Assembly (NCBI GenBank): GCA_963932905.1
Contig: CAWVRN010000001.1
Coordinates: 64,001 to 128,000 of the forward strand
Reading direction: 5' to 3'
Length of the DNA stretch: 64,000 bases
Source of the DNA: an uncultured Bdellovibrio sp.
GTDB lineage: Bacteria > Bdellovibrionota > Bdellovibrionia > Bdellovibrionales > Bdellovibrionaceae
Under the pieces are notes generated by a model. That model did no database searches. It saw nothing but the letters and a program-made list of their open reading frames with translations, and was not told the origin of the DNA. The translations under genes were made by a program, and so were the position numbers. This document shows, piece by piece, positions 1-64,000 of this stretch; position 1 is the first letter of the stretch; every line of letters starts with the position of its first letter.

Positions 1-483
1 AAAGTAAGAACAGGCCGCGCACAAGTTTCGATGTTAGATAACGTACGTGTTAACTACTACGGCCAAATGGTTCCGCTTTCGCAAGTAGCTTCTATTTCGA
101 CTCCAGACCCAAGATCATTCATGATCGCGCCTTGGGAAGTCGCTATTCTTAAAGAAATCGAACAATCCATCGTAAAAAGTGATCTAGGTATGGCTCCAAT
201 GAATGACGGTAAAGTTATTCGTTTGAAAGTACCTGATCTGAATGAAGAGCGCCGTAAAGAACTTGTGAAACAAGTCAAAAAGATCGCTGAAGACATGCGT
301 GTTGCTATCCGTATGGCTCGCAGAGATGCTAATGACGAAGTAAAAAAAGCGCTTAAAGATAAAACTATTTCTGAAGATGAATCAAAAAAATCAGAAGCAG
401 ATATTCAAAAAATGACTGACGATTTTATCAAAAAAATCGACACAGTTTCAGCGGAAAAAGAAAAGTCTCTACTAACCGTTTAG
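1..483 (+). CDS. frr: Ribosome recycling factor (5' end outside the window)
   Basis: Frame open from base 1 (KVRTGRAQVSMLD...); RRF motifs RTGRA, NDGKVIRL, EERRKELVK, RRDAN; upstream of uppS. Confidence 0.97.
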   Translation, partial: KVRTGRAQVSMLDNVRVNYYGQMVPLSQVASISTPDPRSFMIAPWEVAILKEIEQSIVKSDLGMAPMNDGKVIRLKVPDLNEERRKELVKQVKKIAEDMRVAIRMARRDANDEVKKALKDKTISEDESKKSEADIQKMTDDFIKKIDTVSAEKEKSLLTV

Positions 484-495
484 GCTTTATATTTA

Positions 496-1221
496 ATGAA
501 AACTCCAAAACATTTAGCAATCATTATGGACGGCAATGGACGATGGGCAGAACAGCACCATCGCCCGCGAGTTTATGGCCACGTCAAAGGGACCAGGGTT
601 GCTAAAAACATTATTCAAGAATGTTCGCGTTTAGGAGTTAAATATTTAACTCTGTATGCTTTCAGCACTGAAAATTGGCTGCGTCCACAAGCTGAAGTGG
701 CTTTCTTGATGAAAATCCTTCGCCGTTACCTTAAAAAGGAAACTCAAAATTTAATCAAAGAAAATATTCGTTTCACAGTTATTGGTGAAATCGATCGGTT
801 GCCAGCGGATGTTGTTTCCTCTGTTGATTCAGCTATGTCTGCGACGGAAAAATGTACAGGTTTAAATCTTGTTTTTGCGATCAGTTATGGTTCAAAGCAA
901 GAGATCACAAATGCCGTAAAAAAATTAGCCGAAAAAGTTGCTGCGGGCGAAATGATAGCGGACCAAATTGATGAAGCTACCATTCAATCGTATCTGTCGA
1001 CTGCTGGAACACCAGACCCTGACTTGATTATAAGAACGAGTGGCGAACAAAGATTAAGTAATTTCCTTCTTTGGCAAGCGGCTTATTCTGAGTTTTATTT
1101 TACAAACCAATTATGGCCTGACTTCACTGCCGCTGATTTGAAATTAGCGTTTGAAGACTATGGCAATCGACAACGTCGTTTCGGAAAAGTAGCGCACAAA
1201 AATGAAATCACTCTTAACTAG
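496..1221 (+). CDS. uppS: Undecaprenyl diphosphate synthase
   Basis: HLAIIMDGNGRWA, YAFSTENW, DLIIRTSGEQRLSNFLLWQ motifs. Confidence 0.97.
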   Translation: MKTPKHLAIIMDGNGRWAEQHHRPRVYGHVKGTRVAKNIIQECSRLGVKYLTLYAFSTENWLRPQAEVAFLMKILRRYLKKETQNLIKENIRFTVIGEIDRLPADVVSSVDSAMSATEKCTGLNLVFAISYGSKQEITNAVKKLAEKVAAGEMIADQIDEATIQSYLSTAGTPDPDLIIRTSGEQRLSNFLLWQAAYSEFYFTNQLWPDFTAADLKLAFEDYGNRQRRFGKVAHKNEITLN

Positions 1222-2023
1222 AGCGTCCTCAGCTATCGTTGCTGTCATTACCATTTTCTTTTTGTATTACTTCCTGGAAAAAAATGGATTTAAGGTTTTA
1301 ATCGCGTTCGGTGTTTTGGTTGGCAGTTATGAGCTGATGAAAATGTTGATGAAAGATTCTGACTCAAGATCTAATAAGTTTGCGTTTTATAGCCTGCTTG
1401 TTTGTATTTTTGGATTATGCAGTATTTTTCCTGGCACTTCGGCAATCATTTTTGCCTTTGTTTCTATCGTCTATTTACTATTTAGTATCCTGATTCTTCA
1501 TAAATTTGAATCCTTGGAAGAGCTTCATACATTTCAATCTAAAAGCATTATGGGATTTTTCTACATGGGGTTGCTTCCAAGTTTTATGATACAGATATTG
1601 GATCTTCCTCATGGAATGATTTGGTTTATCGCTTTGCTGGCTATCGTGTTCGCGGGTGATATTGGCGCCTACCTTGTGGGTATGAATTTCGGTAAAAACA
1701 AGATCATGCCACTGGTTTCACCTAAGAAAACCGTCGAAGGATCCATCGGCGGCATTTTGTTTTCTGTTGTAACAGCAATAGTTCTTTCGTATTACCTTGA
1801 ACACATTAACCCAATCGCCCTAGTTTTATTAGCTATCCCAACGTCGGTGGTGGCTCAGTTTGGTGATTTCTTTGAATCCGTCATTAAACGAGTCGCCGAA
1901 GTTAAAGACTCAGGTAAAATCATGCCCGGGCATGGCGGCGTATTAGATCGAGTCGATGGGGTTTTATTTGCTGCGCCGGTGATTTTATTTGGCGCTAGCG
2001 CACTAGAAGGCCTACTCACTTAG
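1202..2023 (+). CDS. cdsA: Phosphatidate cytidylyltransferase
   Basis: Hydrophobic; SPKKTVEG and GDFFES..KR..VKDSG..PGHGGVLDRVD signature. Confidence 0.96.
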   Translation: MKSLLTRASSAIVAVITIFFLYYFLEKNGFKVLIAFGVLVGSYELMKMLMKDSDSRSNKFAFYSLLVCIFGLCSIFPGTSAIIFAFVSIVYLLFSILILHKFESLEELHTFQSKSIMGFFYMGLLPSFMIQILDLPHGMIWFIALLAIVFAGDIGAYLVGMNFGKNKIMPLVSPKKTVEGSIGGILFSVVTAIVLSYYLEHINPIALVLLAIPTSVVAQFGDFFESVIKRVAEVKDSGKIMPGHGGVLDRVDGVLFAAPVILFGASALEGLLT

Positions 2024-2048
2024 ACCTAAGTCCTTGCCAAATTTCAAA

Positions 2049-2077
2049 TTACACAATGTAGATTTCTTAGTTATAAT
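2049..2077 (+). promoter_or_regulatory. Candidate sigma70 promoter of rseP
   Basis: TTACAC-17bp-TATAAT; -10 ends 6 nt before the ATG. Confidence 0.5.
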
Positions 2078-2083
2078 CAAGAA

Positions 2084-3775
2084 ATGGACATAATACTAAG
2101 CTATTTGCATTCGGGGTTTACTCAAGTTTTTTCTTTTATCGTACTTTTAGGTGTACTGGTTTTTGTTCACGAGCTTGGACATTTTCTAGTGGCTCGCTGG
2201 TGCGGCGTACGTGTTGAAGTTTTCAGCTTGGGTTTCGGTAAAAAAATATTTCAATATAAAAAAGATGAAACCACATACTGCATTTCAATCATTCCTCTGG
2301 GTGGTTACGTAAAAATGTTCGGTGAGCAACCGGGTGAAACGATTCCGGCATCTGAACATCCATTCTCTTTCTCGCATAAAAAAGTTAGCCAACGGATCGC
2401 TGTAATTTTGGCAGGCCCGTTGATGAATTTAATTTTTGCATTTTTCATTTTTATGATCGTTAGTTCAATGGGTGAACTAGTTAAGGCTCCGGTAGTTGGC
2501 GAGGTGCAACCTCTATCAGCCGCAGAGAAAGCGGGTTTCAAACCGGGTGACCGCATTCTTTCTGTAAACAACGAAAATATAACTACGTGGGATGATTTCC
2601 AAGCCAACCTGGATAAGAACTTAGATTCTAGCATTGCGATCGCGGTAGAGCGCGAAAACACGAAAGAACAAGTTAAACTAGATATTCCTGTAAAAGCGAA
2701 AAAAAATCCAAACGTAGTTTCTTCTAAAACAATGATTGGTGATATCGACGGTTTGAATTTATTTTCGTATGCGGCCGTTATTGCTGTATCGCCTAACTCG
2801 CCATTGGCTGCGGCGGGCGTGATGAGTGGTGACCGGGTTGTTAAAATCAATGACGTCGAGATTTTGAACTTTAGAGATTTGGCACCAGAGTTAGATAAGC
2901 TCTATAACATGCCAGGCGCCGCAAAACCCGCAGAGCTGAAAATAAAAATTGCCAGAAACGAAAGTGATTCGAAAGCGAAACTAGAAAAAGAAATTACTGT
3001 CACCGGTATCGACGCATCAAAACCAGTCTCACTAGAGAGTCTTAAAATTGAATCAACTCAATTGTACGTCGATCGCGTGATGCCTGATTCTCCCGCTCAG
3101 ACGGCGGGTTTGCTAAAAGGTGACCGTATTGTATCGATTAATGGTAAAAAATTGATGGTATGGGAAGATATATTAAACAATATCAAATCGTACGAAGGCA
3201 GCGGCAAAGTCACGATGGAAATCCTTCGTGGCGAGGAAACAGTTAAACTCGACGTTGTTCCTAACATGACCACGCATATGACTCCCCACGGAACCGAAGA
3301 AAAGCGATTTACAATCGGCATCAGCCCTTACTTGATGTATGCGGCTCCAGAAACTGTTTTACTTAAATTTACAGATATCTCTTCAATTGTTAAACGTTCG
3401 GCAGAGCGTACTTGGGAAGTATCGGTGATGACGGTTTTAAGTTTCGTTAAATTGCTTAGCGCCGAACTTTCGCCAAAAAATATTGGTGGTATTTTTTCGA
3501 TCGCACAGGCTGCAAATGAAACGTTTAAAATTGGTTTAGTTGCGTTCTTGCAAATGATGGCACTTATATCGATCAACCTATTTATTCTGAATCTACTGCC
3601 GATTCCGATCTTGGATGGTGGTCATTTAGTGTTCTACATCATCGAAGCAATTAAGGGATCACCACTGAGCTTAAATAAAATCGAGTTAGCTCATAAAGTT
3701 GGAATGATTTTACTTTTCAGCTTGATGGTTTTTGCGCTATTCAATGACTTCCGACGCATGCTCGGCTTTATGTAA
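2084..3775 (+). CDS. rseP: RIP metalloprotease RseP with an extended (about three) PDZ region
   Basis: HELGH, IPLGGYVKM, AGPLMN, NLLPIPILDGG; three SxA..AG...GDR PDZ-like units. Confidence 0.95.
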   Translation: MDIILSYLHSGFTQVFSFIVLLGVLVFVHELGHFLVARWCGVRVEVFSLGFGKKIFQYKKDETTYCISIIPLGGYVKMFGEQPGETIPASEHPFSFSHKKVSQRIAVILAGPLMNLIFAFFIFMIVSSMGELVKAPVVGEVQPLSAAEKAGFKPGDRILSVNNENITTWDDFQANLDKNLDSSIAIAVERENTKEQVKLDIPVKAKKNPNVVSSKTMIGDIDGLNLFSYAAVIAVSPNSPLAAAGVMSGDRVVKINDVEILNFRDLAPELDKLYNMPGAAKPAELKIKIARNESDSKAKLEKEITVTGIDASKPVSLESLKIESTQLYVDRVMPDSPAQTAGLLKGDRIVSINGKKLMVWEDILNNIKSYEGSGKVTMEILRGEETVKLDVVPNMTTHMTPHGTEEKRFTIGISPYLMYAAPETVLLKFTDISSIVKRSAERTWEVSVMTVLSFVKLLSAELSPKNIGGIFSIAQAANETFKIGLVAFLQMMALISINLFILNLLPIPILDGGHLVFYIIEAIKGSPLSLNKIELAHKVGMILLFSLMVFALFNDFRRMLGFM

Positions 3776-4504
3776 ATGAAAATACTTGCCCTAGAATCCT
3801 CTACAGCCCACGGAAGTGTGGCCCTATTAGATAGCGATGATGTGAAATTTCAAACATCATCGCGTGAACAAAAAAGTCATAGCGAAATTCTACACACATT
3901 TATTGAACAGGGTTTGACGAAACTACAGTGGAAAATTGCCGATATTGATTTATTTGCATCCACCATCGGCCCCGGAAGCTTCACCGGAATTCGTGTTTCT
4001 ATTAACTCGGCAAAATCATTCGCATTTGTGTTTAATAAACCTATCATCGGCGTCGATTCTTTGCTGAATCTGGCTCACGTAAATATAGATGTTTTGAAAA
4101 ATTCAAAAGATACAAAAAAAATCACGTGCATGATCAATGCTTATAAAAATATGGTGTATCTTGGACAATATTCTTTAAACGATGGAAAAATATCCGTCGC
4201 TACAGAACCATCAGTCGTTCGTGTGCAAGACCTAGGCACCGTGATCAAAGACAAAACGCTAGTCGTTGGTGATGGCTATACCGTGTACGAGCCCCACTTT
4301 AGTGATCAAATCAAGCCTTTGTCTCTTAGACTAGCCGGCCTCTCCGACCATCCTACAGCGGAAATGACCGGAAAGTTGGCTTTGAAAATTTGGACTGAAA
4401 AAAAGTCTAACTCAACCTTTGAATGGAATTTAATAACACCCCTTTACCTTCGTGCTTCTGAAGCCGAAGAGAATAAAAAGGGCATTAAATACACACCATT
4501 ATGA
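3776..4504 (+). CDS. tsaB: tRNA threonylcarbamoyladenosine biosynthesis protein TsaB
   Basis: MKILALESST, HSE, GPGSFTGIR, PLYLR motifs. Confidence 0.93.
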   Translation: MKILALESSTAHGSVALLDSDDVKFQTSSREQKSHSEILHTFIEQGLTKLQWKIADIDLFASTIGPGSFTGIRVSINSAKSFAFVFNKPIIGVDSLLNLAHVNIDVLKNSKDTKKITCMINAYKNMVYLGQYSLNDGKISVATEPSVVRVQDLGTVIKDKTLVVGDGYTVYEPHFSDQIKPLSLRLAGLSDHPTAEMTGKLALKIWTEKKSNSTFEWNLITPLYLRASEAEENKKGIKYTPL

Positions 4505-4516
4505 GGTTCAGTTCAC

Positions 4517-5458
4517 ATGGAATTAGTGAATAAAATAGGTTCGTCGGAGACGAATAAAAAAAATATCTGGGCAGTTCAATCAGGCAAAGGCGGCGTCGGA
4601 AAAACGTTTGTGACTTCAAGCTTGGCTCTTACACTTTCAAAATTACAATACAGTGTGCTTGTTATCGATTTAGATTTAAGCGGTGCCAACATTCACACAG
4701 CGCTTGGTTTAAATCCATCACACCTAAATTTACGACATTACCTTGAGGGACAAAAAGATATCTCTCAAATTATCATACCTACCTCATATCCTAAATTGTC
4801 TTACATTCAAGGCATCTGGGATTCATGGCTACCTTTTAATTTTAATGAATTTGATGAACAGAAATTTTTCACTGATTTGCGCGCGCTCGACTTCGATTAT
4901 ATACTTATCGATTTTGGTGTGGGTTCTTTTGAAAAGTATTTCAATCTATACTTGGAATGCGATGAGAAAATTCTGGTTTCGTCACCAGAACCTACTAGCA
5001 TAGAAAAAAATTATCGCTTTATCGAAAGCTACATTTGCCAAAACTTAAAAAGCAAATCAACTCCAGAGGCTTTTGCAAAATTGATTTCTACACTAAGAGA
5101 TTTCCGTCATAAAGCTTTAGATAAACCTTTTTCTTTCAAAACTTATTTAAAAGAAAATGAAGGTCTAACTCTTGAACCGTTCAATAAATTAAATCGCGAA
5201 CCTATTAAATTGATTTTGAATGGTATTCGCTCGCACTCGGTTTCTGATTTGGGTTACTCCATCAAAAGTGTTTGCAATAAGTACTATGGTTTACATGTTG
5301 AATACGTTGGCTTCCTAGAGTTCGACAATTCAGTATGGCAATCGATAAAGAATCGCGAGCCCGTATTGATTTCTCAGCCCTTTACTCCAGTAGCTGGTCA
5401 ATTTTTAAACATCTGTAAAAACTTAACAGAGCCTGAAAATTTACGAGCTGTTGTCTAA
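4517..5458 (+). CDS. MinD/ParA/FlhG-family P-loop ATPase
   Basis: Deviant Walker [26 protein letters not shown]. Confidence 0.88.
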
Positions 5459-5533
5459 CAACGTTGGTCGGGGTTTTTTGACCCAGACCAAGGACTGAGT
5501 ATTCAGCTTAAATAGATTTAAAATGATTTGGTC

Positions 5534-5563
5534 TTGAACTCCCTGTACTTAAATCGATATAAT
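5534..5563 (+). promoter_or_regulatory. Candidate sigma70 promoter
   Basis: TTGAAC-18bp-TATAAT upstream of the 5613 gene. Confidence 0.6.
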
Positions 5564-5612
5564 CCTAGGTAAGGAAAATATTAATTTAAAGGATTTAAAT
5601 TAGGGCAGCCTT

Positions 5613-6224
5613 ATGAAATCAAATTTTTACGAAATTCTAGAACTTACAACAAACGCCGCTCAACACGAAATTACGACTGCGTACGAGCGAGCAAAAACAA
5701 CCTATTCTGGCGACAATCCAGCAATCTACACAATCTTTAGCGATCACGAAGCACGTGAACTACTATCTATGATCGAAGAAGCCTATTCTATTTTAGGCAA
5801 TAAAACTTTAAGAAATATTTACGATCAACGCTTGCTAGGTCATTCAAAAATTAACCCTGAAGATCTAACCTACGATTCAATTTTAAATGCTAGTCGTTTA
5901 ATTTTCCAAGAGTCAAAAGTAGACACTAAAAAAGCCACTTTCGTTCGCAATGAAGAGTTAGAAAAAGAAATTGCCGAATGCACAAACTGGAACGGCGACA
6001 TGCTAAAAAAAGTTCGCGAATATAAAAATGTGACTCTTGAAAAACTTAGCGAAACAATCAAAGTGAATTCTTTCTATATCAAAGCCATCGAAGCGATGAC
6101 TCCGAACAATTTACCAGCACCTGTTTTTGTTCGTGGATATGTAATTCAAATGGCAAAAGAGCTTGGCTTAAATAGCAAAATCGTTGCTGATTCTTACATG
6201 AAAAACTATAGTAAAGCGAACTAA
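5613..6224 (+). CDS. J-like domain plus RodZ-type HTH protein
   Basis: N-term NFYEILEL...IEEAYSILGN..LRNIYD (J fold, no HPD); C-term LKKVRE..LEKLS...YIKAIE...LPAPVFVRGY. Confidence 0.8.
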   Translation: MKSNFYEILELTTNAAQHEITTAYERAKTTYSGDNPAIYTIFSDHEARELLSMIEEAYSILGNKTLRNIYDQRLLGHSKINPEDLTYDSILNASRLIFQESKVDTKKATFVRNEELEKEIAECTNWNGDMLKKVREYKNVTLEKLSETIKVNSFYIKAIEAMTPNNLPAPVFVRGYVIQMAKELGLNSKIVADSYMKNYSKAN

Positions 6225-6229
6225 CTCAG

Positions 6230-7219
6230 ATGGCCGAGCGACTTATCTTTATCGTCGCTGATTCTTCTGCCGATTCCCGTTTAGACAAATACTTGTCATT
6301 GCAAAGCCCGATTTCATCACGTTCTCGGGCTGAATATTTAATTGATTCATCTTTAGTTACTGTTAATGGAAAGTCCGCTAAGTCGTCTTATAAATTGCGA
6401 ATCGGTGATAAAATTGAAGTTGAACTGCCGTCGCCTAAATCGACAGAAATAAGACCTTTCGATATCGAATTAGACATTCGATATGAAGACGATGATATTA
6501 TCGTCGTGAATAAACCTGCCGGTTTAGTTGTTCATCCAGCGGCAGGCCATGAAAACGACACGCTGGTGAACGCGTTGATGGCACATACAAAAAACTTGTC
6601 GATGAAATTTGGCGAAGATCGCCCCGGCATCGTTCATCGTATTGATAAAGAAACCAGTGGACTTCTAGTTATCGCGAAGAACGACTTTGCTCATCAACAC
6701 CTAAGTGATCAATTCAAAGCTCGTAGCATTACACGTTTGTACGAAGCTGTCTGTATCGGCGAGCCTAAGCAAGCCGAAGCTAAAATTACATCCATCATTG
6801 CTCGTCATCCTAATGATCGAAAGCGATTTGCTTCCGTGAAAGATACCCGTGGAAAAATTATCACGGCACCGTCTGAAGAAATCACAATCGGTAAAATAGC
6901 CATCTCCAGCTACAAAGTTTTAAAAAGCAAATCAACGGCATCACTTGTTCAATTGAAATTGTTCACAGGACGCACTCATCAAATTCGCGTGCATATGTCT
7001 GAATTGGGTCATCCCCTGCTTGGTGATAAACTCTATGCTTCGCCAATGGCCTCGAAAAAGATCGCGGGTGAAATGAAAAGCGAGATCGAATCTATGAATC
7101 GATTTCTTCTACATGCTAAAATTTTGGGGTTCATTCACCCAAAGACAGGAAAAGAAATGCATTTCGAAGTCGACTGGCCAACGCAGGAAAAAACATTTAT
7201 TCAAAAGTGGTTTCCATGA
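6230..7219 (+). CDS. rluD: RluA/RluD-family 23S rRNA pseudouridine synthase
   Basis: S4 domain RLDKYL; VNKPAGLVVHP; GIVHRIDKETSG; TGRTHQIRVH. Confidence 0.93.
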   Translation: MAERLIFIVADSSADSRLDKYLSLQSPISSRSRAEYLIDSSLVTVNGKSAKSSYKLRIGDKIEVELPSPKSTEIRPFDIELDIRYEDDDIIVVNKPAGLVVHPAAGHENDTLVNALMAHTKNLSMKFGEDRPGIVHRIDKETSGLLVIAKNDFAHQHLSDQFKARSITRLYEAVCIGEPKQAEAKITSIIARHPNDRKRFASVKDTRGKIITAPSEEITIGKIAISSYKVLKSKSTASLVQLKLFTGRTHQIRVHMSELGHPLLGDKLYASPMASKKIAGEMKSEIESMNRFLLHAKILGFIHPKTGKEMHFEVDWPTQEKTFIQKWFP

Positions 7220-7890
7220 TTCAAAAAACAAAAGGCTTATTCTTTGAAGACGACAAGATCGAAGTTTTCTTCGGTAATAAACATTACGCACTAACTGAAC
7301 TAACAAGTTTAAAGCCAACTGGCGTGCACACAGTAAAACAAACTCATAGCGATGTATTCCATATCATCACTCGCCCCGAACCAATTCATCCGCAACCAGA
7401 AGGCGATGCTTTAGGAACCGATGTGCCTAAACAGTACTTAGCAATTAAAACTGCTGATTGTTTGCCGGTGATGATTCATGATCCTGAAAACAAACGTATA
7501 GCTGCAATCCACGCGGGGTGGAAAGGCGTTGCGGTCGGTATCGCACCTAAAACGGTAAAACAGTATTTTGAAAAATCTAAGACACTAAGACTCTTCATCG
7601 GCCCACACATCATGAAAAACTCTTTTGAAATAAAAAACGATGTGCTAGAGCAGCTTAAGAATTCATTGCCCGCAACTGCGTGGCCCAAAGTGAACGTAGA
7701 AACCCGAGGCGACAAATTCCACGTAGATCTAACCGAGGTCGTTGAACTTCAAATCAAATCCCAATTCCCAAACATTCAGTTCTCGGTAGAAAAAGCAAAT
7801 ATAGACACAAAAACATCCGATAACTACAATTCCTTCCGCCGAGACTCCGCAAACGCCGGTCGAAATATCTCCTACATCCGCTTAAAATAA
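7216..7890 (+). CDS. pgeF: YfiH/PgeF laccase-domain (purine nucleoside phosphorylase-like) protein
   Basis: QTHS, TADCLPV, AIHAGWKG, SFRR; ATGA overlap with the rluD stop; canonical synteny. Confidence 0.9.
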   Translation: MIQKTKGLFFEDDKIEVFFGNKHYALTELTSLKPTGVHTVKQTHSDVFHIITRPEPIHPQPEGDALGTDVPKQYLAIKTADCLPVMIHDPENKRIAAIHAGWKGVAVGIAPKTVKQYFEKSKTLRLFIGPHIMKNSFEIKNDVLEQLKNSLPATAWPKVNVETRGDKFHVDLTEVVELQIKSQFPNIQFSVEKANIDTKTSDNYNSFRRDSANAGRNISYIRLK

Positions 7891-7916
7891 AAAAGCCCCA
7901 ACATTACTGTTGAGGC
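7889..7916 (-). terminator. Intrinsic terminator (minus strand, after the S8 peptidase)
   Basis: GCCTCAACA-gtaa-TGTTGGGGC stem followed by a T run on the minus strand. Confidence 0.65.
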
Positions 7917-8011
7917 CTTCATTACATTTTGATCTTCAAAATTCGTATCAAACCACTCTCTTCAATACCCACAACTAACGCGCCGGGTACCAGAATGTTA
8001 GGAGGTACCTT

Positions 8012-9388
8012 TTATCTCCAGCGAACGGCGCTTGAGTTTAGGATTTGTACTGTTTTGGCTACGTTTAAGCGGCCACCAGATACTGTTACACCTTTTAGTG
8101 ATGGTAATTGATCTACACCAGCAAGCATGGCTTGTTTAAGTGCCAGAACAGCAGGGCCAGGGTTTGTGTAATATTTTTGGATGAATTGCTCATTCGCTGC
8201 TGCGTGGATCAATGCAATCGCACCGGCTACGTGAGGAGTCGCCATTGAAGTTCCAGTCAGGTTTGAATATTTGTTACCCGGAACAGTTGATAAGATGTTT
8301 GTTCCAGGAGCACCCAGATCGATTGTGCGTGCACCGTAACCAGATTGTGGATACTTAGCATTTTCTTTTGTCGTGTTCGTAACAGAAACGATGTACTCAG
8401 AAGCGCAACCAGTTGGTACGTCGCCTTGTTGATCCACGTTTACGTTGTTGTTAGCAGTCGCTGCCGCTGACAGAATACCTAGTTGACCCATTTGTTCATA
8501 TAGATCATTCCAAACTGGGAATTCACCCTTTTTGCAATCCGCATTGTCCACACCAAAGCTAGAATTAGTAGATACGATATTGGCACCACGCTGACCCTTA
8601 GAGTTGTACCAAAGTTTTTTCTGTTCAATGATGTAACCGTATGCTTTCGCAACAGTGGCCGTTGTTCCTGAAGCACCTTGGACCGCCATGATTTTAACAT
8701 TCCAGTTAACACCAGAAACACCGCGACCGTTGCTGCCTCTTGCTCCAACTGTACCCATTACGTGAGTTCCGTGGGTATCTGATGTGATATTTCCTGAATT
8801 GTTGAATGCATTCCAACCATAAACGTCATCGATGAATCCGTTAGCATCATCATCTTTACCGTTATTTGGAATTTCACCGCGATTAACGTAGATGTTTTCT
8901 CTTAGATCCTCGTGAGTTAAATCAAAGCCGCCGTCAACAACTGCAACTACGATATCACGACCACCTTTGTCTTTACCGCCGGTTGTAATATTCCAAACAG
9001 CCGCTGCATTGATACCTGAGCCTTCGATCATGTCCCATTGTTGATTAAACATTGGATCGTTAGGCAGTCCTCTCATGAAATTCATAGGTGCACGCAAAAA
9101 TACGTAATGATTTGGTTGAGCATAAGCAACACCCTTCACACGGTAAGCTGCTCCAAGAGCCTCCCGAGTCGTCGCTTTTCCTTTAACTAGGTATAGATTC
9201 AAAGTTGTTGAAACAACTTCTTTAATTTGTAGGCCTTGAGCCTGAAGGGCCGCTACGGCGTACTGTGGATTATATGCACCTTGGAAGCGTACGATAAATT
9301 CACCCGCAACATTCTGTCCTTGTCTGATTTGCTGTGCTTGTGCACCGATCGCTAAAATGATTGTTAATAATACCGAAAATAATTTCAT
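8012..9388 (-). CDS. Secreted S8 subtilisin-like serine peptidase
   Basis: Signal peptide; triad motifs VVDGG, HGTHV, GTSMATPHV. Confidence 0.95.
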   Translation of the reverse strand: MKLFSVLLTIILAIGAQAQQIRQGQNVAGEFIVRFQGAYNPQYAVAALQAQGLQIKEVVSTTLNLYLVKGKATTREALGAAYRVKGVAYAQPNHYVFLRAPMNFMRGLPNDPMFNQQWDMIEGSGINAAAVWNITTGGKDKGGRDIVVAVVDGGFDLTHEDLRENIYVNRGEIPNNGKDDDANGFIDDVYGWNAFNNSGNITSDTHGTHVMGTVGARGSNGRGVSGVNWNVKIMAVQGASGTTATVAKAYGYIIEQKKLWYNSKGQRGANIVSTNSSFGVDNADCKKGEFPVWNDLYEQMGQLGILSAAATANNNVNVDQQGDVPTGCASEYIVSVTNTTKENAKYPQSGYGARTIDLGAPGTNILSTVPGNKYSNLTGTSMATPHVAGAIALIHAAANEQFIQKYYTNPGPAVLALKQAMLAGVDQLPSLKGVTVSGGRLNVAKTVQILNSSAVRWR

Positions 9389-9607
9389 GGTAAAAACCCC
9401 CCGTGGTCGAAACCTGCCGACACGCTATTTGCTAAGTAGCTGTTTTAGCAAATTTAATCTCCGCTAAGACGCGAAGCCAATTTTTATACGACCTATAAAT
9501 TTTTCTCATCTTTGTGAAATACAGCTTTTTCCCTTAATTTGCCTTGTATTTTAGCTCTATAAAAGATTAATAAAATCGAACCTTTACGTATCATTCAGGA
9601 GGACCAT

Positions 9608-11065
9608 TTGAAGCCGACTCGTTTGCGTATTAAACTTTTCGCTCTAGCAATGCTGTTTTTATCAGCTGCGTTTTCAAAACAAACTCTTAGACCTCTTAAT
9701 TCTGGTGACCTGGATCAACAATTTCAGAAGTCGATTTACTTCTTACTAAAGAACACGTCGCCGGCGGATGGCGTTCGGGGTTCAGTGATCGCAGCTCCTT
9801 CGCGCAATCATCCAGATTACTATTACCACTGGGTTCGTGATGCCGCTCTGGTTACAGAATCACTTCTGAATTTGTACATAGATCCTCGCTATAATAATTC
9901 TTCACTGAAAGCAAAAATTAGGTCTTTCTTACTTGATCACATAAAATTCAACTCGAAAATCCAGATATCAAGCCAATCTGCTAACGGATTGGGCGAGCCT
10001 AAATTTTGGGTAACGGGTCTTCCTTTCACAGGCCCGTGGGGTCGTCCTCAAAATGATGGACCCGCATTACGTTCTATCAATCACGCACGTATTTTAGATA
10101 TCGCTCTTCGTGAAAAATGGCCGGAAGCTGGTCAATTAGTTCCGTTCTTGTATGCTGCTAAAATTCCGGCGGATTCTTTAATCAAAAGAGACACTGAATT
10201 CGTAGCCCATCATTGGCGTGAACCAAACTTTGACCTGTGGGAAGAAGTTTACGGAATGCACTTCTACACTTTGCTAGCACAAAGAAAGGCTATGTTGTAC
10301 GGCGCTTCGGTAGCGACAGCCTTTAAAGATCAAGGTGCCGCTCAGTTTTACCATACACAAGCGACGCAAATTACAAACACACTTGAAAGTTTTTGGAATC
10401 AAGGCAAAGGCTTTATAGAAGCCACTAAGTTTCTTCAACGTGGCCGCAGCAAATCCCACCTAGATTCTGCAGTTCTACTTGGCGTTCTTCATTCCGAAGT
10501 AGAAGGTACCCGTTTTTCTGTTACTGACCCGCGAGTGATGGCGACTTATTTAAGTTTAAAAAATTCGTTTAATTTGATCTATACAATCAACAAAAATGTC
10601 GCGTATGGAACGGCGATTGGTCGTTATCCAGAAGATACGTATGATGGCTACGTAACTAACTCTCGCGGTAACCCGTGGGTGTTATCAACAGCGGCAGGTG
10701 CTGAATATTTGTATCGCTTGATGGTTAGCTATTTAAAACTAAAACAGATTCAAATTAACGATTACAACAAAGCCTACTTTGCTAGCTTAAGCGGTAATAC
10801 ACAATTGAAATCTGGACAGATTCTATCTCCGGTCGATCGTACTTATTCGTCAATCATCAAAGGTCTTTTCATCGAAGCGGATGGGTACCTATCTCGTATC
10901 TTGTTCCATCGCAATGCGGATGGTTCTTTATCGGAGCAAATGAATCGCGAGAGTGGTTACATGCAAGGTGCTCCCAATTTAACTTGGAGCCATGCTAGTT
11001 TCATCACGGCAAAATTGCGTCGTGACGAAGCTATCACTGTAGGTCGCGCGTATCTTAAAAGATAA
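9608..11065 (+). CDS. Glucoamylase (GH15), secreted
   Basis: YYYHWVRDAAL, GLGEPKF, WGRPQNDGPALR, DLWEE, GRYPED, LSEQ, LTWS; N-terminal hydrophobic leader. Confidence 0.93.
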   Translation: MKPTRLRIKLFALAMLFLSAAFSKQTLRPLNSGDLDQQFQKSIYFLLKNTSPADGVRGSVIAAPSRNHPDYYYHWVRDAALVTESLLNLYIDPRYNNSSLKAKIRSFLLDHIKFNSKIQISSQSANGLGEPKFWVTGLPFTGPWGRPQNDGPALRSINHARILDIALREKWPEAGQLVPFLYAAKIPADSLIKRDTEFVAHHWREPNFDLWEEVYGMHFYTLLAQRKAMLYGASVATAFKDQGAAQFYHTQATQITNTLESFWNQGKGFIEATKFLQRGRSKSHLDSAVLLGVLHSEVEGTRFSVTDPRVMATYLSLKNSFNLIYTINKNVAYGTAIGRYPEDTYDGYVTNSRGNPWVLSTAAGAEYLYRLMVSYLKLKQIQINDYNKAYFASLSGNTQLKSGQILSPVDRTYSSIIKGLFIEADGYLSRILFHRNADGSLSEQMNRESGYMQGAPNLTWSHASFITAKLRRDEAITVGRAYLKR

Positions 11066-11066
11066 T

Positions 11067-11222
11067 TTTGAAGCAGCTTCGTTAGTTCATAAAGTGGGCG
11101 AAGTTTTCTTCAGTGGTGGTTTAGCAATATTCGAACAACTTCCCGTTATCTTTGCAATGGGTGTTGCCATTGGGTTCACGGCAGGTGCTGGGGCTGCGGC
11201 TTTAGCAGCTGGTGCGGGTTAA
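11067..11222 (+). pseudogene. Fragment of a glucose/GlcNAc-family PTS EIIC permease
   Basis: My translation: FEAASLVHKVGEVFFSGGLAIFEQLPVIFAMGVAIGFTAGAGAAALAAGAG*; resembles PtsG/NagE IF..LP..FA.GVA.G..G.AALA; no obvious start. Confidence 0.75.
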
Positions 11223-11875
11223 TAAACGCATCATTTTGCGCACCCTTGATATAGGCGGCGATAAAGTGATTTCGTATTTAGATTTGGAAAAAGAAGAAAA
11301 TCCATTCCTTGGCGTACGGGGAATCCGCTTGTGTTTGAAATACAAAGATTTATTCAAGGATCAATTACGTGCAGTCCTACGAGCCTCTGTTTATACATCG
11401 GACCTGGGAATCATGTTCCCGATGGTTTCGACGATCGAAGAGATAAAAGAAAGAAAAAAAATATTTGCTGAGGTTCAAAAAGAGCTCAGCCTTAAAAATA
11501 TTCCGTACAATAAAGACATTGAATTGGGTGTAATGATGGAAGTTCCATCACTAGGATTCATGTTAAAAGAAGTAGCAGCTGAAGTTTCATTTATTTAGCA
11601 TTGGTACAAATGATTTATTCCAGTACTCAAATGCCTGTGATCGTATGAATGCGGATTTAGGTTCCATTTCATCGCCAAATCACCCTGGTTTTTTAAGATT
11701 TTTGAAGTTTATTATTCAAGAATCTAAAACTCATGGTTTGCATGTGGCCGTTTGTGGTTCCATCGCGCATCACCCGCAGATTATGCCGTTCTTAATTGAA
11801 TGTGGCGTAGATGATCTGAGCATGACGGCTCAGCATGTACTGGAAGCCCGCAAAGTTATCGCAAACCTTCCATAA
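11221..11875 (+). pseudogene. ptsI: C-terminal fragment of PTS enzyme I, frameshifted
   Basis: RTLDIGGDK, EENPFLGVRGIR, MFPMV, GVMMEVPS, then a +1 shift near 11593 (ttt-a-ttt-agc) continuing FSIGTNDLFQY..DRMN..VCG; N-terminal half missing. Confidence 0.88.
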
Positions 11876-12046
11876 GCTGAAAAGTACATCTTCGCTTCGA
11901 ATTAAACAAATAGCGTCACTGTCTATAGGATTTGCACTTAAAACTCATTAGAAATAACTGATCAGGATTCCTTTTTGCAGCGGAAAGAGGGCTTGTATGT
12001 GGAAATAGTAGTTATTGTTATTTTTTAAGTTTATCAGAGGTTTAAA

Positions 12047-12523
12047 ATGAAATTTAATATTTTGTGCATCTTATGTGTCATTTCCTTAAACTCATTTGCT
12101 GGGTTAAAAACAATGTCATTAAGTGATTTTAGTAAGATCGAGGATAAGTCTAGAGCTTATTCAACTGCGATTATCAAGTTCTCTCCCTATGTTAGTTTGC
12201 GGTATTACGAACCAGAAGCTAAGTGGGCAGCGGCTAATAGTACATTAGATATCGGCGAATATGTGAGCTCTATTAATAAAACTGAAAAGTTGGAGAACTA
12301 TACAATTAATCTATCTTATCGATGGGGAGATTCGAGACAAACAAGAAATCTTGTGACATGTGCCGAACTTGGATCAGCTCTCGCTTGCGAGGAAATGACA
12401 CAACAACTACTTAAAGCGGTGTTGAGCAAAAAATGTGAATTTATTTTTGTTCAAGCTCCTAAAAATCATAGAAATTTCACTGAAATATTCTGCGTTAAGC
12501 CTGCACGATCTTTATTTTTTTAA
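12047..12523 (+). CDS. Hypothetical secreted protein
   Basis: RBS GAGG; signal peptide ending NSFA; several Cys; no recognised family. Confidence 0.65.
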   Translation: MKFNILCILCVISLNSFAGLKTMSLSDFSKIEDKSRAYSTAIIKFSPYVSLRYYEPEAKWAAANSTLDIGEYVSSINKTEKLENYTINLSYRWGDSRQTRNLVTCAELGSALACEEMTQQLLKAVLSKKCEFIFVQAPKNHRNFTEIFCVKPARSLFF

Positions 12524-12615
12524 TGCTGACCTCCCTGATTGAGTAGATCCAAAAGTTAGACAGCTCCTCCCAGAGTAGAACTTAAAAGGATCAGCGTGTG
12601 ACGTTCTCTACATAT

Positions 12616-12644
12616 AAAAAAAGCACCTTTTGGGTGCTTTTTTT
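12616..12644. terminator. Bidirectional intrinsic terminator downstream of tRNA-Phe
   Basis: AAAAAAAGCACC-tttt-GGGTGCTTTTTTT. Confidence 0.85.
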
Positions 12645-12658
12645 CGCGTTTATTAAGA

Positions 12659-12734
<76 letters not shown>

Positions 12735-12785
12735 TCGGTTTTACTTGTCCGAAGTCAGTTAAGTAACCTTGCGGTAAATATCTTG

Positions 12786-13946
12786 TCAAGAGTTAAAAGC
12801 TTTTTCCAAATCCTTGATAAGATCGTCAATATCTTCGATTCCAACGGATAAACGGATCAAAGAATCATCGATTCCTAGCTCTTTACGCTTGTCAGCCGGA
12901 ACACTTGCATGGGTCATGATTGCCGGGTGCTCGATTAGCGATTCAACCCCGCCTAAACTTTCAGCTAAAGCAAAAATCTCTACACTTTCTAGAAATTTTC
13001 TAGCCGCCGGAAGGCCACCTTTGATGAAAAACGTGATCATTCCACCAAATCCTAGCATTTGGCGCTTAGCCAAATCATGCTGAGGATGTGATTTTAATCC
13101 TGGGTAAATAACTCGATCTACTTTAGGGTGGGACGACAAGAAATCAGCGACTTTCAAAGCGTTCGCTTCGTGCGCTTTCATACGCAGTGGCAATGTTTTT
13201 AAACTTCTTAATGCCAAAAATGAATCAAAAGGGCCTTGAATGGTCCCCATGGAATTACTTAAAAAAGCCATGCGTTCTGCAAGATCTGTCTTGTTGGTTA
13301 CGGCAATACCGCCGACCATATCCGAGTGACCGCCGATATACTTCGTAGCTGAATGAACAACAATGTCAGCGCCCAAATCAAGGGGGCGTTGGAAGTATGG
13401 ACTCATAAATGTATTATCTACGACGACCAAAATTCCTTTTTGGTGTGCGATTTTAGCAATAGTTTCGATGTCGGCTAGTTTCAATGTAGGATTCGTTGGA
13501 GTTTCAAGCCAAACCATTTTAGTCGTTGGCGTGATTGCGGCTTCAAAATTTTTAACTTGAGTTAAATCAACATACGAAAAATTTAAACCCATCGGACGCA
13601 AAACTTTATCAAATAGACGGAATGTACCACCGTACATATCGTCCATCGCGATAACGTGATCTGCATTTTTCAACAAAGCTAAAATAGTCGTAGTCGCAGC
13701 GCAACCCGAAGCAAATGCAAACCCGTGAGTTCCATTTTCCAAAGCCGCCATACAATTTTCATACGCTTTACGAGTGGGATTGTGAGTACGCGAATACTCC
13801 CAACCCTTATGTACACCCGGAGACTCTTGTACGTAAGTCGATGTTAAATAGACAGGAGTCATAATCGCCCCTGTCGTTGGGTCAGGTTGTTGACCGGCAT
13901 GAATTGCCTTTGTTGCAAACTTTACTTTAGTGTCTTTGTTTTTCAT
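12786..13946 (-). CDS. Cystathionine gamma-lyase/synthase (Cys/Met PLP family)
   Basis: YSRTHNPTR, FASG, ETPTNP, VDNTF, HSATKY, AESLGGVESL. Confidence 0.94.
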   Translation of the reverse strand: MKNKDTKVKFATKAIHAGQQPDPTTGAIMTPVYLTSTYVQESPGVHKGWEYSRTHNPTRKAYENCMAALENGTHGFAFASGCAATTTILALLKNADHVIAMDDMYGGTFRLFDKVLRPMGLNFSYVDLTQVKNFEAAITPTTKMVWLETPTNPTLKLADIETIAKIAHQKGILVVVDNTFMSPYFQRPLDLGADIVVHSATKYIGGHSDMVGGIAVTNKTDLAERMAFLSNSMGTIQGPFDSFLALRSLKTLPLRMKAHEANALKVADFLSSHPKVDRVIYPGLKSHPQHDLAKRQMLGFGGMITFFIKGGLPAARKFLESVEIFALAESLGGVESLIEHPAIMTHASVPADKRKELGIDDSLIRLSVGIEDIDDLIKDLEKAFNS

Positions 13947-13984
13947 GTAATACCTCTGAGGTTTAGCTGACTCTAATTTTCCGG

Positions 13985-15034
13985 CTAAATTCCAATTTCT
14001 TTATAATACGTTTGGTAGTCTTCAATTTTATTAAAAACTTTCCCAATTTCTTCTGCCGTTAAGAAACCGTTGTCGATCATCCATTTGTTGTTAAAGGCTT
14101 TGCTTAAATAAGCTTTTCCGCTATCAGGCAACATCACTAGGAAACGTTTCTTTTCTTTGATTTTTTTCCCATATTTAATAGCGCCTACAAGGGCCATCGC
14201 ACTGGACGGACCAACGCACAGCGATTCTTTTTGGATTAATTCGCGAGTCATTAAGAATGATTCTTTGTCATTTACACGCACAAAATCATCCATGTATTGA
14301 AGTTCCACATTTTCAGGTAAGAAATCTTCCCCAACGCCTTCGACTTTATACGATGCTGGCGGGTCGATAACTTTTTTATGATAAAATAAGTCATAAAGGA
14401 TACTTCCCACAGGATCTGCGCATACTATTTTAATAGTTGGGTTTTTTTCTTTTAAATATCGACCTACACCCGAAATAGTGCCGCCCGTTCCGGCTCCGGC
14501 AACAAAAACATCAAGTTTGCCGTCCATTTGTTCCCAAATTTCAGGACCTGTGGATCTATAGTGGCGCTCACGATTGTCGATATTGTGATATTGATTCGCG
14601 TAAAAACAATTTGGCGTATTATCCGCGATCTTTTTTGCCACATTCACGTAATAACGGGGGTCTGTTGGCTCAACCCCAGTAGGCGTAATCAAAACTTTGG
14701 CACCAAATGCAGCTAAAATCGCGCGTTTTTCTTCGCTAATCTTATCTGGCATGATGAAAATACATTTATAACCTTTGCTGGCGGCTACAAATGCCAATCC
14801 CAAACCTGTATTTCCTGAAGTGGCCTCCACAATTGTGCCGCCGGGTTTTAATTCCCCACGTTTTTCAGCGCCTTCAATCAATGCGATAGCAATGCGATCT
14901 TTTACGCTGCCACCAGGATTGAAATATTCAAGTTTCACATAAAAATCGTGAATTGAATCTTTAGTTATAGAGTTAAGTTTAATGACCGGCGTATTGCCGA
15001 TGGTTTCAATAATAGAGTTTTTAATCTTAGACAT
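13985..15034 (-). CDS. Cystathionine beta-synthase / cysteine synthase family
   Basis: IGNTP, KLEYFNPGGSVKDR, EATSGNTGLGLA, GTGGT, YKVEGVG. Confidence 0.93.
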   Translation of the reverse strand: MSKIKNSIIETIGNTPVIKLNSITKDSIHDFYVKLEYFNPGGSVKDRIAIALIEGAEKRGELKPGGTIVEATSGNTGLGLAFVAASKGYKCIFIMPDKISEEKRAILAAFGAKVLITPTGVEPTDPRYYVNVAKKIADNTPNCFYANQYHNIDNRERHYRSTGPEIWEQMDGKLDVFVAGAGTGGTISGVGRYLKEKNPTIKIVCADPVGSILYDLFYHKKVIDPPASYKVEGVGEDFLPENVELQYMDDFVRVNDKESFLMTRELIQKESLCVGPSSAMALVGAIKYGKKIKEKKRFLVMLPDSGKAYLSKAFNNKWMIDNGFLTAEEIGKVFNKIEDYQTYYKEIGI

Positions 15035-15288
15035 TACTCATTCATAGCTTGGCGATTTAAGGACTGCAACCGATTAAAAACGGTTCCTAGCTGTGTCGCC
15101 GAGTTCAATGAATAGGGGATTTTCAGAAATTTACAGTAATCGCGGACTTTGGCTTTATCGGGAGCATCTTTAATAAGCTCATCGACTAAAAGTCTGTAAG
15201 TTTCTAACTTAGACTCCACATCACGAAACGAAGAAGGGACTTTGTCGCCAGCAGATTTCAAAAGATTTTTCTCTTTGCTAAACACCAA
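15034..15288 (-). CDS. Hypothetical protein
   Basis: 84-aa ORF with its stop overlapping the downstream start. Confidence 0.55.
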   Translation of the reverse strand: MVFSKEKNLLKSAGDKVPSSFRDVESKLETYRLLVDELIKDAPDKAKVRDYCKFLKIPYSLNSATQLGTVFNRLQSLNRQAMNE

Positions 15289-15321
15289 ACTCGCCCCCCG
15301 ATGAGTCTATTTTCGCCTACT

Positions 15322-15771
15322 TCATCTTAAACTTTCAATAAAATTTTGCAACAGAGGTCCAAAAATTACAGTCAAGAGCGCGGGAAACTGGAAAAAAAGG
15401 ACGGGAATCATCACTAAGTAGGGAAGTTTAATTAACTTTTCTTGGATCTCACGTTCGCACGCCTGATAAATTTCGTGTTCAAGTATGAGAATCTGATTAT
15501 AGATGGGTTCTTTCCTAATCCCTTTTTCTAGCAACTGGAGCACTTGTCGACGATAAATGGATTTCAATCCAACAACATGATCATGCGTAGGCATCTGACG
15601 TTCGATTAAAATGAACCACTGACGTGTGGCCTTAACAAACATATGATTAGCAAATGCGTGGCCATTGTGTGCGCTGAGATAGCGTTTAATTCCATCTTGG
15701 ATAGATTTTCCTTTTTCAATACTGCTTTTCACATGCAACAACAGCTCGAGTGGCGGTGCTAAATCTTCCAT
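15322..15771 (-). CDS. TadC/T2SS-F-like membrane protein (short)
   Basis: Probable start MEDLAPP; C-term KLP...MIPVLFFQFPALLTVIFGP resembles TadC; overlaps the upstream TadB-like gene. Confidence 0.6.
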   Translation of the reverse strand: MEDLAPPLELLLHVKSSIEKGKSIQDGIKRYLSAHNGHAFANHMFVKATRQWFILIERQMPTHDHVVGLKSIYRRQVLQLLEKGIRKEPIYNQILILEHEIYQACEREIQEKLIKLPYLVMIPVLFFQFPALLTVIFGPLLQNFIESLR

Positions 15772-16529
15772 TTGTGATTCCTTTGCAAATAAAACAAACC
15801 TAGGCAACCAAATGTGAACCAAATAGTCGCCGGGAGAAGATATTTTAGAAATAGCTTTGTCTCATAGTTGGAATACGAAAAAAAACTGACCGCGAAGAAA
15901 ACAAAAATCAGAAATCCGGCTTGCACATTCATATTTAGTGCCACTTGTCTCGACCTATGTCTCAAATCTAGTCGCAATTTTATATTTCGGCGCAGTTTTT
16001 GAAGTTGCTCGAGCGTTTTAACTTGTGATGTTTGTACATACGACAGTTCTTCGGCCAAGTTTTTCAGTGTTGGTGACACGATTTTCGAAACATTTTGTCC
16101 CAAATTCACCGCACGGACCAAATCATGGAACTGACGACGTCGCCAACCATTCATATCTTCCAAAGACTTGTCCATGGCTGATCTTAAGGCGATGCCGGCA
16201 GACACGCCGAGAATAATTTTGTCCAAAAAATTCAAACTTTCTTTCTGCATTTCAGTTTCAAATAAACTTCGTGCCAAGTGCGGCAAAATTCTCGCGATAA
16301 CAATCAGAAAAAAATAAAGAAACCACACGATGACCGGACTTTCGAATGCAAAATGAGTCACTGTTAAAACAATTGATACTAAAAAATACATGACGATGTT
16401 GAAAAAAGATGTGCTGAGACCGAAATTAAAAAAGAATTCGTGAATCTCATGCTTTAGAATTAAAAATCCGAGAAGCGAAATCGAAAATGAAACAACCATT
16501 GATAGCATCATGAAAAAAAATCGTATCAA
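15759..16529 (-). CDS. TadB/T2SS-F-like membrane protein
   Basis: N-terminal TMs; FLDKIILGVSAGIALRSA resembles the T2SSF domain; two C-terminal TMs. Confidence 0.6.
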   Translation of the reverse strand: MIRFFFMMLSMVVSFSISLLGFLILKHEIHEFFFNFGLSTSFFNIVMYFLVSIVLTVTHFAFESPVIVWFLYFFLIVIARILPHLARSLFETEMQKESLNFLDKIILGVSAGIALRSAMDKSLEDMNGWRRRQFHDLVRAVNLGQNVSKIVSPTLKNLAEELSYVQTSQVKTLEQLQKLRRNIKLRLDLRHRSRQVALNMNVQAGFLIFVFFAVSFFSYSNYETKLFLKYLLPATIWFTFGCLGLFYLQRNHKWKI

Positions 16530-16554
16530 TTTCTGTGCAAGTGATTTTTTTTTG

Positions 16555-16588
16555 TTGACGAACTTTGTCGCATTGTGAAGACTATAAG
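16555..16588 (+). promoter_or_regulatory. Candidate sigma70 promoter of the microprotein gene
   Basis: TTGACG -35 after a T-tract; -10 candidate AAGACT at 17 bp spacing. Confidence 0.5.
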
Positions 16589-16650
16589 TATAGTTTTAAG
16601 TTTGTAGTGAATTAACACTACATCATTTTAATAATCTCCAGGAGGAGCAC

Positions 16651-16725
16651 ATGGCAAAGAAGAAAGCTGCAAAAAAAGCTACTAAGAAAAAAGCTACTAA
16701 AAAGAAAGCTTCTAAAAAAAGATAG
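16651..16725 (+). CDS. 24-aa Lys/Ala-rich basic microprotein (histone H1-tail-like)
   Basis: AGGAGGAG RBS; MAKKKAAKKATKKKATKKKASKKR*; own terminator; not in the ORF track. Confidence 0.82.
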   Translation: MAKKKAAKKATKKKATKKKASKKR

Positions 16726-16745
16726 TTAGCTCCGGCTAATAATCT

Positions 16746-16777
16746 AAAAACCCTCAGGTAACTGAGGGTTTTTTTTT
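16746..16777 (+). terminator. Intrinsic terminator (probably bidirectional)
   Basis: AAAAACCCTCAG-gtaa-CTGAGGGTTTTTTTTT. Confidence 0.9.
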
Positions 16778-16803
16778 GGTCGCGAACGGCCAGTTAAATA
16801 GAC

Positions 16804-17445
16804 TTAGAAGTAATAGATCGATCCCGCGGAAGCCGCTGGTAGCAGGGTTCCTGAGCTTGTGCTGTAAAGAAAATTAAATTCTAAAAATAAAGAATTTCCA
16901 ATCCATTCTGTGTCTAGTTGATTGTACTGAATCCCCAAATTCGCTAACAGAAAATCGACTCCGATTTTACCATTTCGCAAATCGTTTTTTGATAAAACTT
17001 GATCCAAAATATACGAGTTACCACGCAGATCTGTGTTGTCTGAATTGTACCAACGAGAATATCCGACTGTAATATAGGGAGATACAAACTGACTCTCGAA
17101 ACTTGTTTTCCAGCCCGCAAAAAACGTATTAAACCCATATCCATTACCAAAACCGACCTGCGCCGCGTTTTGTGCGTCAAAATTTATGTCAGCCACACCG
17201 CCAATTTGTCCAAAAATTCCCGCAAGTCCGATTCCGGCACCTAATTTCCGGTGATCACGCATCTCCCAATTCGAATTATAAGCAGATTGATAGTAGTTTT
17301 TTGATTTATAAGTCGATGAAGACGATGTTGATGTCTCATTTTGTGTCTTCGTTGATCGATTCGGAGTGATTTCCACCGTCGAAATTTCTTGAGCTAGAGT
17401 TAATTGAGTAAAAATCAGCGAGAAAATTAGAATTAATGTCTTCAC
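16804..17445 (-). CDS. Putative outer-membrane beta-barrel protein
   Basis: Signal peptide; Gly/aromatic alternating strands; C-terminal YYF; TTG start in the ORF track. Confidence 0.65.
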   Translation of the reverse strand: MKTLILIFSLIFTQLTLAQEISTVEITPNRSTKTQNETSTSSSSTYKSKNYYQSAYNSNWEMRDHRKLGAGIGLAGIFGQIGGVADINFDAQNAAQVGFGNGYGFNTFFAGWKTSFESQFVSPYITVGYSRWYNSDNTDLRGNSYILDQVLSKNDLRNGKIGVDFLLANLGIQYNQLDTEWIGNSLFLEFNFLYSTSSGTLLPAASAGSIYYF

Positions 17446-17657
17446 AGAAGATCCTTTTGTATAAGTATGGACTAAATTCCTGAGTTACCACCCATCTCTA
17501 ATCAAAATTTCCTGGAATCGTCCAGAACTTTTGACCGAGATTACGATCTCACGCATGAATTTAGTCACAAAAGGATCTTTTTGGCATCGAAATTGCCATT
17601 TTCGATTGCTTAAGGCACTCCCGATGCTTCAAACATTAAGAAAATAACTTTTTAGTA

Positions 17658-18290
17658 TTACTTTGAACAACCAGCAACAGTGCTATTCATTGCATTCACT
17701 GCATTTTGAGAACTGTAGTAATTCGGATACAGTTTCTCTAAACAACCGATGCTGCGTTTCTTTAGCTTTATCGCACCCTCAACGGCTTTATCAGCAGCGT
17801 TCACCGCGTTCATTCCAGAATAGTATTTTTCATACATAAATTTGATTAAAGGCAATTTTCCGCGCATACTTTTTACAGATCCTGCCGCCGCCTTATCCAT
17901 TGCGTTTACCGAATTCATACCACTGTAGTATTTTTCGAATAGGAACTTCATAACTTCCAAATCGACCCCCTCTTTACATGCAGTAGAGGCTTTATCTGCA
18001 GCAGCAGAAGAAGACATTCCTGAATAGTACTTTTGATAAGAAAAATCATAGCAAGCTACAAAATCCGCGCTGTTAGTGCCGCCACCAACGATCGATGAAT
18101 CCGACGTTAATAGTTCAATGGCCTCTCGAAGTTTAATTTCTGCTTCGTCGATTTTCTCCTGAGACACTTCAGACGTTTGAGCTACACTTTTAACGGTGTT
18201 TGCCAATTTAATTACTGTGGTAACATCACCCTCAGCCGCAAACAAAACCTGACCGACCAAAAGGCCGGTAATTACTAATTTTTTTATCAT
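17658..18290 (-). CDS. Secreted hypothetical protein with four ~35-aa repeats
   Basis: RBS GGGAG before MIKKLV; signal peptide; repeated KYYSGM....A.DKA. Confidence 0.75.
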   Translation of the reverse strand: MIKKLVITGLLVGQVLFAAEGDVTTVIKLANTVKSVAQTSEVSQEKIDEAEIKLREAIELLTSDSSIVGGGTNSADFVACYDFSYQKYYSGMSSSAAADKASTACKEGVDLEVMKFLFEKYYSGMNSVNAMDKAAAGSVKSMRGKLPLIKFMYEKYYSGMNAVNAADKAVEGAIKLKKRSIGCLEKLYPNYYSSQNAVNAMNSTVAGCSK

Positions 18291-18396
18291 GGATACTCCC
18301 CATTTTTTGATTTGAGGAGGCAACATAAGACGAAAACAGGCAAACAACCACTGTCCGAAAATCAGACGGTAAATACTTACATTTTAAAGCTTTAAA

Positions 18397-19176
18397 CTAC
18401 AGTATTTTAGCTTTGATGCCTTCTTGCTGAAGGAATTTGCGAATTTGAGGACCATCGAGCGGCTCTAAACGGAATAGCAATTTATGAATCAGATCATAGC
18501 TTTCCTCTGCTTTTTTAGATCGTAAACCCGTCGTTAAATACGCTAAATCATCGCTAATTTTAACGAAGTTATCTAATAAACGTCCCATTTCTTTGTTTTT
18601 CGATGTCTTTTCAAGAAGAGTCAGAGTTTTATTGAAGTTACTAAGTAGTTTATCCATCTGAGAGATAATGCTTCCGACAGAACCTTCATTTTTATTCACT
18701 AGTTCGATCATTTTTCCGGCTAAGCCATAACTCTGAGAAATTAACTGATCGATCCGTGGTGGATCCTCGCCACGAACAACCCCGTTATGCTGAAGTTCTG
18801 GTTGATCCAGTCCTCCTGGGGAAACCTCTAAGAATTTTTCCCCGATGACACCCGCCAGATTGATAAAAAACTTAGAGTCTTGGCGAACGGTTTTCCAAGC
18901 TTTTTTATCCACAGAGATTTGTACCTGAAGTTTCACTTCTTCGCCCGAACCAGGCATTTTAAAATCAGGAACAAATGTAATGCTTTTAACTTTACCCACT
19001 TTTATACCCATTACACGTACGGGCGAACCTTGCTCGATACCACCGGCAAAATTGTACATTACATTTAAATCGTAGGAATCACTAAATGGTGAAACTAAAC
19101 CGACTAAATACGCAAAAACGAAAATCAAAACGATTGCGCAAACTGACAGTAACCCAACTTTAGTTTCAACCTTCAT
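18397..19176 (-). CDS. mlaD: MCE/MlaD-family protein
   Basis: N-terminal TM; GGIEQGSPVRVMGIKVGKV; GVIGEKFLEVSPG. Confidence 0.9.
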   Translation of the reverse strand: MKVETKVGLLSVCAIVLIFVFAYLVGLVSPFSDSYDLNVMYNFAGGIEQGSPVRVMGIKVGKVKSITFVPDFKMPGSGEEVKLQVQISVDKKAWKTVRQDSKFFINLAGVIGEKFLEVSPGGLDQPELQHNGVVRGEDPPRIDQLISQSYGLAGKMIELVNKNEGSVGSIISQMDKLLSNFNKTLTLLEKTSKNKEMGRLLDNFVKISDDLAYLTTGLRSKKAEESYDLIHKLLFRLEPLDGPQIRKFLQQEGIKAKIL

Positions 19177-19184
19177 CTATTCCC

Positions 19185-19985
19185 CTAGTAAAAATATGAA
19201 AACGTATATGACAGTATAAAATCAAGAACTATGATCGCCACTGAAGCAAAGACTACACTTTGGGTGGTTGCTCGACCCACACCATCGGCACCCGTTTTAC
19301 AATGGAAGCCGAAGTAACAACTGACCAATGGAATTACAAATCCAAAACAAAATGCTTTTATCGAAGCGAAAATAATATCCTGAAAATCCACGAAACGCCT
19401 CATGGCAGTGAGGAACATTCCCACCGGGTATCCAAGAAATCGATCCGCAACTATCATCGCCGCAAAAATACAGATCATATTTGCAATGATACTTAATAAT
19501 ACACAGCCAATAGTCGAAGCGATTAATCTTGGCACGATCAAAAATCGGACCGGATTTATTCCCAGCATTTTTAAAGCATCTATTTGTTCTGTTACTTTCA
19601 TCGAACCAATTTCAGCGGCCATACCGGCACCAATTCTTGAAGTTAAAAGCAATGCTGTCACAACGGCACCTAATTCTCTTAGTATCAGCAATGATGCGAA
19701 ACCAGGAACCATCGAATCATTTTGAATTACTATCTTCATATGAAATGATGACTCTAAAATCGTAACGATAGCCGCAAAGGTCACACAGAATGCAATGGTC
19801 CAAAGACTGCCATTGGCTACGAAATACAGCTGCTGAATGGTTTCTTTTTTTCTTGGTAAATGAGCAAAAAGTTGTACCAACGTTTCTACAACTAACTGAA
19901 TAAAGGAATTCAAACTTCTGTAAGTTACGATCACGAAGTGGCCAAAAATAGAAAAGGGGGTTTGAATCATCAATTTTGTCGTCAT
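19185..19985 (-). CDS. mlaE: MlaE-family ABC permease
   Basis: RELGAVVTALLLTSRIGAGMAAEIGSMKVTEQIDAL; GVGRATT. Confidence 0.92.
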   Translation of the reverse strand: MTTKLMIQTPFSIFGHFVIVTYRSLNSFIQLVVETLVQLFAHLPRKKETIQQLYFVANGSLWTIAFCVTFAAIVTILESSFHMKIVIQNDSMVPGFASLLILRELGAVVTALLLTSRIGAGMAAEIGSMKVTEQIDALKMLGINPVRFLIVPRLIASTIGCVLLSIIANMICIFAAMIVADRFLGYPVGMFLTAMRRFVDFQDIIFASIKAFCFGFVIPLVSCYFGFHCKTGADGVGRATTQSVVFASVAIIVLDFILSYTFSYFY

Positions 19986-20759
19986 TTATCCCACCGAAAA
20001 CCAGGATATCAATAGTTGTCCTAAAAAGCTGGTTCCCCAATCAAAAACGACGATAGTGACCATGGTCAAAACAGCCGTGCTGACAACGGAACGTCCAACA
20101 CCTTTAGCACCGCCCGTAGTGAAATAGCCCATATATGTACAAATAGTCGCCAGCACCAACGCATACGACATGCATTTAACAAGTCCACTTATCATAGACG
20201 GAATTCCTAAAATCGTTGGAATATGTCGAACGTATTCCTGAGGATTAATCCCGGCAAAAACGACGCCTAAAGTGGCGCCACCAACTACGGATAACATCAA
20301 TCCACCTGTTAATAAGAAAAAAGAAGAAATAATAATTCCCAGAAACCTAGGTAAAATGATTTCTTGAATGGGATCGGCTCCCAAACATCGGATGGCATCT
20401 ATTTGCTCTGTCACTTTCATCGTTCCCAGTTCCGCTGATGTAAATGCGCCTACTTTTCCTGACAGCATAAAGGCAATCAGCATCGGTCCAACTTCCCGGA
20501 TCGTCGCACTGGTGGCTAATCCCCCAAGATAGGCGGCTGCTCCGAATTCATTCACCTGCATTGCAAATTGGACAGTCATAATACCGCCAACAAAAAATCC
20601 GGCCATGGCTGTTGTTGGGAAACTTTGAAGGGTTACATGCCAAATTTGCTCCATCACCAATTCTAATCGGCAAGGACGCTTCCAAAGCGTTGTTAAAATA
20701 TCTTTCAAAAACATCATAATTTCGCCCAGACGGCTAAAAAACAAAACCCCTGTTTTCAT
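19986..20759 (-). CDS. mlaE: MlaE-family ABC permease (second paralog)
   Basis: REVGPMLIAFMLSGKVGA...ELGTMKVTEQIDAI; GAKGVG. Confidence 0.92.
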   Translation of the reverse strand: MKTGVLFFSRLGEIMMFLKDILTTLWKRPCRLELVMEQIWHVTLQSFPTTAMAGFFVGGIMTVQFAMQVNEFGAAAYLGGLATSATIREVGPMLIAFMLSGKVGAFTSAELGTMKVTEQIDAIRCLGADPIQEIILPRFLGIIISSFFLLTGGLMLSVVGGATLGVVFAGINPQEYVRHIPTILGIPSMISGLVKCMSYALVLATICTYMGYFTTGGAKGVGRSVVSTAVLTMVTIVVFDWGTSFLGQLLISWFSVG

Positions 20760-21490
20760 ACAGCATCTCTTGCTTCCGCTAGAAAATCGCGAACTAACGG
20801 AACTTGCGATTGAAGTAGCTTTCTCGGCGATCCCTGATCAACAATTTGGCCCTGATCTAAAACTACGATGTGATCTGCAATCTTTAGAGCGCAATGCATA
20901 TCGTGGCTGACAACCATTGAAGTCGTATTTAATTTGCGCGATAGATTCTGAATCAACGCGTTGATCGAATTTGTAGTTACTGGATCTAAACCCGTCGTTG
21001 GCTCGTCAAAAAGTAAGACTTTAGGCTGCAAAACTATCGTTCGCGCCAGGCTTACCCGCTTTTGCATTCCATAAGAAATTTCACCTGGTCGTTTAGTCAG
21101 GATATTTTCCAAGTTCACAAGACTTAAAGCTTGCTCAACACGTCTTAATATTTCGGGTTCTTCTAGTCTGAAGTGTTTTCTTAAGCCAAAAGCAATGTTT
21201 TCATAAATAGTTAACGAATCAAAAAGCGCGGGATGCTGAAACACCATTCCGCATTTTTTTCTGATCGGCAGAAACTGCTGCTCGGTGAAATTAGAAACAT
21301 CTTCGCCATCAATCCAAATTTCACCAGAGTCTGGCTTCATCAAGCCTACAGTGTTTTTCAGAAGAACTGATTTTCCTGTTCCTGAGGTGCCAAGTATAAA
21401 AACGATCTCGCCTGCTTTAATGTGCAGATCGATCCCTTTTAACACGGTTCGGGTTCCAAATGATTTCACTAATTTCTTATACTTAATCAT
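20756..21490 (-). CDS. mlaF: MlaF-like ABC ATP-binding protein
   Basis: GTSGTGKS, FQHPALFDSL, ISYGMQKR, DEPTTGLDP. Confidence 0.92.
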   Translation of the reverse strand: MIKYKKLVKSFGTRTVLKGIDLHIKAGEIVFILGTSGTGKSVLLKNTVGLMKPDSGEIWIDGEDVSNFTEQQFLPIRKKCGMVFQHPALFDSLTIYENIAFGLRKHFRLEEPEILRRVEQALSLVNLENILTKRPGEISYGMQKRVSLARTIVLQPKVLLFDEPTTGLDPVTTNSINALIQNLSRKLNTTSMVVSHDMHCALKIADHIVVLDQGQIVDQGSPRKLLQSQVPLVRDFLAEARDAV

Positions 21491-21502
21491 GCGTTAGCCT
21501 AT

Positions 21503-21531
21503 AGGATAAAAAACAAACTCAGCAGCTTCAA
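21503..21531 (-). promoter_or_regulatory. Candidate sigma70 promoter of the mlaF-E-E-D operon
   Basis: Minus strand TTGAAG-17bp-TATCCT. Confidence 0.55.
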
Positions 21532-21664
21532 AGTATTGTATTCATATATAGAAAATACGCACCTTTGTCCGTAGAAGTTAGTCCTGAAAACGTCCTTGGC
21601 GGATGTCCTAATTTTCTCAAAAACAATTCATAATATTCTAAATACACCGAAAACTAGATAAGCT

Positions 21665-22222
21665 ATGAATATGAAAACATTTTTTACATTTTTTATCGTT
21701 CTTTTTTCTGGTTTTAACCTGTGGTCTGAAACAGACAAAAGCGAAGGCAAAAAAGCCATCCTTTCGTATGCACTTCCTTCAAAATTAAATTGGAAACAAG
21801 CGTCGGGAGAAGATCTTCCTTCGGGAATGCAGGTCTTTGACTTAGATGAAACGCAAGATCTTCGTTTGGCATCAGTTCAAGTTGGAAATGAATTCTTGTG
21901 GGAAAAAGTAGCGAACGCAGATAAAGATAAAATTTTTGACGAACTTATTGGTGGCAAAAAGACAGTTCACAAAATCTCGGGAGTTAAAAATTGGAAAGCA
22001 GAAAAAAAACTGAATAGAAAATCAGATAAAGAAATTATATTAGAACTAGTAGGCAGCTTTACCGAAGATTCGCAAAAGAAACATTTCATCGAAAAATACT
22101 ACATGACCCCTTACGGATTCATTCTGATGACATTGGATTGGACTGAAAAATCTGATGCGGCATTGGTTAAAAAAGCTCGAGCCGAATTTGAAAATGTTAC
22201 GTTTAAATCGGAGATAAAATAA
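21665..22222 (+). CDS. Hypothetical exported protein (possible PsbP/DcrB-like fold)
   Basis: Signal peptide; translationally coupled (TAATG) to the next gene; fold call is by eye only. Confidence 0.7.
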   Translation: MNMKTFFTFFIVLFSGFNLWSETDKSEGKKAILSYALPSKLNWKQASGEDLPSGMQVFDLDETQDLRLASVQVGNEFLWEKVANADKDKIFDELIGGKKTVHKISGVKNWKAEKKLNRKSDKEIILELVGSFTEDSQKKHFIEKYYMTPYGFILMTLDWTEKSDAALVKKARAEFENVTFKSEIK

Positions 22223-25062
22223 TGTTAAAAATTCTATTTTTACTATCGTTGACATTAACCTCCGTCGTATCCTTTGCGGCCGAGACTTATAATCGTGAGG
22301 AATGTGATAGTGTAATTGATGTAAAGAAGTATATCGTTGCCGGATCTTTAGATAATCCAACTGCCGGTGGAAAAACGTATAGTTTTGATAGAATTGTGGG
22401 TGCTTTAGAAAACGAATTACTCAGCGGTCAGCCGCCCCGACCGAAAAATTTTGAATGTCTAAGCATGCTTCACCAAAAAGCTCATGAGGACGCCACAGAA
22501 TATTGGGTGGGCCGTTTGGCACGATCAACGTGCGCGGGTGATAACGATAAAGTTCCTAGTATCAAACCACCTGGTTGTGACGATGATTTGTGGAAAAAAT
22601 TCCACGCCAGCAAAAGACAGATCGATAGTGCGGCAAAAAGCATTACCAAACTAACCACAGAATGCGTTGAAAGAAATGGTGTTAAATCGTGTGAATCAAT
22701 CAATGCTTTGAAAAGCCTTCAAGATTTTACACAAGAGCTGGGTGAAAACAACAGTGATAAGTGTTGTAATACCAACGACGGCGCGGCTTACAAAGTTTTG
22801 CGCGGTTTCTACACGGTCGAATTTGGCGATATGAACGATGCCGACCTTCAAAAGGAATGTTATAAAAGAACACGTCCCGGCAACAAAGTGGATGGGTTCT
22901 GGTCCGGAGTCGGTGGTTGTGTGAAAAACGCGGCTTTAGGAATTGCCGAAGCCGTTATGAAATGGTTTAAAACAGCCAAAGCACTTTGGGAAGTCGGAAC
23001 TAGTTCTGAAACTTGGAGAATGCTACGCGATGTTTCGAAACTAAAAGACGCCGTAGTAAATTTATTAAAAGCAATGATGGACCAAATGGCGGATCAGTTC
23101 AACGCTTCGACAAGCTGCTTTACTGGTCAGTACAAATTAGATCAGGCATGTAAATTAGCATCTAGTTTTGCAATAGATTTCTTAGTCGGCGGCGGAATTG
23201 GAAAAGGCGTCGGATTCTTAGCTCAGCTGATGAAAGCCGGAGTCAAAGATATGGCTGGTATCGCGAAAAGCATGCTTGCGTCCAACCCCAAAGTGGCTCA
23301 GCTCAGCGCCAAGCTCAAAAAGATTACCGGCAAGGGAGCAAATACAACCACATCGGCAGCGACTCGTGCCGCTGCTAAAAAATCAGCTTCGCATTTAGCT
23401 CAAGCTTTAAAACCCGTAGCTGATTTCAGTAAATCAGTTGCCGCTCGTGTTAAAAAATTAAGAGAAAAGGAAGGTATTAAACCAATGAAGGTGTCGGATC
23501 GATTAGAACCACAATTTGGTCCAAATGCTTCCGTCACAGTTGCGGTTTCTGACAACGCTGCTTCAACTGGTGCTGCAGCCGCCGCACAAACTTCTTCAAG
23601 AGCCGCATCTAATGCGACATCAGCAGCCAGTTCATCGGCAAATTCTAATGCGGTTAAACTGACTGCAAAATCCATCGGAAAAGCAGAAAAAGACATACGC
23701 GCCTTTAGAAACTCTGAGTACGAGGCAATGTACGCCACACGCGGTACTCGCGCGGTTGATGCTCCAGAAAGCCTTTTTGTAAAACCCTCTAGATTAAAAG
23801 GCAAATCGCCAAGCGAGCAAATGCGAATTATCGAAGGCGCCGCCAAATCTCGTCGTGCTCAAGTGGAAAGAATGCTAAATGCCACTGATTTAAAGGGCAA
23901 ACCTGTGCTAACTCAGGCACAAGCGCGTGAAATTTTGAACAACATGGATGATGCTGTTTCAAGAATTCGTTCACGTTTGGGACAGCCAGATACAAGTGTG
24001 GCCTCAACACGCGCCGGAAGTCGCGCTGTATCTACTGGTGCTACGCCAGTCGATTTAACAGCTGCGACAGCGAACGCAATCGACACATCCATACCGACAG
24101 CGGTGCCGGCAACCACGGCCAGTTCCTCAGGAACAACCGCGGTCATTGGTACGTCAGCCACATCTGCGTCAACAAGTTTTACCAATACAGCCATTTCCTT
24201 TATCGATAGCTTACCAAAAGTAGATATCCAAGCTATTGCAAGTTCGGCAACAAAAATGAACAAAACTCTACAACAACAGTTAGATAATTTTCAGTCATTT
24301 GAAGCCCGAGCACGTGCAAATGCCGCGGCTGCGAATCCCTCTGCGACAGCACGCTCCTCTGTGTGGGCAAACCAAAGCAATCGAGCCATTTCTAAAGATG
24401 CGCTTCGCCGGCATAGGGAAATTGAGGAACTTTATAAAAAAGGTATTATTAACGATGAGCAAGCTCATGCTATGCACGACATCGTTCGTGTAACCGAAAA
24501 CTCGGCTACAGGTACAGCGACTCGTTACAATACTCAGTATATCGTGACTCCAAATACGAACCCGTCGACCTTCGTTTTAAGAGAGCGAAACGCACCGATA
24601 ACTGCCGCGAGTGCCGCGAGCGCAGCTGGTTTAGTGTTAAAACGTTCGACCTACTCGGATGGTGCATCTCTCACGACTAACAAACAAGTTCAAGCGACAT
24701 CTGATGCTGCCAACGGACAACGCTACAGTGAAGATACAGTTAAAGCCTCCGCCGTGGTGGTACAAAAATTAACAGAGAAGCCAACGTCCATTAGTAACGA
24801 ATTTTCCAAACTAAAAACAGAGACGGAAATTTTAGACCGCGCAGATGATCTGCGAGTGAAAGTTAAAACACTTCAGAACAATTTGCCCGCAGATGCTGAT
24901 GCCGATGCAAAAGATGCTCTCGAAGAGTTAGTAAATGAAATTAATAGGGAACGAGACCGTGCCCTTGCCAGAATCAAACCTAAAGGTACAACGACACCTG
25001 CACCCGCATCAGATGATCCCGCAATTAAATTTGGAATTCCTATAGATCCTGATTCCGAGTAG
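22222..25062 (+). CDS. Large secreted hypothetical protein: Cys-rich N-terminus, Ala/Ser/Thr-rich C-terminus
   Basis: 946-aa ORF; signal peptide ending SFA; many Cys in the first ~310 aa. Confidence 0.8.
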   Translation: MLKILFLLSLTLTSVVSFAAETYNREECDSVIDVKKYIVAGSLDNPTAGGKTYSFDRIVGALENELLSGQPPRPKNFECLSMLHQKAHEDATEYWVGRLARSTCAGDNDKVPSIKPPGCDDDLWKKFHASKRQIDSAAKSITKLTTECVERNGVKSCESINALKSLQDFTQELGENNSDKCCNTNDGAAYKVLRGFYTVEFGDMNDADLQKECYKRTRPGNKVDGFWSGVGGCVKNAALGIAEAVMKWFKTAKALWEVGTSSETWRMLRDVSKLKDAVVNLLKAMMDQMADQFNASTSCFTGQYKLDQACKLASSFAIDFLVGGGIGKGVGFLAQLMKAGVKDMAGIAKSMLASNPKVAQLSAKLKKITGKGANTTTSAATRAAAKKSASHLAQALKPVADFSKSVAARVKKLREKEGIKPMKVSDRLEPQFGPNASVTVAVSDNAASTGAAAAAQTSSRAASNATSAASSSANSNAVKLTAKSIGKAEKDIRAFRNSEYEAMYATRGTRAVDAPESLFVKPSRLKGKSPSEQMRIIEGAAKSRRAQVERMLNATDLKGKPVLTQAQAREILNNMDDAVSRIRSRLGQPDTSVASTRAGSRAVSTGATPVDLTAATANAIDTSIPTAVPATTASSSGTTAVIGTSATSASTSFTNTAISFIDSLPKVDIQAIASSATKMNKTLQQQLDNFQSFEARARANAAAANPSATARSSVWANQSNRAISKDALRRHREIEELYKKGIINDEQAHAMHDIVRVTENSATGTATRYNTQYIVTPNTNPSTFVLRERNAPITAASAASAAGLVLKRSTYSDGASLTTNKQVQATSDAANGQRYSEDTVKASAVVVQKLTEKPTSISNEFSKLKTETEILDRADDLRVKVKTLQNNLPADADADAKDALEELVNEINRERDRALARIKPKGTTTPAPASDDPAIKFGIPIDPDSE

Positions 25063-25825
25063 ACGTCAGGGGACCATTGATGTCCCCTTTTATGAATTGT
25101 TGAACAGCCGGGTGATCAAACTTTTTCGTTTCATCAACCGAACCCGTTAAAATTAAATCTGTATTGTAAACCATTCCGATCTTGTCTGCGATTTGATAAA
25201 CGCGATTCATATCGTTTGAAATCACCACTATCGTAGATTTGTTTTTCACTTTCAAATCGGCAATCAAATCGATGATTTTTTTAGACGTGATGGGGTCTAA
25301 ACCCGCAGTAGGATCATCATACAAAACAATTTTTGGATCCAGAGCCAATGCCCGGGCAATTCCTAGGCGTTTTTGCATCCCGCCGCTGATTTCATCAGGG
25401 TGCAGATTGCAGGCATGGCTGATTCCAACCGCATTTAGGTAGTGCCTACCGATTTCTGTAATTTCCTGTTCTGACTTTTGGGTATTTTCTCTTAACGCAA
25501 AACAAATATTTTCAAGGCACGTAAGCGAATCAAACAACGCATTTTTCTGGAAAAGCATCCCCATTTTCTTCAGCAGAACCAGTTTATCGGCATCTGAACG
25601 CTGTTTCCATGTCTTGCCCTCGATAAATACTTCCCCGGAGGATGGTTCCACAAGACCCGCGATCAACTTCAAAAGTAGTGTCTTCCCTTGACCGCTGGGA
25701 CCAATCAGGCCAAAACTTTCCCCTGGCTGAATAGCCAGTGCTACATTTTTTAACACGTCCTGATCATCAAATCGGACCGATAAATTTCGCAGTTCTATTA
25801 ATGGATTCACTATGACTCGCCTCAA
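25040..25825 (-). CDS. MlaF-like ABC ATP-binding protein (second paralog)
   Basis: GPSGQGKT, FQKNALFDSL, ISGGMQKR, YDDPTAGLDP; start uncertain. Confidence 0.88.
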   Translation of the reverse strand: MRRVIVNPLIELRNLSVRFDDQDVLKNVALAIQPGESFGLIGPSGQGKTLLLKLIAGLVEPSSGEVFIEGKTWKQRSDADKLVLLKKMGMLFQKNALFDSLTCLENICFALRENTQKSEQEITEIGRHYLNAVGISHACNLHPDEISGGMQKRLGIARALALDPKIVLYDDPTAGLDPITSKKIIDLIADLKVKNKSTIVVISNDMNRVYQIADKIGMVYNTDLILTGSVDETKKFDHPAVQQFIKGDINGPLTSTRNQDL

Positions 25826-25940
25826 TCTGACTTGTAAGAAAACATATTTTCAGATTAGATATATTACCGATTCTAAAAGAGAAAATGTCAAATCTGAATT
25901 TGACCGGAATCAGTCCAACGCACCGAAGGAGTGAACACGA

Positions 25941-27104
25941 ATGAACATTCACGAATATCAAGCAAAAGAAATCTTGCGAAAATTTAACGTAGCTACGCTA
26001 AAAGGCAAAGTAGCTCTTAACCCTGAAGACGCTGTTCAAGCAGCCAAAGAAATCGGCGGTTCGGTTTGGGTTGTCAAAGCTCAAATTCATGCCGGTGGTC
26101 GCGGTAAAGGTGGCGGTGTAAAAGTCGCAAAATCTTTAGACGAAGTGAAAGAATTCACAAAAAAAATGATCGGTATGACATTGGTCACTCATCAAACAGG
26201 CCCTGAAGGTAAACTTGTACAAAAAGTTTTCATCGAACAAGGCTGCAATATTCAAAAAGAATACTATGTAGCATGTCTTGTTGATCGTGTTACTGGTCGC
26301 GTGACAATGATGGCATCGAGCGAAGGTGGCGTAGACATCGAAGAAGTCGCCGAACATCACCCAGAAAAAATCAAAAAAGTAACGATCGATCCCGTGATTG
26401 GCTTAGCTGGCTTCCAAGCTCGTCAATTAGCTTTCGAAATCGGGATGGCTCCAGAAGTGGTAGCAAAAGCATCTAAATTCTTTGTTGGTTTATACCAAGC
26501 GTTCTTGCAATCAGATTGCTCAAGCGCAGAGATCAATCCTTTAGTTGTTACTAAAGAAGGTGATGTTCTAGCTTTGGATGCAAAAATGAATTTCGATTCA
26601 AATGCTCTTTACCGTCATCCAGAGGTTATGGAATTACGCGACCTTTCTGAAGAAGATCCAGCGGAAATCGAAGCATCTAAATTTGATCTAGCATTCATCA
26701 AACTGAACGGTTCTGTTGGTTGCCTAGTGAACGGAGCAGGTTTAGCGATGTCGACTTTGGATATTATCCAATTGCACGGCGGACAACCAGCGAACTTCCT
26801 TGATGTCGGCGGCGGCGCAAACAAAGAAAAAGTAACCGCGGCTTTCAAAATCATCCTTAAAGATCCAAATGTAAAAGCAATCCTAGTCAACATCTTCGGC
26901 GGTATCATGAAGTGTGACGTTATTGCTGAAGGCGTAATCGCAGCTTCTAAAGAAGTGGGATTAAAAGTACCTTTAGTGGTTCGCCTTGAAGGTACAAACG
27001 TAGAATTAGGTAAGAAACTATTAAAAGAGAGCGGTTTAAACATCACTCCAGCAGATGACTTAACAGACGCAGCTAAAAAAGCAGTTGCAGCAGCTAAAGG
27101 CTAA
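25941..27104 (+). CDS. sucC: Succinyl-CoA synthetase beta subunit
   Basis: [37 protein letters not shown]. Confidence 0.98.
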
Positions 27105-27118
27105 GAAAGGAAATCACT

Positions 27119-27988
27119 ATGGCAATTTTAATCAATAAAGAAACACGAGTTATTTGTCAGGGCTTCACAGGAGCTCAAGGTACTTTCCATTCTGAGCAAT
27201 GCGCAGCTTATGGAACTAAAATGGTTGGCGGCGTGACTCCGGGTAAAGGCGGATCAACTCATATTGGTCTTCCGGTATTCAACACGGTTTTAGACGCTAA
27301 AAAACAAACGGGCGCAAACGTATCTATGATCTTCGTTCCACCAGCGGGGGCAGCAGATTCAATCATGGAAGCCGTAGATGCCGATCTAGATTTAGTGATC
27401 TGTATCACAGAAGGTATCCCTGTTTTAGATATGGTACGCGTAAAAAGATTTATGGAAGGTCGTCGCACGCGATTGATCGGTCCAAACTGTCCAGGTGTTA
27501 TTACTCCGGGACAATGTAAAATCGGTATCATGCCTGGCCACATCCACAAACCAGGTCGTATCGGCGTTCTTTCACGTTCAGGTACATTAACTTATGAATC
27601 AGTATTCCAATTATCTCAGCTTGGTTTAGGTCAATCTACATGCGTAGGCATCGGCGGCGATCCAGTAAATGGAACTAACTTCATCGACGTCTTGAAACTG
27701 TTCAACGACGATAAAGATACTGATGCTGTGATCATGATCGGTGAAATCGGCGGATCGGCTGAAGAAGAAGCTGCCGCTTACATCAAAAAAGAATTCAAAA
27801 AACCAGTGGCAGCGTTTATCGCGGGTGCATCTGCGCCTCCTGGAAAACGTATGGGCCACGCGGGCGCGATCATCAGCGGCGGAAAAGGCACAGCAGAAGC
27901 GAAATTCGCAGCTTTAGAAGATGCGGGTTGCAAAATTTCTAGAAGTCCGGCCGATATGGGCGCGACTTTAAAATCAATGCTAAAATAA
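27119..27988 (+). CDS. sucD: Succinyl-CoA synthetase alpha subunit
   Basis: [28 protein letters not shown]. Confidence 0.98.
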
Positions 27989-28058
27989 CTTGAAAAACCT
28001 ATTAGGGGTGTTACTAACACCCCTGTCTATTAAAACGAGAACTTAAAGGGAGATTACA

Positions 28059-28484
28059 ATGGGAATGGAAAGAACATTTTCTATCATTAAACCAAATGCA
28101 GTTAAGAAAAACGCTATCGGTGATATCGTAAAACATTTTGAAGATAACGGTCTTCGCATCGCTGCGATGAAACTAGCTCTTTTATCAAAAGAAAAATGCG
28201 AATTGTTCTATGCTGAACACAAAGAGCGCCCATTTTTCGGCGAACTAGTGAGCTTCATGACTTCAGGTCCTGTTGTTCTTATGTGTTTACAAGGTGAAGG
28301 CGCAGTTCTAAAAAATCGTGACCTTATGGGCGCAACAGATCCTAAAAAAGCTAACCCTGGCACAATCCGCGCTAAACACGGTGATAGCATCGGCGAAAAC
28401 GCAGTTCACGGTTCCGATTCACTTGAGTCTGCAAAACGCGAATTAGCAATTTTCTTCGACAAACACGAATTCGCTAACTCTTAA
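28059..28484 (+). CDS. ndk: Nucleoside diphosphate kinase
   Basis: [27 protein letters not shown]. Confidence 0.98.
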
Positions 28485-28510
28485 TTTTTAAAATTATAGA
28501 TTAGAATTTG

Positions 28511-28538
28511 AAAGAGGCCCATGAGGCCTCTTTTTTTT
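28511..28538 (+). terminator. Intrinsic terminator after ndk
   Basis: AAAGAGGCC-catga-GGCCTCTTTTTTTT. Confidence 0.85.
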
Positions 28539-28555
28539 GGGGTGCCAGGCTACTT

Positions 28556-29953
28556 TTACGTAAGCGGTGCGTCCGGAAAAGTAGCCTGGCACCTATTATG
28601 CGCCAAGTACAAATCGGCTACCAGTTCTTCAAATTTTTTCAGTTCTTCATTTTTGTTTTGTGCACGCAATATCGCTGCCGGATGCCAAGACGTCAGAATA
28701 ACCGCAGCAAATGGGCTTTCTCTATGTATTTGTCCCCGTTCTTTTTGAATATTCACAAGCCGCCCATACAACGCAGTACCCGCCGTCATTCCCAAAGCTA
28801 GAATCACCTTTGGTTTGACTCTAGCAATCTCGGCTTCTAACCAAGGTTTGCAAGCTTGCATTTCTCGGCCATTGGCTTTTTTGTGAAGACGTTCTTTATC
28901 TTGAGGCTCCCACTTGAAATGTTTTACCGCATTTGTCAGGTAAATAGATTCACGCGAAATTCCTGCTTTCTCTAAAGCTTCAGACAAAACTTCTCCGGCA
29001 GGGCCGACAAATATTTTTCCCGATCTATCTTCCTCGTCACCCGGCTGTTCGCCCACAATCATCAATTCTGCTTGTAAATTTCCTTCGCCAAATACAGTTT
29101 GTGTTGCATGTCCCGCAATCGGACAAGCCGCGCAGGATTTTGCTTTCTCACGAAGTTCGCTCCAGCTGGCATTTTCCGGAACTTCGGCTAAATATCTTGG
29201 AACCGCTGCCATGTTTTGTAAACGCTTGGGCGTTTCGCGAATCAGTTGTTGTATCACCGCTGTCTCTGGCATACTGGCCCAATACTTCACCGGCATTTCG
29301 GTCTTCATCATTTTAACTTTTAATCGAGCAGGATTGAAAATCGATTTATAGTAAGTTGTCCATAATTCATCAAACGAATCCGTATGCTCAAACTCGTTTT
29401 GCAGAATTCCTTTTGAAAAGCTGAGCTCTTTTAAATCCCAGTGTGCCGATAGATCAGGAGTAAAAATCGACCAAGGTCTATCACCGAATCGTCGCACAAA
29501 GAATGGCGCCGCCAATTCTAAACAACGATGTTCGGGGTTGTGCCACGCCACGTAGGTTTCCTGGCCATCGACTTCTTTTTTCTTGAAGCGAACAAACGCA
29601 TGCATTTTATGAATATCGCGACTGACGGATTTGGCCCACACGTCGGCTTTACGAACATCATCATTCACAGAAACTTTTAGAAGGTTTTTGTTTTCATGAT
29701 TCATTCGATAAATCAATCGGTACAATAATGACCAGCGATCGGCATCGCGAACGCACGCTACGTATTGCGCGAGTTCCAAGAATTCACTCGTCACTACCGG
29801 TCGAGTCAACGGCTTGGCGGCAAAATCCTGTTCCATAAACAGGCTCGGACTTTGCGCCCAGTCTGCCTTTTCTGGCGCGACCCCTTGCTGCAACAGGAGC
29901 CGCGCCCGGCTTCGCCAATCATCAAATTTAATCTCTTCGCCAATTGAGTTCAA
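28556..29953 (-). CDS. DUF4130 (TIGR03915-type) domain fused to a UdgX-type family-4 uracil-DNA binding domain
   Basis: N-half HKMHAFVRF...FNPARLK..M..EMP.KYW; C-half CxxC, GEQPG, TNAVKHFK..KERLH, ACKPWL, WHP. Confidence 0.9.
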   Translation of the reverse strand: MNSIGEEIKFDDWRSRARLLLQQGVAPEKADWAQSPSLFMEQDFAAKPLTRPVVTSEFLELAQYVACVRDADRWSLLYRLIYRMNHENKNLLKVSVNDDVRKADVWAKSVSRDIHKMHAFVRFKKKEVDGQETYVAWHNPEHRCLELAAPFFVRRFGDRPWSIFTPDLSAHWDLKELSFSKGILQNEFEHTDSFDELWTTYYKSIFNPARLKVKMMKTEMPVKYWASMPETAVIQQLIRETPKRLQNMAAVPRYLAEVPENASWSELREKAKSCAACPIAGHATQTVFGEGNLQAELMIVGEQPGDEEDRSGKIFVGPAGEVLSEALEKAGISRESIYLTNAVKHFKWEPQDKERLHKKANGREMQACKPWLEAEIARVKPKVILALGMTAGTALYGRLVNIQKERGQIHRESPFAAVILTSWHPAAILRAQNKNEELKKFEELVADLYLAHNRCQATFPDAPLT

Positions 29954-31224
29954 ATTTCACCCGTCAACGCAGTTGCAGCCACATCAAACAGGGACAGCTG
30001 AATTTCTGGGGGTTTCAGTCTGTCTTTCAGATTTTGAACATCGATCAAAAAGGCATCTGGATTATGATCTGACGTTGTAACGAAGTATTTTGTTTTAGCT
30101 AATGAAACTCTAATTTTTGACAAATCTAAAAGTGTTATCTTTCGATAGGGTCGCATTTGAATAATGCGCTCAACATTTCGAACGCCTAGTCCCGGGACGC
30201 GCAGCAATTCTTCCCGAGTCGCTGCGTTCACATCCACCGGAAAGAAACTGCGATTCTTCAGCGCCCACGAAGTTTTTGGATCTATATCCAAAGCCAAATT
30301 TGATTCTTCCACCGTCGTTAATTCCGCCGCTTTGAAATCATAGAATCGGATCAGCCAATCTGCCTGGTATAGTCGATTCTCACGAACCAAAGATGGTTGC
30401 TGCGACGGCAACAACACATCTGCATCGGGAATGGGACTATAAGCGGAATAGTATACTCGCCTTAAAGAATAACGCTGATACATTTTTTCCGATGCGTTTA
30501 AAATCAACGCATCCGAACTTTGGGTCGCTCCGACTATCATCTGCGTCGTTTGCCCAGCCGGAGCAAATTTGGGAACAAATCGTGTTTTCCTTTTCTGTTC
30601 TTCTTTTGTTTCAGAAACTTTTTCTGAAATCTGATTCATTGATGTTGTTGCTGCCGAAATTGTTTTTGCAGGTGCTAAAACATTTAGATCCGCCTGCGTT
30701 GGCATTTCTACATTGGCACTGACCCTATCGGCCCACAAACCAGCTTCTAAAATTAATTCTTTTGAAGAGCCCGCGACTACTTTTAAATGAATGTATCCAT
30801 TAAATTTATGATCTTGCCTTAAGCTGCGCGCGACTTGAATCAACATTTCCATCGTGGCATCCGAACTGTTGATAATTCCAGAGCTTAAAAACAAACCTTC
30901 GATGTAATTTCGGCGGTAAAATTCCAAAGTTAAATTGACGATTTCTTCCGGAGTAAAACGAGCGCGCTTAACTTCGCTGGTGACCCGGTTCACACAGTAT
31001 TTGCAGTCATAGATGCAAAAGTTGGTCATTAGGATTTTAAGAAGACTGATGCAACGACCATCAGGTGCATAGCTATGGCAAATACCCATTCCTTCGACAT
31101 TACCCATTCCATTTTTATCACGTTTTCGTTCGGATCCACTGCTGGAGCACGAAGCATCGTATTTTGCCGCATCGGCCAGAATCGCTAGCCTTGATTTGAT
31201 AGAGTCCCAATCCATAGTCTTCAT
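29950..31224 (-). CDS. Putative DNA modification/repair radical SAM protein (TIGR03916-type)
   Basis: ILADAAKYDASC, GICHSYAPDGRC, CIYDCKYC, RLYQADWL, C-terminal HhH LLRVPGLG. Confidence 0.93.
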   Translation of the reverse strand: MKTMDWDSIKSRLAILADAAKYDASCSSSGSERKRDKNGMGNVEGMGICHSYAPDGRCISLLKILMTNFCIYDCKYCVNRVTSEVKRARFTPEEIVNLTLEFYRRNYIEGLFLSSGIINSSDATMEMLIQVARSLRQDHKFNGYIHLKVVAGSSKELILEAGLWADRVSANVEMPTQADLNVLAPAKTISAATTSMNQISEKVSETKEEQKRKTRFVPKFAPAGQTTQMIVGATQSSDALILNASEKMYQRYSLRRVYYSAYSPIPDADVLLPSQQPSLVRENRLYQADWLIRFYDFKAAELTTVEESNLALDIDPKTSWALKNRSFFPVDVNAATREELLRVPGLGVRNVERIIQMRPYRKITLLDLSKIRVSLAKTKYFVTTSDHNPDAFLIDVQNLKDRLKPPEIQLSLFDVAATALTGEI

Positions 31225-31238
31225 AATTTACATATAAC

Positions 31239-31250
31239 TTACATATGTAA
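31239..31250. promoter_or_regulatory. Perfect 12-bp palindrome, candidate operator
   Basis: TTACATATGTAA directly upstream of the radical SAM gene, preceded by a partial copy TTACATAT. Confidence 0.5.
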
Positions 31251-31326
31251 CTTGAACAACTAGGAAATGAATATCTGGTCCTCAAACCTAGTATATGGCA
31301 TATTCGCCGGTTATCGGCGGATAATT

Positions 31327-32502
31327 ATGTATAAAGTGGGCGATCAGTTTCAAATAACAATAGAGAAAATGGCGAATCGAGGAAAAGGTCTAGGTCGCAT
31401 CAACGATCAGGTTGTCTTTGTTCCTTATTCGGCTCCGCAAGACATATTAACTGTCAAAGCTACTAAAGTAAGTAAGAACTTTATCGATGCGGAAATCATT
31501 GAAATAGTTAAGCCTAGCGATCTGCGTATAGTTCCGGCCTGCGAGTATTTCTCTGTTTGTGGTGGCTGTCATTTTCAACACTTGGCCTACTCAACGCAAG
31601 TTTCGATCAAAGATCAATTGGTGAAAGAAACCTTACAAAGAGCCCTTGGTCAAATAGATGAATCTGTTTTTCAATCACCTATTGCTTCACCTCAAGAATG
31701 GCATTATCGCAACCGAATCCAAATTCATATTGAAAACAATGATTTTGGTTTTATTAAAAGAAATTCAAATACAGTAGTTCCCATAAAAAACTGCAAAATC
31801 GCAGAACCAGCTCTGAACAAGGCTTTGACGGATTTAAAAAATTCCAATTCAGTTAAAGGCGCAGAAAAAATCGAATTACTGATTGATAAAAATTTGCAGG
31901 TTCACCAACGCGATCTAAATTCGCAAGGTCAGCCGGTTTTGTTTTCTCAAGTTAATCGTTTTGCAAACCAATTGTTGGTGGATTCCGTAGTTGATAAAAT
32001 CGCTCGCTTTCAACCCAAATCGAAAGTCTATGATTTCTATTCGGGAGATGGGAATTTCCTGTCAGCAATATCTAAAAAATTGCCAAAAAATGAAGTCATC
32101 GGTGTCGAGTTAAATCCCGGCTTGGTGCGCCTAGGACGTAAGGAAATTGCCGATCAAAAATTAAATGCTCATTATGTTCAATCGACCGTGGAAAACTACT
32201 TAGAAACTGTGTCAATCAGCGCTGGGGATACTATTCTTTTAGACCCACCACGTACAGGCTGCGATCCAAAAGCGATGTATGTCATTGGATCTGCTGTCAG
32301 AAACAAAGTCGTTTATGTCAGCTGCGAGCCGACAACCCTAGCCAGAGATCTACGTTTGCTTAAAGAAACCGGCCGAAAATGGGGCCTCTCTTTTCGTCTA
32401 GAAACAGTCCAAACTCTGGATATGTTCCCTCAGACCGAACATGTTGAAACTGTGGTGGAATTCTCGATCGATAAGATTGACACCCTTTCGACAACCCACT
32501 AA
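31327..32502 (+). CDS. TRAM-domain RNA m5U methyltransferase (RlmD/TrmA family)
   Basis: TRAM N-terminus; C....CGGC Fe-S motif; YRNR; LDPPRTG; YVSC; DMFPQTEHVE. Confidence 0.9.
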   Translation: MYKVGDQFQITIEKMANRGKGLGRINDQVVFVPYSAPQDILTVKATKVSKNFIDAEIIEIVKPSDLRIVPACEYFSVCGGCHFQHLAYSTQVSIKDQLVKETLQRALGQIDESVFQSPIASPQEWHYRNRIQIHIENNDFGFIKRNSNTVVPIKNCKIAEPALNKALTDLKNSNSVKGAEKIELLIDKNLQVHQRDLNSQGQPVLFSQVNRFANQLLVDSVVDKIARFQPKSKVYDFYSGDGNFLSAISKKLPKNEVIGVELNPGLVRLGRKEIADQKLNAHYVQSTVENYLETVSISAGDTILLDPPRTGCDPKAMYVIGSAVRNKVVYVSCEPTTLARDLRLLKETGRKWGLSFRLETVQTLDMFPQTEHVETVVEFSIDKIDTLSTTH

Positions 32503-32505
32503 CTT
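32477..32505 (+). promoter_or_regulatory. Candidate sigma70 promoter of tgl-rodZ
   Basis: TTGACA-17bp-TAACTT; ATG 7 nt downstream. Confidence 0.6.
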
Positions 32506-32512
32506 TAAATGG

Positions 32513-33268
32513 ATGCTATTAAAGTGTACATGGCCCATTCTTATGGTGATTTTTTTCCTTGGTGGTTGCGTTTCTATGCGTGCGAACCAGGAAAAAGCTG
32601 TACTTTTACAAGCTAACGGACAGTCACTTTACGAAAATCAAAATTATTCATTAGCACTAAAGGAATTTCTAGCTGCCGAAAGCAACGATCCCGAAAATGC
32701 TTCGATTCAAAATAACTTGGGATTGACGTACTTCATGAAAGAACGCTACCAAACTTCGATCAAGCATTTTGAAAAAGCAGTTCAATTAGATCCAAAGTTC
32801 ACAGACGCCAGAAATAACTTAGGCCGAACCTACACAGAAGTAGGTCGTTATCATGATGCTGAAAAAGCTCTAACGATTGTATTGAACGATCTAACTTATC
32901 CGGCGCAAGAGCGTGCATACATCAACATGGGTTTGAATTATTTCAATCAAAAGAAATTTGCTCAAGCGAAAAATAATTTTGCAAAAGCCATTGATGTGCA
33001 ACCAGATAATTGTTTTGCACACACTTATTACGGTCGATCATTTTTTGAATTACAAAACTACAGCGCCTCTATCGAAGCATTAGATAAAGCCATCGAGTTC
33101 TGCCAAAAACTTCTTATCGATGAGCCTCATTATTATAGTGCACTTTCGTACTATCGCTTAGGCGAAAAACAAAAATCAATAACTCGCTTTGAAGAAGTTA
33201 TTAAGCTCTACCCTAATGGAAAATACGCCGATAAATCCAAGGGTATGTTAAATATTATAAAAAGGTAA
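32513..33268 (+). CDS. TPR lipoprotein, PilF/PilW/Tgl pilotin-like
   Basis: Lipobox LGGC; TPRs; DARNNLG, LTYP; upstream of rodZ. Confidence 0.8.
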   Translation: MLLKCTWPILMVIFFLGGCVSMRANQEKAVLLQANGQSLYENQNYSLALKEFLAAESNDPENASIQNNLGLTYFMKERYQTSIKHFEKAVQLDPKFTDARNNLGRTYTEVGRYHDAEKALTIVLNDLTYPAQERAYINMGLNYFNQKKFAQAKNNFAKAIDVQPDNCFAHTYYGRSFFELQNYSASIEALDKAIEFCQKLLIDEPHYYSALSYYRLGEKQKSITRFEEVIKLYPNGKYADKSKGMLNIIKR

Positions 33269-33273
33269 TCTCG

Positions 33274-34518
33274 ATGAAGAAGACTGGGGAATTTTTAAGA
33301 AAAGCACGGGAAGATAAAGGTCTATCCATTCATGAAATTGGACTGTCTTTAAAAATTAATCCAAAAATCCTCAAGCAAATAGAAGAAGGTGACAAAGATA
33401 ATTTGCCAGCCAAAACCTTCCTTCGTGGATTCGTTCAGTCTTACGCTTTATTTTTAAAAGTTGATCCCAATGAAGTGCTAAGAATTTTTTCTGACGAAAT
33501 GGGAACTACGAAGCCGAACCAAATCAGTTTGACATCAGGCCCACAAATTCGTGGTGCTGGTCTTGAAATTGAAGATCCTGAAAACAAAGACGATTTAGGC
33601 ATCAAACGTCACACTGGACAAAACTTCACTAAAGAAAAATTTGAATTTAAAAATATCGGTATTGGCATCGTTGTTTTTGTTCTGTTGTTAAGTTTAATTG
33701 CGGTTAGAAAAGTTGTTGAGAAATATCAGAAAGAAGCCGAAGTCGATGTGGCTAAGACAGAAGAAAACTTAAAAACAAACAATAAAATTGAATTACCTCA
33801 GCCGCCGCCTCCGGTGACTCTTCCTCCGACAACGGAAGTTAAGCCAAATACCGCCGACACAACTCTTCCTGCCGATGTAAAAGCACCACAGCCTACGTTA
33901 CCAACAACTCCTGCTAACACCACGGCAACAACAGCAACGACGGCTCCCACAAAACCAACTAGCAATCCACCACCGCAAACACCAAATGCAGTTTCAACAA
34001 ACCCAACAGATCCAACCGGCCCTAATACAGCCAGCCCAAGTCACAACTCCGGCATTCAAAATAAGCCGACTCAAATAGCTCCGCCGCCGACGACAACTAC
34101 AACAGCAGTGCCACCGGCAGCTAAGCCGCCTGTGACTGCACCGGTTGCTACAAACACAAACAAACCAGTTGTGACTACAACTCCAACGGCTGCCGCGACC
34201 ACGACACCTCCTGCAGCAACGGCAGCGACGAAACCAGCTACTGCTGACCCTACAGCTGCCGCGACACCCCCGCCGCCGCCAAAACCAAAAAATATCGAGT
34301 TAGTTATCGAGGCATTTGAAACTGTTGAAATCGAAATGACTCAATCGACTGGCAAAGTTGAACGAATTAAAATGTCCCCAAGCCAAATCCAAACATTCAA
34401 AACAGTTTCTGGTGTGAAATTGAATATCAGTAATGGTGGTGCCGTAAATCTAATGGTAAATGGCAAAGATTTAGGTGTACCTGGCGATTTAGGGAAACCG
34501 AAACGAGTCTCGTTTTAG
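33274..34518 (+). CDS. rodZ: RodZ-family protein with a long Pro/Thr linker
   Basis: GEFLRKARE HTH, FLRGFVQSYA, one TM, C-terminal ISNGGAVNLMVNGK..G..G. Confidence 0.85.
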   Translation: MKKTGEFLRKAREDKGLSIHEIGLSLKINPKILKQIEEGDKDNLPAKTFLRGFVQSYALFLKVDPNEVLRIFSDEMGTTKPNQISLTSGPQIRGAGLEIEDPENKDDLGIKRHTGQNFTKEKFEFKNIGIGIVVFVLLLSLIAVRKVVEKYQKEAEVDVAKTEENLKTNNKIELPQPPPPVTLPPTTEVKPNTADTTLPADVKAPQPTLPTTPANTTATTATTAPTKPTSNPPPQTPNAVSTNPTDPTGPNTASPSHNSGIQNKPTQIAPPPTTTTTAVPPAAKPPVTAPVATNTNKPVVTTTPTAAATTTPPAATAATKPATADPTAAATPPPPPKPKNIELVIEAFETVEIEMTQSTGKVERIKMSPSQIQTFKTVSGVKLNISNGGAVNLMVNGKDLGVPGDLGKPKRVSF

Positions 34519-35831
34519 TGAGTTTTTTCTATCAGATTTTTTGGCTTTCTTTACTAGTAAAATTAGTAATAGCCTATTTTCTACCGCTATTACCCGATGA
34601 AGCCTACTACTGGCTTTGGTCAAATCATTTACAATTAAGTTACTACGATCATCCCCCAATGATAGCGTGGCTTTTTCGACTAGGGCATTTTCTAGAACCT
34701 TACGGACACGCCATTAGATATCCTTCAGTTATTTTGTTTCATTTCTCGTTAATCATTTGGAAAGAAATATTTAACGAACTAAAAATCCCTACGGATTCTC
34801 TTAACAAATTTCTATTATTTATATTGCTAGTGCCCTATCTTGGATTCGGGTCCATTATTCTTACCCCAGATTTGCCTCTGATGTTTTTTTGGCCGCTCAG
34901 TTTATATTTTTTCATTCGTTTAACCCAAGAAACCAAATGGTCGAATTACGCGTGGCTTGGAATGAGCTTAGGACTTGGCTTCCTGTCTAAGTATCATATT
35001 GTTTTATTTTTATTATGCGCCGTAATCTATTTAAGCTGTGAAAAAAAGTGGAACGTGCTTCGCTGGAAATACATTGGCTTTACGTTTATATTCGGATTGC
35101 TCTTCTCCCTGCCTGTTATTATTTGGAACGTGAACAATAATTTTCAGTCGTTCGCTTTTCAGCTACAGCACGGGTTAAAATCTGATCGCTGGAAATGGGT
35201 ATGGCCGTTGGAATATGTAGTCGGCCAGTTTTTTATGTTGATTCCACCGCTAACTTTTTATTTTTTCAAAAACCGAAGGGTAGAAAACCTAAAACCGCTG
35301 TATTATTTCACAATTGGAGTACTTGGTTTTTTCCTACTGACAAGTTTTAGATCGTCCGTAGAGATGAATTGGACATTGATGGCGTTTCCAACTTTTTTTG
35401 CTTTGGTCGCATCCGTAAATATACCTAAGCGAACGTTTACAATCATCACGGTAATTTTAGCGACATTAAATATTGCCCTGATCGGATCTATGTTCTCTGG
35501 TTACTACGCTCACGGAAAAATTTTTGAACCGTTTTTCTTTGAAAGCCAAAAAGAAAAAGTAGAAAAATTTAAACCGCTCTACGGCATCAATTATCAGATC
35601 TCTTCGTCACTATGGTATTTTTCAAAAACTCCTGTTTATAAAATTGAAGACGCCAGTCGTTTTGATTTTTTTGATACATTGAGAACAGATCACCCTGTCG
35701 AAAAAACTATTTACGTATTTAAAGAAAAGACAAACGAATATCCGGATTGGGTCTACAAGTTAAAACCAAAAATGGAAATTGTAGATCAGATGGATCGCGG
35801 TTATGTTATTGAGAAGCTGGAGTTTGAATGA
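34518..35831 (+). CDS. ArnT/PMT-like (GT-C) membrane glycosyltransferase
   Basis: PDEAYYWLWS, YYDHPP, TPD, GLGFLSKY; many TMs. Confidence 0.88.
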   Translation: MSFFYQIFWLSLLVKLVIAYFLPLLPDEAYYWLWSNHLQLSYYDHPPMIAWLFRLGHFLEPYGHAIRYPSVILFHFSLIIWKEIFNELKIPTDSLNKFLLFILLVPYLGFGSIILTPDLPLMFFWPLSLYFFIRLTQETKWSNYAWLGMSLGLGFLSKYHIVLFLLCAVIYLSCEKKWNVLRWKYIGFTFIFGLLFSLPVIIWNVNNNFQSFAFQLQHGLKSDRWKWVWPLEYVVGQFFMLIPPLTFYFFKNRRVENLKPLYYFTIGVLGFFLLTSFRSSVEMNWTLMAFPTFFALVASVNIPKRTFTIITVILATLNIALIGSMFSGYYAHGKIFEPFFFESQKEKVEKFKPLYGINYQISSSLWYFSKTPVYKIEDASRFDFFDTLRTDHPVEKTIYVFKEKTNEYPDWVYKLKPKMEIVDQMDRGYVIEKLEFE

Positions 35832-37030
35832 AGGTTTTTGGCTTCCTAACATTCTTAATAATGACCTATTTCGTTTACGGGTTCTATATTTCTCAAAACG
35901 ATTTGAAAATTGTAAATCCGACACTTAAGAAAATCGCAGAATCTAGTTATTATGATTACAAAGGCGTGCTTAACGTCCATTCTGATTTAAGTATCGGTTC
36001 AAGCCCCATCAATCAAATTATCAAATCGGCTAAAAATGCTAAACTGGATTTCATGATCTTGACCGATCTGAATGAATTCTCGGAAAAAAATCTTGTTGAA
36101 GGCTATTTCGATGAAACACTCATTATGAGTGGTAGCAAGATTAGTTATTTAGATTCACGATTCATGGTCGTTCCCTTTCAAAAGCAAACATTAGGTCGTA
36201 ATTTGGGTGAAGCCCAGGTTAAGCTGGCAGATTTACTATCTCAGGAAACTAGTAATGATTTTCTAATCATCCTTGCCCACCCATTTAAATCCGGATTCTC
36301 TTGGTCAGGTCCCCTGCCGCAGGGTCTTGATGGGATTGAGCTGATCAATTTAAAAAGTTTGTCTCAACGTGCATTTGATCTTTCGAAGTTGTCGCCCCTA
36401 TGGAGTCTGTTTGTTTATCCCTTCAATGCAACGTTGTCTTTCGTTCGTTTATTCAACGAGCCTTCTGAAGAATTGACTTTGCTTGATAGTTCACACGAAT
36501 ACGGCAAGTACTATGGATTTTCCGGCGCCGAAGCTTCGGCCCGCGCGATTCCCATAGCTAATTTTTTGATTAAGTTTCCGTCGTATCAAAAAACGTTCGA
36601 AATGTTTTCCAATCATGTTCTTTTAAAGTCGGAACTGACGGGAAATGTAAAAAGCGACAAAACGAAAATTCTGTCGGCTCTAAAGGCTGGAAATTTTTAT
36701 TTGGCATTTGATATGCTTGGCGATCCAAAGGGATTTTCTTGTGTTCTAGAAGACCGGTCAAAATCTTTCCTGATCGGTTCGAAAGTCAAATTAACTAAAA
36801 ATATGAAGATGAAAATTCGACTACCGCAAACACCAAACTATTTTTTCGAAACGGTGGTGTATCGCAACGGAAGTCGATTTAAAACGGTGAATGAAAGCGA
36901 AGCTGAAATCGAAATAAATCAACCTGGTGTTTACCGAGTTCAGGTCCGCGTGAGCCCCTATTTCCCGTTGCCAGACGCCACTAAATGGATTACTTGGATT
37001 TATACGAATCCATTCTATGTTCAGAACTAA
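35828..37030 (+). CDS. Membrane-anchored PHP-like protein with degenerate metal ligands
   Basis: YKGVLNVHS, LDFMILTD, ILAHP, GIELIN, WIYTNP. Confidence 0.7.
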   Translation: MKVFGFLTFLIMTYFVYGFYISQNDLKIVNPTLKKIAESSYYDYKGVLNVHSDLSIGSSPINQIIKSAKNAKLDFMILTDLNEFSEKNLVEGYFDETLIMSGSKISYLDSRFMVVPFQKQTLGRNLGEAQVKLADLLSQETSNDFLIILAHPFKSGFSWSGPLPQGLDGIELINLKSLSQRAFDLSKLSPLWSLFVYPFNATLSFVRLFNEPSEELTLLDSSHEYGKYYGFSGAEASARAIPIANFLIKFPSYQKTFEMFSNHVLLKSELTGNVKSDKTKILSALKAGNFYLAFDMLGDPKGFSCVLEDRSKSFLIGSKVKLTKNMKMKIRLPQTPNYFFETVVYRNGSRFKTVNESEAEIEINQPGVYRVQVRVSPYFPLPDATKWITWIYTNPFYVQN

Positions 37031-37044
37031 AACGGGAGCTTGTA

Positions 37045-37662
37045 ATGAAATTTATCGCATTTGACTTAGAAACTACTGGCACAGTACCCGGCGCTGATTC
37101 TATCGTTGAAATCGGGGCCGTTCGTTTTGATAATTTTCAAGTAGAAGCCATCTATTCTACATTAGTGAACCCCAAAAAACCGATTCCGGCAGCAGCATCT
37201 CGCGTAAATGGTATTTCGGATGCTATGGTTGCTAACAGCCCACTTATTGAAGATTTACTGCCATCATTCGCCGAGTTCTGCGAAGATCTGCCAATGGTTG
37301 CCCACAATGCATCTTTCGACGCTCAGTTCTTAACAAGCGATATTAAGAAATTTGAAACAACTGCCCCACGAGGCGTAATTCTTGATACTCTTCCGATCGC
37401 CAGAAAAATTCTTCCTGGTTTAGCCAACTACAAATTGGGAACGTTAGTGCAACATTTGAAAATCCCAAGCTCAGAATTCCACAGAGCCGAAGCCGATGCT
37501 ACGTATTGCGGTAAATTATTTATCGAATTGTTAAGCAGAATCACTTCAGGTGGACAAGCTCCACGCGTTGAAAATTTAGTAGCCTTAACAGGACGACCAG
37601 AAGCTCGCTTCCCGCAGATCATTCGCCAACCAAAACAACTGGACTGGTTAGCTGATCTTTAG
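37045..37662 (+). CDS. DEDDh 3'-5' exonuclease (DnaQ-like)
   Basis: FDLETTG, VAHNASFD, LDTL, HRAEADA; RBS GGGAG. Confidence 0.92.
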   Translation: MKFIAFDLETTGTVPGADSIVEIGAVRFDNFQVEAIYSTLVNPKKPIPAAASRVNGISDAMVANSPLIEDLLPSFAEFCEDLPMVAHNASFDAQFLTSDIKKFETTAPRGVILDTLPIARKILPGLANYKLGTLVQHLKIPSSEFHRAEADATYCGKLFIELLSRITSGGQAPRVENLVALTGRPEARFPQIIRQPKQLDWLADL

Positions 37663-37726
37663 AAAATAAAACATTCTGATTGTCTTAGCCGTGGATATTT
37701 AAAACTGCGGCTATCAATTAAGTTCG

Positions 37727-38134
37727 TTAGATTGTAACGTGAGAATCGATCGCTAACTTTTTACGACCAGAGAATCCTTCATTGTATCCATGAAAGAACG
37801 TGATTTGGCTTTCTGGGTATTTCCAACAGAAATAACCGCCACCGTTATCGAAATCACATAACCATAAGCCTTTTGGACGAAGACCTAATTTTTCAATTTT
37901 AGTCTGCCAAAGTTCGATGTATTTGTTTACTTGTTCTTCCAGTTCTTGGGCCTTCTGATTTTTTTTGTCAGGAAAAGCTTCCAATTGATTGATCAACTTT
38001 TTTACTTGGCGACTTGATTCCTCCGTCAGTTTAATAACCAGCGGAAGAAGCTCATTTGCCTCTTCTAAAGTGAACAATTTTTTCTTGTTGATTGCGAAAA
38101 CTGTAGACACAAAATTCTTATGTCCGAGTACCAT
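37727..38134 (-). CDS. DUF2203-family protein
   Basis: FTLEEANELLP...GLWLCDF...FCWKYPE...FFH...GFSGR. Confidence 0.8.
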   Translation of the reverse strand: MVLGHKNFVSTVFAINKKKLFTLEEANELLPLVIKLTEESSRQVKKLINQLEAFPDKKNQKAQELEEQVNKYIELWQTKIEKLGLRPKGLWLCDFDNGGGYFCWKYPESQITFFHGYNEGFSGRKKLAIDSHVTI

Positions 38135-38224
38135 TTTTGTTTCAAGGAAATAAGTAGAGTAAATTCTTAATTTGTAGATTTTTTAAAGTGGACACTCAGC
38201 GTTGCCCTGAAAATAAGCATGGAA

Positions 38225-39139
38225 TTACTCCATGGTTTTGGACATCTCAAAGGCTTGACCACCGCCCAAGATAAGGATCAGCAGCAGAACAACCGCTATC
38301 AAAACATACTTAAAAAAGTTTCCTAACGTAAACGATTCCTCGTCTTGAGCGAGAACTTTTTTCCTCGCTTCAGGAGGCGGTTTTACAATCGATTTTCTTC
38401 CAGGAACTGAAAATTCTTCACTGCTTTTGGGAACTGACCTTGGGGAAGATTGTATTTTTCTCTCAATCTTTTTCTTTTCATCTTCAGTCATACCTGTAAC
38501 GTATATTCCACGCCCATTTTTACTTGATAATTGCGTTGTTTTTTGCCGAACTTTGAAAAAACGATCGTCTTTACTATTCAGATTACTCACGTATCGTGTT
38601 CCGCCGCCACCAGCATCATCATTGGCGCCACCGGAGCCACCATCAGACGATCTCTTTAAAAACGAGCTTTTGCCAAAAGCGCCGCGACGACTGCGTGAAC
38701 CCGCATAGCTGTTGCCACCGCCGCCGCCATTGACAGAACTGCCATCACCAGAAGCGCCGTCTGGATTACTGCCATTAGCTGACGTATTACCGTTGCTATT
38801 TGTTCCATTGCCGTTGCTACCGTTATTTCCATTTCCACCGTTTGACCCAAGTGTACCATTACCCGCGGTGGCCTTGCCGCCAGTGAGTGAAAAACTACAT
38901 TTTGATTCCGTATCTTTCATTGTGTTTTCAACTCTGATGGCCGGCAGCTCACCGGATGTCAGTAAACATGCGACGTAGGTGCCCATAAAGTTTTGCAAGA
39001 AATTCTGCATTGGTTTAAAAAGATTTGCCATCGCTAACAAAATCATTGTTACCGTAATAAATAGCAGCAAGAGGTATTCAACCATACCTTGCCCTTTTTG
39101 ATTTAATCGTGATGAGTACTGAATTTTGGACTCGACCAT
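38225..39139 (-). CDS. Flp/TadE-like pseudopilin with a Gly/Asn-rich extension and a C-terminal TM
   Basis: Class III signal KG|QGMVEYLLLL. Confidence 0.7.
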   Translation of the reverse strand: MVESKIQYSSRLNQKGQGMVEYLLLLFITVTMILLAMANLFKPMQNFLQNFMGTYVACLLTSGELPAIRVENTMKDTESKCSFSLTGGKATAGNGTLGSNGGNGNNGSNGNGTNSNGNTSANGSNPDGASGDGSSVNGGGGGNSYAGSRSRRGAFGKSSFLKRSSDGGSGGANDDAGGGGTRYVSNLNSKDDRFFKVRQKTTQLSSKNGRGIYVTGMTEDEKKKIERKIQSSPRSVPKSSEEFSVPGRKSIVKPPPEARKKVLAQDEESFTLGNFFKYVLIAVVLLLILILGGGQAFEMSKTME

Positions 39140-39166
39140 GACCTGCTTTCTTGTATAATAATACCA

Positions 39167-40363
39167 ATGCCTCTACTAAATTACGATTCTCAAAGATCCA
39201 ACACCTGTCTAAAGATTGTTCTATCGGTAATCTTTGTCTCTATTTCGGCATTTTCAGAAGAAGAGCTAGTCCTGGACGAAATAGAAGATGCAAAAATCGA
39301 AAGTCCAGCGACTCAAAACAAGACAAAGCCCATAGAAAAACCAGCAACGAAACTACTTCAACCCTCCGCGCCTCAGCCAGCCGCGTCTCAGCTTGAGACA
39401 ACGGCTGCAAAGCCGGCACCCAAGCCAAGTACAGCTCCTATAGCAGCGCCAGTAAAAGAAAGTTATGCTACTCAGGCCACTAAATTAATTTTAGAAAAAA
39501 AGTATCAACAGGCAACTGAGATACTATGGAAAAACATCGAACACCTTACAGAAACCGAAATGATTCTTTTAACGAAGGCCCATTATCTTAATAAAGATTA
39601 TTTCGAAACAATGAAGGCTGCCAATCTAGCTTTGGCAAAAAACGAGCAAAATTTTGAAGCCCTTACCTATTTGGGCCTGGCCCAACTAAGAAGACGTAAA
39701 GATCGCGAAGCTAAAGAGTATTTCCGCCGAGCCAATGAAGCCAATCCTACTTACTTGCCCGCAATTAATGGCCTAGTGGAAATCTACGAGAAAAGTAACA
39801 ACTACTACGAGTTACGTTTAGTTTACTTGGACTTGATTAAACACACGGGTGAAAAACCAGAATTTCTAACTAAACTTTGCGATATCAACACAAAAGACGG
39901 GATCACGGAACAAGCACAAACTTACTGCCGTAAAGCCATTCAAGCCTCTCCGGACGTTCCAGAAAACTATTCAAACTTAGGGATCGTATATAAAAATATT
40001 CATGACCTTCCTAAGGCAAAACAACAATTGCAAATCGCGGCAGACAAATTTCCTAAATCGGACATAAATCAACTCAAATATGCTCAATTTTTGGAAGAAC
40101 AGAAAAATTATATAGAGGCATTCAAGTACTACGGTCGCTGTGTAAAGATTAACGAGTTTGTTGAAAACTGCTGGGTTGGCTATACGTCTTCAAGTTACCA
40201 AATCCAAAAATTTTCCGAAACTCTGGTAGGCCTAAAAAAAGCCTGTAACTTTAATAAAAAGCACTCGTTTTTAGGCCGCAAAGCTTCTTCTTTTGCGCGA
40301 TCTTCTAAGCAAGAAGACTGGGCAAAGAAGATTGATACTTTAGCCGAAATCTGCGGAAATTAG
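39167..40363 (+). CDS. Exported TPR protein
   Basis: Hydrophobic leader ending SAFS; Pro/Ala linker; multiple TPR units. Confidence 0.8.
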   Translation: MPLLNYDSQRSNTCLKIVLSVIFVSISAFSEEELVLDEIEDAKIESPATQNKTKPIEKPATKLLQPSAPQPAASQLETTAAKPAPKPSTAPIAAPVKESYATQATKLILEKKYQQATEILWKNIEHLTETEMILLTKAHYLNKDYFETMKAANLALAKNEQNFEALTYLGLAQLRRRKDREAKEYFRRANEANPTYLPAINGLVEIYEKSNNYYELRLVYLDLIKHTGEKPEFLTKLCDINTKDGITEQAQTYCRKAIQASPDVPENYSNLGIVYKNIHDLPKAKQQLQIAADKFPKSDINQLKYAQFLEEQKNYIEAFKYYGRCVKINEFVENCWVGYTSSSYQIQKFSETLVGLKKACNFNKKHSFLGRKASSFARSSKQEDWAKKIDTLAEICGN

Positions 40364-40899
40364 TTATTTTCTGAATGATGAAAAAGTTCTTTAATGCCGG
40401 GAGTGATCGACCTGATCACTTCGAATTCAAAACCAATCTTACCTTGGGCCTTCCTGTTCTCTAAAATGACCTGCAGTTGATCCGAATGAGCGTCGGCACC
40501 TGTTAGCAGCAATAAAACTTTCGGCTCGCTATAGCGTAATAGACGCAAATCTACGATAGGGTATTGTTCTAGGTCGATCGTTTGCAAAAATTCGAATACA
40601 TCACCGATAAACGAGGTCTCGACAGAAAGCATAAAATCAGCAACCTTGTTTGAACTTAGGCTCAAATAGCTTTCAACGACTTGTTTTTTTAAACCTGGAA
40701 GCCATGTTTTTTTATGGCCCGGTTTTATTTTTAAATCAGCCACCAGTTTTTCGCCGCCGTTTTCGAAATGCACTAGGACTTGTGACCATTTGCCAATAAC
40801 AGAACAATCTAGTAAATGCCCACCACCAGCCGCTAATTGATTAGCAACGTTAAGCGCCTCACCATAGCTCTCTGTCCATAAGACAAACAAATTTATCAC
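40360..40899 (-). CDS. Hypothetical protein; possible divergent tandem-BMC (PduT-like)
   Basis: ATGA overlap with the rimO stop; by-eye similarity to PduT architecture (see findings). Confidence 0.7.
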   Translation of the reverse strand: MINLFVLWTESYGEALNVANQLAAGGGHLLDCSVIGKWSQVLVHFENGGEKLVADLKIKPGHKKTWLPGLKKQVVESYLSLSSNKVADFMLSVETSFIGDVFEFLQTIDLEQYPIVDLRLLRYSEPKVLLLLTGADAHSDQLQVILENRKAQGKIGFEFEVIRSITPGIKELFHHSENN

Positions 40900-42296
40900 T
40901 GGATTATCTCGCCGGCCTCACTGATTTCAACGATCTCGCCGATTAAATCATACTCAAGGCTGTCAGTAATGCGAACTTTAACAATTTGGCCAACATCCGC
41001 AGTACCTGAATTGATCAACGTTACACCGTCAATATCGGGCGCCTGCTGTGAATTACGACCTTGCAATAGAAGATCTGTTTCTTCACTAAGGCCCTCAACT
41101 ATTACGTCTAACACTTTACCGATCATACGCTTTTGAAGTTTCTTAGAAATTTTCTGTTGAGTCTTCATTAGAGTATCATGACGACGCTGTTTAGTTTCAT
41201 CATCTAACTGATCAACCATTTTACCCGCTGGCGTATTTTCCTCTGGCGAGTAAGAGAAACAACCGACACGGTCAAATTCATTTTCTTTGATGAATTCCAC
41301 TAATTCATTGAATTGCTCCTCTGTTTCCCCAGGGAAGCCAACGATAAACTGAGTTCTAATAATCGCCTCTGGCATCAATGTTCTGATGTTTTTAACAACC
41401 TCAGTGATTTCCTCTTTGGTCATCTTACGATTCATTTTCTTAAGCACTTCGTTGTTGATATGTTGAAGAGGCATATCGAAATATTTCACGATTTTTTTAG
41501 AATTTTTTATTAGTTTTAATGTCTCCATATCAAGTCCATCTGGATATAAGTACAACAAACGAATCCATTGCAATCCTTCAACTTGATCAAGAGCTTTTAG
41601 CAATTCATACGGCGACTCTTTCGCTTCTGGATTCTTGCGTTTTAAATCCCAACCGTAATCCGTAAAGTCGTGTGAAATAATGATGATTTCTTTTACACCA
41701 CCGGCAACAAGAAGCTTAGCTTCGTTCACGACGTTGTCGATTGTACGCGATTGCAGGTTTCCGCGAATTAATGGAATCGCACAGAATGCACAACGCTTCA
41801 AACAACCTTCGGAAATTTTCAAATAGGCACGGTGTTTTGGCTGCGTATTCACACGTGGGGTTGATGAATCTTGCAAGTATGTTGGCAAGTTAAAGAATGT
41901 CTTCTTTTCACTGCCTTTCTTATTTTCATCTAAGATTTTATTAATATTTTGGAACTCCCCTGAACCCACAAATAAATCCGCTTCTGGTAATTCATCAACG
42001 ATGTCAGACTTATAGCGTTGAGTTAAACAACCGGCAACCACGAGACGTTTGATTTTGCCTTGCTTTTTCAGCTCACCCATTTCAATGATTCTTTGAATTG
42101 ATTCACGTTTTGAATCTTCAATGAAACCACACGTGTTAATGATCACGGTGTCCGCTTCCTCTTCTTCAGCCACGATTTTGTAGCCGTCTTTCATTAAGGT
42201 ACCGACCATAATTTCTGTGTCGACTAGGTTTTTAGGACAGCCTAAGCTAATGAAGTGGACTTTGTTTTCGGTCGTTGGCTTTTCAACTTGTTTCAT
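40896..42296 (-). CDS. rimO: Ribosomal protein S12 methylthiotransferase
   Basis: SLGCPKNLVD, NTCGFI, KISEGC..RCAFC, APDIDG. Confidence 0.96.
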   Translation of the reverse strand: MKQVEKPTTENKVHFISLGCPKNLVDTEIMVGTLMKDGYKIVAEEEEADTVIINTCGFIEDSKRESIQRIIEMGELKKQGKIKRLVVAGCLTQRYKSDIVDELPEADLFVGSGEFQNINKILDENKKGSEKKTFFNLPTYLQDSSTPRVNTQPKHRAYLKISEGCLKRCAFCAIPLIRGNLQSRTIDNVVNEAKLLVAGGVKEIIIISHDFTDYGWDLKRKNPEAKESPYELLKALDQVEGLQWIRLLYLYPDGLDMETLKLIKNSKKIVKYFDMPLQHINNEVLKKMNRKMTKEEITEVVKNIRTLMPEAIIRTQFIVGFPGETEEQFNELVEFIKENEFDRVGCFSYSPEENTPAGKMVDQLDDETKQRRHDTLMKTQQKISKKLQKRMIGKVLDVIVEGLSEETDLLLQGRNSQQAPDIDGVTLINSGTADVGQIVKVRITDSLEYDLIGEIVEISEAGEIIQ

Positions 42297-42955
42297 AACG
42301 TAATCACCTGTGCGTCTTTTGGAGGCGCGTAGTTAAACAATTTCGATTTTTCTTTTTTGCTAAATTCAACGTTTTTAAAATTCATATCGGTTTGGTTGCC
42401 GATATCGTCTTTGAACGAAACCGCGCTGATTTTTTTGCCCGCGATATGAATAACTAGATCTTTAATTTGCAGATCACTGCCTTTCGGTTCTAAGAAATAC
42501 AATTTCTCATCTTTCAAAGACTCTGTCTTTAGAACTTTAAAATTCTTTTTTACTTCAGACGTTCCAAGCAGTGTAGCCACCAAGATTTGTTTTTTTGTAT
42601 TCTTGTCTACTTTTGATTTTGCTACTTGAATCGGTCCCGGTAGCTCTGCACTCGGATGTTGTACATTCCAAATTGTCTTTCCATCAAAAATAATTTGAGT
42701 TTTTTCCGGAGTATCTGTGTCCCAGCGAAATTTTGATTGTGACAAATAAATCTTGCCAACAAATTTTGTTTCTTTGCTTAGGACTTTTGATTTTACTGTC
42801 TTCACAACATCCATACTGACTAATTTTGAGTTGCGATATTTTGAAACCACTTCGTCGAGTGACGAAGTAGCCGCGTCAGCAGATACATTTAAGAAAAATG
42901 TAAAAAACAAAAAAAGAAGAGGAATAATAAATTTCATCATTCCTTTATATATCAA
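42293..42955 (-). CDS. lolA: Outer-membrane lipoprotein carrier LolA
   Basis: Signal peptide; KFRWD...IIFDGKTIW; LFNYAPPKDA; start may be the later MMK. Confidence 0.82.
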   Translation of the reverse strand: MIYKGMMKFIIPLLFLFFTFFLNVSADAATSSLDEVVSKYRNSKLVSMDVVKTVKSKVLSKETKFVGKIYLSQSKFRWDTDTPEKTQIIFDGKTIWNVQHPSAELPGPIQVAKSKVDKNTKKQILVATLLGTSEVKKNFKVLKTESLKDEKLYFLEPKGSDLQIKDLVIHIAGKKISAVSFKDDIGNQTDMNFKNVEFSKKEKSKLFNYAPPKDAQVITL

Positions 42956-42968
42956 ACACTTAGGGTTT

Positions 42969-43664
42969 TCACTCTCTAATTATTAACGATAACGCTTTTA
43001 CATGGCCTAGTTTCTTTAGATGGGTCTGTGCTGCCTGGATCGTTGTTCCAGTCGTTATTATGTCATCCACAAAATAGACGTGGGAAAATTTTTCATCTAT
43101 GTCTTGCCTTAAAACGAACTTATTTCCAATAAGGGTTTGCCGTTCGACCCGATTCATGCGTTTTTGCTCTTTAACATCTAGTCGCTGAAGCGCACCCAAT
43201 ACAGGTATTCCCGTCACCCGAGACAGAGAGCTTGCAAATAGAAAAGCATGATCTTTGATATCATTAATAGCCGGACAGGGTACAAACACCGATGATACAG
43301 CGGGCGTGTCGTGTTTTATCCACTCGGCCAAAAACCGCTCTGCGTAGTGATTCCAGGCCTTTTGCTGCCATTGACCCTTTAGAGCAAGAGCCAATCGATT
43401 CAATATTCTGTTTCTATCGCGTTGCCATCGAAACAACGACAAGCAGGGAACGTTCTTAATTTCTCTAGGCTGTTCCATGGAATTTCCAGCGACGGCAAAC
43501 AGTTTTTGTTCGCATTGATAACATAATAATGAACCTCGCACGCTGAACGAGTTACAATGCAGACACGAATGAAGGCCGATAGATAGAAATTCTGGAAACA
43601 TTCTTTTTCTGTTCTGCGAATTTGAAACCCATGTATAAATCGATACCGCGAACAGGGGGTTCAA
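42969..43664 (-). CDS. comF: ComF-family phosphoribosyltransferase-fold protein
   Basis: CxxC...CxxC zinc motif; VDDIITTGTT; start uncertain. Confidence 0.8.
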   Translation of the reverse strand: MNPLFAVSIYTWVSNSQNRKRMFPEFLSIGLHSCLHCNSFSVRGSLLCYQCEQKLFAVAGNSMEQPREIKNVPCLSLFRWQRDRNRILNRLALALKGQWQQKAWNHYAERFLAEWIKHDTPAVSSVFVPCPAINDIKDHAFLFASSLSRVTGIPVLGALQRLDVKEQKRMNRVERQTLIGNKFVLRQDIDEKFSHVYFVDDIITTGTTIQAAQTHLKKLGHVKALSLIIRE

Positions 43665-43695
43665 ACTGTTTGGTATGATTTCGAGAACTGGCTTT

Positions 43696-44166
43696 TTAAG
43701 GGTTATGATAAGGAAGATTTTTTAGAATCGTAAAACCACGATAGATTTGCTCAAGCAAAACTACCTGCGCCACCAGATGATTCAAGGTAAATGGGGACAA
43801 ATTAACTTTTAACGACGCTCGTTTTTTTATTTCGTCACTTACGCCATAGGGCCCACCGATTAAAAAATAGACCTGCTTTTTCCCCGATCCCAGAATTCGG
43901 TTTAAATGTTCCGAAAATTTAACGGAATCCATTGTTTGGCCTTTTTCGTCTAGCAAAACCAAAAAATCGTCAGGTTTAAGAATATCTAGTACAGCCTGGC
44001 CTTCTTTGCGAACACGGACTTCGCGTTGATCGCGATCATTGGTCTGAGCTTTTAAGGTTTTAACTTCAAATGGCAGAAAGTGAGAGATTTTTTCTGTGTA
44101 GACGTCATTGGCGTTTTGAAACCACGGTTCTTTACTAGTTTGAAAATTAAGTAAAACGAGTTTCAT
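43696..44166 (-). CDS. rlmH: 23S rRNA m3-pseudouridine methyltransferase
   Basis: LDEKG, FLIGGPYG, LLEQIYRG, PYH. Confidence 0.95.
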   Translation of the reverse strand: MKLVLLNFQTSKEPWFQNANDVYTEKISHFLPFEVKTLKAQTNDRDQREVRVRKEGQAVLDILKPDDFLVLLDEKGQTMDSVKFSEHLNRILGSGKKQVYFLIGGPYGVSDEIKKRASLKVNLSPFTLNHLVAQVVLLEQIYRGFTILKNLPYHNP

Positions 44167-44192
44167 TTACGCCAACTTCTATCGAGTATCGG

Positions 44193-45203
44193 TTACTTCA
44201 ATAAATTATTTTTCAATGGAACAGCATCTTTCCAAAGTCTTTCTAAATTGTATTCTTGGCGAACGAAATCGTAGAAAATATGGATGATCAAACTGCCGTA
44301 ATCGATGACTACCCATCGACCTTCTTCGGTTCCCTCAACACTTTGAGGTAACAAATTAAACTCATCTTTAACAGCACCAATTAACGATTCCGCCAATGAA
44401 ACCGCATGGCGAGTAGACGTACCCGATGAAATCACAGTGTATTCAGCCGGTGCGGACATATTGGTTAAATCATAACTGTGAGTCATGATGCCCTTTTTGT
44501 CGTCTAGAATTTGTGAACAGAATAATGCAAACTGTTTGTAGTCTTTAACTTTCTGACCGAAATCCCGATATAAACCGTGTTCTTTAATGTAGTTTTCAAC
44601 TGATAACGGCAAATATTTAGTAACCGGACGACCTGTACGCAGTTTTTTACGCAATTCCGTCGATGACACTTCGATATCTTCAAGTGTTACAAATTGTATA
44701 CTGCGACCAGTAGTTAATTCGATGAAATTAAATTCCAAGTCAGCCGTTAAATCTTGTAAGAATTTTGGCAAATCAGATTTCTCATGTGGAATTTCGTGAC
44801 CAGGACGAGTTGTTACGATTAAATTCGTCTCTTCCAATATTTTTTTATAATCTTTCCATTTATCAAATGTATCTAAATTGTCTGCGCCCAAAATCAAGAA
44901 CAACTCTTTCGCTTCATACTGTTTACGATATTCTGCGATCGTGTCTTTCATGTAGCTCATACCCTTACGAGTAAGTTCTTGCGTGTCGACTTCAAAATGT
45001 TTTTCGTAACCCTGAACAGCGGCTTTGATCATGTTCAACCGATGTTCCGGAGCTGGTCCGTCTAATTCTTTTTTAAGTGGGTTTTGAAATGCTGGAATAA
45101 GAAAAACCTTATCTAAACCCATTTTACGTCTAACAGTTTCAATACTGTTGATATGTCCTAAATGTGGTGGATTGAATGTGCCACCGAATAATCCAATTTT
45201 CAT
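44193..45203 (-). CDS. nadD: NadD-RsfS fusion protein
   Basis: N: GGTFNPPHLGH, GADN, VSSTELR; C: SGTSTRHA, EG...WVVIDYG..IIHIF...R..YNLERLW. Confidence 0.92.
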   Translation of the reverse strand: MKIGLFGGTFNPPHLGHINSIETVRRKMGLDKVFLIPAFQNPLKKELDGPAPEHRLNMIKAAVQGYEKHFEVDTQELTRKGMSYMKDTIAEYRKQYEAKELFLILGADNLDTFDKWKDYKKILEETNLIVTTRPGHEIPHEKSDLPKFLQDLTADLEFNFIELTTGRSIQFVTLEDIEVSSTELRKKLRTGRPVTKYLPLSVENYIKEHGLYRDFGQKVKDYKQFALFCSQILDDKKGIMTHSYDLTNMSAPAEYTVISSGTSTRHAVSLAESLIGAVKDEFNLLPQSVEGTEEGRWVVIDYGSLIIHIFYDFVRQEYNLERLWKDAVPLKNNLLK

Positions 45204-45205
45204 AC

Positions 45206-46237
45206 TTACTTCGCTTCCTGTTCAAATAGATTTTGCGTTAAGAACGTCATCAGCTCGGCGATATTTTTGCCAGTGTAAGCTGAGATTGCGATTGGTTTAA
45301 CGTTAAATCGTTTTTGAAAATCTGATTTTAATTTTGTTAACTGTGCTTCTGATAATGTGTCGATTTTATTCAAAACGGCAAACTGAGGACGATTAGCCAA
45401 TGGGAAGAAACCGTCTTTGTCTTTGTTCGCTTCATCGTACATTTTTAATTCATGATTGATATCTTCGTAGTCTTGCAAAGGATCACGTTGAGATAAACCG
45501 GATGCATCTACTAAATGGATAAAGAATTTTGTACGTTCAATATGTTTTAAGAATTGAATACCTAACCCGATACCTTGATGCGCGCCTTTTACAAGTCCTG
45601 GGATATCCGCTACCACAAAGGATTTAAAGTCCGCCACCTTAACAACGCCTAAATTTGGAACTAGAGTTGTAAAGGGGTAATCCGCAATTTTAGGTTTGGC
45701 CGCTGAAATTCTAGAAATCAATGTCGATTTGCCGGCGTTGGGAAATCCGATGATACCAACGTCTGCAATTAATTTTAGTTCTAAAGTTACTTCAATTTCT
45801 TCGCCGCCTTCACCAGGTTGAGCGTGCTCAGGAGCTTGATTCACAGATGTTTTAAAGAAGTGATTGCCTTTACCACCGCGGCCGCCTTTTAAAAGCGTGC
45901 ATTCGTCCATCTCGGCTAAGTCGGCTAAAACTTGGCCTTCCATGTTTCTGACAATCGTACCTTTAGGTAAAAGCAGAACCATGTCTTCGCCATTAGCACC
46001 CGAAGACTTAGCCCCTTCGCCGGGCAGACCGTTCTTTGCGATGTATTTTTTATTTGCGCGATAATCGACAAGGGAATTTAAATGCGGAGTCGCTCTTAAT
46101 ATAAGATCGCCGCCTTTACCGCCATCACCACCGTCTGGGCCACCACGAGGGGTCATTGCCTCACGACGGAAACTTACTGCACCTGGGCCACCATGGCCGG
46201 AACCAATCACTATTCTAATTTCATCGATAAATCTCAT
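45206..46237 (-). CDS. obgE: GTPase Obg
   Basis: GGPDGGDGG, GFPNAGKST, YPFTT, DIPG, NKID. Confidence 0.98.
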   Translation of the reverse strand: MRFIDEIRIVIGSGHGGPGAVSFRREAMTPRGGPDGGDGGKGGDLILRATPHLNSLVDYRANKKYIAKNGLPGEGAKSSGANGEDMVLLLPKGTIVRNMEGQVLADLAEMDECTLLKGGRGGKGNHFFKTSVNQAPEHAQPGEGGEEIEVTLELKLIADVGIIGFPNAGKSTLISRISAAKPKIADYPFTTLVPNLGVVKVADFKSFVVADIPGLVKGAHQGIGLGIQFLKHIERTKFFIHLVDASGLSQRDPLQDYEDINHELKMYDEANKDKDGFFPLANRPQFAVLNKIDTLSEAQLTKLKSDFQKRFNVKPIAISAYTGKNIAELMTFLTQNLFEQEAK

Positions 46238-46289
46238 AACTTTGAACTACTTTGTAATACGTAAGGTACTCTTTAGACCTTAAAAATAG

Positions 46290-46314
46290 AAAAAGGGAGT
46301 TAAAAACTCCCTTT
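46290..46314 (-). terminator. Intrinsic terminator of rplU-rpmA
   Basis: Minus strand AAAGGGAGTT-ttt-AACTCCCTTTTT. Confidence 0.75.
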
Positions 46315-46346
46315 GTAAAAACTCTATGTGAAAAAACTTGTTTTAA

Positions 46347-46607
46347 TTAAACAGCTTGAGGGTAAACAGAAACTTTTAGTTTCATTTTACTCTCGCGTTC
46401 GAATTTAACAACGCCTTCGATAGTAGAATAGATTGTCCAATCTCTACCAACGCGTACATTGTTTCCCATATGGAATTTAGTTCCACGTTGTCTAACAATG
46501 ATTGTTCCTGGCAATACTTTTTCGCCACCAAATCTTTTAACGCCTAAACGCTGACTATTTGAATCGCGTCCATTCTTGGTACTACCGCCCGCCTTCTTCG
46601 ATGCCAT
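46347..46607 (-). CDS. rpmA: 50S ribosomal protein L27
   Basis: [29 protein letters not shown]. Confidence 0.98.
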
Positions 46608-46633
46608 ACTAACTCCCTCTTACCTAATTCCGT

Positions 46634-47227
46634 TTATTTCTTAGTTGCTTTTTTAGATGTCTTTTTAGCTTTAGCTGATTTCTTAGCTGCCGCTTTTTTT
46701 GGAGACACTTTTTTAGCTGCTGCTTTTTTCGCTACTTTTTTAGAAGCTTTCTTCTTAGAAGTTAACGCTTTTGTTTCTTCTGAAGAAACAGATTTGCTGC
46801 TGCCGACTTTAGCTTCAACACGTTCTCTACGTGCTTGAACTTTATCTTGGATTCTTTGCGCTCTTACTGCAGCCATATCAGTTACTACTGGTTGAGAATC
46901 AGAAGTTGCTGTTTTGCCATCAGAAGTGATTGATTTAACAAAAATTTCTGTGAAAGGCTGTTTGTGATTTTTGAATTTTCTGAAAGAATGACGACGTTTC
47001 TTTTTGAATACGATCACTTTTCTGTCGCGACCTTGTTTAGTTACAACAACAGTTACTTTAGCACCTTTTACAAGAGGTTGACCGATAACAGTTGTGTCAC
47101 CGCCAACAACAAGAACTTCAGTTATTTCAAATTCAGTTCCTAAGTTTTGTTCCAATTTTTCAACTTGAACTACATCACCAGGTTTTACAGTGTATTGTTT
47201 TCCACCAGTTTTAATTACTGCGTACAT
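46634..47227 (-). CDS. rplU: 50S ribosomal protein L21 with a long basic C-terminal extension
   Basis: MYAVIKTGGKQY, FKKKRR..HKQPFT; ~95 extra residues. Confidence 0.97.
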   Translation of the reverse strand: MYAVIKTGGKQYTVKPGDVVQVEKLEQNLGTEFEITEVLVVGGDTTVIGQPLVKGAKVTVVVTKQGRDRKVIVFKKKRRHSFRKFKNHKQPFTEIFVKSITSDGKTATSDSQPVVTDMAAVRAQRIQDKVQARRERVEAKVGSSKSVSSEETKALTSKKKASKKVAKKAAAKKVSPKKAAAKKSAKAKKTSKKATKK

Positions 47228-47390
47228 TATTATCCTCCACAGGATTCGGGATTAAACCTCGAAGTAAATGCCATTCCGACGGCACCCTGTCAATATTTTA
47301 ATCAATTAATTTAATGAACTCTATAACAAGCTTTTTGAAAAATCAAAACATCAAATTAAAATTCTTCCCCGAAAGCTTCTCGCGAATATA

Positions 47391-47529
47391 ATTTGGTTCT
47401 AAAGGCGTCAGATGCGAGGCGGAGTATCCAAAAAAGCGCGTAGGCGTACTTTAATGTACGCTGGAGCGATTTTTTGGAGCTGGGGCCGCCGAGGCACAAC
47501 GAAGTCAGCTGGCGGTTTTAGGACCAAAT
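47391..47529. repeat. GC-rich nested palindromic element (MITE/REP-like)
   Basis: Terminal IR ATTTGGTTCTAAA / TTTAGGACCAAAT; inner IR TCCAAAAAA..TTTTTTGGA; core GCGTAC-tttaat-GTACGC. Confidence 0.65.
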
Positions 47530-47530
47530 C

Positions 47531-49066
47531 TTAGTCTTTGATGAACAGTTCGTACTGTTCGATGTGGTAAGACGGCTCGATTTTGAAAGTTACTGATTTC
47601 TTTAACTTTTTTTCAAGATGTTCCAGTGTTTTACCTTCGAATTCATAGATCCAATCGACGATTTCACTGCGGCAGTGAACCGCAAATGTGCTTTTCGAAT
47701 TATCGATCATGCCGATTTCACGCTCTAGCTCGCGGAAAATCTCGTTCGCAACTGTTGATTTACGTTTGATGTAACCATGACCATCGCAGTAGCTGCAGGG
47801 TTCACACAGAGTCTTAATTAAACTAGGTCTAGTGCGTTTACGGGTCATCTCTACTAAACCTAGTGATGACATCGATAGAACATTCACTTTTCCGCGGTCT
47901 TTAAGAACTTCTTCTTTCAGGCCGTCTAAAATTTTTTCACGGTGAGATTCTTTTTCCATGTCGATGAAGTCGATAATAATGATGCCGCCGCAATTTCTGA
48001 TTCGCAGTTGATGGGCAATCTCTTTTACGGCTTCTAGATTGGTTTTTAGAATCGTGTCTTCTAAATCCTTTTTACCAACAAATCGACCGGTGTTGACGTC
48101 AATAACCACTAATGCTTCGGCTTCATCGATAACGATGTAACCGCCCGATTTTAACCAGATTTTTCTATCCAGTGAGCGCGAAACCTCTAGTTCCACGTCG
48201 TATAAATCAAACAGGGGTTTTGGTTCTTCATACAGAATTATGTTCTGTTTATATTTAGGCATTAATTGCGTTACGAACTTGCTTACTTTTTTGTGAATTT
48301 CAGCGTCGTCCACCCAAACACTGACTACATCTTCGTTCATCAGGTCGCGCAAGGCGCGCAATTCAACTTCGATTTCTTGATGAACTAATCCTGGCGTTTT
48401 CTTTTTATCGTAGTTTTTTAAAACTTCTTTCGAAAGACGATCTAAATAGTCTACGTCAGACTTCAGATTTTCTTCCGAAGCGCCCTCACCCGCAGTACGT
48501 ACGATAACGCCGCCCAGTGGATTAATTTTTTGAACTAAGTTTTTTAAACGATCACGTTCTTCTTCGTGTTCGATACGACGTGAAATGCCCAAATGACGAA
48601 TTGTTGGCAAATAAACTACGAATCGGCCGGGCAATGAGATATGCGTCGTCAAACGTGCGCCTTTAGTCCCAAGCGGATCTTTGGCTACTTGAACTAACAG
48701 AGCTTGGCCTTCTTTAATTAAATCTTGAATCGGGGTTTTATTTTCGCTTTTCTGAGGAATGCCTTCTTCGTCGAAAACAGTTTCTTCTAGTGGTTCTTCG
48801 CGATCTAAATCAGGAATTGGGTAACTATCAGAATCTAGATCTTCACGAATGTCGCCCACATATAGGAAAGCGGCCTTTTCCAGACCAATATCCACAAACG
48901 CGGCCTGCATACCCGGAAGTACGCGCAGCACGACCCCGCGGAATATGGACCCAACCATGGTCGGAGATGTTTTACGTTCAATTTTAAGGTCAGTTAGGAT
49001 TCCTTTGTCGACATAGGCAACGCGAGTCTCGTGAGGTCTAACGTTGATCAAGATTTCAGCAGCCAT
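47531..49066 (-). CDS. rng: Ribonuclease G (Rne/Rng family)
   Basis: VLPGMQAAFVDIG, KGARLT, IDVNTG, GGIIIIDFIDM; short form without an RNase E tail. Confidence 0.95.
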   Translation of the reverse strand: MAAEILINVRPHETRVAYVDKGILTDLKIERKTSPTMVGSIFRGVVLRVLPGMQAAFVDIGLEKAAFLYVGDIREDLDSDSYPIPDLDREEPLEETVFDEEGIPQKSENKTPIQDLIKEGQALLVQVAKDPLGTKGARLTTHISLPGRFVVYLPTIRHLGISRRIEHEEERDRLKNLVQKINPLGGVIVRTAGEGASEENLKSDVDYLDRLSKEVLKNYDKKKTPGLVHQEIEVELRALRDLMNEDVVSVWVDDAEIHKKVSKFVTQLMPKYKQNIILYEEPKPLFDLYDVELEVSRSLDRKIWLKSGGYIVIDEAEALVVIDVNTGRFVGKKDLEDTILKTNLEAVKEIAHQLRIRNCGGIIIIDFIDMEKESHREKILDGLKEEVLKDRGKVNVLSMSSLGLVEMTRKRTRPSLIKTLCEPCSYCDGHGYIKRKSTVANEIFRELEREIGMIDNSKSTFAVHCRSEIVDWIYEFEGKTLEHLEKKLKKSVTFKIEPSYHIEQYELFIKD

Positions 49067-49167
49067 GGTCTATCCTTTTTCGGGCGGTGTACAAGATTGT
49101 CTAAAACAATAGTCCAGAGGAGTCTAGTAAAAGAAATTAATTTTAATAACTTAGACCTGTTTTGCCC

Positions 49168-49194
49168 TTATATTTTTCCTGGCTCAGCCGATTA
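49168..49194 (+). promoter_or_regulatory. Candidate sigma28 (FliA) promoter of pilT
   Basis: TTATATTT-N11-GCCGATTA versus consensus TAAAGTTT-N11-GCCGATAA. Confidence 0.55.
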
Positions 49195-49227
49195 GATAAA
49201 TGATTAGAAATTGCTAAGGAGTAGGTT

Positions 49228-50307
49228 TTGGCTGCAATAGACGACTTATTTAAAATCATGGTGGAACAAAATGCTTCCGATTTGCATTTAACAAGCGGAG
49301 CGCCTCCCTATTTACGTCTGCACGGCAAAATGATGCCGCTGAACTACAAAGAGCTAACAAGCCAGGAAGTTCAGGGTCTTTTATTTGAAATTCTTACGGA
49401 AAAACAAAAAAAGTCATTTATCGAAAAATGGGAATTAGACTGCGCGTACACGGTTCCGGGTTTAGCGCGTTTTCGTTGCAATATCTTCATGCAAAGAAAA
49501 GGTTTAGCGGGCGTATTCAGGATCATTCCAGAAAAAATTAAATCAGCTCAAGAATTGAACTTACCACAAGGTATTTTAGATCTTATCGACTGCGATCGCG
49601 GGTTGATTCTTGTTACGGGTCCAACGGGTTCTGGTAAATCGACGACCCTAGCAGCGATGATACATGAAATTAACATGAATTCAGAATCGCACATCATCAC
49701 GGTGGAAGATCCTATCGAGTTCGTTCATCAAAATATTAAATCAGTTATCAATCAACGTGAAGTTGGTTCTCACACGAAATCGTTCTCGAACGCCCTGAAA
49801 GCGGCTCTGCGGGAAGATCCAGATATCTTGCTGGTGGGTGAGCTTCGTGACTTAGAAACGATTTCCTTAGCCTTAACAGCGGCAGAAACTGGTCATATTG
49901 TGTTTGGTACTTTACATACAAACAATGCGGCGAAGACTATCGATCGTATCATAGACGTTTTCCCTTCTAGCCAACAAGCCCAAATTAGAACGATGTTGTC
50001 AGAAAGCTTGCGCGGAGTTGTAGCCCAAACGCTGTTCCCGCGTGCCGATGGGCAAGGTCGTGTGGCCGCGTACGAAATTTTGAAGAGCACGAAAGCGGTT
50101 GCGAACTTAATTCGTGAAGGTAAGATCCATCAAATTCCATCTGCGATCCAAACAGGTACCGGTGCCGGCATGGTTTCTTTCGAGAAATACATCGATGACT
50201 TGGTTAAAAAAGGTAAAGTGGCTCCGCACGATGCGAAATTATTCTTGGGTAAAGATACAGAAACAACGTCAGCTTCCACGAATGCCGTTAAGCGACCTGC
50301 ATCTTAA
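49228..50307 (+). CDS. pilT: Type IV pilus retraction ATPase PilT
   Basis: ASDLH, GPTGSGKST, EDPIE, LREDPD, GELRD, AETGH..GTLH; TTG start with AAGGAG RBS. Confidence 0.96.
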   Translation: MAAIDDLFKIMVEQNASDLHLTSGAPPYLRLHGKMMPLNYKELTSQEVQGLLFEILTEKQKKSFIEKWELDCAYTVPGLARFRCNIFMQRKGLAGVFRIIPEKIKSAQELNLPQGILDLIDCDRGLILVTGPTGSGKSTTLAAMIHEINMNSESHIITVEDPIEFVHQNIKSVINQREVGSHTKSFSNALKAALREDPDILLVGELRDLETISLALTAAETGHIVFGTLHTNNAAKTIDRIIDVFPSSQQAQIRTMLSESLRGVVAQTLFPRADGQGRVAAYEILKSTKAVANLIREGKIHQIPSAIQTGTGAGMVSFEKYIDDLVKKGKVAPHDAKLFLGKDTETTSASTNAVKRPAS

Positions 50308-50314
50308 TTTGTAG

Positions 50315-50704
50315 CTACCATTGATATTGAAACGACAAAAGAGGCCAGCTTATATCCGGGCCTCTTTTTTTATTTGTAGAACGCTCGGCTAGCTGAACCT
50401 GAGTGGAAAGTGGTAACAGATTTTCATTGGCTGCCGAACGTTGACCGTAATTATCATACATCACGTAACTAACGCCGGCGAGTAAGCCGACCGCAACACC
50501 CGTCGTGATATTATCCGTGTGTTCCTGCGGTTTTCCATAAAAACTAAGAGTACTTAAACCCAAGATTCCGCCACCGATACTTGCAAATAAGATCGTTGCT
50601 GTCGTTCGTTTGAACGAAGACTGCGACTGTGCCCACGTTGGCGCGGCACTTACTAGTAACATCAATGCTGTAAAAATCTGCATGAATTTCATTAGTATCA
50701 ACAC
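50315..50704 (-). CDS. Hypothetical exported/membrane protein with two Gly-rich helices
   Basis: Signal peptide ending TWA; GGGILGL and GVAVGLLAG segments. Confidence 0.65.
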   Translation of the reverse strand: MLILMKFMQIFTALMLLVSAAPTWAQSQSSFKRTTATILFASIGGGILGLSTLSFYGKPQEHTDNITTGVAVGLLAGVSYVMYDNYGQRSAANENLLPLSTQVQLAERSTNKKRGPDISWPLLSFQYQW

Positions 50705-50722
50705 TAGCGGTTACAATCATTT

Positions 50723-50751
50723 TTGACAAACGCTTTTGTTATCTATTTAAT
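50723..50751 (+). promoter_or_regulatory. Candidate sigma70 promoter of deoC
   Basis: TTGACA-17bp-TTTAAT; ATG 7 nt downstream. Confidence 0.6.
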
Positions 50752-50758
50752 CAGGTTT

Positions 50759-51424
50759 ATGGAAAATTTAGCTTCATACATCGATCACACCCTTTTAAAA
50801 CCTGAAAGCCGTAAAGCTGACTTCGTTAAATTATGCGAAGAAGCTAAGACTCATCATTTCTTTTCTGTCTGTGTAAATTCACACTGGGTTCCGCCCTGCT
50901 CGCAGTGGTTGGCTGGATCTGGTGTAAAAGTATGCAGTGTCGTTGGTTTTCCTTTGGGCGCAAATCATTCTTCAACTAAAGCGTTTGAAGCGGACTGGGC
51001 CATTCAACATGGCGCGAGTGAAATCGACATGGTTATCAATATTGGCGCACTCAAAGATAAAGATTTTGCCTTGATTGAATTAGATATCAAAACCGTAGTT
51101 AAAGCCTGCCAAGGTAATACTTTGAAAGTGATCATCGAAACATGCTTGCTGACGGACGAAGAAAAAGTTTCAGCGTGCAAAATTATCGAATCAGCTGGCG
51201 CACAGTTTGTTAAAACATCAACGGGTTTTTCCACTGGCGGCGCACAATTAAGTGATATCGTTTTATTTAAGAACAACTTAGGCAAACACATGCAAATCAA
51301 AGCCAGCGGCGGAGTTAAAAACAAAGCGCAAGCTTTGGAATTTATCGCGGCGGGCGCTAATCGTTTAGGTACTTCATCAGGTGTTAGCCTTGTACAAGGC
51401 ATGGAATCAAAATCTAGCTACTAG
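50759..51424 (+). CDS. deoC: Deoxyribose-phosphate aldolase
   Basis: IDHTLLKP, GFPLG, EIDMV, LKVIIET, VKTSTGF, IKASGG. Confidence 0.97.
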   Translation: MENLASYIDHTLLKPESRKADFVKLCEEAKTHHFFSVCVNSHWVPPCSQWLAGSGVKVCSVVGFPLGANHSSTKAFEADWAIQHGASEIDMVINIGALKDKDFALIELDIKTVVKACQGNTLKVIIETCLLTDEEKVSACKIIESAGAQFVKTSTGFSTGGAQLSDIVLFKNNLGKHMQIKASGGVKNKAQALEFIAAGANRLGTSSGVSLVQGMESKSSY

Positions 51425-51430
51425 GAAATT

Positions 51431-52747
51431 ATGTTATTACAAACTGAGATTATAAAAAAGAAGCGCGACAAAAAAGAACTAGAGCTTGAGGAGATTGATT
51501 ATTTAATCCAAGCTTACACTCGTGGCGAAGTTCCTGATTATCAAATGTCCGCGTGGTTAATGGCCGTGTTCTTTAACGGAATGACAGAAAAAGAAACGTT
51601 CGGGTTAACTAAATCGATGATCAATTCTGGTATCACGGTTGATTTTTCTGAAATTAAAAAATTCAAAGTCGACAAGCATTCCACCGGCGGCGTTGGCGAT
51701 AAAACAAGTCTGATTTTGGGACCGATCGTGGCGGCTGCGGGAATCCCCGTTCCGATGATTTCAGGTCGTGGCCTTGGTCACACGGGTGGGACACTAGATA
51801 AATTAGAATCCATTCCGGGATTCAACACGCAATTAAACTTGGAACAGTTTATCGAGGCGATTAAGAAACACGAAATCGCGTTCATTGGACAAACCAAAGA
51901 AATCTGTCCTGCTGATAAAAAACTATACGCTCTTCGTGACGTTACGGCTACGGTGGATTGTATTCCCTTAATCTGCGCCAGCATCATGTCTAAAAAATTA
52001 GCGGAAGGCGTAGATGGATTAGTTCTAGATGTTAAGTTTGGCTCGGGCGCATTTATGAAAAAATCGAAAGACGCGGCTATTCTGGCTAAATACCTGATGA
52101 AAATTGCCAAACGTTACGGCAAAAAAATCTCGGCTTATTTAACGTCCATGAACCAACCACTAGGACGCTACGCTGGAAACTCTCTAGAGGTTTTTGAGTG
52201 TGTTGAAATTATGAAAAATAAAACTCATATCAATAAACACGGCTATGATTCCTACGCCGACACCCGTGAGTTGAGCCTAGTTTTAGCCAGTGAAATGATG
52301 TTCCTGACCGGCAAATACAAAAACCGCGATAAAAGCTATGCTCATGCTAAAGAGATCTTAGAATCCGGCAAAGCGTGGGAAAAGTTCAAAGAACTTTGTG
52401 TCCTTCACGCGGGGAATATTGAAAAACTGCCTCTGCCAAGCAGTTCACATGACGTGAAAGCGACAAAAAAAGGATTCATTCATTCTTTTGATGTCGAGAA
52501 AATAGGCTTAGCTGCAATCAAAATCAAAGCCGGCCGCAGAATCAAAGAAGATACTATTGAGGGTACCGCTGGTATTGAATTTCACTGCAAAATTGGCGAC
52601 GCTGTTAACAAAGGCGACGTAGTTTACACAATTCACGGCGATAATAAGGATTTATTCATGCACGCTGTGCCTGATCTTGAAGCGTCTTTTGTGATCAAAA
52701 GTAAGAAAATTAAGAAGGATAAGTTGATTCTAAATCACTTCACTTAA
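51431..52747 (+). CDS. pdp: Pyrimidine-nucleoside/thymidine phosphorylase
   Basis: DKHSTGGVGDK, SGRGLGHTGGTLDKLE, LRDVTAT, SIMSKK. Confidence 0.95.
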   Translation: MLLQTEIIKKKRDKKELELEEIDYLIQAYTRGEVPDYQMSAWLMAVFFNGMTEKETFGLTKSMINSGITVDFSEIKKFKVDKHSTGGVGDKTSLILGPIVAAAGIPVPMISGRGLGHTGGTLDKLESIPGFNTQLNLEQFIEAIKKHEIAFIGQTKEICPADKKLYALRDVTATVDCIPLICASIMSKKLAEGVDGLVLDVKFGSGAFMKKSKDAAILAKYLMKIAKRYGKKISAYLTSMNQPLGRYAGNSLEVFECVEIMKNKTHINKHGYDSYADTRELSLVLASEMMFLTGKYKNRDKSYAHAKEILESGKAWEKFKELCVLHAGNIEKLPLPSSSHDVKATKKGFIHSFDVEKIGLAAIKIKAGRRIKEDTIEGTAGIEFHCKIGDAVNKGDVVYTIHGDNKDLFMHAVPDLEASFVIKSKKIKKDKLILNHFT

Positions 52748-52861
52748 ATTGCGCGAATTATTTCTTTTTTATTATCCTATCTACAGGAGTTAAAAACTCT
52801 CTAGACTTATTATACTTTTTAGTGGTTAAATTACGGAAATCTCTAGGGATAAGGGGTAATT

Positions 52862-53686
52862 TTGAAAAATCAGGTGTTAGAAAATTTAACAGAAGCAGTT
52901 AAATACATTCGCAGCCAAACAGCGATGAAGCCACAGATCGGCATCATTTTAGGTTCTGGCTTGGGTGCTTTTGTGGATCAGGTACAAGTCACTTGCAAAA
53001 TTTCCTACAACGATATTCCTCATTTTATGTCCACAACAGTGGAAGGTCATAAAGGAAATCTTATTTTTGGAACTCTAGGAAATAAAAATGTAGTTATCCT
53101 TCAAGGTCGTAACCATTACTACGAAGGCCACAGCATGGAATCCGTAGTGTTTCCAACGCGTACATTAGCTCTTCTTGGAATCGAAACATTGATCCTGACA
53201 AACTCAGCGGGCGGATTTGGCGATACAATGCAAGCTGGTGATTTCATGATCATCGAAGATCATATTAACTTAATGGGTATTAATCCCCTAATGGGTCCGA
53301 ATATCAAAGAACTAGGTCCTCGTTTCCCTGATATGACGGAAGCATACGATCATTCTTTAATCGCTAAAATGGAAAAAATATTCCAGCAAATGTCGACTAA
53401 GTATCACAAAGGTATTTACTGCGGTGTTAGCGGTCCTACCTACGAAACGCCCGCAGAAGTGCGCTATTTAAAACTACTTGGCGGTAAGGCTGTTGGTATG
53501 TCGACAGTTCCGGAAGCCATCGCCGCAAACCATTTAGGCTTGCGCGTCGGCGCTTTAAGCTGCATCACGAATTTAGCGGCCGGAATTTCAAGACAAAAAC
53601 TATCTCACGAAGAAGTGACTGAAACCGCAAAAAAAGTGGAACAAAAGTTTTCAAATTTCATGCGGCAGTTAATTGAATCGCTTTAG
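52862..53686 (+). CDS. punA: Purine-nucleoside phosphorylase (trimeric PNP-I type)
   Basis: IILGSGLG, GRNHYYEG, GPTYETPAE, VGMSTVPE. Confidence 0.95.
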   Translation: MKNQVLENLTEAVKYIRSQTAMKPQIGIILGSGLGAFVDQVQVTCKISYNDIPHFMSTTVEGHKGNLIFGTLGNKNVVILQGRNHYYEGHSMESVVFPTRTLALLGIETLILTNSAGGFGDTMQAGDFMIIEDHINLMGINPLMGPNIKELGPRFPDMTEAYDHSLIAKMEKIFQQMSTKYHKGIYCGVSGPTYETPAEVRYLKLLGGKAVGMSTVPEAIAANHLGLRVGALSCITNLAAGISRQKLSHEEVTETAKKVEQKFSNFMRQLIESL

Positions 53687-54180
53687 TTTTCTTTCTCACA
53701 TGTCCAGCTTTTCACTGGGACGAAGCCGTCGACGTGTTTGAACAAAATCTGCGCGTCTTTATCTAAAAAATAAGTTACCTGATCTGTGGTTTCAGCCCAA
53801 GTTTGCACAACGACTTTAAATCCCAAAGTTTCGTGGGCCTTACCTTCAAATTTATAAGCAGAAACTTTGAGTGGACTTGATTCACCGTCTTTAATTAGAG
53901 ATGATTTGATTTCTTTTAAATATGCCGTCACTGCTTTTTGTTCAGCGGGACTTAATCTTAATACATTTTTATAGGTAATCTGAAACTTGTTTTTTAATGT
54001 AAATGGATAACCGGCGTTCATCGCACGCACATTTTCTTGGCACTGGATTAGTTCTTTACGAGCTAATTCCTCGGCACCCGCCGATGCGTGTCCTCTGGTT
54101 TCGAACGAAACAATATAAAACAACAGCGTGCCCGTTGTGAAGAAATAGAATATTTTTTTGATAAACAAAGTGCTCAACAT
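53683..54180 (-). CDS. Hypothetical exported protein
   Basis: 165-aa ORF with a hydrophobic N-terminus; fills the gap between convergent genes. Confidence 0.55.
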   Translation of the reverse strand: MLSTLFIKKIFYFFTTGTLLFYIVSFETRGHASAGAEELARKELIQCQENVRAMNAGYPFTLKNKFQITYKNVLRLSPAEQKAVTAYLKEIKSSLIKDGESSPLKVSAYKFEGKAHETLGFKVVVQTWAETTDQVTYFLDKDAQILFKHVDGFVPVKSWTCEKEN

Positions 54181-54307
54181 ATAATCCCCATAAAAACCCG
54201 AAAGTGTCTGTTTACGGCACGTTCATGTAAATCTTTCTTAGATTACAATTTTAAGTGCGGTAAAACGAACTCCCAAACTTGCTTACAAGGATTAGCAAGC
54301 ACTATGC

Positions 54308-56188
54308 CTAGTTTCCGATGTGCCTTTTAAGGAAAACTTCCATAGCCTCAAAAAATTCAATGCGATTTTCTTCGTTTCTAAAGCCATGACCTTCGTTTTC
54401 TTTAACAATATACTGCACCTTCACGCCACGTTTCTCTAACGCTTGAACCATTTGGTCTGATTCTGCTTTGTTCACGCGCGGATCTTTTGCACCTTGGACT
54501 ACGAGCAATGGAGCTTTGATTTTATCCGCGTTTAGTGCGGGCGATGTGGCTGTAAACTGAGCTTTATCCTTTTCGGGGTGGCCCACCATCTCGTAGAATT
54601 TTTCTAGTTCTGTTGTCCAATACGGGGGAATGGTATTCAAAAATGTGAACAAATTTGAAACGCCCACAAAATCAATTCCGCACGCGTATAGATTTGGATC
54701 TTTCACCAAACCCGACAATGTGGCATAGCCACCGTAAGATCCGCCATAGATGCAGATTTTACTCTCGTCTGCTATTCCTTCCTGAACAAGCCATTTAACA
54801 CCGTCCGTGATATCTTCTTGCATTTTTAAACCCCACTGTTTGTACGAGGCCTGTAAGAACGCTTTTCCATAACCAGTGGAACCACGGAAGTTCATTTGCA
54901 GAACACCATACCCGCGACTAGCTAAGAACTGAACCTGAGAATTGTACTGCCAGAAATCACGTGCCCATGGCCCGCCATGAGGATTAACGATGATTGGCAA
55001 GTTTTTAGCTTTTTTATTTTTTGGTAACGTTAAGTAGCCGTTGATGGTTAAACCATCGCGTGATTGGTAGCTGATCGGCTTCATAGGATTTAGTTTATCT
55101 TCTTCTAACCATGGCGCTACCTGAGCTAATAGTTTCAGTTCGTCGCGGTTTGAATCATACAGATAGAAAGCGCCCAACGAGCGGTCAGAAATTGATCGCA
55201 CGATAAATAAATCTTCGTTTTTAGTCGTCGACACAAAGCGAACTTCCTTGCCGACCAATTTCTCTGCGACCTTATTGTAAATTGCTTCCATTGTTGGGTC
55301 AAAAAACTGAGCCGTTGTTTTCCAGGTGATGAAACGTGCAGAAGTTAGCACCTTTCTTTTCTTAGAAAACGTTAAAACATTCACGTCTACATCGGGATGC
55401 TGATAGATAATTTTTGTTTCTTCTTTGCTTTTGATATCAAATTCTACAAGCGATTCCTTATCGCGATTTAAGTTGGAGGCAGCGTAGAGGTTTTTGTTAT
55501 CAAAAGTGAAAAATAAAGGCGTGAATGAATCTTTATACGGATAGGTCAAAACTTTAGAAAACTTCTGCCCCTCTGAATCCCGGTACAAAATGTTATAATT
55601 TGTGCCTTCTGATTCAACCGCTACCCTTAATTTTCCATTATGATCCGTTATCCAGCCTATGATCGATCCCGGATTCTGAGCCAGTGGCGCCAGTTTCCCT
55701 GTCTTAACATTTAATCTAAAAACATCGAAAACTTTCTTATCGCGCATGTTATGCGAAATTACGATTTCGTCATCCTTAACGTTTTCCATCGGATCAACAA
55801 TTTCAGCACGCGTATTTGGAAAATTCGTTACATCTTTTTCAGTTCTTGCCTGAATATCAACCGTGAACACATGAAAATTTTCATCACCGCCGAAATCGCG
55901 CATGTAGATTACATGACCATTTCCTTTCCAAAAATAATTTACGATATCGCGATCTGTACTGCTTGTTAAGCGCACTTCTTGACCGCCGTCTTTATTTTCC
56001 TTGATGTGTATGTTCATTCTACGCTCGTAGGGCTTTAGATAGGAAATCCACTTACCATCCGGTGAAATTTGGTAGTTAGTTGAATCTGGGTTTTTAAAAA
56101 AGTCCCGCAATGGAATTAAATTTTCGTCTTTTGAAAATGAAATCTGCGTGGCCATTAAAATAACGACTAAAACTTGAAACAGTGTCAT
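54308..56188 (-). CDS. S9 family (prolyl oligo/acylaminoacyl) peptidase, exported
   Basis: Signal peptide; ISPDG propeller; HGGP, GGSYGG, DPRV, EGHGF. Confidence 0.95.
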   Translation of the reverse strand: MTLFQVLVVILMATQISFSKDENLIPLRDFFKNPDSTNYQISPDGKWISYLKPYERRMNIHIKENKDGGQEVRLTSSTDRDIVNYFWKGNGHVIYMRDFGGDENFHVFTVDIQARTEKDVTNFPNTRAEIVDPMENVKDDEIVISHNMRDKKVFDVFRLNVKTGKLAPLAQNPGSIIGWITDHNGKLRVAVESEGTNYNILYRDSEGQKFSKVLTYPYKDSFTPLFFTFDNKNLYAASNLNRDKESLVEFDIKSKEETKIIYQHPDVDVNVLTFSKKRKVLTSARFITWKTTAQFFDPTMEAIYNKVAEKLVGKEVRFVSTTKNEDLFIVRSISDRSLGAFYLYDSNRDELKLLAQVAPWLEEDKLNPMKPISYQSRDGLTINGYLTLPKNKKAKNLPIIVNPHGGPWARDFWQYNSQVQFLASRGYGVLQMNFRGSTGYGKAFLQASYKQWGLKMQEDITDGVKWLVQEGIADESKICIYGGSYGGYATLSGLVKDPNLYACGIDFVGVSNLFTFLNTIPPYWTTELEKFYEMVGHPEKDKAQFTATSPALNADKIKAPLLVVQGAKDPRVNKAESDQMVQALEKRGVKVQYIVKENEGHGFRNEENRIEFFEAMEVFLKRHIGN

Positions 56189-56521
56189 GGTGGTGACTCC
56201 TAAAAACGAGTGGAATTTACATTCTACAGAGATCTGTTTTTACAATCTAGTTAGAAATGCACTCTACTAAATGCTAGGTCGACAATAGATCCTCGATGAA
56301 CTTTTTTTCCTAGTTCAAAATGATTTTAAAGTCGATTTTTCCTAACCGGTTAATAACCTGCTTCTTTTTTTTCACCCTATTTTTCCAATGAAACCCGCGA
56401 CTCGATTCAGGTCTAGTTTTGCAATCATAGACTCTCCCGCGGCGCTTTTTACGTCGATGAGTTCACCAGAACCGGCCCCTTGCGAGTCATCAATATAGGG
56501 ACCACCGCTACGGAGTTACAC

Positions 56522-57766
56522 ATGGATGTTGTAAGGATAGTATCATTAGTTGCGTCCGCTATTTTCTTAATTTCCTGCGCGCAGGAAAGTGGAAAAACAG
56601 CAGATAATGTCTTCGTCGAGAAGTCATCGAATCCATGCAATTCAAAAACAATTGAAAATCAGTACATAGTCAGCTGGGAAGACGGGACCTTCACTACCGA
56701 AAGCGGCTTATCAAAAGAAGACTTCAAAAAAGAATTTGTTGAAAAGAATTTGTCTCAAATTAAAAAAATTCACTACGATCAAAGAGTTCAATTTTATTCT
56801 TCGAATGATATCCACGGTATGACAGAGCCTTTGACTCCGAATAATACGACGACGGCAGATCAAACGTGGGGTCAAACAATGATCCAAGCGGATTCAGTTT
56901 GGAGCAAAAATGCGACCGGACAGAATGTGATCGTTGGTGTAGTAGATTCATACGTTGATGTGACTCACTCGCAGCTTAAAGATCAAATTTTAATTAACAC
57001 GAAAGAAATTCCCAACAACGGTAAAGACGACGATGGAAACGGCTACGTTGATGATTACTCGAGCATGAATTTTACAGGTGTGGCGAACTACACAATTCAA
57101 AATGAACACGGAACGCACGTGGCTGGGATCATTGCTTCTGATCACAGTGGTTTAATGAAAGGTGTTGCGCCGGATGCTAAAATCGTGGCAGCTCCGTTTA
57201 TCTCGAATGACGGCTCTGGATCTTTAAGTGACGCTATTAATGCTATGAATTACGTAGTTTCACGTGGTGCCAAAGTCATTAACGCCAGCTGGGGAGGCAG
57301 TGTGTGCGTGGCCACATTGAAGGACGCTTTTGACGAAATTTCGGCCAAAGGTGTTTTGATTGTCGTTGCGGCTGGAAACGAAAGTCGCGATTTAGATTAC
57401 AACCCTACTTATCCTGCAGCGTTTAATATTGCGGGACAAATCACTGTAGGCGCTTCAAATGCTAACGATTACATGACGTCGTTCTCTAACAGCAGCTTTA
57501 ACTTAGTGCACTTGGCGGCTCCGGGTGATTCCATCATGAGCACCGTACCAGGCGAAAAATACAACTACCTTAAGGGTACAAGTATGGCGGCGCCATTCGT
57601 AACAGGTGCGGCAGCTGTTTTAATGAGCGCTTTTCCAAAAGCCACCGCACCCCAGATCAAAGAGGCATTGATCAACTCGGTGGACATCACACCAAATCAC
57701 GAATTTCGCGTCGTCTCTCGTGGACGCCTAAATTTGCTAAAGGCTTACAATTACTTAAATCATTAA
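56522..57766 (+). CDS. S8 subtilisin-like lipoprotein peptidase
   Basis: Lipobox LISC; VVDS, HGTHVAG, AAGN, GTSMAAP. Confidence 0.93.
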   Translation: MDVVRIVSLVASAIFLISCAQESGKTADNVFVEKSSNPCNSKTIENQYIVSWEDGTFTTESGLSKEDFKKEFVEKNLSQIKKIHYDQRVQFYSSNDIHGMTEPLTPNNTTTADQTWGQTMIQADSVWSKNATGQNVIVGVVDSYVDVTHSQLKDQILINTKEIPNNGKDDDGNGYVDDYSSMNFTGVANYTIQNEHGTHVAGIIASDHSGLMKGVAPDAKIVAAPFISNDGSGSLSDAINAMNYVVSRGAKVINASWGGSVCVATLKDAFDEISAKGVLIVVAAGNESRDLDYNPTYPAAFNIAGQITVGASNANDYMTSFSNSSFNLVHLAAPGDSIMSTVPGEKYNYLKGTSMAAPFVTGAAAVLMSAFPKATAPQIKEALINSVDITPNHEFRVVSRGRLNLLKAYNYLNH

Positions 57767-57776
57767 GCGCAGCGCC

Positions 57777-57802
57777 AAAACCCTCCTTGCGAGGGGTTTT
57801 TT
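57777..57802 (+). terminator. Intrinsic terminator
   Basis: AAAACCCTC-cttgc-GAGGGGTTTTTT. Confidence 0.75.
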
Positions 57803-57862
57803 CTAAGGGATTTTGGTTGGATTAATTCCTTAAATCATATAAAAAATTGCAACGAGGTTTTT

Positions 57863-59152
57863 ATGCGATTTTTTATTAGTGATTTAAAGAATCATATTGG
57901 TGAGCAAGTAGAGTTAAAAGGCTGGGTTTATCAAGCCCGCTCTTCTGGAAAAGTTAAATTCTTAGAATTACGTGATGGAACTGGAATTGTTCCGTGCGTA
58001 TTTTTCAAAGGCGAAGCCGAAGACGCCGCGATGGAACTATTTGATAAAGCGACTCAAGAGAGTTCCGTCAAAATTACTGGAACTGTAAAAAAACATCCCA
58101 AACATGAAAATGTTTTTGAAATTGCAGCAAAAACATTAGAAATCATTGCCACTTCTGAAAATTATCCTATTTCCCCAAAAGATCATGGAACCGATTTCTT
58201 AATGGAAAATCGTCATTTGTGGCTGCGCTCAAAACGTCAACACGCTATCATGCGCATTCGTCATGAAATCATCTCAGCTATTCGTGATTTCTTTGATGGC
58301 CGTGGTTTCACGTTGACGGACGCTCCGATCTTTACACCCAGCGCGTGTGAAGGAACTTCAAATTTATTTGAAACTAAATATTTTGACGAAAAGATGTATT
58401 TATCACAATCCGGTCAACTTTATATGGAAGCAACCGCTGCGGCTTTGGGAAAAGTATACTGCTTCGGTCCTACATTCCGTGCTGAAAAATCTAAAACTCG
58501 TCGTCACTTGATCGAGTTCTGGATGGTTGAGCCTGAAGTTGCGTTCAACGATATGTACGACAACATGGAATTGGCTGAGCAATTTGTTGAATACATCGTA
58601 CAACGCACAATCAAAAATCGCGCAGAAGAATTCCGTGTGATCGAACGTGACATGAGCAAGCTTGAAGTGATCAAGGGACCATTCCCACGCTTGCACTACA
58701 AAGAAGCGGCAGAAATTATCAAAAAAGAAAATCCAGAATTCATCATCGGTGATGACTTCGGTGCGCCTGATGAAACCATCGTTTCTTCTAAATTTGATAA
58801 ACCTGTATTCGTACATCACTACCCACAAGCAATTAAGGCCTTCTACATGAAGGAAGATCCAAAAGAACCAGGGTATGCAATGGGTTGCGACTTGCTAGCC
58901 ACAGAAGGCTACGGCGAAATTATCGGTGGTGGTCAGCGCGAAGAAAGCATCCAAAAATTATTAGCCAAAATCGCAGAACACAAATTAGATGAAAAAGATT
59001 TCCAATGGTATTTGGATCTTCGTCGTTTTGGTTCATTCCCGCACAGCGGATTCGGTTTAGGTATCGAGCGTACAGTGACTTGGATTTGCGGATTGCCTCA
59101 CGTACGTGAAACTATTCCGTTCCCTCGTTTGTATGGTCGCAGCTATCCATAA
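57863..59152 (+). CDS. asnS: Asparagine-tRNA ligase
   Basis: OB fold [42 protein letters not shown]. Confidence 0.95.
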
Positions 59153-59207
59153 AATTTTAATTTTAATTTTAACATTCTGATTTTTAAACTTTGTTCCAGG
59201 AGTATCG

Positions 59208-60767
59208 ATGGAAACCAATTTGAACCTCTTGAAAATTCAAGAGCTAGAAAGAAAAAATGAAGACGCCATGAAAGGCGGCGGTGAAGACCGCGTTGCTAAA
59301 CACAAAAAAGGCGGCCGCTTAACAGCGCGCGAACGTTTAGACGTATTGCTTGACCCAGGCAGTTTCGTAGAAACAGATCGTTTAATGACTCACAGATGCA
59401 CTAATTTCGGCATGGAGAAAACACTAACTCCTGGTGACGGTGTTATCACGGGCTACGGTCGCGTGAATGGAAAATTAGTTTACGTTTCCAGCCAAGACTT
59501 TACCGTGTTCGGCGGATCGATGTCTCGCACGCAAGCAAACAAGATTTGCAAGGTGATGGATCTTGCGGGAAAAAACGGTGCCCCATTTATTTCTATCAAT
59601 GATTCAGGTGGTGCCCGTATTCAAGAAGGTATCGAATCTTTGGGTGGTTACGCTGATATTTTCACTCGCAACGTTACAAGCAGTGGCGTGATCCCACAGA
59701 TCACGGCGATCATGGGCCCGTGCGCTGGCGGTGCCGTGTATTCACCAAGTATCACTGACTTCGTATTCATGGTTAACAAATCTAGTTACATGTTCGTAAC
59801 TGGTCCTGACGTTATCAAAACAGTCACTCACGAAGATGTAACTAAAGAAGATTTGGGCGGCGCTAGCATGCATTCGCAAAAATCAGGTGTAGCGCATTTT
59901 GCAGTGGATGATGATAAAACATGTCTATTGATGATTCGCGAATTGTTGAACTTCTTGCCTGCGAATAATCTGGATGATGCTCCAATTTTGCCAACGAACG
60001 ATCGCCCAGATCGCATCGTTGAAGCATTAAACACTTTAATTCCCGACAATCCAAAGAAACCATACGACATCGTACAAGTCGTTACTGAGTGCGTGGATGA
60101 AGGCTACTTCTTAGAAGTTCATAAAGACTACGCTATGAATATCGTTGTTGGTTTTGCGCGTTTCAACGGGCGCCCAGTGGGTATCGTTGGTAATCAGCCG
60201 CAAGTTCTGGCGGGTTGTTTAAACATCGAAGCATCCAGAAAAGCAGCTCGTTTCATTCGCTTTTGTGATGCTTTCAACATTCCTATCGTCAGCTTCGTAG
60301 ACGTTCCTGGCTTCTTGCCCGGCAAAGATCAGGAGTGGAACGGAATCATCACTCACGGTGCTAAATTACTTTACGCCTACGCCGAAGCAACGGTTCCTAA
60401 AGTGACTGTGGTAACTCGTAAAGCCTACGGTGGGGCTTACATCGTTATGGGTTCAAAATTATTACGTGCCGATGTGAACCTAGCCTACCCATCTGCAGAA
60501 ATTGCGGTGATGGGTGCGGAGGGTGCGGTTAGTATTATTTCACGCGCGGAAATCGAAAAAGCAAAAGATCCAGCGGCAGAGCGTGCGCGCTTGATTGCTG
60601 AGTACGAAAAGAAATTCAACAACCCATACGTCAGCGCAGAACTTGGCTACACGGATGAAGTTATTGAACCAGCATTGACTCGTAAACGTATCATTGATGC
60701 GCTAGAAATGCTGAAAAATAAAAAAGATGTAAATCCAGCTAAGAAACACGGGAACATTCCCCTTTAA
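59208..60767 (+). CDS. pccB: Acyl-CoA (propionyl-CoA-type) carboxylase carboxyltransferase subunit
   Basis: [46 protein letters not shown]. Confidence 0.93.
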
Positions 60768-60791
60768 TAAACATTTAGGGGAGGAGACATT

Positions 60792-62303
60792 ATGGATAAA
60801 ATACCATTTAAGAGAATTTTAATTGCGAATCGCGGTGAAATCGCTATTCGTATCACTCGCGCCTGCCGTGAATTGGGAATCCAATCTGTTGCAGTATTCA
60901 GTGATGCGGATCGTGACAGTCTTCACGTGTTCTTGGCCGATCAAGCGTACAACATCGGTCCGGCTCCTTCGAAAGAGTCTTATTTAAATATTCCAAAAAT
61001 TATTGAAGTCGCAAAGGAAGCCAAAGTGGATGCGATCCATCCTGGCTATGGTTTCCTTTCTGAAAATTCAAACTTCGTAAAAGCCTGCACTGACGCAGGG
61101 ATCACGTTTATTGGCCCAACGGTGGCAAACATCGAATCCATGGGTGATAAATTGTCAGCCAAAGCATTGATGAGGAAAGCTAAGGTTCCCACAGTTCCTG
61201 GTTCTGATGGTGGTATCGATACTATCGAAGACGCACGCAGAATCGCGAACGAAATCGGTTTTCCTGTTATCATCAAAGCATCTGCCGGTGGTGGTGGTAA
61301 AGGCATGCGTGTCGTTCGCCAAGATTCTGAACTCGAGAGCGCGTTTCGTGCGTGCCGTTCAGAAGGCCAAAACTACTTTGCAGATCCTACTGTGTACATG
61401 GAACGTTTTGTAAATGATCCTAAGCATATCGAGATCCAAGTATTCGGCGATAGACACGGAAATGTTTGCCATCTATTTGATCGCGAATGTTCAGTTCAAC
61501 GCCGTCACCAAAAAATTATTGAAGAAGCTCCATCGCCGTCTGTTCCAGACTCTGTTCGCCAAAAAATGGGGGAAGCGGCAGTTCGTGCAGCTAAACAAAT
61601 TGATTACGTAGGCGCCGGAACTATCGAATTTATTTTTGACAACAAAACTAAAGAATTTTTCTTCATGGAAATGAATACACGTTTGCAAGTGGAACATCCA
61701 ATCACGGAAGCCATCACAGGTATCGATTTAGTGAAAGAACAAATTTACGTAGCTGCGGGTCGCCCATTAAGCTTCAAGCAAGAAGATGTGAAAATTAAAG
61801 GTCACGCTATCGAAACTCGCATCTGTGCTGAAGATCCAGTTACTTACAAACCGCACCCGGGTGTGATTCGCGCCTGTCGCCATCCACAAGGTCCGTTTAT
61901 GCGCGTGGATTCTTATGCTTACCCTGGCTATGAAGTTCCTATCTATTACGATCCGATGATTGCAAAACTAATTACTTGGGGCGACACCCGCGAAGCTGCT
62001 ATCAGACGTATGCAACGGGCGCTTTCTGAATTCGTACTAACAGGAATCAAAACTAATATCGTTCTACATAAAACGATTTTGGATCATCCCACGTTCCGTG
62101 ATGCCTCTTATACAACTCAGTTTATCGAGAAGAATTTTGAAGTTATCGAACCGTTGATGTTTAAACAGATTGAAGATCCTGTGTTCTTGATCGCTGCGGC
62201 GATCACGGCCTACAACAGTCGTAAATCAAAAGACGTCAGACATTTGAATATCACCTCTAACTGGAAACGTATCGGTCGCAAGCTGTCGATGCGATTAGCA
62301 TAG
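60792..62303 (+). CDS. accC: Biotin carboxylase subunit
   Basis: LIANRGEIA, HPGYGFLSEN, GGGGKGMR, EMNTRLQVEH. Confidence 0.95.
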   Translation: MDKIPFKRILIANRGEIAIRITRACRELGIQSVAVFSDADRDSLHVFLADQAYNIGPAPSKESYLNIPKIIEVAKEAKVDAIHPGYGFLSENSNFVKACTDAGITFIGPTVANIESMGDKLSAKALMRKAKVPTVPGSDGGIDTIEDARRIANEIGFPVIIKASAGGGGKGMRVVRQDSELESAFRACRSEGQNYFADPTVYMERFVNDPKHIEIQVFGDRHGNVCHLFDRECSVQRRHQKIIEEAPSPSVPDSVRQKMGEAAVRAAKQIDYVGAGTIEFIFDNKTKEFFFMEMNTRLQVEHPITEAITGIDLVKEQIYVAAGRPLSFKQEDVKIKGHAIETRICAEDPVTYKPHPGVIRACRHPQGPFMRVDSYAYPGYEVPIYYDPMIAKLITWGDTREAAIRRMQRALSEFVLTGIKTNIVLHKTILDHPTFRDASYTTQFIEKNFEVIEPLMFKQIEDPVFLIAAAITAYNSRKSKDVRHLNITSNWKRIGRKLSMRLA

Positions 62304-62312
62304 GAGTCGATC

Positions 62313-62840
62313 ATGTATTTTGAAGCAGAAATTCAAGGCCGAAAATATAAAGTAGATGTTTCTGAAAATCGTCACACCTGGAATGTGTCACTTCAGCCTC
62401 AAGGCGCTGAATGGCAGCACCACACGATTTCAAAAAGTGATTTTAAAACCGCTGAAGAATACATCAGCTTTCTTTTCCAAGGTCAGTCGTACCTGATTGA
62501 CGTTCTTGGTAAAGATACTGAGTACACCGTGTTTGCGCGAAACTCTTTCCGTAGTATCAAGATTTTCAATGATGAAATGTTACTTCATGAATCATTGAAA
62601 AAAGGCGGCGGCGGATCTGGCACAAATGAACTAAAATCGGGTATGCCAGGTAAAGTGATCGAGATTTTTGTTAAGCCAGGTGACGTTGTTCCAGCCAACA
62701 AACCATTGTTGATTATGGAAGCGATGAAAATGGAAAACGAAATGCGCTCAACTCGTGAAGTTAAAATTAAAGAAATTTGTGTTAAACAAGGCGCCAGCGT
62801 TGAATCTGGTGCGGTTTTGATTAAGTTTGAAGCTCCTTAA
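62313..62840 (+). CDS. Biotin carboxyl carrier protein
   Basis: MPGKV...EAMKMENE biotinylation motif. Confidence 0.93.
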   Translation: MYFEAEIQGRKYKVDVSENRHTWNVSLQPQGAEWQHHTISKSDFKTAEEYISFLFQGQSYLIDVLGKDTEYTVFARNSFRSIKIFNDEMLLHESLKKGGGGSGTNELKSGMPGKVIEIFVKPGDVVPANKPLLIMEAMKMENEMRSTREVKIKEICVKQGASVESGAVLIKFEAP

Positions 62841-62846
62841 TCTGCC

Positions 62847-63926
62847 TTATAAGCCATAGAAAGAGTGACATGTTGGTGTCGCTCTTTTAATTCGATAAAT
62901 ATTTCCCGTCTCCATTCCCCGTAATAATTCTATTCGCCATTTTTTTTGCTTTTCATCTTCAATAGGCAGGCTTTTTAATACCCGCGCCTGTACGGCTGAA
63001 ATGGGAACATTTCTTTCTAACTGAGCCTGAAGCGCTTCTAGCAATGGTTTGATTTGATAGGTCTTTTTTACGTATTCTGCTAGTTTGGTTTCAAATTCAG
63101 GGTGTTGTGCCGTTAAACGAACAATCGAAGAGAGAACATATTGAATGGAGGATCCACTTAAATTTTTGATCTTTTCAAATCGTGCGATCAGGTTTGATAT
63201 TTTATTCAGTTCTTCTATTTCAAGTGGTCTATCACCTACACTTTTCAGAAGCTTGCGAATGGCTGATGCGACTGTATGGTCCGGCGAAAACTGACCGTTA
63301 TGCTGTAAATCGGGGTCCATCAATACGTTATAAATTTGTTTGAAAATTCTTTGTCGGATACCAGGCTCTAACGCTTTAGAGTACATTACCCAAAGTATAT
63401 CTAATTGCGATGAATGTGTTTGTATTGATTCAAAAATGGGCAGGTACCTTGGAAAATTATCTACTGAACTCAGAGAAATTTTGAGTTCAAGTTGATAACT
63501 AAGAAAACGAAGAAAACCATTTTTATTTTTACTTAACTCACTCAGTTTGTTCGTAATAGCTGCGGAAACTTCCTCATCCCGACCGTATAATCGCAAAAGA
63601 CTGGCGATAAGATTGTCGATTGTTTCACGAGGCATGAAATCAAACTCAAACTGATCGGCACCCACCCCTTCTATCGCTGCAAGAATTTCCGATTTAGAAT
63701 CCGTTGAATTACCAATACTCGCACGGGCTTTTTCTAATGCTTCTATAGATTCCGTGAGCGTTAAAAGTTGATTTTCTGGTTTAGGCTGCGTGACCATTCC
63801 TGGGCGCAGCTGAAGTATCTTAGCACCGCTTTCAGCTCTGACGAAAAGGCCGATCCCACAGACAAACAAAGAAATCAGACCGGCTTTAAGAAGAAGTAAT
63901 TGAATCGCTAGTTTTATCACAATCAT
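62847..63926 (-). CDS. Hypothetical exported alpha-helical protein
   Basis: 359-aa ORF; N-terminal hydrophobic segment; C-terminal TCHSFYGL. Confidence 0.65.
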   Translation of the reverse strand: MIVIKLAIQLLLLKAGLISLFVCGIGLFVRAESGAKILQLRPGMVTQPKPENQLLTLTESIEALEKARASIGNSTDSKSEILAAIEGVGADQFEFDFMPRETIDNLIASLLRLYGRDEEVSAAITNKLSELSKNKNGFLRFLSYQLELKISLSSVDNFPRYLPIFESIQTHSSQLDILWVMYSKALEPGIRQRIFKQIYNVLMDPDLQHNGQFSPDHTVASAIRKLLKSVGDRPLEIEELNKISNLIARFEKIKNLSGSSIQYVLSSIVRLTAQHPEFETKLAEYVKKTYQIKPLLEALQAQLERNVPISAVQARVLKSLPIEDEKQKKWRIELLRGMETGNIYRIKRATPTCHSFYGL

Positions 63927-64000
63927 TTGGCTTGCAATTAATGCACCCCCATCCCGGCCTAAATACCCATAAAGAAAGAGGTTTTCAGAGTTGCTCCCTG

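Follow-up and report, generated by a model that had tools for sequence, protein, structure and literature searches.

A conserved polylysine micro-gene of Bdellovibrio-like bacteria and its candidate role in nucleic acid binding

Can a short run of lysine codons between two larger genes be a gene in its own right, and if so, what could a peptide with next to nothing but lysine and alanine do in the cell? The question is raised by a locus within the window, i.e., the whole 64,000-nt stretch of DNA from an uncultured Bdellovibrio sp. that was analysed. The original prediction described at this place an unannotated, stand-alone expression unit for a 24-aa peptide and listed an ORF, a TTGACG −35 box, the ribosome binding site AGGAGGAG, 15-bp repeats, a cUNCGg-type hairpin, and a strong terminator, all of which are present where it placed them.

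The peptide, MAKKKAAKKATKKKATKKKASKKR, is encoded on the plus strand at 16651–16725 (24 codons and the stop). It consists of 13 Lys, 6 Ala, 2 Thr, 1 Ser, 1 Arg, and 1 Met, has a pI of 11.6 and a charge of about +14, and contains no acidic, aromatic, or large hydrophobic residues. Without the methionine, the mature peptide would comprise 23 aa and have an average mass of 2556.19 Da, compared to 2687.39 Da with the methionine retained. Tandem Repeats Finder reports a 15-nt period in 3.4 copies at 16671–16720, which equals a repeat of five codons.

The signals around the ORF follow one another closely on the plus strand. A putative UP-like element, TGCAAGTGA with a T9 run (16536–16554), is assigned an UP role from resemblance and leads into the −35 box TTGACG (16555–16560), the first five letters of which are kept in 43 of the 46 units examined. 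The spacer carries a GTC (16567–16569) that belongs to the consensus of 32 distinct promoters and is a candidate operator half, and the −10 box AAGACT (16578–16583), 17 nt 3′ of the −35 box, is likewise conserved in these 32 promoters. The 5′-UTR is predicted to fold into a hairpin (TGTAGTG-AATTAA-CACTACA, 16603–16622), after which come an A/U-rich stretch and the Shine-Dalgarno sequence AGGAGGAG (16640–16647), 3 nt upstream of the ATG. Downstream of the stop codon, a small hairpin of the cUCCGg type (TTAGC-UCCG-GCTAA, 16726–16739) is predicted and is followed by a predicted intrinsic terminator (16746–16777) made of A5, a 12-bp stem (16746–16773), and T9. The 201-nt unit as a whole has a more stable fold than all of 200 shuffled versions (z = −4.98). 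The two matches from Rfam both lie under the threshold (E 0.72 and 0.76) and are taken as chance; the first of these, to a leader family, scores 23 bits against a cut-off of 55, sits on the terminator, and was rejected.

The upstream gene (15759–16529, minus strand) is divergent and has a weak T2SSF match (E 1.9e-4) under the Pfam cut-off, and the downstream gene (16804–17445, minus strand) is convergent, so the unit is monocistronic. Neighbour orientation and terminator thus agree with the prediction of a stand-alone unit divergent from tad-like genes. The terminator is probably bidirectional, judging from the A-run and T-run at its flanks, and would then be common to the convergent gene that ends at 16804. 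A leader peptide or attenuator was considered and rejected, since the next gene is convergent and the terminator ends the unit.

The most sceptical reading is that the ORF arose by chance from an A-rich repeat and gives rise to no peptide. The DNA of the locus is indeed A-rich and of low complexity, and alternative-frame ORFs are open across it. Against this stand the conservation of the ORF, its synteny, the geometry of Shine-Dalgarno sequence and ATG, and the codon and A-run patterns, all described below, which leave a chance ORF hardly credible. Within the 4.55-Mb genome, the ORF is also the sole one of Lys/Ala type with at least 12 aa, a K+R fraction of at least 0.4, and a full AGGAGG.

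Conservation was examined in 41 genomes, namely the genome itself and 40 relatives. A DNA search found matches in every one, a tally that means little because Lys/Ala repeats are common in the group, and the loci were therefore read directly. Direct reading places the unit in 30 of the 41 genomes; a contig end makes the matter undecidable in two, one genome has a fusion to a SWIB domain only, and the unit was not found in the fetched regions of eight others. Of a first 20 loci, 17 have a stand-alone ORF that begins with MAKK and is preceded by a Shine-Dalgarno sequence; two of the remaining three code for long-repeat proteins, and the third lies at a contig end. Such an ORF is also present in 11 of another 16 regions, in 15 of the 18 in a later batch, and in 19 of 20 loci within one genus. 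All orthologues read have AGGAGG or GGAGG 4–9 nt upstream of the ATG. Conservation of ORF and ribosome binding site in relatives, named beforehand as a test of the prediction, is thus what these 30 genomes display. Identical peptides occur in Bdellovibrionales and Pseudobdellovibrionaceae records.

Within the order, the ORF varies in length between 21 and 120 aa through the number of its repeats: many families have 21–30 aa, a genus of 26 genomes has 28–55 aa, and a few lineages reach 54–120 aa. The peptide had been called minimal; the 24-aa form is real, but it is the short end of this series rather than a type of its own.

The surroundings of the gene are conserved as well. Across 15 loci from several genera and families, a homologue of a 166-aa gene adjoins the ORF in all 15, the T2SSF-like gene in 14, the convergent 213-aa gene in 13, and MlaD in 12, while the neighbour proteins themselves have diverged to 21–82% identity. 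Synteny beside the tad-like pair, which had been proposed as a check, accordingly extends to the T2SSF-like homologue next to the ORF in 14 of 15 loci. This arrangement, conserved across the order, is also the one point in favour of a peptide that is exported and, as a polycation, displaces divalent cations from the LPS of the prey envelope. Such a role appears highly improbable: the peptide has neither a signal peptide nor a hydrophobic segment, the tad-like genes are divergently transcribed, and similar micro-genes are found in non-predatory groups (Vicinamibacterales, Planctomycetota, and Omnitrophota).

Of 401 genomes sampled from the phylum, 94 match a strict promoter-to-start pattern (TTGAC-N56-86-GGAG-N4-9-ATGGCNAARAAR); for the reversed pattern that served as control, three matches were seen. 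Inside the order of the window, the rates are 37/53 in family f1, 26/26 in one genus, 9/9 in f2, 16/27 in f6, and 3/3 in f10; all are minimum values, since the pattern misses units whose leader is longer, such as that at locus L147. Outside the order, the rates are low (10/100 in f22, 2/57 in f25, and 0/20 in f16). Ten of these outside loci were read and comprise six long Lys-rich proteins of 199–404 aa, one histone-fold protein with a Lys/Ala tail, one other, and two that look like ribosomal protein L11, an identity we presume from the N-terminal sequence.

The distribution of sequence identity along the locus narrows down what is held constant. In the nearest species, the block 16440–16740 is 98–100% identical, compared to about 65–95% in the flanks. 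In distant members of the genus, the ribosome binding site and the first 40 nt of the ORF (16640–16689) alone stay at 98–100%; the rest of the ORF falls to 78–84%, the leader to 42–48%, and the flanks to 40–70%. Differences within the CDS at genus level lie mostly at third codon positions, with one Ser/Ala replacement. Among same-length groups, the number of variable sites is 105 at the third codon position and 57 and 64 at the other two, a weak skew because shifts of the repeat register confound the comparison.

Codon choice is uniform. Among 35 distinct CDSs, 275 of 302 alanine codons are GCT or GCA, and 156 of 169 threonine codons are ACT or ACA. A set of 38 ORFs for ribosomal proteins, elongation factors, and RNA polymerase (EF-Tu and RpoBC among them) is enriched for GCT, ACT, TCT, and AGA relative to 1883 long ORFs of the same genome. 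The window ORF uses these four codons along with two GCA, the latter being about neutral between the gene sets. Runs of adenine are capped: the longest measures 6–8 nt in 35 of 35 CDSs, and none of 2000 sets with synonymously shuffled Lys codons stays at 8 or below throughout, a significance that is overstated because the sequences are related rather than independent. Such a cap is consistent with a translated lysine tract in which poly(A) slippage is avoided.

The untranslated parts vary in sequence and keep their form. Other genus members have the 5′-UTR hairpin at the same place with compensatory changes (ATCGTG/CACGAT and GTCGCG/CGCGAC). Among 40 distinct orthologous 3′ flanks, a terminator is scored in 36, and in 34 an additional small hairpin, with covarying stems of unrelated sequence, follows the stop codon ahead of the terminator. 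Together with codon choice and the A-run cap, the compensatory changes in the hairpins suggest that the mRNA is translated efficiently.

ARN and CA motifs are linked to Hfq, and the main functional product could instead be the RNA, with its A-rich (ARN)n coding region and CAA-rich leader serving as a sponge or target for a protein such as Hfq and translation being incidental. The coding sequence is nearly all AAR and GCN triplets, many orthologue leaders contain AACAACAACAA, and nucleotide identity is very high, as an RNA product would have it. Every orthologue, however, keeps the ATG, the Shine-Dalgarno sequence with its spacing, and the open frame while the leader is replaced; third-position changes dominate within the genus, the A-runs are capped as in a translated tract, and no Rfam family is matched. 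An RNA product is very unlikely on these grounds. The comparative evidence instead supports, with high confidence, a genuine, old, and vertically inherited protein-coding gene of Bdellovibrio-like bacteria.

The consensus of the promoter over 32 distinct sequences is TTTTTTG-TTGACG-N6-GTC-...-AAgACT, with TTTTTTG immediately 5′ of TTGACG and a −10 consensus of (A/T)A(A/G)AC/AT at 17-nt spacing; the element ATGCAAG recurs across genera. A promoter scan tool had chosen a different pair, TTGTCG-18-TATAGT, which is not conserved and was rejected in favour of TTGACG-N17-AAGACT, the pair that the 32 promoters share. An inverted repeat, TGAC-N7-GTC(A/G), spans the −35 box and the spacer, is a perfect TGAC-N7-GTCA in several families, and may be an operator. 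The promoter motif of the window has a single occurrence in the genome, at the polylysine gene, and no regulon is inferable because of this.

The original prediction had connected the peptide to the very compact nucleoids of Bdellovibrio attack-phase cells. According to the portion of PMC3627812 that was available, 92 of 140 attack-phase promoters of B. bacteriovorus have a FliA-type consensus, TTAAG-N16-CCGATA. Compared with this published consensus, the promoter of the window is sigma-70-like and unlike the FliA type, so a specific link to attack-phase compaction is unsupported, and that part of the prediction is not borne out. A role in attack-phase nucleoid compaction is speculative.

Contigs from three metatranscriptome libraries of three studies (four runs examined of 23 listed) cover 16418–16670 with one or two mismatches. 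With a depth of 2–6, these contigs begin 5′ of the predicted promoter and break inside the repeat; they cannot prove transcription, strand, or transcript ends, DNA carry-over is possible, and stretches of the window that lack such cover are uninformative. A word share of 0.53 in several RNA runs was rejected as a sign of transcripts, being explained by the ultraconserved block 16440–16740. High expression is inferred from the strength of the signals and from codon choice. Among the eight attack-phase sRNAs tabulated for B. bacteriovorus HD100 (PMC3627812, Table 2, within the portion available), none is obviously the polylysine gene, a comparison that carries little weight.

None of 28 pure Lys/Ala proteins of 24–199 aa is found in a collection of 15 billion proteins (0/10, 0/10, and 0/8); the two histones used as controls, one of 64 aa from this genome and one of 74 aa with a tail, are both in it. 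Pfam and NCBIfam return nothing up to E = 1–10 for the 24-aa peptide or for relatives of 36, 37, 34, and 117 aa, and a PDB sequence search has no match for the 24-aa or the 55-aa form. A protein search with a natural orthologue of 54 aa gives 8000 candidates, none of which passes E ≤ 0.001, an outcome probably due to composition correction. The ESM Atlas contains one 55-aa orthologue, which implies that longer forms are sometimes called while the 24-aa form falls under the usual limits of gene callers; its nearest clusters are labelled "hypothetical protein", and the first cluster with any Pfam family has HC2 on 17% of its members, a lead only.

Mass spectrometry is affected in a similar manner. 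A full tryptic digest of the peptide yields fragments of at most three residues, which makes it invisible to tryptic proteomics. Its absence from protein collections and this fragment size agree with the earlier claim that gene callers and tryptic proteomics had both missed it. Gene callers, the bias filters of HMM searches, and protein collections all lose polylysine genes of this kind, which amounts to a blind spot of standard methods, and proteomic studies based on trypsin and annotation could not have detected the peptide. Among the literature searched, with subscription journals largely outside, there is no description of the gene or of a free polylysine peptide in Bdellovibrio.

What, then, would such a peptide do? 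As judged from its composition, electrostatic binding to a polyanion appears to be the only plausible chemistry for a chain with no independent fold, and the peptide probably binds DNA or RNA by charge. The proposed course runs as follows: (i) a sigma-70-type promoter, possibly gated by an operator, would drive a transcript of about 190 nt; (ii) this transcript would combine an unstructured or hairpin-capped leader, a near-perfect ribosome binding site, the 24-codon ORF, and a two-hairpin 3′ end; (iii) the peptide, lacking residues able to form a fold, would act purely as a polycation; (iv) it would bind the phosphate backbone of nucleic acids, most likely chromosomal DNA, without sequence preference; and (v) once bound, it would neutralise charge and promote compaction or bridging, as described for the C-terminal tail of histone H1 and for chlamydial Hc2. 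Repeat number, and hence total charge, would be the variable on which evolution acts, giving the range of 21–120 aa across the order. A nucleoid-binding polycation is the best explanation of the locus, with an even chance of being the right one.

Part of the case for the nucleoid comes from larger proteins. A Lys/Ala N-terminal module with the same MAKKKA(A/T)KK start also occurs on bacterial histone-fold proteins, one of which matches PDB 9qt0 (a DUF1931 protein) with E 7.7e-20 and 8cmp with E 1.6e-3. The same module is fused to SWIB domains (E 1e-28 to 1e-32), and this genome encodes one such SWIB protein. Start and composition are shared with the peptide; in these proteins the module is joined to a folded domain, and here it stands alone. 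The fusions favour nucleoid binding, although modules of such low complexity may be convergent rather than homologous.

By its composition, the peptide would attach to rRNA, mRNA, or polyphosphate no less readily than to DNA.

The main competitor of the nucleoid is the ribosome. rRNA is the most abundant polyanion in the cell, and the peptide might be mainly RNA- or ribosome-bound, as a polycationic ribosome accessory or an RNA chaperone that shields rRNA charge. In expression signals and codon choice, its gene is similar to genes of the translation apparatus, and a sigma-70-like promoter with a T-run is expected of growth-phase genes. Thx, bS22, and bL37 are tiny basic ribosomal proteins of some lineages, with diverse sequences and fixed lengths; they are similar to the peptide in size and basic charge, while the peptide is a repeat of variable length. 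None of these small ribosomal proteins is recovered as an NCBIfam match, and neither the 24-aa nor the 55-aa form matches any ribosomal protein in the PDB. A length that ranges freely from 21 to 120 aa is ill-suited to a fixed pocket in the ribosome, and the module fusions involve histone-fold and SWIB proteins, none of them ribosomal. A mainly RNA- or ribosome-bound peptide is therefore rather unlikely. In favour of the nucleoid-binding polycation, repeat number varies freely, as it does in Hc2 and AlgP, and this is easier to reconcile with non-specific binding by charge than with a fixed site in a structure.

Comparison with known DNA-binding polycations places the peptide among them by mode rather than by descent. 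Hc2 (HctB, PF07382) is similar in that it is built from lysine-rich pentamer repeats of variable number and has no folded domain; it differs in size (165–237 aa against 24 aa) and in that the unit of the peptide is KKKAT, with no Arg or Pro. Repeat number, and hence length, of Hc2 differs between strains, as stated in the part of PMC2848022 that was available. The PF07382 cut-off is not reached, with no Pfam or NCBIfam match for the peptide or its longer relatives, and neither is there a Pfam match to Hc1 (HctA, PF07432); no sequence relationship to Hc1, Hc2, or any family is detectable in these searches.

The tail of linker histone H1 resembles the peptide in Lys/Ala/Thr/Ser composition, in predicted disorder, and presumably in the neutralisation of DNA charge. 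The peptide, on the other hand, has neither the winged-helix globular domain nor S/TPKK motifs and is free rather than a tail. Homology to H1 cannot be judged on low-complexity sequence.

In concept, the closest precedent for a nucleoid protein of this size appears to be ScvA and Hq1 of Coxiella burnetii, compared here by description alone. The portion of PMC4766238 available describes them as small basic DNA-binding proteins that are enriched in the compact, non-replicating form of a biphasic life cycle.

AlgP/PhaF proteins, as portrayed in the available part of PMC9239181, are Lys/Ala polycations of KPAA repeats in variable number that bind DNA in vitro. AlgP nevertheless has a 124-aa N-terminal helical domain and a proline in each repeat and tethers polyphosphate granules (PMC9239181, same part), whereas the peptide has no such domain and no proline. 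The mode of action of the peptide is likened to H1, Hc2, AlgP, and ScvA, yet membership in a family by sequence is not found, and on this account the polylysine gene is best placed, on sequence grounds, as a putative tail-only micro-peptide with its own conserved expression unit.

AlgP also provides the main argument for a target other than nucleic acid, i.e., polyphosphate granules or acidic protein surfaces, or for a peptide that drives charge-based condensates: as a histone H1-like repeat protein, it localises to polyphosphate granules and spaces them (PMC9239181, in the part available). Another protein of the genome combines a Lys-rich half with an acidic tail. No ppk or other polyphosphate genes lie near the locus, however, and the peptide has no anchoring domain comparable to the N-terminal domain of AlgP, which together make this alternative quite unlikely.

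For the nucleoid-binding polycation, the histone of Bdellovibrio is the natural point of reference. In bottom-up MS, Bd0055 exceeds all other nucleoid proteins in abundance, and most bacterial singlet histones have no tails (Hocher et al. 2023, PMC10627809, available part). The available text of a 2025 preprint lists the nucleoid proteins of B. bacteriovorus as SMC, two HU, Fis, IHF, two Dps, Bd0055, and Bd3044, with no such peptide among them. The same portion of the preprint states that the essential histone fails to compact E. coli DNA and that "additional factors" are maybe needed, and treats the basis of the extreme compaction of the B. bacteriovorus nucleoid as unresolved.

The genome analysed here encodes a 64-aa, Bd0055-type histone (P0004) that is tail-less. 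It is matched over its full length at 72–81% identity in five of five genomes of the order or class tried, and the N-terminus is tail-less in all three relatives read of the five matched. In another order, one histone has a Lys/Ala tail (L165) and another does not (L217). Across the few loci read, the tail state of the histones follows no clean pattern of the kind that a "tail in trans" would suggest. In its widest form, the nucleoid reading would make free oligolysine peptides overlooked and abundant chromatin components: the missing compaction factor of Bdellovibrio, a "histone tail supplied in trans" beside a tail-less histone, and a widespread unannotated class of nucleoid proteins in Bdellovibrionota, Acidobacteriota, Planctomycetota, and Omnitrophota. 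This extension is doubtful. The order-wide, unannotated gene for a +14 polycation with strong expression signals is nonetheless a concrete and cheaply testable candidate for a factor in tight chromosome packing.

Similar genes are found well beyond the phylum. A search of one genome per species with the pattern GGAGG-N4-7-ATG GCN AAR AAR AAR GCN NNN AAR AAR gives at least 119 matches. Among the matches listed, 52 are complete, pure Lys-rich ORFs of 20–60 aa, 27 of them with a simple terminator; the others are shorter than 20 aa (18), longer than 60 aa (8), run off the locus (15), or form the Lys-rich N-termini of other proteins (26). The matches listed come from Bdellovibrionota, Vicinamibacterales and other Acidobacteriota, Planctomycetota, Omnitrophota, Nitrospirota, and others. 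These cross-phylum polylysine micro-genes may be homologous or convergent, their sequences being too low in complexity to tell, and more than one phylum harbours free-standing Lys-rich ORFs of the same build as the one in the window.

The small gene lies within a 300-nt block (window 16440–16740) that also contains both promoters and the 5′ end of the divergent tad-like gene (its first ~25 codons). Identity across this block is 98–100% in the three nearest species, and the coding DNA that flanks it diverges by 10–20%. One metagenome contig has a single difference from the window in the block and 47 differences in 16197–16398. Either constraint or recent exchange may account for the high identity of the block.

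The promoter contains an inverted repeat, TGAC-N7-GTC(A/G), at 16556–16569, overlapping the -35 box and the spacer. The repeat is maintained across families, both at individual loci of relatives (L150, L151, L152, and L154) and in the matches to the strict promoter-plus-start pattern, and looks like a putative operator for a dimeric regulator. The leader of most genera outside the window's genus carries AACAACAACAA a short way 5′ of CCTAGGAGG (loci L011, L012, L014, and L170–L189), a putative CA-rich unstructured enhancer or possibly the site of an RNA-binding protein; the window's genus has a hairpin and an A/U-rich stretch in its place. Downstream, an A-run precedes and a T-run follows the stem of the terminator (16746–16777), which is located ~30 nt past the convergent gene's stop codon (16804) and is probably common to the two genes. 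Genes in the neighbourhood (12786–15034 and 17658–20759) encode two enzymes, one a PLP enzyme of Cys/Met metabolism and one of the PALP type, together with MlaD and two MlaE permeases; no connection between any of them and the small gene is evident.

Lys/Ala-rich sequence recurs in the same genome, where at least five further proteins have Lys/Ala tails: contigs C12 (~104790–105330, +), C6 (~58495–59010, +), C4 (~179530, −), C1 (~460140, −), and C24 (~23886–24050, +). Among them are a SWIB-domain protein, one protein whose N-terminal half is Lys-rich and whose C-terminus is acidic, and another of ~50 aa that bears its Lys/Ala tail at the C-terminus. The genome also encodes a tail-less, 64-aa Bd0055-type histone (L142:1498–1692, on C1) and a 162-aa protein in which a Cys-rich, zinc-ribbon-like N-terminus is fused to a histone fold (L141:1231–1719, on C2), with a 164-aa counterpart in another order (L216).

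Bacterial singlet histones are described as mostly without tails (PMC10627809). Among the loci listed, bacterial histone-fold proteins with an N-terminal MAKKKAAKK... Lys/Ala tail of 15–25 residues occur in Planctomycetota (Phycisphaerae, Pirellulales, and kin; L028, L037, L065, L094, L101, L131, and L132) and in Bacteriovoracaceae, Halobacteriovoraceae, and family f22 (L069, L107, and L165).

Among the matches listed, the Lys/Ala micro-ORFs of Planctomycetota include four with terminal cysteine clusters (...KKKCCCR, ...MRCGCTCK, ...MGKSCCCK, and ...KRSCKKC; L044, L056, L066, and L113). These endings suggest that a peptide which is in all other respects a pure polycation binds metal or is lipidated. 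A 34–35-aa Lys-rich subfamily in Vicinamibacterales/Acidobacteriota (L038, L053, L054, and L075) has a common non-basic C-terminal motif, ...KKKKKPVGD(V/I)F(G/N), which hints at a specific docking end. ORFs of 10–12 codons (such as MAKKKAKKKK), preceded by a GGAGG site, are found in Binatia, Rokubacteria, Methylomirabilia, ‘ANGP1’, and further groups (L027, L034, L039, L062, L071, L098, L120, L121, L122, L130, and L138). Since a simple terminator follows only 3 of the 18 listed ORFs shorter than 20 aa, some of these may not be free genes but encode leader peptides.
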